Below are positions 1 through 23,080 of a DNA stretch of 23,080 nt, piece by piece. Positions within the stretch are counted from its first letter, which is position 1, and each line of letters begins with the position of its first letter. Made by a program: the position numbers and the translations under genes. Origin of the DNA: Promethearchaeia archaeon (GTDB lineage Archaea; Asgardarchaeota; Lokiarchaeia; Sigyniarchaeales; SOKP01); NCBI GenBank assembly GCA_046497275.1, contig JAWOFX010000108.1, positions 1-23,080 on the forward strand, in the 5' to 3' direction. The notes below the pieces were generated by a model, which was given only the letters and a program-made list of their open reading frames with translations, had not been told where the DNA came from and searched no databases.

Positions 1-136
1 TATAAAATATACAAAAATAAGGAATAAAAATGTTCACTCATATAAGAGAACTAAAGTTTGAAGGGAGATAAATAAATTTTTATTTTATAAATTTGGTTTA
101 ATCATATAAGTAAGTATAACTAAATGAGATTCGAAT

Positions 137-1150
137 ATGACGGTTGATAGAAAAAAATTAAGCGCCCTTTTAGAATGGTATCAAAAAGAAATAGGAGAGG
201 ATTTAATTGCTGCCATAATTGTAAATAGAGATGGATTAATTATGGATGCAATATCCGGACCAACAGGAAAATCAGTGGAAGAAGATGTTGTTGGTGGTTT
301 AAGTTCTTTAGTGGAACCCGTTCTTAATCGAATTACAAAAGAATTCAGTTCTGGAGACTTTGGAGCAGGAACCTTTGATACAGATGAATATAGATTAATT
401 TTTTGTGAAGCAGGTGAGCATGCTATTTTCGTGACAGTTTTAGATGCTTTAGCAATGATAGATCCCGTATTTCCTGTAGCTTATTTAAGTGCAGAAAAGG
501 TTTCACGCATTTTCGATGGACGCCCTGTAAGTCCAGTAATCCCAAAAATTATCACGGCCAATAAAGGGGGAGAAATAGAAAAAGAGGTAGATAAACTCCG
601 TAAGATTAAAGCTAAAGCGAAGGAATATGCCTTCAAATTGATTTTGGGAGGAGATGGCGCGGTAGGAAAGACTAGTATGGTACATCGATTCGTTCAGGAT
701 TCTTTTCAAAAAGATTACAAAGCAACTATTGGAACTTCGATTATGAAAAAAGAGTGTAATTTTGAAGGCTTAGAATCATCGGTGAGATTCATAATTTGGG
801 ATTTGGCTGGACAAAGTCAATTTCGCCGAATAAGAAAGTCATATTTAGCAAATGCTGAAGCAGGTATACTAGTCTATGATGTAACTCGAAATAAAACATA
901 TGAAAATGTGAAGAATTGGTACGAAGAGATTAAAGAGATTACTCCTAAAATATCCCTCATTTTGGTGGGAAATAAAATAGATTTGGAAGATCAGAGGGAA
1001 GTATCTCATGAAGAGGGTGAAAAACTAGCTAAAGAATTAGGAATCTCGTACATAGAAACTTCCGCAAAGACTGGTGAAAATATTGATGATGCCTTTAAAA
1101 TGCTTGCTTTGGAGATTATAAAAAGGTTTTTTACCGCGGAAGAGGTTTAG
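137..1150 (+). CDS. Roadblock/LC7-like domain fused N-terminally to a Rab-like small GTPase
   Basis: Residues ~1-127 show the roadblock pattern (helix, IAAIIVNRDGLIM strand pair, helix, strands TFDT/RLIFCEAG/AIFVTV, helix). The C-terminal G domain has G1 GDGAVGKT, G2 DYKATIG, G3 WDLAGQ, G4 GNKID and G5 ETSAK. No C-terminal prenylation Cys. Confidence 0.88.
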   Translation: MTVDRKKLSALLEWYQKEIGEDLIAAIIVNRDGLIMDAISGPTGKSVEEDVVGGLSSLVEPVLNRITKEFSSGDFGAGTFDTDEYRLIFCEAGEHAIFVTVLDALAMIDPVFPVAYLSAEKVSRIFDGRPVSPVIPKIITANKGGEIEKEVDKLRKIKAKAKEYAFKLILGGDGAVGKTSMVHRFVQDSFQKDYKATIGTSIMKKECNFEGLESSVRFIIWDLAGQSQFRRIRKSYLANAEAGILVYDVTRNKTYENVKNWYEEIKEITPKISLILVGNKIDLEDQREVSHEEGEKLAKELGISYIETSAKTGENIDDAFKMLALEIIKRFFTAEEV

Positions 1151-1155
1151 GTTAA

Positions 1156-1258
1156 AGCCTCTGGGGGGATATATTCAAATGGAAAGAAGGTTTCCACAAA
1201 TTGAACCCCCGACAAATAGATTACGAATCTATCACTCTACGACCTGAGTTACAGAGGC
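1156..1258 (-). tRNA. tRNA-Thr(CGU) with a 30-nt T-loop intron (58/59); CCA not encoded
   Basis: Reverse complement: acceptor GCCTCTG/CAGAGGC, discriminator U73, D-stem ACTC/GAGT, anticodon stem ATAGA/TCTAT with loop TT-CGT-AA, variable loop TTGTC, T-stem GGGGG/CCCCC. Removing 1171-1200 restores T-loop TTCAAAT. C2-G71 and U73 match archaeal Thr identity elements. Confidence 0.92.
1171..1200 (-). other. tRNA intron, 30 nt, relaxed bulge-helix-bulge/loop junction
   Basis: Sequence TTTGTGGAAACCTTCTTTCCATTTGAATAT. Central helix GTTC/GAAT, 3-nt bulges AAT and ATA, internal stem GTGGAAA/TTTCCAT with a 5-nt loop. Confidence 0.85.
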
Positions 1259-1398
1259 ATTGATTATTATATAGTTCTTAAAGATTCAAAAAGAACTAAT
1301 TCTTATAAATAAATATAAAATTTTAATTTTGTGGTCTATATAATTGAGTAATTTTTTCTGTAAAATAATCCAATCAATATAATTGATCCATTAAACTA

Positions 1399-2427
1399 AT
1401 GAAGTCTAAAAAACTTTTGAAGGATATAGGTGAGATGAATCTCATTAGCTATATCGAAGAACTAATTTATAAAAATTCTGAAAAAAAAGTACTTCGGGAT
1501 GACGCTTTTTTCTATTCCTTGGATAAACTAAAAGAAAAAACATCCAATAAGATTACTTTAGTTTCTAATTCTGATATGCTAGTGTCTACTACTGATGTTC
1601 CAGAGAAAATGGCATTTTTTCAGATCGGGCGAAAATCAATAATTATGAATTTGAGTGATTTAATTGTAAAGGGAGTGAAGCCATCTGGATTAATTTTATC
1701 ATTAGGATTACCTGATACTATGATTTTAAAGGATTTTGAAGAACTAATGAATGGGGTTATCTCCTATTCTAATCAATTTGATCTTAACTATATTGGTGGA
1801 GATTTGAATCAGACTCAAGAAATTATCATTAATCCTACAGTGTTTGGATTTGCTGAGAATTCAAAGATAATATATAGAAAAGGGATGAATATTGAAGATA
1901 TAATATGTATAAATGGACATTTTGGGTTAACAGGAGTGGGGTTTGATATCCTACTTCGACAAGAAGGGAATTATGATAGTTTTCCAAAATATAAGGATGC
2001 ATTAGATAGTGTTTTAAAACCCTCTGATCTGGGATTGGAAGGAATTACACTTTCACAACATAAATTAGCAACAGCAAGTATTGATTCCTCCGATGGGTTG
2101 TCAAAATCCTTAAGAGAATTGAAATTTTCAAACCCTCAAGTGGGGATTGAAATATCATTGGATAAAAATCTCATTCATCCTAAGGCAATTGAATATTCCG
2201 AGGAATTTGATATTCCTATAGAAAAGTTGGTTCTAGACGCAGGTGAAGAATTTATTCATATGTTTTCGTTAAACGCTTCAGATTTTCAGAAAGCAAAAAC
2301 ATTAATAGAAAAGGAGGGAGGATCTCTTTTTAAGATTGGTAATGTGATTTCTGAACCAGAGATCTTTATTCGTAAAGATAATAAAAAGAGTGTTTTAAAA
2401 AGTGAAGGATATGAGCATTTTAAATAA
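1399..2427 (+). CDS. thiL: Thiamine-monophosphate kinase
   Basis: N-terminal IGEMNLI, DDA, NLSDL, IGGD, DSSDGL and GEEF motifs of the ThiL/PurM-like kinase family; 342 aa. Confidence 0.88.
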   Translation: MKSKKLLKDIGEMNLISYIEELIYKNSEKKVLRDDAFFYSLDKLKEKTSNKITLVSNSDMLVSTTDVPEKMAFFQIGRKSIIMNLSDLIVKGVKPSGLILSLGLPDTMILKDFEELMNGVISYSNQFDLNYIGGDLNQTQEIIINPTVFGFAENSKIIYRKGMNIEDIICINGHFGLTGVGFDILLRQEGNYDSFPKYKDALDSVLKPSDLGLEGITLSQHKLATASIDSSDGLSKSLRELKFSNPQVGIEISLDKNLIHPKAIEYSEEFDIPIEKLVLDAGEEFIHMFSLNASDFQKAKTLIEKEGGSLFKIGNVISEPEIFIRKDNKKSVLKSEGYEHFK

Positions 2428-2561
2428 GAATTAAGGAAATGGACTTTTTAAGTATTTGTGGTTATATTTTGGACGTGCAAGCATATTCTATTTAAAGATT
2501 ATGGTTTTATCTCTGCTTTAAATAAAATTTTTATATTATTGTGGATTTTAACTCTTAAGTT

Positions 2562-2574
2562 CGAAATTTTAAAG
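2562..2574 (+). promoter_or_regulatory. BRE + TATA box of the tRNA-Lys gene
   Basis: CGAAAT-TTTAAAG about 40 nt upstream of the mature tRNA 5' end. The same CGAAAT-TT(T)A arrangement occurs upstream of the GNAT gene. Confidence 0.55.
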
Positions 2575-2610
2575 TGTGTAGAAATAAAAAAGAACTTCTT
2601 TAAACCTAAT

Positions 2611-2717
2611 GGGCTATTAGCGCAGGCAGGTAGCGCAGCAGGCTTTTAACCTGAAGGTCGGGGGTTCAATGCTCAAGAAAAATCTTCTTGAATGAACAAA
2701 TCCCCCATAGCCCGCCA
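2611..2717 (+). tRNA. tRNA-Lys(UUU) with a 30-nt T-loop intron (58/59); CCA encoded
   Basis: Acceptor GGGCTAT/ATAGCCC, G73 then CCA (2715-2717), D-stem GCGC/GCGC, anticodon arm GCAGG-CT-TTT-AA-CCTGA (G27.A43 mismatch), T-stem GGGGG/CCCCC. Removing 2670-2699 restores T-loop TTCAAAT. Confidence 0.95.
2670..2699 (+). other. tRNA intron, 30 nt, bulge-helix-bulge junction
   Basis: Sequence TGCTCAAGAAAAATCTTCTTGAATGAACAA. Central 4-bp helix GTTC(2664-2667)/GAAC(2694-2697), bulges AAT (2668-2670) and AAA (2698-2700), inner stem TCAAGAA/TTCTTGA with a 5-nt loop. Confidence 0.9.
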
Positions 2718-2764
2718 TTATATTTTGCTAGAGATTTAAAAAGCAATTTCACAATTATTTCTTT

Positions 2765-3292
2765 TTATAATTTATCTAATAAATGGTTTATTTCAAGCCA
2801 TCCATAAGCCACTAATGATCGAATAAATCCATGAAAATTATGTTTCTTTTCCAAGATCATTTGACCATTTAATTTTTCATAAAACATACGATAGGGGTTG
2901 TCTTTGAGTACCCATACGAGCATAGAATTTATATTCATATCTAATAGATGCTTGACAACTCTCTCAAATAATTTTGTTCCAATTCCTTTTCTTTGATAGT
3001 TTTTAGAAATATAAATCCCCCATAATTCTCCTTTATAGTCTGGATTGTTGTCTCTTTCCAATCCTCCAACAGCAAATCCAATTATTTGTTTAGTATCTAA
3101 TTCAGCAACAAATACCCTCGTTGTATCTTGCAAGTCTTCAAGCCATTTCTGATTTGCAACTACTTTTTCTTCATATGAACGGCTTTCCAAAAATTCTTCA
3201 GGAAATATGTCTTTATAAGCTTGTTTCCATGTATTTACTTGGATTTTAGCAATATCTAATGCATCAGAGCGACGTGCATCTCTAATAATCAT
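2765..3292 (-). CDS. GNAT family N-acetyltransferase (start more likely ATG 3292 than GTG 3316)
   Basis: IIRDARRSDA N-terminus, acetyl-CoA motif YQRKGIGTKL, LVWVLKDNPYRMFYEKL. The GTG at 3316 directly abuts a TATA box, whereas ATG 3292 lies 31 nt from the TATA start, consistent with a leaderless mRNA. Confidence 0.85.
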   Translation of the reverse strand: MIIRDARRSDALDIAKIQVNTWKQAYKDIFPEEFLESRSYEEKVVANQKWLEDLQDTTRVFVAELDTKQIIGFAVGGLERDNNPDYKGELWGIYISKNYQRKGIGTKLFERVVKHLLDMNINSMLVWVLKDNPYRMFYEKLNGQMILEKKHNFHGFIRSLVAYGWLEINHLLDKL

Positions 3293-3316
3293 ATTAATGT
3301 ATAATAATTCAATCAC

Positions 3317-3328
3317 TTATAAATTTCG
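3317..3328 (-). promoter_or_regulatory. BRE + TATA box of the GNAT gene
   Basis: Minus strand CGAAA-TTTATAA at the spacing expected for transcription starting at about 3292. Confidence 0.6.
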
Positions 3329-3525
3329 ATTTATGTGAAAGAATTAGACTCCCTCAGTTGAGATAAACTAAAACCGATTAAACATATTCTGAGATGTTTA
3401 TCTCCTTATCTTTTCTAATTTTAAATATGAATAAAATTGGATGATTTATAGTTTTTAAATAAAAAATATATTTTACTATGGTATACTATTCAAATATATA
3501 ATAGTTCTCAGTTACTAAGTAAATC

Positions 3526-4533
3526 ATGGCAGAATCAGAGTTTAAGCTTCCATCAGATGAACCAGAAGAAAAATTAGTAAAATCAGAGGATACTACAGAT
3601 CCAAACTATGGGAAGAACCCCGAAGAGAGAAGTATTAAAGAATTATTAGAATATGGAGTTATAAATCTAGATAAAGTAAGCGGTCCCACAAGTCATGAAG
3701 TAGTCTCTTGGATTAAAACAATGCTTGGGATAAAATCTGTTGGACATGGAGGAACCTTAGATCCAAAAGTGACAGGGATTTTACCAGTTGCATTGGGTAG
3801 GGCAACGAGAGTGTTATCTGCATTATTGAATTCTGGGAAAGAATACGTGTGTGTAATGTATCTTCATAATCCTGAACCTCAAAAAAAGATTGAGAAGATC
3901 TTGAATGTATTCACGGGTAAAATCTATCAGAGACCCCCTCTTAAATCTTCGGTAAGTAGAAAATTACGTATAAGAGAAATATATTATATTCAATTTTTAG
4001 AGATGAGAGAAAACTATGTTCTATTTCGCGTTGGATGCGAAGCAGGTACTTATATAAGAAAATTATGTTATGATTTGGGAGAGGCATTGTGTTCTGGTGC
4101 TCACATGGTTGAATTGAGAAGAACTAGAGTTGGATCTTTTAAGGAGGATAAATCTCTTGTTAGTCTTCAAAATCTTAAAGATGCTTTTACCATTTATCAA
4201 AAAGAGAATGATGATTTTTATTTAAAGAAAATTCTCCACCCTATGGAAAAGATGGTTAAACATTTACCAAAGATTTTTGTAAGGGATACTGCTGTAGATG
4301 CAGTTTGTCATGGAGCTGATTTAGCTGCTGCAGGAATCTGTAATATCGACGCACGAATAAAAAAAGGAATGAAAATAGCATTAATGACTCTTAAAAATGA
4401 ATTGATAGGGTTTGGTATAGCAGAAAAGAACGCAATGTCAATATATAAAGCTAAAAATGGAATAATGGTAAAAAGTGATAAAGTGTTTATGGAAAGAGGG
4501 ACGTATCCTCATTGGAAAGAGATAAAAGAATAA
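3526..4533 (+). CDS. cbf5: H/ACA RNA-guided / tRNA pseudouridine synthase Cbf5
   Basis: GVINLDKVSGPTSHEV, GHGGTLDPKVTG (catalytic Asp), GTYIRKLCYDLG, ELRRTRVG and a C-terminal PUA domain. Confidence 0.95.
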   Translation: MAESEFKLPSDEPEEKLVKSEDTTDPNYGKNPEERSIKELLEYGVINLDKVSGPTSHEVVSWIKTMLGIKSVGHGGTLDPKVTGILPVALGRATRVLSALLNSGKEYVCVMYLHNPEPQKKIEKILNVFTGKIYQRPPLKSSVSRKLRIREIYYIQFLEMRENYVLFRVGCEAGTYIRKLCYDLGEALCSGAHMVELRRTRVGSFKEDKSLVSLQNLKDAFTIYQKENDDFYLKKILHPMEKMVKHLPKIFVRDTAVDAVCHGADLAAAGICNIDARIKKGMKIALMTLKNELIGFGIAEKNAMSIYKAKNGIMVKSDKVFMERGTYPHWKEIKE

Positions 4534-4555
4534 CAATTCAAGGCTTATTGATTTT

Positions 4556-5188
4556 ATGGGAAAGGAAAAAGAGCATTACTCTTCACGATATCCTGAGGTT
4601 GATTTAAAAGTATATACAGTCTCAGAAAGTTTAAGACGTCATTTATATATTTTTAAAACAACTACCGGAGTATTTTCTTATAGAAAGATTGATTTAGGAA
4701 CTCAAGTTTTTATTGAAAATATGACTATTCCATCAGAAAAAAGCAAATTATTGGATCTTGGATGTGGATATGGGCCGATTGGAATAGTTCTTGGATATAA
4801 TTCTCCCGAAAGTGAAGTATATTTTATTGATAAGAATAGACGAGCAATTTGGTGTGTGAAAGAAAATATAAAAACTAATCTTCCCAATTCTCAAGATCGA
4901 TTGCATGTACTAACTGGAGACTATTTCAAAGCATTTAAGAACAAAAAACTACGATTCGACGGAGTATATATGAATCCTGCTCTCCGTGAAGGACGCGATG
5001 AGTTTTTAAATGTGGTGGCGAAAATTCCGAATTATTTAACTAAGAAAGGTTTTTTCGAATTTGTAATCAGAAAAAAAATGGGTGCCCCTTATATTTTAAA
5101 ATATTTCCAAAATAAATTTTCAGATCAAACAATTGAAGTAAAAGTGAAACGAAGTGGATATTGGGTATTTAGATGTTTTCAAAATTAA
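4556..5188 (+). CDS. Class I SAM-dependent methyltransferase, RsmC/MTS-like
   Basis: GVFSYRKIDLGT, motif I LLDLGCGYGPIG, acidic D at the end of beta2 (FIDKN), motif IV variant MNPALR. Confidence 0.82.
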   Translation: MGKEKEHYSSRYPEVDLKVYTVSESLRRHLYIFKTTTGVFSYRKIDLGTQVFIENMTIPSEKSKLLDLGCGYGPIGIVLGYNSPESEVYFIDKNRRAIWCVKENIKTNLPNSQDRLHVLTGDYFKAFKNKKLRFDGVYMNPALREGRDEFLNVVAKIPNYLTKKGFFEFVIRKKMGAPYILKYFQNKFSDQTIEVKVKRSGYWVFRCFQN

Positions 5189-5371
5189 ACTATTTTCGAT
5201 AAATTGTCTCATAATCCAAATTTGGAAAAAGGAAATAAGATATCTGTAGTTTCTTTCTTAATTTAGTAGAAAATTTCTAAAATAACCTTAGCTTCCAAAA
5301 AAAAAATGATAAAATTTTTTAGAAATTGTATACTCAATAAATTATAATTTAAAATATATGAGGATAATTCT

Positions 5372-5629
5372 TTGACTAAGAAAAAAAAAGTTGATGTCTT
5401 ACGACATTCACTTGTTCCTCGGCATAAACTTCTTACAAAATCAGAAACTGAGGAATTATTAGAAAAATATAAAATTCACTATACTGATCTCCCTCAAATG
5501 TTTGAAAAGGACCCAGTAGCAATCGCTATTGGAGCAAAAGAAGGAGATGTAGTGAAAATTATTCGCGAAAGCGATACATCTGTAAAGCAGGTTAATTATT
5601 ATAGGTACGTCAAAAAGGAGAAGAGTTAA
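5372..5629 (+). CDS. rpoH: DNA-directed RNA polymerase subunit H (Rpo5)
   Basis: HSLVPRH, LPQMFEKDPVA, GDVVKIIRES, YYRYV. TTG start with SD-like GAGGA 7 nt upstream. Confidence 0.95.
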   Translation: MTKKKKVDVLRHSLVPRHKLLTKSETEELLEKYKIHYTDLPQMFEKDPVAIAIGAKEGDVVKIIRESDTSVKQVNYYRYVKKEKS

Positions 5630-5676
5630 TTATTTCTTTTTATTTTAAACCTATTTAATGAAGGAAGGCTATAAAA

Positions 5677-8600
5677 TTGAGTGCTGATAAATTAACAAAT
5701 GAAATGAAATGGAGTGTTTTAAAAAGCCTATTTGATGAAAAAGGTTTAGTACGACAACATTTAGACTCTTATAACGATTTCGTTGAAAAAGAGATGCAAA
5801 AGATCGTAGATGAGAGCGCAGAAGTTGTACCAGATATACCAGGCTTTAAAATCCGTTTTGGCAAAATTAAGGTTGGAAAACCAAAGGTTCGAGAAGCAGA
5901 CGGAGCTACAATGGAGATAACCCCAATAGAGGCAAGAATCCGTGAATTGAGTTATGCGGCAGATATAACTTTAGAAATGACCCCAATTACAATTGATGAA
6001 AGAACACAGAGAGAAGAACCAGAAGAAACCTTACCTATTTATATTGGAAAAATCCCAATAATGCTAAAAAGTTGTCGCTGTCCACTTGAGAGTCTCTCTG
6101 ACCAGGAATTAATTAACAGAGGGGAAGATCCTCTCGATCCTGGAGGATATTTCATAATAAATGGAACAGAACGTGTTTTAGTAACACAAGAGGACTTAGC
6201 ACCGAATAGAATACTTGCGGAAGAAGCAAGTAGAAGTTCTAGCGCAACACATCAAGCTAAGGTTTTTTCAACTCGAAGCGGATTTAGAGCACCTGTTTCA
6301 ATTGAGAGAAAGAAAGATGGGAATTTAAGAGTCTCATTTCCATCTGTTCCGGGAAAAATTCCATTAGCAATTTTGATGCGAGCTTTAGGATTACATTCTG
6401 ATAGGCAAATCTTCGAAGCAATTTCCGAAGATGAAGAGATTCAAAAGGAATTAATTCCAGTTATTGATGTGGCTCAGGAAATACAAGTTTTAAAAGATCC
6501 AGAGAAATCGCAACAAAATGCGTTAGATTATATTGGAAAGAGAGTTGCAATTGGACAAACTAAAGATTATCGTATTAGAAGAGCTCTTCAAGTTTTAGAT
6601 CGGTATTTATTACCACATATTGGAAATGATGAAGTGGATCGAATAAAAAAAGCATATTATTTAGGGCAAATGGCCCAAAAAGTGATGGAACTTGCATTAG
6701 GATTAAGAGAGCCAGATGACAAAGACCATTACGCTAATAAACGATTGAAACTTGCGGGGGATCTTTTCACATCATTATTCAGAGTTGCATTTTTAAACCT
6801 TGTGAAAGATATAAAATATCAATTAGAACGTACAGCTGTGAGAGGGAGAGCCCCTAATATAAAAACTGCTGTTCGGGCTGACGTCATTACCGAAAGGATA
6901 CGACATGCATTGGCCACTGGAAATTGGGTTGGGGGAAAGGCAGGTGTAAGTCAGCTTCTTAATAGAACGAATCAAGTTGGGACATTAAGCCATTTAAGGA
7001 GGGTTATATCCCCTTTAAGTCGATCTCAACCACATTTTGAAGCAAGAGATCTCCATCCCACCCAATGGGGAAAGATTTGTCCAGCAGAAACTCCTGAAGG
7101 ACCGAATTGTGGTCTTGTAAAAAATTTAGGTCTTGCGTCGATTATATCTGTTGGTGCTGACGAGAGAATAATAGAAAACATCTTAGTTGATTTAGGTGTT
7201 GTTCCTATCAACGAAGTAGGGAATATTAAAGGAGATAAAGTAAAAGTTTTTCTTAATGGAAAATTAGTTGGAATACATCAAAATTATAATCCCTTTATTC
7301 GACAATTGCGAGAAAAAAGAAGAAGGGGAGAAATAGGACAACATGTAAATATTGGATTTTATCAAGATTCTAAGGAAGTCCAAATCAATTGCGATGCAGG
7401 ACGAGCCACTAGACCGTTATTCGTCATAAGAAATCAAGAACTTTTAGTCTCCAAGGAAGAAATCGATAAAGTCAGAGACGGGAAGATGATATGGTCAGAT
7501 TTAGTTGAAAAGGGGGTAATTGAACATCTTGATGCAGAAGAAGAGGAAAATGCATATATTGCGATGTTTGAAGAGGATATTACAGTAGAACATACGCATT
7601 TAGAGATATCTCCAGCAGCTATACTTGGGATTTGTGCATCTATTATTCCATTCCCTGAACATAATCAATCTCCGAGAAATACTTATGAGGCTGGAATGGT
7701 AAAACAAGCTTTGGGATTATTTGCGGCAAATATGCATCTAAGACTTGATACAAGAGGTCACACTCTTCATTATCCTGAGCAACCATTAGTTAAGACGAGC
7801 CCCATGGAAATAATTGGTTTTAATCAACGTCCAGCGGGGCAAAACTTCATTGTGGCAATGATGAGTTTTGAAGGGTATAATATTGAAGATGCGATTATTA
7901 TAAATCGAGCATCAATTGAAAGGGGTTTGGCAAGATCTCATTTCTTTAGAACCTATGATGCAGAAGAGAGAAAATATCCAGGAGGAGAGGTTGATAAGTT
8001 TGAGATTCCCGAAAGAGGAGTAAGAGGATTTAAATCTGCCGAGTCATATAGATTACTTTCTGAAGATGATGGGATAATTGAGCCCGAAACACAAGTGAAT
8101 GGAGGAGATGTATTAATTGGCAGAACATCACCTCCTCGATTCATAAAATCTTATGAAGAGTTTGAACTGATGCAACCAAATCGTAGAGAAACTTCTAAAA
8201 ATATGAGACATAATGAACAAGGGATTGTTGATACTGTCCTTATTTCTGAAACTGTTGATGGAAATAAACTTGTAAAAATAAAAGTGAGAGATTTACGTAT
8301 TCCAGAATTGGGAGATAAATTCTCTTCCAGACATGGGCAAAAAGGTGTGTTGGGATTGGTTGTAGATGAATATGATATGCCTTTTACCTCATCGGGAGTA
8401 AGACCAGATATTATTGTAAATCCACATGCTATGCCTTCAAGAATGACATTAGGACAATTATTTGAAGGAATAAGTGGAAAAATTGCATGTACAACTGGAG
8501 AATTAGGCGATGCTACTGCATTTGAATGGAAGAATATCACAAAACTCCAAGAGCAACTTGTTGATGCCGGATTTGAATTCAATGGAAGAGAGGTTATGTA

Positions 8601-9048
8601 TAACGGAATAACTGGAGAAAAATATGAAGCAGGTATTTATTGTGCTCCGATATATTATCAAAAGTTATATCATTTGGTAGCAGACAAACTGCATGCCAGA
8701 GCACGAGGACCAGTGCAGATTCTTACCAGGCAGCCCACAGAAGGTAGAGCTAGGGAAGGAGGGCTCCGTTTTGGTGAAATGGAGAGAGATTGTTTAGTGG
8801 GACACGGTTCCGCATTATTATTAAAAGAAAGATTACTTGATGAATCTGATAAAACAGTGATCCTTGTATGTGAAAAATGTGGTCTTTTAGCAGTATACGA
8901 TAGAAATAGAGATAAGCGCTATTGCCCCGTATGTGGTGAAGGGACCACAATTTCTAAAGTCGTTTGTTCATATGCATTTAAACTTCTTTTACAAGAAATG
9001 ATGTCTCTCGGACTAGCTCCACGACTTAAGCTGAAAGAGAAAATTTAA
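5677..9048 (+). CDS. rpoB: DNA-directed RNA polymerase subunit B (Rpo2), unsplit
   Basis: GGYFIINGTERV, ETPEGPNCGL, GDKFSSRHGQKG, KLHARARG, GGLRFGEMERD and C-terminal Zn motif CEKC..CPVC; single 1123-aa ORF. Confidence 0.99.
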   Translation: MSADKLTNEMKWSVLKSLFDEKGLVRQHLDSYNDFVEKEMQKIVDESAEVVPDIPGFKIRFGKIKVGKPKVREADGATMEITPIEARIRELSYAADITLEMTPITIDERTQREEPEETLPIYIGKIPIMLKSCRCPLESLSDQELINRGEDPLDPGGYFIINGTERVLVTQEDLAPNRILAEEASRSSSATHQAKVFSTRSGFRAPVSIERKKDGNLRVSFPSVPGKIPLAILMRALGLHSDRQIFEAISEDEEIQKELIPVIDVAQEIQVLKDPEKSQQNALDYIGKRVAIGQTKDYRIRRALQVLDRYLLPHIGNDEVDRIKKAYYLGQMAQKVMELALGLREPDDKDHYANKRLKLAGDLFTSLFRVAFLNLVKDIKYQLERTAVRGRAPNIKTAVRADVITERIRHALATGNWVGGKAGVSQLLNRTNQVGTLSHLRRVISPLSRSQPHFEARDLHPTQWGKICPAETPEGPNCGLVKNLGLASIISVGADERIIENILVDLGVVPINEVGNIKGDKVKVFLNGKLVGIHQNYNPFIRQLREKRRRGEIGQHVNIGFYQDSKEVQINCDAGRATRPLFVIRNQELLVSKEEIDKVRDGKMIWSDLVEKGVIEHLDAEEEENAYIAMFEEDITVEHTHLEISPAAILGICASIIPFPEHNQSPRNTYEAGMVKQALGLFAANMHLRLDTRGHTLHYPEQPLVKTSPMEIIGFNQRPAGQNFIVAMMSFEGYNIEDAIIINRASIERGLARSHFFRTYDAEERKYPGGEVDKFEIPERGVRGFKSAESYRLLSEDDGIIEPETQVNGGDVLIGRTSPPRFIKSYEEFELMQPNRRETSKNMRHNEQGIVDTVLISETVDGNKLVKIKVRDLRIPELGDKFSSRHGQKGVLGLVVDEYDMPFTSSGVRPDIIVNPHAMPSRMTLGQLFEGISGKIACTTGELGDATAFEWKNITKLQEQLVDAGFEFNGREVMYNGITGEKYEAGIYCAPIYYQKLYHLVADKLHARARGPVQILTRQPTEGRAREGGLRFGEMERDCLVGHGSALLLKERLLDESDKTVILVCEKCGLLAVYDRNRDKRYCPVCGEGTTISKVVCSYAFKLLLQEMMSLGLAPRLKLKEKI

Positions 9049-9051
9049 TAC

Positions 9052-9077
9052 TTTTTTGATTTTTTACTTCTTTTTTT
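9052..9077 (+). terminator. Oligo(T) archaeal-type terminator after rpoB
   Basis: T6, T6 and T7 runs immediately after the rpoB stop. An A8 run at 9103-9110 could terminate the convergent gene. Confidence 0.55.
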
Positions 9078-9136
9078 AATTCATTTAAAGGAAAAATAGA
9101 TTAAAAAAAAAGGAATTTGAATATTTAAATTCTTGA

Positions 9137-9577
9137 TTAAACCACATATAAACCGAAAAAGTCGAGTTCAGGTATCAAAGAGAGGAGGATATATAACATG
9201 AAAAGCGTTAGTAATGATATCCACACGGAAGTTTCCCATTTTATATCCACGAAAAATTTTGTTAAAACTAATAGGATTAGAAATCCAATTATTGGTACTA
9301 ATTGTGTAAGATAATTTGCGCCTCCTCCGTCAATGGCGTTTCGAATATTAGCAAAAACATCACCGATAGCGCCTAAAACTGATCCAACTGCTCCTAGAAC
9401 TGGAGGAAGAATCAATATAACTATTAACGCAAGCAAGAAAATCATTATTACTTTATCTGATGCCTTCGTTTTAGACTCTATAAGCAATACAGCTAAATAT
9501 ATAATAAGTCCCAGTAATACTGTTCCAATTATTATACCTAACAAGAAAATAATAGGATCAGCAGTTTGAAACAACAT
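9137..9577 (-). CDS. Hypothetical membrane protein (~4 TM helices)
   Basis: 146 aa with four long hydrophobic segments; no recognised motif. Confidence 0.75.
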   Translation of the reverse strand: MLFQTADPIIFLLGIIIGTVLLGLIIYLAVLLIESKTKASDKVIMIFLLALIVILILPPVLGAVGSVLGAIGDVFANIRNAIDGGGANYLTQLVPIIGFLILLVLTKFFVDIKWETSVWISLLTLFMLYILLSLIPELDFFGLYVV

Positions 9578-9716
9578 TTTAAATCTCTATTGTTCTCATT
9601 TATAATTTCAATTTATAATTAAGACAAAATAGATTTCATCTTTTTTAAATATTAACATTCAACTTTAAAAGAAATCTTAAAGCTTTTTACTTAAAAAATT
9701 GAATTAGAAGTTGAAT

Positions 9717-9941
9717 TTAAAGTCCGAGAGTTATAAGAAAGAAATGGATTGAAAACGCTAATAAAGATGAGGTTATAAGAATATTAATAATAGAAAATTT
9801 CATGGATAATTCTCTCCCATACTTTGAATAGACTAATAATACAATTAAAGAGAGTATCCCAAAAATGAGAAAAAACCAAGCCAAAATCCAAAGGGGTAAA
9901 TTTATCACACTTATTTGCACTAACATGGAAAGTTTAACCAA
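9717..9941 (-). CDS. Small hypothetical membrane protein (2 TM; alternative ATG at 9926)
   Basis: Two hydrophobic segments separated by KYGRE; co-oriented with 9137-9577. Confidence 0.6.
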   Translation of the reverse strand: MVKLSMLVQISVINLPLWILAWFFLIFGILSLIVLLVYSKYGRELSMKFSIINILITSSLLAFSIHFFLITLGL

Positions 9942-10345
9942 TTTTTATAATATCTAATCGTGATTAATAATTATTATTTCTTAATGTTTTTTACTTTTTT
10001 ATTTTTTCTTATGAACTTACTTATAAATTTAATATTTTTTAATTTTAGAACTTAATTTTGTTCTATTTTTTCACGGATAAATAGCCTTTATTGAAAGAAA
10101 ATTGAATTTACTATTCATTATTTTTGATTAAGTGATCTTTAACCCTTTTTCTTATGTTTTCATAATTTATAAATTGTAAATTCCTACTAATAATGGATAA
10201 ATTGGTCAAGATCACCCCTTTGATTTGTTTTGAGCAATTTTTTTAAAAATTTTTAAAAAAATATCCAAAAAATTTAAAGGTATGTGGACTATTAAATATT
10301 AAAAAATAACACAGAAAACACCCGAGAAGGTAAGATAAATATATT

Positions 10346-11122
10346 ATGCATTTTTTAAAGAAAATCATTAATAATCCAAAATTGGAAGACCCTGCGAATA
10401 AACATATGGATGTGCATCGACATTTTTATAGATATTCAAGAGGAGAATTCGCAGGACCTGCAATAAAACTGCGACAGACTTCAACAAAATTTGCTTTAAA
10501 AGGATCACTAGAATATGAAGATTTAATACAAGAATTGGTTTTAAAGTCGATTTCTGTAGAGGAAGTTGAGATTGAAGGGATATTAATAACTGGAAAAGAT
10601 ATATCAGAAAGATTAAGAGAGTTGAATTTAGAATGGGATTTTAAAGAATCAACGGGAAAAACAAAAAATTTTAAGGCAAAATTTATCGAGACCTTAAAAA
10701 TTGAAAAAATAATAAATTTAATTGATGAATTTCGAGAATATGGCTATTTTCTTTTAGATTTCAAATTGGGAAAGTGGGTAAAGGTAGATACTAAGAAAAG
10801 ATTACCGAGACCATCTAAGAAAAAACCTGTTGATGATGATGTTAGTGACAGAGTACAATTTTGTAAAGGTTATACAGATCACACGGAAGAGAATAATAAA
10901 ATGATTATTGATGAAGTTTTATATGATTTTAAAGATGAAATACCTGAAGATTGGAGTAAAATTACGCTTAGGAATAATTATAAAATTGATGAGATCGCCA
11001 TCCCTCGGGATATAAAAGATTCACGATTATTGAGAATTTTAGCTATTAGAATAGGAAAATTGATCAGAACTGCTAAAATTGATGATGAAGTTATTGAGAA
11101 ACAATATTCATTTAGAGTTTAA
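10346..11122 (+). CDS. Hypothetical protein upstream of tfe
   Basis: 258-aa ORF with normal codon usage. The N-terminal HRHFYRYSRGEFAGP motif looks conserved, but no function was recognised. Confidence 0.75.
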   Translation: MHFLKKIINNPKLEDPANKHMDVHRHFYRYSRGEFAGPAIKLRQTSTKFALKGSLEYEDLIQELVLKSISVEEVEIEGILITGKDISERLRELNLEWDFKESTGKTKNFKAKFIETLKIEKIINLIDEFREYGYFLLDFKLGKWVKVDTKKRLPRPSKKKPVDDDVSDRVQFCKGYTDHTEENNKMIIDEVLYDFKDEIPEDWSKITLRNNYKIDEIAIPRDIKDSRLLRILAIRIGKLIRTAKIDDEVIEKQYSFRV

Positions 11123-11232
11123 TTAAAAATCTTTAATTTCTCTTTCCATTTATCCGTAAAAATAATATATTATTTTACACTTAATATAAATTAAATTTGT
11201 AGAGTGAATTAGTCATTAAGAAACTAAATCCA

Positions 11233-11796
11233 TTGTTAGAATCTTTTCTTTATATTATTAGTGGAGATATTGCAATCGAAGTTGGAAGAGAATTATTAGC
11301 CTCAGAGGAAGAGGATATAACAGATGAGGATATAACTGAAAATATAAAAGACAGAATAAAGGGAAAAAAGGATTTTGAACCAGAAGATGAGGAGATATTA
11401 AAATTAAACACTGTCCGTAAAACTCTTTATAAATTGTATTCGGAGAAATTGGCTCAATTTCGAAGAATTCGAGATAAGTCTACTGGATGGTTTATTTACT
11501 ACTGGTGGCACGAATTTGATCTTCTCGAGGAGATTTTATTAGAAAAAAAGAAAATGCTCTCACAAAAACTGCGCGACAGGTTAGAATATGAAGAAAAGAA
11601 TTATTTCTTTGAATGTGAAGATTGTGAGGAGAATCCGATAAAATATACCTTCGAGGAAGCATTTGAACTGAATTTCAGGTGTCCTGAATGTGGAAAAGAA
11701 TTAAAAGCTTTAGAAAATCAAGACGTGAAAAATTTTTTAAAACAAAAAATAATACAAAATCAAAATATCTCTTTTTCAATAGAATATGAAGATTAG
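11233..11796 (+). CDS. tfe: Transcription factor E alpha (true start possibly upstream, see findings)
   Basis: Winged-helix LNTVRKTLYKLY, RDKSTGWFIYYW, and zinc ribbon CEDC..FRCPECG. Confidence 0.93.
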   Translation: MLESFLYIISGDIAIEVGRELLASEEEDITDEDITENIKDRIKGKKDFEPEDEEILKLNTVRKTLYKLYSEKLAQFRRIRDKSTGWFIYYWWHEFDLLEEILLEKKKMLSQKLRDRLEYEEKNYFFECEDCEENPIKYTFEEAFELNFRCPECGKELKALENQDVKNFLKQKIIQNQNISFSIEYED

Positions 11797-12326
11797 TCTT
11801 TTTTTTTCTTTTTAATAAACGCTATATCTCCCAATGAAGAGCCCGTGTGTTTCTTTTTAATATATTCATCTGTGTTTACCTGAATTATATCAGAATCTTC
11901 TAATAGATTAATATTATATTCATTTTCTAATTTTTTTGCTAAATCTATTTTAGGTTTCGTTTTTCCCGCTTCAATTCTGCGAATTAAGGATTCTTTTTCA
12001 TGAATTCTTTGAGCGAACTTCTCTTGAGTCATATTCCTTTTCTCTCGAGCATTTCGAATTCTTTTAGAAAAATCTTCAACAATTACAACTTCTGGTTCTA
12101 AATAAGATCTAGAACTTTTATAAGATTTTGATTGGCTCTGTTTCCTAGTTGGGGAAGGGGAACGTCTAGTGTAATTCCCTTTTTTTGCTTTCGGAATTAC
12201 TTTTTTCCCATGTTGGGCACAACTTTCACAAACTCTTATTTTAGCACCTTCTATAAGAACTTTTTGTCCGCCACCCCAGATGACACCACCACAAATGGGA
12301 CACATTAAATTTTCATTTTTAGGCAT
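11793..12326 (-). CDS. mbf1: Archaeal multiprotein bridging factor 1
   Basis: N-terminal Zn ribbon CPICG..CESC, HTH IRNAREKRNMTQEKFA..IRRIEAG, C-terminal SLGDIA. Overlaps the tfe stop by 4 nt; divergent from pan. Confidence 0.92.
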   Translation of the reverse strand: MPKNENLMCPICGGVIWGGGQKVLIEGAKIRVCESCAQHGKKVIPKAKKGNYTRRSPSPTRKQSQSKSYKSSRSYLEPEVVIVEDFSKRIRNAREKRNMTQEKFAQRIHEKESLIRRIEAGKTKPKIDLAKKLENEYNINLLEDSDIIQVNTDEYIKKKHTGSSLGDIAFIKKKKKD

Positions 12327-12567
12327 AATGAAGTCAACAAAATTTATTTTGAATATGTTTTCAATTTTAATAAATAGATTTTAATCTTAATAATTTTCGG
12401 TTATAGGGTTGAAACTATTATAATTTATAAAAAATAACCTTTTTATTTTCAATCAACAATATAGAAATAACGAGATTTCAACAAATATAAATTTAAATTT
12501 GTAAATAATCTTTAATTAAATATATTGTAAATAATAAATAAATACTGTTTAAAAAGGGAAAATCTTC

Positions 12568-13779
12568 TTGACGACAACTAAGGATAAGAAAAAGGAGAAA
12601 GAAGCGAAAGATGGTGAATACTTAATAACCTATACTCGTCACCTTGAAAAGCGTCTTAGAAATTTAGAGACTGAAAAACAATTACTAGATGCTGAAAGGT
12701 TAAGATTAGAACAGGAATTACATAGTTTACGAAACGAGATAGATAGATTAAGGGAACCACCATTGGTTTCAGCAAGCGTTATAGATATATTGGACGAAAA
12801 CAAAGGACGAGCAATAGTCAAAAGCTCAACAGGACCCAGTTTTGTAGTTAACGCAAGTCGAAAAGTAAAGAATGAAAAGATAATGCCGGGAATGAGAGTT
12901 GCGTTAAATCAAAGAACTTTTGCAATTATGGAGGTTTTACCTACGAAATTAGATCCTTTTGTTAAAGGTATGGAAGTAATTGACACTGTTCCTGATATTT
13001 CTTATAATGATATAGGAGGGTTAGAAGATCAATTATTAGAAGTGAGAGAGACAGTGGAATTACCTCTCACAAAACCAGAATTATTTAAAAAAGTTGGAAT
13101 AGATCCTCCAAAAGGAGTTCTTTTACACGGTCCCCCTGGGACGGGAAAAACATTGATGGCCAAAGCTGTAGCTCATGAAACAGAGGCATCATTCATTAGA
13201 ATTATTGGTTCTGAGCTTGTTCAAAAATTTATCGGAGAAGGTGCCCGATTGGTAAGAGAAGTCTTCAGTTTAGCTAAGCAGAATGCCCCTACAATTTTAT
13301 TCATTGATGAATTGGATGCCATTGGATCTCAAAGATTAAAGATAGCTACATCTGGTGACCGAGAGGTTCAAAGAACACTAATGCAATTACTTTCCGAATT
13401 GGATGGATTTGAAGCTCGTGGAGATGTGAAGATAATAGGGGCTACTAATAGATTAGATATTTTAGACCCTGCCTTGTTACGCCCTGGAAGATTCGATAGA
13501 ATGATTGAATTTCCAATTCCAGAAGATACTGCACGCGAAGCAATTTTCAAAATTCATACAAGAAATCTTAATATTAAGGAAAGCATTAATTTTAATAGGT
13601 TTGTAAAAATCACAGAGGGATCAACGGGAGCAGATATAAAAGCAATCTGTACTGAAGCGGGAATGTTTGCAATACGTAGAGATTCTGAAAATATTACTGA
13701 AGAGGATTTCCTTAATGCTATTTCAAAAGTATTAAATAAAAATAAGAATAAATGTGTTGAATCTAGAATTTATTCTTAA
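12568..13779 (+). CDS. pan: Proteasome-activating nucleotidase
   Basis: N-terminal coiled coil + OB fold, Walker A GPPGTGKT, pore loop KFIGEG, Walker [19 protein letters not shown] and C-terminal HbYX (IYS). Confidence 0.97.
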
Positions 13780-13874
13780 TTTTTACTTCATTCTACAATT
13801 AGTTTTATTATAAATTTTTATTATTTGCTGCTTTATGTGTAATAACGGAATTCTTATATTGTTTTTAATTTAAT

Positions 13875-14357
13875 ATGGAAAAAGATCGCCTTCTAGCTCT
13901 AAGAAAATTAAAAGGGATTTCTGATTATCAATTTGGTCCAGATATCACCGATATTTTATTTAATGACCTTGATAAAATTAAAATAATTCGGTCACGGAAC
14001 ACTGGAAAAATCCGATATATTCATTTTAAAGAGGATTTATTATTGACTCTGAAACCAACAAACGGGTTTTTTACTTTAGGGTTTTTGGCTGCTCATATGA
14101 TTATTAAAAGCACCAACACCCCAAAATTAAGAGCTGTTGTTCTAAATGAGATTTCTGAATTTATTAGAGAGGGAAGAAATGTATTTTGTAAGCATATCTT
14201 AGATATTGATGAAGATTTGCGACCTAATGATGAAATTATTGTTGTAAACCAAGAACAAGAAATATTAGCTATTGGGAGAGTAAAAATACCAATTCCTTAT
14301 ATTAAATATTTTAATAGGGGAGTAGGGATTGATGTAAGAAAAGGAAATCGGATATGA
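13875..14357 (+). CDS. Stand-alone TGT C2 + PUA domain protein (C-terminal part of split archaeosine tRNA-guanine transglycosylase-like)
   Basis: ISDYQFG, SRNTGKIRYI, LTLKPTNGFFTL, then PUA EGRNVFCKHILDIDEDLRPNDEIIVV. Confidence 0.78.
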   Translation: MEKDRLLALRKLKGISDYQFGPDITDILFNDLDKIKIIRSRNTGKIRYIHFKEDLLLTLKPTNGFFTLGFLAAHMIIKSTNTPKLRAVVLNEISEFIREGRNVFCKHILDIDEDLRPNDEIIVVNQEQEILAIGRVKIPIPYIKYFNRGVGIDVRKGNRI

Positions 14358-14418
14358 TAAAACTCAAAAAATTAAAAATTTCGCTTAATTATTACTATAT
14401 AAGATTTAAGAATCATAT

Positions 14419-14925
14419 GTGAAAATTATGAAATTACCGAAGGAAATACAAAAAAAAGAAGCTAGTAAACCTAAAAGACCAACTAAAGTTAAAAAAAGAC
14501 CAGGCCAGCAATTCGGTTCCAGATCTATGCGGAGAAGGATGCAACAACAAGGAATTGATATGGATCAAATAGATGCAACTCGAGTTATAATTGAAGGTAC
14601 TGATAAAACTCTAATTATAAATCAACCAGAAGTAGTATTGATGGAACAGATGGGTCAATCAATATATCAAGTGATAGGCGAAGCTGAAGAATATTCACTA
14701 GGGGAAATTAATATAGGAGAGATAACAGAGAAGAAAGAAACAATTAGCGAGGAGATTAGTGGAGAGGAAACTGAAAAGGATGAGGAGGTTCGGCCAACTA
14801 TAACCGAAAATGATATAATGCTTGTTGCAGCTCAAGCTAATGTGCCCAAAGAAGAGGCAGAGTCTGTATTGCGAGAATGTGAAGGAGATATTGCAAAAGC
14901 AATAGTATACTTAAAAAATCGTTAA
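14419..14925 (+). CDS. nac: Nascent polypeptide-associated complex protein (GTG 14419 or ATG 14428 start)
   Basis: MRRRMQQQGIDM, NAC domain RVII..INQPEV..YQVIG, acidic linker, C-terminal UBA DIMLVAAQANV..EGDIAKAI. Confidence 0.93.
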   Translation: MKIMKLPKEIQKKEASKPKRPTKVKKRPGQQFGSRSMRRRMQQQGIDMDQIDATRVIIEGTDKTLIINQPEVVLMEQMGQSIYQVIGEAEEYSLGEINIGEITEKKETISEEISGEETEKDEEVRPTITENDIMLVAAQANVPKEEAESVLRECEGDIAKAIVYLKNR

Positions 14926-14994
14926 ATTTTCTTTAAAAAAAATATTAAGAATAATCATATATTCTCATTTTTAATACCATTAATATAGATTGAT

Positions 14995-15354
14995 ATGTCA
15001 AAAATAGAAAAAAAGAAAGTTAGGAAAAAGAGCAGTAGTTTAGAGGAAGATATAAAATTTGAAAAAATGATCAACTATTCAGGTTGGATATTTTTATTTG
15101 CATTAATTGCATTTCTATTCTCTTGGCTTGTTTTAGATGCTATAATTAATATTCCATTTATTGATTTTGAAGAGAATGTTTTGACTTTTTCTTTTATTGT
15201 GTTTACAGCAACAGCGTCAGCATTTTCTTTCGGATTAGCTGCGAGCATAAAAAAAAATAGGGATAAAAAGAAACAATTATTTACCGATTGGATAATTGCG
15301 ATCTTTCTCTTTTCTATGTTTGCAATATTTGCTTTAGCAGCATATCAATGGTAA
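14995..15354 (+). CDS. Hypothetical membrane protein (~3 TM)
   Basis: Basic N-terminus followed by three hydrophobic segments; no recognised family. Confidence 0.7.
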   Translation: MSKIEKKKVRKKSSSLEEDIKFEKMINYSGWIFLFALIAFLFSWLVLDAIINIPFIDFEENVLTFSFIVFTATASAFSFGLAASIKKNRDKKKQLFTDWIIAIFLFSMFAIFALAAYQW

Positions 15355-15388
15355 TTTTTTTCAAATATAAAAAAAGATTAATATTATT

Positions 15389-15718
15389 TTATTTATAATC
15401 TTCTCGTGAAGGATTAAATATATCAATTACTTGACTATCTTCAATAATTTCAGCACCATGTTTTTCTTCAGAATCAAAAACATAACTGTCACCTGTTTCT
15501 GCTATAAAACTCCCATCTTCTGTTAGAAATTTAATTTTACCTTTTATGACATATCCAATTTGATGCTCTTTATGATTGTGCAGAGGAATAATAGAGCCTT
15601 TTTCTAAATCAAAGAAACACATCATTACCTTTTCATTGTAAACCAAAGTTTTTCTATAAATACCATCTAATGCTTTAACTGTTTTAACATCTTTTTTATT
15701 CACAGGATTTTTTGACAT
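15389..15718 (-). CDS. Cupin domain protein
   Basis: Cupin motif 1 PLHNHKEHQIGYVIKG and motif 2 GDSYVFDSEEKHG. Confidence 0.88.
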   Translation of the reverse strand: MSKNPVNKKDVKTVKALDGIYRKTLVYNEKVMMCFFDLEKGSIIPLHNHKEHQIGYVIKGKIKFLTEDGSFIAETGDSYVFDSEEKHGAEIIEDSQVIDIFNPSREDYK

Positions 15719-15946
15719 TTTATTATAATATTTTCAGAAAATTCATAGTCTCGTTTTTTATTTAAATATACACATATTTTATGAATAAAAAATTTTTATG
15801 AAAAATCCCAAAAATATCGACATTTTTAAAAATAAATTGAAATAAAAGCGAAAACAGAAAAATTAATCATATTATCATTGAAAATGAAAGAGATTTATCT
15901 AAAATACTCAATTATCACATTAATATAATAGTTTAAATTTTAAAAC

Positions 15947-16045
15947 AACAATGTTTTATATTGTCGCGTATCATATATTATTTATAATATTATATTAATA
16001 AATCTAATAACCCAGTTACACAAACCGACAAAAATATCTATTGTC
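15947..16045. promoter_or_regulatory. Two RACAA-N9-TTGTC palindromic boxes upstream of nrdD (15947-15965, 16027-16045)
   Basis: AACAA-tgttttata-TTGTC and GACAA-aaatatcta-TTGTC, same spacer length, 80 bp apart. Confidence 0.4.
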
Positions 16046-16109
16046 TATGAGGTATTAAAGAATTATTTGCAATTCAAAAAAATTTATATAAATAAGGGAA
16101 GATAAAATA

Positions 16110-18224
16110 ATGGTTATTAAGCAAGAACTTTATGAAGATGGAAAAAAGCAACAGTTTCTAAAAAATTTACTACCCAGGGTATTTAGAACAGAAGGAGATT
16201 GGGAAAAATTTGATCCAAGTAAAATATTTAAAAATATTATTAAGGAAACAGGTTTAGATCCTAAATCTGCCGAAGAAATAACTGAATTTGTTGTTCGAAG
16301 AATAATCTCTTCAGGAATAAAATTTCTTTCCGGTCCACATATAAGAGAAATTGTATGTTCTGTTCTCTCTGAACATCACTATGAAAAAGAAAGAAAATAC
16401 TATACTCGAATTGGTATGCCTTTAATGGATTATGAGGAGATATTAAATAATGGAGATAATGAAAACGCAAATCAGGATATGAACCCAGAAAGCATTCACC
16501 ATTGGGCAGCGAATCGAATTTCTGAAGAATATGCCTTACTTCGTATCCTCAATTCTGAAGAGGCTCATGCTCATCTTTATGGTGATATTCACATTCATAT
16601 GTTGCGTTATTTTGATTTGCGTCCTTTTTGTCAGTCATGGGATGCTCGAATGATTTTAAAACATGGATTACCTCCAGTAAATAATTGGCCACATTGTAGT
16701 CGATCCGGACCGGCAGGTAGCCTTAGAGTTGCTGTGACTCATTTAGCAAAATGGTTGGGAATTATCCAAGGAGAATTTTCAGGAGGACAAGGTTATGATT
16801 ATATTACGACATTTTTAGCTCCATTTGCGAGAGGACTGAGCAATAGAGAAATTGAGCAAAGTATGCAGTGTTTTATTTTTGAGACCAACCAAATATTTGC
16901 AGCAAGAGGGGGACAAGTCCCTTTTACTTCGATCTCTTGTACACCGACTGTTCCAAACGGGCTTTTAAATATCCCTGCCATTGGTCCAAAAGGAAAAATA
17001 TTAGGATATTATGGAGATTATAAAAATGAGTGTCTGAAGCTATTTGATTCGCTTACAGATGTATATCTTCAAGGAGATCACAATGGAAAGCTTTTCGCCT
17101 TCCCTAAGCATGAGGTTAAGGTTAAAAAAGATTGGTTAAAAGAATTCGAATCTTCCTATTTAAAAGTGATGAAAGAAGCGGTAGAGATGGGTTCACCCTA
17201 TTTCTTAAATATGTGTCCTGACTGGATGCCCGATGAAATCCATAGTCAATGTTGTCGAAAATTTTTAAGAGGGGATGAAATTATAAGCAAATGTACAATG
17301 GATCCCGAGAAGCGAAAGAAAGGAGGTATCTGGGAGGATTATGTAACCATTGGTTCTCTCCAAAGTGTCAGTTTAAATCTACCTCGTTATGCTTATATAG
17401 CTAATAATGAAGATGAATATTTCGAAATCCTTGACGAAAAGATGGAGCTTTGTTCTCGAATTCTCATTAAAAAATGGCATTTAATGGAAAAGCGTCTAAA
17501 AACTGGGCATCTCCCCCTCTGTAGTGGTACTATTGACGGAAAGCCGATTTTTAAAATTGAAGACCAAAATCTTTCGATTGGATTTACAGGATTGAATGAA
17601 GCTGTTAAAAGTCTAACTCATAAAGAATTACATGAGAATAAAAGTGCTTATGATCTTGGAAAACGGATATTAAATTATATGGTTGCAAAATGTAACACAA
17701 TGTCCGAAAGAGATGGATATTCCTACTCTTTATGGGAACAACCCGCTGAATCTACAAGCAATCGTTTAGCAAAACTAGACTTGAAACATTTTCCGAATAA
17801 AGCAATCCCTCAATCCTCTGGTGATTCAGCTTACTATACTAATTCAAGCCACTTTAGATATGATGCAGATATTCCCTTATATGACAGAATTAAAAAGCAG
17901 GGCGATTATCATCCGATTGTGAGCGGAGGGGTTATTTCACATATATGGTTGGGAGAGCAGAAACCCGATATTAATGGATTATGGGAGCTTACGAAAAATA
18001 TTTGTTTAAATACCAACACAGCATACTTTGCCTATACAACTGATTTTACATATTGCCCACATTGTCAGAAGATGTTTCGAGGAGGGCAATGGGTCTGTCC
18101 CAGCTGTAGCTCAAAAGATGTGAAGGTATATTCTCGAATTACTGGATATTATAGCGAAGTGAATAGATATAATGAGGGAAAGAGAGCAGAATGGGAGAGT
18201 AGAAAAAGAGAAAATATCAACTAA
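16110..18224 (+). CDS. nrdD: Anaerobic (class III) ribonucleoside-triphosphate reductase with N-terminal ATP cone
   Basis: ATP cone, GDIHIH, FSGGQG, finger loop SQCCR, EQPAEST, YYTNS, Zn CPHC..CPSC and glycyl-radical loop RITGY (G679). Confidence 0.95.
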   Translation: MVIKQELYEDGKKQQFLKNLLPRVFRTEGDWEKFDPSKIFKNIIKETGLDPKSAEEITEFVVRRIISSGIKFLSGPHIREIVCSVLSEHHYEKERKYYTRIGMPLMDYEEILNNGDNENANQDMNPESIHHWAANRISEEYALLRILNSEEAHAHLYGDIHIHMLRYFDLRPFCQSWDARMILKHGLPPVNNWPHCSRSGPAGSLRVAVTHLAKWLGIIQGEFSGGQGYDYITTFLAPFARGLSNREIEQSMQCFIFETNQIFAARGGQVPFTSISCTPTVPNGLLNIPAIGPKGKILGYYGDYKNECLKLFDSLTDVYLQGDHNGKLFAFPKHEVKVKKDWLKEFESSYLKVMKEAVEMGSPYFLNMCPDWMPDEIHSQCCRKFLRGDEIISKCTMDPEKRKKGGIWEDYVTIGSLQSVSLNLPRYAYIANNEDEYFEILDEKMELCSRILIKKWHLMEKRLKTGHLPLCSGTIDGKPIFKIEDQNLSIGFTGLNEAVKSLTHKELHENKSAYDLGKRILNYMVAKCNTMSERDGYSYSLWEQPAESTSNRLAKLDLKHFPNKAIPQSSGDSAYYTNSSHFRYDADIPLYDRIKKQGDYHPIVSGGVISHIWLGEQKPDINGLWELTKNICLNTNTAYFAYTTDFTYCPHCQKMFRGGQWVCPSCSSKDVKVYSRITGYYSEVNRYNEGKRAEWESRKRENIN

Positions 18225-18298
18225 TTTTATTATTTTTCAAATTTTATTTTCATTTAGGAAATAAATATATAGATATAACTTTTTAATTTAAAAGAAAT

Positions 18299-18607
18299 AT
18301 GAATTCATTGAAAATTTTACAAAATGAAGTCGATAAATGGATAAAACGTCATGGTGGATATTGGTCACCTTTAGCTATGCTCGGAGCAGTGATGGAAGAA
18401 TTGGGAGAACTTTCAAGAGAGATCAACTTCAGAGAGGGATTCAAACCCAAAAAAGATAATATAAAAAAGCATTCCATAGGGGAAGAACTATCCGACACGA
18501 TATTTGCATTAATTTGCATAGCAAATCATTATAATATAGACTTACAAGAAGAATTTAATAAAATATTGAAAAAATATTCAGAAAGAGATGCTAATCGATT
18601 TATTTAA
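18299..18607 (+). CDS. MazG-like nucleotide pyrophosphohydrolase (YpjD-like)
   Basis: EELGELSREI..EELSD acidic motif, IANHYNIDL. Confidence 0.85.
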   Translation: MNSLKILQNEVDKWIKRHGGYWSPLAMLGAVMEELGELSREINFREGFKPKKDNIKKHSIGEELSDTIFALICIANHYNIDLQEEFNKILKKYSERDANRFI

Positions 18608-18783
18608 AAAATTTATAAACTTAAGATATAAACAATCTTTGTTAAAAAAAATTTTTGAAATATTGATGTAAGAGTTTTTAAAACTATTTGTTTCGATCAT
18701 TTCTTCTCTTTTTTTGGTAATGTTAATAAGACTTTACCTATAAAAAATGATATTAAGTATCATTAATTCTTAATTAAAGAAAC

Positions 18784-19962
18784 ATGTTAGATGAAGGACT
18801 AAATAAACGAGAAATACAGAGAATTTTAGAAAAAAAGTTATCTTCAGATTGCAGTTATAATTCAGGGTATATATTGGGTTCGATGTGTACCGATGCTCAT
18901 GAATTTGGAAAAAAGATCTATTGTAAATATATCAGTAAAAACTTAGGTGATCCAGGTCTTTTTCCCGGAACTGCAGAATTAGAAGATGAACTTGTCGGAG
19001 AAATTGGTGAATTATTTAATGGGAAAGATATTATCGGTTCATTTACAACAGGTGGATCCGAGGCAAATCTAATTGCTATGAGGATTGCTAAGAAATTACG
19101 TCCAGATATCGATGAGCCGAACGTTGTGTTGCCAGTTTCTGCTCATATGTCATTTGATAAAGCTGCTGATTTTTTGAATATTAAACTTAAAAAAGCTAAA
19201 TTAAAACCTAATTTTGAATTAGATATAGAACATTTCAAATCCCTAATAAACGAGAAAACTTGTGGTGTAGTAGGTATCGCGGGTACAACTTCACTTGGAT
19301 TAGTCGATCCAGTGAGTCAAATAGGAAAATATATTCATGAAAAGGACATTTTCTTTCATGTTGATGCTGCTTTTGGAGGATTTGTACTTCCTTTTTTAAA
19401 ATTTTTGGGGTATAATATCCCGCCATGGGATTTTTCTGTAGAACAAGTGGATTCTATTACAGCAGATCCACATAAAATGGGAATGGGAATAATTCCATCG
19501 GGAGGGTATTTCTTAAGAAATGAAAAAATTTTTGAGAGAACAGGATTTGAGATTCCGTATTTGGCAGGAGGGAATTTCAAGCATCTGCATATAGTAGGTA
19601 CTCGATCTGGAGGAACAGTAATCGGTTTTTGGGCCATTATGCAATATCTCGGGATTCATGGTTTTACAGAAGTAGTGAAAAAATGTATGGAAAATACAGA
19701 ATATTTATCGGAAAACATACGACAAATTGATGGCATTAAATTAGCTGCTGAACCAATGATGAATATTGTGGGAATAACAACAGAAAATGGAGAAAGTATT
19801 TGTGAACTTGATGAAGAGCTAAGGAAATTAAAATGGAAGCTTGGAAAATTTATGAAATTCAATTTAATACGTATTGTTATTATGCCACATGTGACACAAG
19901 CACATTTGAGTCATTTCATTCAAGATCTTAAAAAAGTTGTAAAGAAACTAAACCTTTCATAA
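18784..19962 (+). CDS. mfnA: Group II PLP-dependent decarboxylase, MfnA type (tyrosine/aspartate decarboxylase)
   Basis: ILGSMCT, NLGDPGLFPG, GGSEAN, HVDAAFGG, PLP-lysine motif DPHK, GTRSG. Confidence 0.88.
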   Translation: MLDEGLNKREIQRILEKKLSSDCSYNSGYILGSMCTDAHEFGKKIYCKYISKNLGDPGLFPGTAELEDELVGEIGELFNGKDIIGSFTTGGSEANLIAMRIAKKLRPDIDEPNVVLPVSAHMSFDKAADFLNIKLKKAKLKPNFELDIEHFKSLINEKTCGVVGIAGTTSLGLVDPVSQIGKYIHEKDIFFHVDAAFGGFVLPFLKFLGYNIPPWDFSVEQVDSITADPHKMGMGIIPSGGYFLRNEKIFERTGFEIPYLAGGNFKHLHIVGTRSGGTVIGFWAIMQYLGIHGFTEVVKKCMENTEYLSENIRQIDGIKLAAEPMMNIVGITTENGESICELDEELRKLKWKLGKFMKFNLIRIVIMPHVTQAHLSHFIQDLKKVVKKLNLS

Positions 19963-19970
19963 ATATTTAA

Positions 19971-20576
19971 TTAATTGATTAGATTATCCCAAGATTCAAT
20001 TTCGAGAGTTTTTACTTCCTTTCCAATAAGTTCAGATATACGATTTATCTTATTTAAAGTTAATTTATCAGCAATAGCATTTTTTTCATGTAAAAAAAAG
20101 AGATCTTTTTCAATCCAATTTTCATTCTCTAATTCTTCCCTTAATCTCTTACATTTTTGTTCAATACCTTTTAATGCGTGAATAGGTATGTTTGGATTTA
20201 CTTTTTTATAATCTTCTAGAAAAAACGGTCCTCCAGATACAATTATATTTCGTGGGTCAGCACCTAAATCTTTAAGTACTTTTTTAGCAGAATTTGATGT
20301 TACTAATATATAATTTCCCTCGGAAAAGACATTTATTATTTTATCCTTTTTTTCTTGGAAAGATTCCTCTTTATCTATTAAAATTTGTTTCTTTAAATAA
20401 TTAGAAAAAATCGGGTTGAGCTTATCGTATATATTCTTTAATAAGGAAAGAAATTGATCCTTAGTTCGATCATCTAAGTCGTAATCTGGGGTCGTCTCCC
20501 TAATAATTAGTTTGATATCAATTAAACGGTCAATTGTTTTTAATAAGTTATCAACATAATCTTTTTTGATCTTCAT
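19971..20576 (-). CDS. Conserved archaeal hypothetical protein, DUF2100-like
   Basis: LGADPRNIIVSGGP..EDYKKVNPNIP..ALKGIE resembles the DUF2100 family as recalled from methanogens; not verified by search. Confidence 0.55.
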   Translation of the reverse strand: MKIKKDYVDNLLKTIDRLIDIKLIIRETTPDYDLDDRTKDQFLSLLKNIYDKLNPIFSNYLKKQILIDKEESFQEKKDKIINVFSEGNYILVTSNSAKKVLKDLGADPRNIIVSGGPFFLEDYKKVNPNIPIHALKGIEQKCKRLREELENENWIEKDLFFLHEKNAIADKLTLNKINRISELIGKEVKTLEIESWDNLIN

Positions 20577-20758
20577 AGATTATTGAGATTAGCCAAAATT
20601 TAACATATATAATGAATAAAATTTTATTAATTTCAATATTTTTCATTAAAAAAAGAACTATTCCAAATGAGTCCAATCTCATAAAAATATTTAAACAGAA
20701 AATAACATTTAATATTTAGAAATTATTGATATCTTTAACAAATCATTATTAAGCAAGA

Positions 20759-21511
20759 ATGGGCAAAAAAAAAAAAACGAATCTTGGAATTAAAACTAGT
20801 CGATATTTTACTAAAAAGTGTTTTAATTGTGGATATGAATATCCAAATTGGTTTGTTTCTTGTCCAAAATGTGGTGCCTCCTGGGATGAAAGCTTAAGCC
20901 CTAAGGAAGCATCAATAAAGAAGAATGTAAAAATTTTAGCGAGGATTACCGAAGAGGATTTTGAAAAACCGATAGATAAAGTTAATCTCATTTTTAGTGG
21001 AGATTTTGGAAAGTCATGGTACAAAATAATGATGGAATTTGAATCTGATTATTATATGGCGCAAATCGCTGAAGTTCCAAAAGGAGCAAACATTATTTAT
21101 TATATAGAAGTTGAGTTAATTGATGGTGAAAAAATCATTGAAAATAATGAAGGTAAATTCTTCAATTATCAAGTAGGAAGCGTAGATGTAGAAGAGAAAT
21201 TACCCCCCCAAAAAGATTTAGAGGAAGAAATGAGTAAGGAGCAAAAAAACACCCCTCCTCCTCCGAAAACGTATTTTAAACCAGCTGAAAAAAAGGTTCC
21301 AGACACAATTTCAAAACCATCCATGGAGATAAACAAAAAGGCAAAGGAATATATTGAAGAACCTAAAGAGATTTCTCAAGGATCAGCAAGTTTTACCATC
21401 TTTGGAAACCCGCAGACGGAAAAAGAAACTGATCTAAAAATATGTCCTAATTGTAATTCAAAAATTAAAAATATGTGGAGCGTTTGCCCCATATGTGGTC
21501 ATAAATTTTAA
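20759..21511 (+). CDS. Zinc-ribbon protein: N-terminal Zn ribbon, beta-rich Ig-like middle, Pro-rich linker, C-terminal Zn ribbon
   Basis: CFNC-x10-CPKC and CPNC-x10-CPIC. The middle VNLIFSGDFGKSWYKIMM..YMAQI..IIYYIEV is an alternating beta-strand pattern. Confidence 0.75.
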   Translation: MGKKKKTNLGIKTSRYFTKKCFNCGYEYPNWFVSCPKCGASWDESLSPKEASIKKNVKILARITEEDFEKPIDKVNLIFSGDFGKSWYKIMMEFESDYYMAQIAEVPKGANIIYYIEVELIDGEKIIENNEGKFFNYQVGSVDVEEKLPPQKDLEEEMSKEQKNTPPPPKTYFKPAEKKVPDTISKPSMEINKKAKEYIEEPKEISQGSASFTIFGNPQTEKETDLKICPNCNSKIKNMWSVCPICGHKF

Positions 21512-21535
21512 AAGGAATAAAATTAAGTTCTGAAT

Positions 21536-23080
21536 TTATAATTTCGACCCACATTTATTGCAAAATGCATATTCTGAAGACAACCTTGCGCCACAATTTG
21601 AGCACGTGACCATTTTTGGTGCCTCCTCTTCTATTGCTTTGCTTGCTGAGGTTTCTTTAGTCATCTCTACGAAATCATTTGCTTCTTCCTCGATAGTTTC
21701 CGCATTAGGTATTATTCTTAATCCAGAATGTACTTCTTTAGATTCTTCGGATTGAGATGTTTTTGCTGAAGTTGAAAAGGGAATAAATGCTGGTTGGCTC
21801 CTCTCTTCTGATTTTGGACTCTTTCCTGAGAGTGAATCTAATAATGAAGGAACTTTTGGTTGTGATTCGAGTTCTTCTTCGGGTTTCTCAACTTCCTTTT
21901 TCTTTCTTCTTGAGAACAATCCAAAACCTTTTTTGGACTCTTTAATCTCAGGTTCTTTAGGCATATAATCGAAAAGAGATTCGGTTGATTTCGACTCGGG
22001 TTGAGATGACGCTGGTGGTGGGGATGCTTTAAATTTTTCTGGTCCTTCTGTTGGTGTTGGTGCTCTTGATGAGAATGGTATGCTTTTTGGCTTATAGGAT
22101 TCTGTAGCAGATTGTTTTGGCATTTGAGGAAGTGAAGATAATTCTGCAGCTTCTTGTTGAATATCATTATCTTCTGCCATAATTTGTTCAGGGGTTTTAA
22201 ACTCAAATTCGCTTGATTTTTCTGTTGGTTCAAATGAAGGCTCGGGAACCGGGATATCTGGTTCCACTTCTTGTTCGTTTGGTTCAAAGAAAATAGGCTC
22301 GGAAGCTTGGGATCTGGTTTCAGGGACTTCAGATTGAGATTGAGGGGGTTCTGCTTGTTCATATTGGTCTTCTGGCTCGAAAACTACGGACTCTGAAGCT
22401 TGGGACTCAGGGCGAGAGACTTCAGGCTGAGATTGAGGGGGTTCTGCTTGTTCATATTGCCCTTGAGGCTCAAAAAATACGGGCTCAGAAGCTTGGGATG
22501 GTTCTGGTTGTTGAACTTGGGGTTCTGGTTCTTGATATTGTGGTTCTGGCTCCGGTTCGGGGGGGGCTACATACTCAGGTTGAGTTGCAGTAGGTTGTTC
22601 CGGTATACTTGGTTCTTCATATTCCGTTACACTTGCCTCTTCAGGTGGAATTAGCGTTTCTTGTTGTGGAATTACTGGAATTTTGCCCGGAGAATAAATT
22701 GCATCTCCAAGTAATGTACCAGGAACTCCTTCCCCAATCATTAAGCAAGCTAACACAGAGAAACAATCTCCAACGTTATCACCTGTTTTTGCCGAAGTTT
22801 CCATGTAATACAAGTTGAAATCCCTCGTAAAATCATTGATCTCCTCTAAGGATATTGCTCTTTGATTTAATAAATCACTTTTATTTCCCACTAAGAGGAG
22901 CGGAATATCGGTTTGAACATTTGCACGTACTTCTTCGATCCATTGAGGTAAATGCTCAAAACTTGAAATAGAGGTCAAATCAAAAATGAGAAGTGCCCCT
23001 AACGCACCTCGATAATACATCGGACGAATTGAGCTGAAACGTTCTTGACCTCCTGTGTCCCATATTTGAAGTTTTGCCCT
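21536..23080 (-). CDS. Rab-like small GTPase with long acidic/Pro-rich tail and C-terminal zinc ribbon; 5' end truncated by window edge
   Basis: The frame stays open upstream of the ORF-track ATG to the window end and reads RAKLQIWDTGGQERFSSIRP-MYYRGA (G3, RabF2-4). LIFDLT, G4 GNKSD, G5 ETSAK follow. G1/G2 lie outside the window. The protein ends CSNC-x10-CNKCGSKL. Confidence 0.92.
   Translation of the reverse strand, partial: RAKLQIWDTGGQERFSSIRPMYYRGALGALLIFDLTSISSFEHLPQWIEEVRANVQTDIPLLLVGNKSDLLNQRAISLEEINDFTRDFNLYYMETSAKTGDNVGDCFSVLACLMIGEGVPGTLLGDAIYSPGKIPVIPQQETLIPPEEASVTEYEEPSIPEQPTATQPEYVAPPEPEPEPQYQEPEPQVQQPEPSQASEPVFFEPQGQYEQAEPPQSQPEVSRPESQASESVVFEPEDQYEQAEPPQSQSEVPETRSQASEPIFFEPNEQEVEPDIPVPEPSFEPTEKSSEFEFKTPEQIMAEDNDIQQEAAELSSLPQMPKQSATESYKPKSIPFSSRAPTPTEGPEKFKASPPPASSQPESKSTESLFDYMPKEPEIKESKKGFGLFSRRKKKEVEKPEEELESQPKVPSLLDSLSGKSPKSEERSQPAFIPFSTSAKTSQSEESKEVHSGLRIIPNAETIEEEANDFVEMTKETSASKAIEEEAPKMVTCSNCGARLSSEYAFCNKCGSKL
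22281..22498 (-). repeat. In-frame 93-bp (31-aa) tandem repeat, ~2.3 copies
   Basis: GAAGCTTGGGA at 22302, 22395 and 22488 (period 93). A 32-nt block is identical at 22335-22366 and 22428-22459. Units SQASEPVFFEPQGQYEQAEPPQSQPEVSRPE / SQASESVVFEPEDQYEQAEPPQSQSEVPETR / SQASEPIFFEP. Confidence 0.93.

Follow-up and report, generated by a model that had tools for sequence, protein, structure and literature searches.

Introns in the T-loop of archaeal tRNAs that show bulge-helix-bulge (BHB) geometry have been described at position 59/60, for example in pre-tRNA-Cys and pre-tRNA-Pro of ARMAN-2 (PMC3239211), and 59/60 is listed among the non-canonical intron sites (PMC4090602). For the Thermoproteales, "large-scale intron transposition" with intron families across different tRNAs was reported by Fujishima 2010, as relayed in PMC4033280 and PMC4090602. 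Published studies of Asgard archaea centre on Atabeyarchaeia, Freyarchaeia and Jordiarchaeia (PMC11291895; 10.64898/2026.10.13.758758). The called introns, by the account of the preprint, cluster at 37/38 and within the T-arm, the T-arm inserts best fit the canonical BHB, and cross-tRNA intron families are almost absent (1.5% at 80% identity); other Asgard classes gave no general signal of intron copying, and the arrival route of the introns is stated to be open (10.64898/2026.10.13.758758).

We analysed a 23,080-nt stretch of Lokiarchaeial DNA (the window), in which two tRNA genes, for tRNA-Thr(CGU) and tRNA-Lys(UUU), carry an intron at the T-loop position 58/59. We are fairly confident that both introns belong to one stereotyped 30-nt class of this Lokiarchaeial family, which occurs at 58/59 in many host tRNAs and is predicted to be spliced as a BHB. 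The class joins the T-arm and T-loop introns already known from archaea. Considering that non-canonical and T-arm introns of Asgard tRNAs have been published (PMC11291895; bioRxiv 10.64898/2026.10.13.758758), a preliminary description of this DNA overstated the novelty of such introns.

Like the 59/60 introns, those at 58/59 are endonuclease-type T-loop introns, and part of the T-loop builds the central helix together with the intron 3′ end. They differ in that the site lies one nucleotide upstream, that the central helix starts from G53, which forces the T-stem either to slip or to open in part, and that the introns deviate little from 30 nt in length. In the 59/60 class the outer helix is the native T-stem and the central helix includes U54-R57, an arrangement seen in other tRNAs of the same genome but not in Thr and Lys. 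With the published Asgard introns the class shares the superphylum and the abundance of non-canonical positions, but it forms a single, pervasive class in both sequence and structure, tied to one site, with cross-tRNA copies above 80% identity. The families of Thermoproteales, as far as the two relaying sources describe them, are alike in that similar introns occur in tRNAs of different identity and that the need for a BHB filters the sites of persistence. They belong to a different phylum and occupy canonical as well as non-canonical sites, whereas the Lokiarchaeial copies all sit at one site and their near-identical cross-tRNA pairs are few, forming two clear clusters.

Two tRNA genes with a T-loop intron

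No tRNA was found in the window by ARAGORN, nor by Rfam at the gathering score. In E-value mode, Rfam gave two sub-threshold tRNA matches of 28.1 and 27.4 bits (the tRNA cut-off is 29 bits), both ending at the T-loop. After excision of 30 nt in silico, ARAGORN called tRNA-Thr(CGU) and tRNA-Lys(UUU), and the spliced sequences fold into cloverleafs with the 7-nt T-loop UUCAAAU.

The tRNA-Thr(CGU) gene, 103 nt with its intron, lies on the minus strand at 1156..1258. Its 5′ exon (1201..1258; Rfam partial match 1204-1258) comprises tRNA positions 1-58 and ends in UUCAA. The 30-nt intron at 1171..1200 is placed by BHB geometry and by orthologous introns; it contains the inner hairpin (1179-1197) and a GAAU (1173-1176) as the predicted pairing partner of G53-C56 (1203-1206). 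The 3′ exon (1156..1170), recognised by ARAGORN after splicing, holds A59-U60, the 3′ strands of the T-stem and acceptor stem and the discriminator U at 1156; CCA is not encoded. On the plus strand, the tRNA-Lys(UUU) gene spans 2611..2717 including the intron and an encoded CCA (2715-2717). Its 5′ exon (2611..2669; Rfam partial match 2611-2675) likewise ends in UUCAA and is followed by the 30-nt intron at 2670..2699, which is placed by BHB geometry and matched by our covariance model R1. The inner hairpin (2673-2691) and a GAAC (2694-2697), with G53-C56 (2664-2667) as its predicted partner, lie upstream of the 3′ exon (2700..2714).

Both genes share the exon context GUC-GGGGG-UUCAA upstream and AU-CCCCC downstream of the intron. 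For Thr, 58/59 is the sole boundary that gives the 7-nt T-loop UUCAAAU. The Lys boundary is ambiguous by sequence, from 55/56 to 58/59, and BHB geometry selects 58/59. Reading the two introns as 59/60 was rejected, since the T-loop would then have 9 nt. The preliminary description, which had proposed 30-nt introns at the non-canonical site 58/59 of both genes, is confirmed in this respect by ARAGORN and the cloverleaf folds after splicing and by the BHB geometry.

The genome, which is 98.9% complete, contains a single tRNA body for Thr(CGU) and a single one for Lys(UUU); the other Lys match is Lys(CUU) on contig C178. As the sole Lys(UUU) and Thr(CGU) genes of a genome of this completeness, both must be functional. 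Between them lies an AIR-synthase-related (ThiL-like) gene (1399..2427, plus strand; Pfam PF00586). It is outside the intron system and is a marker of conserved Thr-gene-Lys synteny; in many relatives one contig carries both the Thr and the Lys match, separated by about 1.3-1.9 kb. The proximity of the two tRNA genes plays no role: in congeners, the Thr and Lys genes at the syntenic positions have no T-loop intron or a different intron at 59/60. A gene for a Ras-family GTPase adjoins the tRNA region. This adjacent gene and the relatives found with a Cbf5 query, which are Promethearchaeota, agree with the Asgard lineage regarded as probable from the start; a query with the ThiL-like protein found no relatives.

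As had been noted before, the two introns are identical at 12 of 30 positions, in both a 5-nt loop is enclosed by pairing of positions 4-10 with 16-22, five pairs differ but stay paired, and both 3′ ends read UGAA(C/U)A; all these counts and pairings were reproduced exactly. The 12 matches fall on family-conserved positions only. Outside the positions of the splicing motif the introns are identical at 7 of 23 positions, which equals the expectation from base composition (0.30) and is below the family cross-host mean of 0.48. The pair shows no specific mutual similarity, and its identity falls short of the 80% that marks transposed intron families of the Thermoproteales type. Since unrelated hairpins of one fixed design would give the same "covariation", the pair alone cannot show homology, and it does not serve as the evidence of common descent for which it had been taken. 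The resemblance is mostly the shared design of the 58/59 class.

Distribution and covariation of the 58/59 introns

Strict BHB geometry at 58/59 was found in six tRNA genes of the genome, with introns of 30-31 nt. In the two window genes and the four others, G53-C56 and GAAY give the central helix, with the bulges A57-A58 plus i1 and i29-i30 plus A59; about six further introns of the same genome are at 59/60. The model R1 comprises the T-arm plus the intron and was built on a seed alignment of eight copies, in which pairing holds for 90.4% of the pair cells, against 48-59% in slid registers, and each of the 9 hairpin pairs has changed on both sides. Within its own genome the Lys intron is the top match (70.6 bits). 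R1 has about 325 matches, spread over 127 of the 135 genomes that GTDB places in this family. In a phylum-wide sample, matches were found in 24 of 25 genomes of this family and in 11 of 125 from other families. Candidate intron-bearing tRNAs were filtered by splicing in silico followed by ARAGORN, and at least 18 acceptor types serve as hosts. The 58/59 introns are thus a lineage-wide family that is not confined to the window, and the T-loop intron family postulated earlier does exist. One metagenome locus (L229) carries copies of both window introns, with 25 of 30 identical positions for Thr and 28 of 30 for Lys.

Outside tRNAs, an intron-only nhmmer profile run against the whole genome gave weak matches only, with no hairpin or BHB, and hence no evidence that this sequence family occurs beyond T-loops. 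A pattern scan of viral contigs gave no match. Crude genome-wide structural scans for BHB hairpins of 27-34 nt gave similar numbers in real and reversed sequence (2029 versus 2082, 18 versus 16, 53 versus 49), and these three scans are uninformative because of the equal counts on the reversed sequence of this AT-rich genome.

In an alignment of 67 distinct copies (A2), which was fitted to the model so that pair counts and the pyrimidine at position 28 are biased towards it, 92.8% of the pair cells are paired, compared to 46-60% with the 3′ partners slid by 1-3 columns, so that the pairing exceeds chance. Both sides have changed in 204 pair cells, each of the nine inner-helix pairs covaries, and 98.5% of the central-helix cells are paired. 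Position 28 is a pyrimidine in 63 of the 67 copies and position 29 is A in 65. A pyrimidine at position 28 is also present in all six copies of the genome, which were collected without using that position, and in 8 of 9 matches of 58/59 type from a motif-agnostic pattern census read by eye. Orthologous Thr(CGU) introns of three genera keep the helix by four pairs changed on both sides; the exons are near-invariant between genera and the intron helix covaries. These data support the earlier view that the intron helix is under selection for structure.

Predicted splicing and origin of the introns

Two EndA paralogues (PF01974; open reading frames of 201 and 207 aa, in the regions C46:30392-30622 and C168:8310-8564), which fit an alpha/beta pair, and two RtcB genes are present in the genome. 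We propose a 4-bp central helix between GAAY (intron positions 25-28) and G53-U54-U55-C56, flanked by two 3-nt bulges, A57-A58-i1 and i29-i30-A59, and we infer cuts on the 3′ side of A58 and of i30. The inner hairpin of 7-9 bp with its 5-nt loop would comprise intron positions 2-24, and the remaining T-stem would close the motif one register slipped, with G49-G52 pairing with U60 and C61-C63, a slip that is possible because the T-stem is G5/C5. The two-subunit EndA would then cut and RtcB would join the exons, whereupon the T-stem would snap back and the normal T-loop UUCAAAU would form.

The inner helix of this motif is strongly supported by covariation, and the outer helix needs the one-step slip of the T-stem. 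In the minimum-energy fold calculated by ViennaRNA the native T-stem is retained and U54-A57 are paired with intron UGAA; for both window introns, folded in isolation, the canonical BHB conformer lies 5-6 kcal/mol higher. These folds speak for a relaxed motif, in which the native 5-bp T-stem would stay intact without a slip, only U54-C56 (plus A57 if intron position 24 is U) would pair with the intron, and an EndA of broad specificity would cut in a 3-nt and a 5-nt bulge. Such cleavage would suit the Asgard EndA, reported as (alpha-beta)2 type with an L1 loop that permits relaxed motifs (PMC5829648), and it would accommodate 58/59 introns that occur with T-stems like GCGAG/CUCGC, poorly able to slip. 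However, a central helix ending at U54:A27 would shift the canonical 3′ cut one nucleotide early, and the nearly constant pyrimidine at intron position 28, able to pair with G53, as well as the G52·U60 pair that can form in 66 of 67 copies, argue for the slipped BHB, so we regard the relaxed motif as quite unlikely. That both genes are rejected by standard tRNA finders could also mean that they are pseudogenes, or that the mature tRNA retains the 30 nt as an expanded T-loop. We give hardly any credence to this, since they are the sole genes for their anticodons, the inserts have exact BHB geometry, and exons that hardly vary across genera accompany a covarying intron helix; moreover, with a T-loop of 37 nt the T54-A58 contact and those between T-loop and D-loop, established features of tRNA structure, would be lost.

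With respect to the origin of the introns, cross-host pairs that reach 80% identity or more account for 6.9% of pairs within a genome, 4.6% within a genus and 0.4% between genera, compared to 0.35% in a profile null; this excess stems essentially from two lineage-specific clusters, whose pairs are not independent. In two genera, introns identical at 83-91% of variable positions sit in tRNAs with unrelated bodies: Thr-CGU and Ile-UAU of genome G153 (91%), and Lys-CUU and Arg-CCU of genome G033 (26 of 30 positions overall). Whole-gene duplication as the source of shared introns is ruled out by the unrelated bodies. The sequences thus suggest occasional copying of introns between tRNA genes, by which the 58/59 class probably spread before being inherited vertically and acquiring compensatory changes. 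The spread between tRNAs that had been deduced from the window pair receives no support from that pair, and is backed by the relatives only. A competing explanation, which we hold to be somewhat unlikely, is convergence without copying: independent insertions would have settled on the single design that can be spliced at 58/59, that is 1 nt, a hairpin of roughly 9 bp, GAAY and 2 nt, with a purine 5′ arm and a pyrimidine 3′ arm that would prevent mispairing with the G5/C5 T-stem. Between genera, cross-host identity (0.478) and the share of pairs at 80% or more indeed equal the position-profile null (0.50), orthologous introns across genera are barely closer than non-orthologous ones (0.52 versus 0.48), and the variable positions of the window pair agree no more often than base composition predicts. 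Other Asgard families have 58/59 introns of 29-31 nt with quite different GC-rich stems, and the canonical 37/38 introns of the genome measure 29-31 nt as well. Convergence is hard to reconcile with the G153 and G033 pairs, which agree even in stem letters, and with near-identical pairs at 13-20 times the null rate within genome and genus. The loop letters also count against it, because BHB geometry does not demand U14 and C15, which were found in 35 and 31 of 38 clusters collected regardless of the hairpin. If copying took place, the shared unit might have been the T-arm together with its intron, passed on by gene conversion across identical GGGGGUUCAA...AUCCCCC flanks, with an intron that is not mobile alone. 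The T-arm letters are the same in nearly all hosts, and the window Lys(UUU) combines G5/C5 with its 58/59 intron where in the congeners G003, G005 and G006 the T-arm is GUGGG/CCCAC(U) and the intron, at 59/60, is unrelated. We nevertheless consider this improbable: the same T-arm is intron-free in many tRNAs, and the T-stems around the near-identical G033 introns differ (GGGGG/CCCCC in Lys-CUU, GAGGG/CCCUC in Arg-CCU).

Copying of the intron itself, which we prefer, could be taken further to a mobile, copy-and-paste mini-intron of 30 nt in Lokiarchaeia, its U-C loop read by a dedicated factor, that colonises any RNA site where 4 nt can pair with its 3′ end, many tRNAs among them. We mention this as a tentative idea that is unlikely to hold; if true, it would be the missing arrival route for Asgard introns.

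In practice, default ARAGORN and Rfam overlook both tRNA genes, and gene sets for these Asgard genomes will look incomplete as a result. AAA, a codon used very often in this genome of 30% GC, has the overlooked tRNA-Lys(UUU) as its sole tRNA. For EndA, the introns raise the biochemical question of a central helix that would borrow G53 from the T-stem, and of a loop dinucleotide that should be superfluous to BHB recognition. One easily modelled class, at one site and in nearly every genome of the family, provides a tractable system for the study of intron origin, and the patchy presence in orthologues together with a few near-identical copies may allow gain, loss and copying to be dated.

Two tRNA genes interrupted in the T-loop

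No tRNA was found in the window, contig C32 of a genome of 3.85 Mb (188 contigs, 30.4% GC), by ARAGORN or by Rfam at gathering score. At relaxed thresholds the Rfam tRNA model gave matches at 1204–1258 (minus strand, 28.1 bits) and 2611–2675 (plus strand, 27.4 bits), just below the cut-off of 29 bits, and both end inside the T-loop. Deletion of 30 nt from each T-loop results, on reading of the sequence, in two complete genes: tRNA-Thr(CGU) on the minus strand (5′ exon 1201–1258, intron 1171–1200, 3′ exon 1156–1170) and tRNA-Lys(UUU) on the plus strand (5′ exon 2611–2669, intron 2670–2699, 3′ exon 2700–2714, encoded CCA 2715–2717). Once spliced, both are called by ARAGORN and fold as cloverleaves. 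A preliminary description had reported identical exon context, 12 of 30 identical intron positions, pairing of intron positions i4–i10 with i16–i22 in both introns with five pairs that differ between them, and the shared end UGAA(C/U)A; all of this was confirmed on the sequence.

The gene directly upstream of tRNA-Thr (137–1150, plus strand) encodes a small GTPase of the Ras/Rab family that is extended N-terminally by about 150 aa; such gene content is typical for Asgard archaea. A Cbf5/TruB-type pseudouridine synthase (DKCLD, TruB_N and PUA domains) is encoded 0.8 kb from tRNA-Lys (3526–4533, plus strand) in an uninterrupted reading frame. The classic bulge-helix-bulge (BHB) mRNA intron is found in the crenarchaeal mRNA of this gene family.

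BHB motifs are cut twice, in each case two nucleotides beyond the 3′ end of one strand of the 4-bp central helix (PMC4090602). Applied to the window introns, this rule predicts a central helix of G53-U54-U55-C56 with the intronic GAAY (i25–i28) and bulges A57-A58|i1 and i29-i30|A59, which places the intron at 58/59 and leaves the normal T-loop UUCAAAU. Placement at 59/60 was rejected, as the T-loop would then have 9 nt. The outer helix would form by a slip of the T-stem by one register (G49–G52 with U60 and C61–C63), which the G5/C5 stem would permit. For both genes ViennaRNA favours the native T-stem with U54–A57 paired to the intronic UGAA, and the canonical BHB conformer, calculated for each gene in isolation, is 5–6 kcal/mol higher; we therefore only infer the slipped register, with the pyrimidine at i28 as support. 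A pyrimidine is present at i28 in all six 58/59 introns of the window genome, collected without using this position, in 8 of 9 58/59-type matches from a motif-agnostic pattern census (by eye), and in 63 of 67 copies collected by a covariance model. Among the genes of the genome are two for EndA paralogues and two for RtcB ligases; Asgard EndA is described as (alpha-beta)2 type with broad specificity (PMC5829648).

Distribution and structure of the 58/59 introns

We scanned the window genome for T-arms and ran ARAGORN on the spliced candidates. T-loop inserts were found in at least 13 tRNA genes: six at 58/59 (30–31 nt), about six at 59/60 (29–47 nt, with the strict hBHBh′ form on the native T-stem), and one or two without assigned site class. 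The canonical 37/38 introns called by ARAGORN likewise have 29–31 nt. Near two contig ends (C33:75 and C165:12864, the latter on the minus strand) lie identical copies of a tRNA-like gene whose T-loop holds an insert of 32 nt and which ARAGORN calls 'SeC/UCA' once spliced; no strict BHB was found at any boundary yielding a normal T-loop, and the duplicate may be an assembly repeat.

The covariance model of T-arm and 58/59 intron (R1) was seeded with eight sequences, six own and three from relatives minus one 31-nt own copy; those from relatives were collected through exon similarity only. R1 matched in 127 of the 135 genomes of the window's GTDB family (1–6 matches per genome, about 325 in total). 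Relatives are named Promethearchaeota or Promethearchaeia by NCBI, which is the Lokiarchaeia lineage. When the phylum was sampled evenly, 24 of 25 own-family genomes had matches, compared to 11 of 125 from other Asgard families, with one weaker match per genome. Most of the eight out-of-family matches that were fetched are 58/59 introns of 29–31 nt with GC-richer stems. The Thr(−)/Lys(+) pair recurs on a metagenome contig (L229), with introns identical to those of the window at 25/30 (Thr) and 28/30 (Lys) positions.

Across the family, genes bear a high and variable number of introns. Further introns of Thr(CGU) orthologues occur at other sites (L033/L065, L042, L045, L048, L052, L056): at 37/38 (30 nt) in genome G017, as D-loop inserts in several genera, and as variable-region inserts in genus g3.

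The view that the intron pairing is under structural selection was borne out. Among 75 fetched copies (67 distinct), in an alignment fitted to R1 and thus biased in its favour, 92.8% of pair cells were paired, versus 46–60% in slid registers; in the distinct copies, each of the nine inner-helix pairs had cells in which both partners were changed (204 in total), and the observed covariation score was reached by no shuffle. A less biased check drew on Thr(CGU) orthologues in three genera, of which the first two relatives had been picked by exon similarity; in their introns the helix is kept via four pairs changed on both sides. Together these comparisons indicate that the intron structure is under selection.

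A scan of metagenome contigs, with exon and GAAYA letters fixed and 24 intron positions free, gave 76 matches on low-GC contigs, forming 38 clusters. Stem sequences vary freely among these, while loop position 14 is U in 35 and position 15 is C in 31. To our knowledge, loop letters are not required for BHB recognition. The 5-nt hairpin loops very often end in U-C (AUUUC, GAUUC, AAAUC, ACUUC), in metagenome loci (L196–L275) as well as in own-genome 59/60 introns (C33:4670, C85:8760, C158), independently of host tRNA and stem; this was counted for the 58/59 class and seen by eye for 59/60.

Profile and structural scans for the T-loop class at non-tRNA sites were uninformative. On reading of the sequence, an RNase HII gene (C102:15411–16004, minus strand; locus L195) holds a 31-nt BHB-like insert after the codons D-E-A-G, splitting the DEAG|RGP motif, and its removal gives DEAG-RGPV. 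Exonic UGGG would pair with intronic CCCA, with 3-nt bulges, and the inner hairpin loop, AUAUC, resembles by eye those of the T-loop introns.

Relationship between introns of different tRNAs

The preliminary description had also proposed that one ancestral intron spread between tRNAs. On this the window pair is silent: beyond motif-fixed positions its introns are identical at 7 of 23 positions, which equals the composition expectation (0.30) and is below the cross-host mean of the family (0.48), and the matches sit exactly on family-conserved columns. The Lys/Thr pair by itself thus cannot tell whether the two introns are related, and the adjacency of the genes is irrelevant. In three congeners the Thr T-loop intron is absent; in three congeners Lys has an unrelated 59/60 intron inside a different T-stem. 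In the latter case (L004, L007 and L029 from G006, G005 and G003) the 59/60 introns of Lys(UUU) and Lys(CUU) are homologous, with core UAUUC..UCGAAUAGA and T-stem GUGGG, while the window Lys(UUU) has a G5 T-stem and the 58/59 intron, so within this genus the T-arm region was either exchanged or invaded anew. The orthologues compared, with gains and losses unpolarised, show turnover.

Support for spread came from the relatives. Hosts were typed by acceptor stem because ARAGORN identities are unreliable where further introns occur, and at least 18 host types were found among the 75 copies. Cross-host pairs at least 80% identical in variable positions made up 0.4% between genera (equal to the 0.35% of a position-and-pair profile null), 4.6% inside a genus and 6.9% inside a genome. 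The excess consists of two clusters, one of Thr(CGU) and Ile(UAU) in one genus (83–91% identical), the other, in another genus, of Lys(CUU), Arg(CCU) and an Arg(GCG)-like tRNA (e.g., 26/30 within genome G033). The tRNA bodies are unrelated in both clusters, and the G033 T-stems also differ, a pattern that favours occasional copying of just the intron. Since related genomes share the same copying events, this amounts to about two events and no statistic.

Relation to described introns

BHB introns at non-canonical sites, including 59/60 in the T-loop, were described long ago (PMC4090602, PMC3239211), and Asgard genomes with introns in 92–95% of tRNA genes were published in 2024 (PMC11291895). 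A 2026 preprint fitted called Asgard introns to BHB motifs, found them clustered at 37/38 and the T-arm, and saw no general sign of copying in the Asgard classes it focuses on (10.64898/2026.10.13.758758). T-arm and other non-canonical Asgard introns were thus already published; this particular 58/59 class appears unreported in the literature that could be searched. Thermoproteales have intron families common to different tRNAs (Fujishima 2010, as cited in PMC4033280). Among the genomes compared, the 58/59 class is marked by its site, fixed 30-nt length, G53 in the predicted central helix and conserved loop U-C, and it is near-universal in one Lokiarchaeial family, with some copies between tRNAs.

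Follow-up and report, generated by a model that had tools for sequence, protein, structure and literature searches.

Eukaryotic Rabs carry a short hypervariable tail that ends in geranylgeranylated cysteines. Archaeal Rab-like proteins were reported to have shorter C-termini, with neither C-terminal cysteines nor any extension past the G domain, and to be devoid of a polybasic region and of any other membrane signal (Surkont and Pereira-Leal 2016, PMC4915359). The Rabs of Thor and MK-D1 are likewise without a C-terminal extension (Tran et al. 2024, PMC10933270). We analyzed a Lokiarchaeial GTPase that has the same kind of G domain as these published archaeal proteins and falls into one orthogroup together with short Asgard Rab-likes (approximately 180 amino acids). 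In contrast to them, the family to which it belongs (hereafter the tailed family) has an extension of 300 to 460 residues, with a basic cluster and a zinc ribbon. The tailed family is a clear counter-example to the generalization that archaeal Rab-likes have short C-termini, for one Rab-like orthologue of Lokiarchaeia. No published description of the GTPase-tail-ribbon architecture was found in our literature search, which most subscription journals fell outside.

A Rab-like G domain at the edge of a contig

The window, that is the whole stretch of 23,080 bases that was analyzed, corresponds to an entire contig (C32; G+C content approximately 31%) of an assembly of 3.85 Mb in 188 contigs that is 98.9% complete. 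The features of the GTPase gene and of its neighbor are collected in Table 1. The GTPase frame lies on the minus strand and runs from position 23080 down to 21539, with the stop codon at 21536-21538. It reaches the contig edge and, because the contig ends inside the gene, approximately 59 N-terminal codons are absent, including those for the P-loop, switch I and the IGVDF motif. We sized this deficit by alignment to the orthologue P0002 (535 amino acids, 82% identical), at whose residue 60 the contig copy begins. The complete protein is estimated to have approximately 573 residues and is longer than P0002 because of an extra 31-residue repeat unit. When the N-terminal 62 residues of P0002 were compared with all 188 contigs by tblastn, only paralogs with no more than 60% identity were found. 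A 13-residue match near the end of another contig (C56) was rejected as the missing 5' piece, since it is oriented inward and attributable to chance.

Table 1. Features of the tailed GTPase gene and of the adjacent two-ribbon gene in the window
Feature	Position	Strand	Evidence
Tailed Rab-like GTPase gene, 3' part	21536..23080	(-)	514 codons and stop
G-domain fragment, residues 1-120	22721..23080	(-)	Pfam Ras, E 3e-35; best PDB matches are Rabs; conservation
Acidic proline-rich tail, predicted disordered, residues 121-492 (372 aa)	21605..22720	(-)	Composition; pLDDT of P0002
93-bp tandem repeat, 31-aa units with (V/I)FFEP	22325..22498	(-)	TRF: period 93, 1.9 copies, 87% matches
Motif FEFKTPEQIMAE, family consensus EFEFKTPEEILAE	22172..22207	(-)	Column conservation; start of the sole predicted tail helix
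Motif YKPKSIPF	22073..22096	(-)	Y.P[KR] in 99% of tails; 1.06 per tail versus 0.10 shuffled
Motif SLFDYMPKEP	21950..21979	(-)	Column conservation
Basic-hydrophobic cluster KKGFGLFSRRKKKE	21893..21934	(-)	20-residue window with net charge of at least +6
Motif PSLLDSLSGK, family consensus PSLFQTLTQK	21821..21850	(-)	Column conservation
Motif AFIPFS (xPF type)	21773..21790	(-)	Column conservation
Motif LRIIPN, nearly invariant	21704..21721	(-)	97% of tails have it; shuffled expectation 0.00
Predicted zinc ribbon CxxC-x10-CxxC and 4 residues	21539..21604	(-)	Pfam PF13240; 120/120 homologues; pLDDT >90 in P0002
Two-ribbon beta-sandwich gene, 250 aa	20759..21511	(+)	Pfam; AlphaFold2; fold searches; adjacency and co-occurrence

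A gene that touches a contig end and has lost its 5' part might be the product of a chimeric assembly, or of a gene call that joined an unrelated low-complexity ORF to a small GTPase. This explanation is effectively refuted by the recurrence of the same uninterrupted architecture in dozens of independent assemblies, partly on contigs that measure hundreds of kb and up to several Mb. The preliminary description had raised the possibility that G domain and tail are divided by a stop or a misassembly, and the orthologues across independent assemblies show neither. Given the absent 5' end, we infer the integrity of this particular copy in the source organism.

The Pfam profile Ras (PF00071) covers residues 2-111 at profile positions 48-157 of 162, and an NCBIfam search returned the generic small_GTP domain only. 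The incomplete Ras match is consistent with the alignment to P0002, and the contig copy retains the final two thirds of the G domain. The Ras-superfamily signatures G3 (DxxGQ), G4 (NKxD) and G5 (SAK) are all present, as DTGGQ at residues 8-12 (switch II, 23045-23059), which contains the catalytic Gln, NKSD at residues 66-69 (22874-22885) and SAK at residues 96-98. The P-loop GxxxxGK[ST] and the switch I Thr, which here would lie beyond the contig end, are found in 115 of the 120 homologues and in the same-genus orthologue. Judged from the orthologues and from the part present in the window, the Rab-like G domain appears catalytically complete.

Among the RabF motifs, the definitions of which are reportedly those of Pereira-Leal and Seabra (2000), RabF2 (KLQIW, residues 3-7) and RabF4 (YYRGA, 22-26) are exact, and RabF3 (RFSSIR, 14-19) and RabF5 (LIFDLT, 31-36) are near, with 4/6 positions each. 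RabF1 (IGVDF) is exact in the orthologues and falls beyond the contig end in our copy. The solved structures closest to the orthologue are Rab30 (E 1e-47), Rab8A, Rab43, Rab1A/B and Ypt31/32, with E-values from 1e-47 to 1e-40, and its G domain aligns with these eukaryotic Rabs end to end (166-141 bits). The Rab of Thorarchaeota (PDB 7EZB) scores 148 bits against the same domain, which is in the range of the eukaryotic Rabs. These results bear out the Rab-like G domain that had been proposed from the same motifs.

Two features set the protein apart from eukaryotic Rabs, a relation that we judged by PDB similarity ranks and motifs: the tail has approximately 370 residues rather than 30-40, and there is no prenylatable C-terminus (CC, CXC or CaaX). 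The protein ends in CNKCGSKL, with the last cysteine at position -5 and all C-terminal cysteines within the ribbon, in agreement with the earlier claim that a prenylation site is absent. Because of this absence, we did not classify the protein as a Rab but as a small GTPase of Rab-like type whose C-terminal architecture is new.

Across 115 full-length homologues, conservation reaches 90% or more in approximately 80% of the G-domain columns, and the G-domain branches within the tailed family measure only 0.02-0.07 substitutions per site on the tree. Judging from these comparisons, the tailed GTPase is under strong constraint.

A motif-rich tail that ends in a zinc ribbon

The tail is dominated by E (18.5%), P (15.3%), S (12.6%) and Q (8.3%) and has a net charge of -45. 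To P0002 we applied AlphaFold2 with a 75-sequence alignment, and obtained a folded G domain followed by pLDDT values below 50 across most of residues 205-510. The only tail helix in the model spans residues 318-334 (pLDDT approximately 68), and no amphipathic or transmembrane helix was predicted. The disordered tail of approximately 370 residues that had been put forward thus stands as a prediction. A search of the ESM Atlas with the tail gave no usable feature matches and structure TM scores of at most 0.18. The tail alone, when compared with 1.84 billion representative proteins, retrieved family members and their 5'-truncated fragments; the other matches were generic multi-ribbon zinc-ribbon proteins, aligned through the ribbon end.

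Within this otherwise unalignable tail we detected approximately 10 short islands with 70-100% column conservation. In the family they read aromatic-x-APPVPEP, EPEIPIPEP, EFEFKTPEEILAE, YKPKxxPF, SLxDYMPEP, a basic tract, PSLFQxLxQK, FVPF and LRIIPN, and they are followed by the ribbon. Their frequency far exceeds that in shuffled tails, with 1.99 copies of PPxPEP per tail versus 0.02 and 0.97 copies of LR[IV]IP versus 0.00. Some of them are also multiplied. The number of APPVPEP-type copies varies between genera from 2 to 5 and is usually two, with four units both in the same-genus orthologue and in another genus. The 93-bp repeat is continued directly downstream by a third, more diverged FFEP unit, to approximately 22277, and P0002 has one FFEP unit fewer than the contig copy. 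Variable copy number of the APPVPEP type and multiplication of the FFEP unit are typical of multivalent motifs. The proline motifs recall, in our reading, ligands of SH3, WW, UEV, MIM2 or profilin, and we claim no such identity for them. The idea of a plain flexible linker, as first proposed, does not hold for a tail with approximately 10 conserved motifs and a basic cluster.

The terminal ribbon has the sequence CSNC-x10-CNKC, followed by GSKL and the stop. The profile Zn_Ribbon_1 (PF13240) matches residues 493-514 with 27.2 bits, above the gathering cut-off of 25, and the ribbon of P0002 is predicted to be folded (pLDDT >90), so the CxxC-x10-CxxC ribbon noted at the outset was correctly recognized. 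In all of the 120 best of 493 homologues the ribbon lies 4, 5 or 8 residues from the C-terminus, and in the family alignment its non-cysteine positions are nearly invariant too. A comparison of the ribbon alone with the PDB returned only ribbons at chance level, the best of them being bL32, RPA12 and Rpb12, with E-values of 0.03-1.3. An assignment to NZF/RanBP2-type or other specific fingers found no support, as the PDB search gave generic ribbons only.

The basic cluster, defined as a 20-residue window with a net charge of at least +6, was found in 109 of 111 family tails and is missing in two members. Its position shifts: it is often 60-110 residues from the C-terminus and, in two lineages, directly before the ribbon. 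In the subclade of the contig copy it is KKGFGLFSRRKKK, and in most other members it is an alternating K/E tract. The arrangement resembles the polybasic regions of K-Ras4B and Rho/Rac, which also lie near a C-terminal cysteine element; unlike in those proteins, the cysteines of the tailed GTPase form a predicted ribbon with no lipidation site, and the cluster is often far from the end. One alternative explanation is a direct membrane anchor, in line with the replacement of the lipid anchor that the preliminary description had proposed, in which basic cluster and ribbon would bind anionic archaeal lipids and so replace the polybasic-plus-prenyl signal of K-Ras4B and Rho-type proteins. The near-ubiquity of the cluster, its basic-hydrophobic character in the subclade of our copy, its place next to the ribbon in two lineages and the lack of a prenylatable C-terminus are all in line with such an anchor. 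We nevertheless consider it unlikely: taken as a whole, the tail has a strong acidic character, the alternating K/E tracts of most members suggest a charged helix rather than a patch that binds lipid, two members do without the cluster, the ribbon resembles only generic ribbons, none of them known to bind lipid, and the model shows no amphipathic or transmembrane helix.

Distribution and origin of the tailed form

We surveyed 300 Asgard species genomes, of which 68 belong to the same GTDB family as our contig, 7 to its sister family in the same order and 225 to other families. A full-length open frame was present in 63/68 own-family and in 7/7 sister-family genomes. The best 120 of the 493 homologues are 472-665 amino acids long and all of them have the ribbon. 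The survey of orthologues that the preliminary description had called for therefore shows that tail and ribbon are both kept within the order. The contig copy displays the features that define the tailed family: an orthologous G domain, a tail of more than 290 residues, the motifs LRIIPN and YKPK, a terminal ribbon and an adjacent double-ribbon gene.

Outside the own family the C-terminus takes other forms. The sister family keeps the layout and exchanges the motif set for NPF/xPF, as seen in a 4.36-Mb single-contig genome (G210) with a 593-residue orthologue, where an S/K/N/P-rich tail with NPF/xPF motifs ends in the same ribbon. In a third family of the class, a single genome encodes a protein of 321 residues that has a helical extension and another ribbon. 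The best matches from all other families have approximately 175-240 residues, or carry unrelated extensions with no ribbon (345 and 690 residues).

In a maximum-likelihood tree of G domains, the tailed proteins and the short Asgard forms group in one clade (support 98/98), which leaves out all 21 own-genome paralogs included in the tree. The tailed proteins form a subclade (support 97/86) inside a pan-Asgard orthogroup with nine other families. As the tailed subclade is nested among short pan-Asgard forms, tail and ribbon were added within Lokiarchaeia. On the evidence of this tree, the two elements are a Lokiarchaeial addition and not an ancestral pre-eukaryotic state. The suggestion that the architecture is a pre-eukaryotic solution to GTPase localization is thereby weakened, since the tailed clade lies within an orthogroup of short or otherwise extended forms.

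Some members carry the submitter labels Thor-, Odin-, Hod- and Hermodarchaeota, which do not conflict with the restriction to Lokiarchaeia. One contig labeled Hodarchaeota comes from a genome that GTDB places in the own family, and a match labeled Heimdallarchaeota sits on a contig of 2,147 bases.

One genus has tail-less duplicates of the GTPase, from which it follows that the G domain is able to stand alone. This is compatible with intramolecular regulation, whereby tail motifs or the ribbon would fold back and autoinhibit the G domain, and the long tail would be mainly an entropic spacer; the near invariance of G domain and ribbon, which always occur together, points in the same direction. 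Such a regulation is in our opinion improbable, because no tail segment is confidently docked in the AlphaFold2 model, where pLDDT stays below 50 except for one helix, and because approximately 10 separate conserved motifs exceed the needs of one autoinhibitory contact.

The two-ribbon neighbor and a proposed docking of the GTPase

The gene convergent to the GTPase gene encodes, from the N-terminus, a ribbon, an Ig/FN3/CBM-like beta-sandwich, a proline-rich linker and a second ribbon, and both ribbons are of the CxxC-x10-CxxC type. The sandwich (residues 54-138) is predicted by AlphaFold2 with pLDDT of 87-93. It matches only generic Ig/FN3/CBM folds, with Z up to 10.3 and many rows at Z 8-9 in VIA and a best E-value of 0.004 in Foldseek. 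No adaptin-ear or other peptide-reading domain was found among the top rows of these fold searches.

In all 12 own-family loci examined, the two-ribbon gene is the immediate neighbor of the GTPase gene. This adjacency sits within a longer conserved synteny block of housekeeping genes, which include RNA polymerase B subunit, a TruB/dyskerin-type pseudouridine synthase (which we take to be Cbf5-like), NAC and a proteasome-type AAA ATPase. Because it lies inside this larger block, the own-family adjacency counts for less, and the arrangement in the sister family carries most weight. There, in three of five genomes, the two-ribbon gene is directly upstream of the GTPase gene and on the same strand, although the surrounding synteny differs; in the other two genomes the genes are approximately 4 kb apart. 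The range of the two-ribbon gene (59/68 own-family genomes, 5/7 in the sister family and 3/225 elsewhere) also matches that of the tailed GTPase. The two-ribbon gene is the best lead to a partner of the tailed GTPase, and we treat it as a candidate that is still a lead.

The information-processing genes around the locus invite a further explanation, according to which ribbon and basic cluster would bind RNA or DNA and place the GTPase on ribosomes or chromatin. A basic tract beside a ribbon is a common arrangement in nucleic-acid binding, and in two lineages of the tailed family the basic cluster adjoins the ribbon, whose best PDB matches, although weak and not significant, were bL32, RPA12 and Rpb12. 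We regard docking to nucleic acids as having little probability. None of those PDB matches rises above chance, the genes around the locus form a broad synteny block and no operon, and the Rab-like G domain together with the proline-rich and NPF-type motifs points to protein docking.

The reading that we favor, and hold tentatively, as it falls somewhat short of being probable, is that the tailed GTPase may be a GTP switch on a multivalent docking tether, the far end of which would be fixed by the ribbon. The G domain would read the nucleotide state and bind effectors as Rabs do, while the tail would recruit several partners simultaneously through its motifs. The ribbon, aided by the basic cluster, would fix the far end to a cellular site, most likely a protein partner such as the two-ribbon neighbor. 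GTP-dependent events might thereby be kept near the site of the ribbon, with no lipid modification. A more specific version is a good deal more speculative: ribbon and basic cluster might dock on the two-ribbon neighbor as a lipid-independent localization system, and the tail motifs might assemble, within an archaeon, a multivalent docking network of the eukaryotic style.

Such a tether would have functional analogs in eukaryotes, with no homology implied. Like epsin, Eps15 and AP180, the tailed GTPase has a long disordered region with short multivalent motifs. As in EEA1, a GTPase-linked end and a zinc-module end are split by a long spacer; unlike EEA1, the tailed protein contains the GTPase within its own chain, and its ribbon is no FYVE finger.

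Almost all sampled genomes of one Lokiarchaeial order encode the tailed GTPase, which offers tractable features for tests, with a defined ribbon, a basic cluster, approximately 10 motifs and one linked candidate partner gene. Being restricted to Lokiarchaeia, the tail informs the question of how archaea localize their GTPases and says little on the direct ancestry of eukaryotic Rab tails.

Interrupted and tail-less copies in two genera

The orthologue of the tailed GTPase gene is split in four genomes (G008, G168 and G243 of genus g2, and also G189) by an insert of approximately 31 bases, which lies immediately after YKMTIGV and contains a short inverted repeat. The insert shifts the reading frame, and coding picks up again at FHVKTI. 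Within the same genus, the orthologue in genome G183 is uninterrupted.

In some genomes of genus g5 the tailed gene is accompanied by a shorter second copy, around 185-196 residues in length (loci L025, on G104:C14, and L026, on G121:C28). The G domain of these copies is nearly identical to that of the tailed gene and the tail is absent; in one of them, a stop occurs just within the beginning of the tail.

Extensions and taxon labels among family members

Two members of the orthogroup, from two other Asgard families, bear different extensions and no ribbon (loci L019, on G052:C110, and L020, on G041:C7). One is 345 residues long, with an acidic PEP-rich tail followed by a small helical C-terminal part, and the other reaches 690 residues.

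Several members carry submitter labels (Heimdall-, Hod-, Hermod-, Odin- or Thorarchaeota) that conflict with their GTDB placement in the family of the window's own genome. Members with conflicting labels include L076 (BPTO01000344.1, 2,147 bases) and L112 (JBHLJY010000013.1). One of the label-conflict members is a very short contig and may have been mis-binned.

Neighbouring gene and other small GTPases of the organism

The DUF2100 gene near the double-ribbon gene, itself a neighbour of the tailed GTPase gene, encodes an archaeal protein designated as of unknown function and occupies this place in just some genera of the window's own family.

Coordinates of the features discussed
Feature	Location	Strand	Detail
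Insert region in GTPase orthologues, genus g2	L128:236-310, L129:239-313, L130:237-311		genomes G008, G168, G243; also G189
DUF2100 protein	window 19971-20576	-	between PLP-dependent decarboxylase and double-ribbon gene
Second small GTPase, 337 aa	window 137-1150	+	Ras domain, residues 167-328
Ras-like paralogue, 203 residues, own genome	contig C156, about 79937-80416	-	terminal CxxC-x10-CxxC ribbon

In the second small GTPase of the window, the approximately 150 residues ahead of the Ras domain returned no Pfam match at E <= 1e-4. The Ras-like paralogue elsewhere in the genome has its ribbon directly at the end of the protein, without a long tail. Terminal ribbons are therefore recurrent on the small GTPases of this organism.
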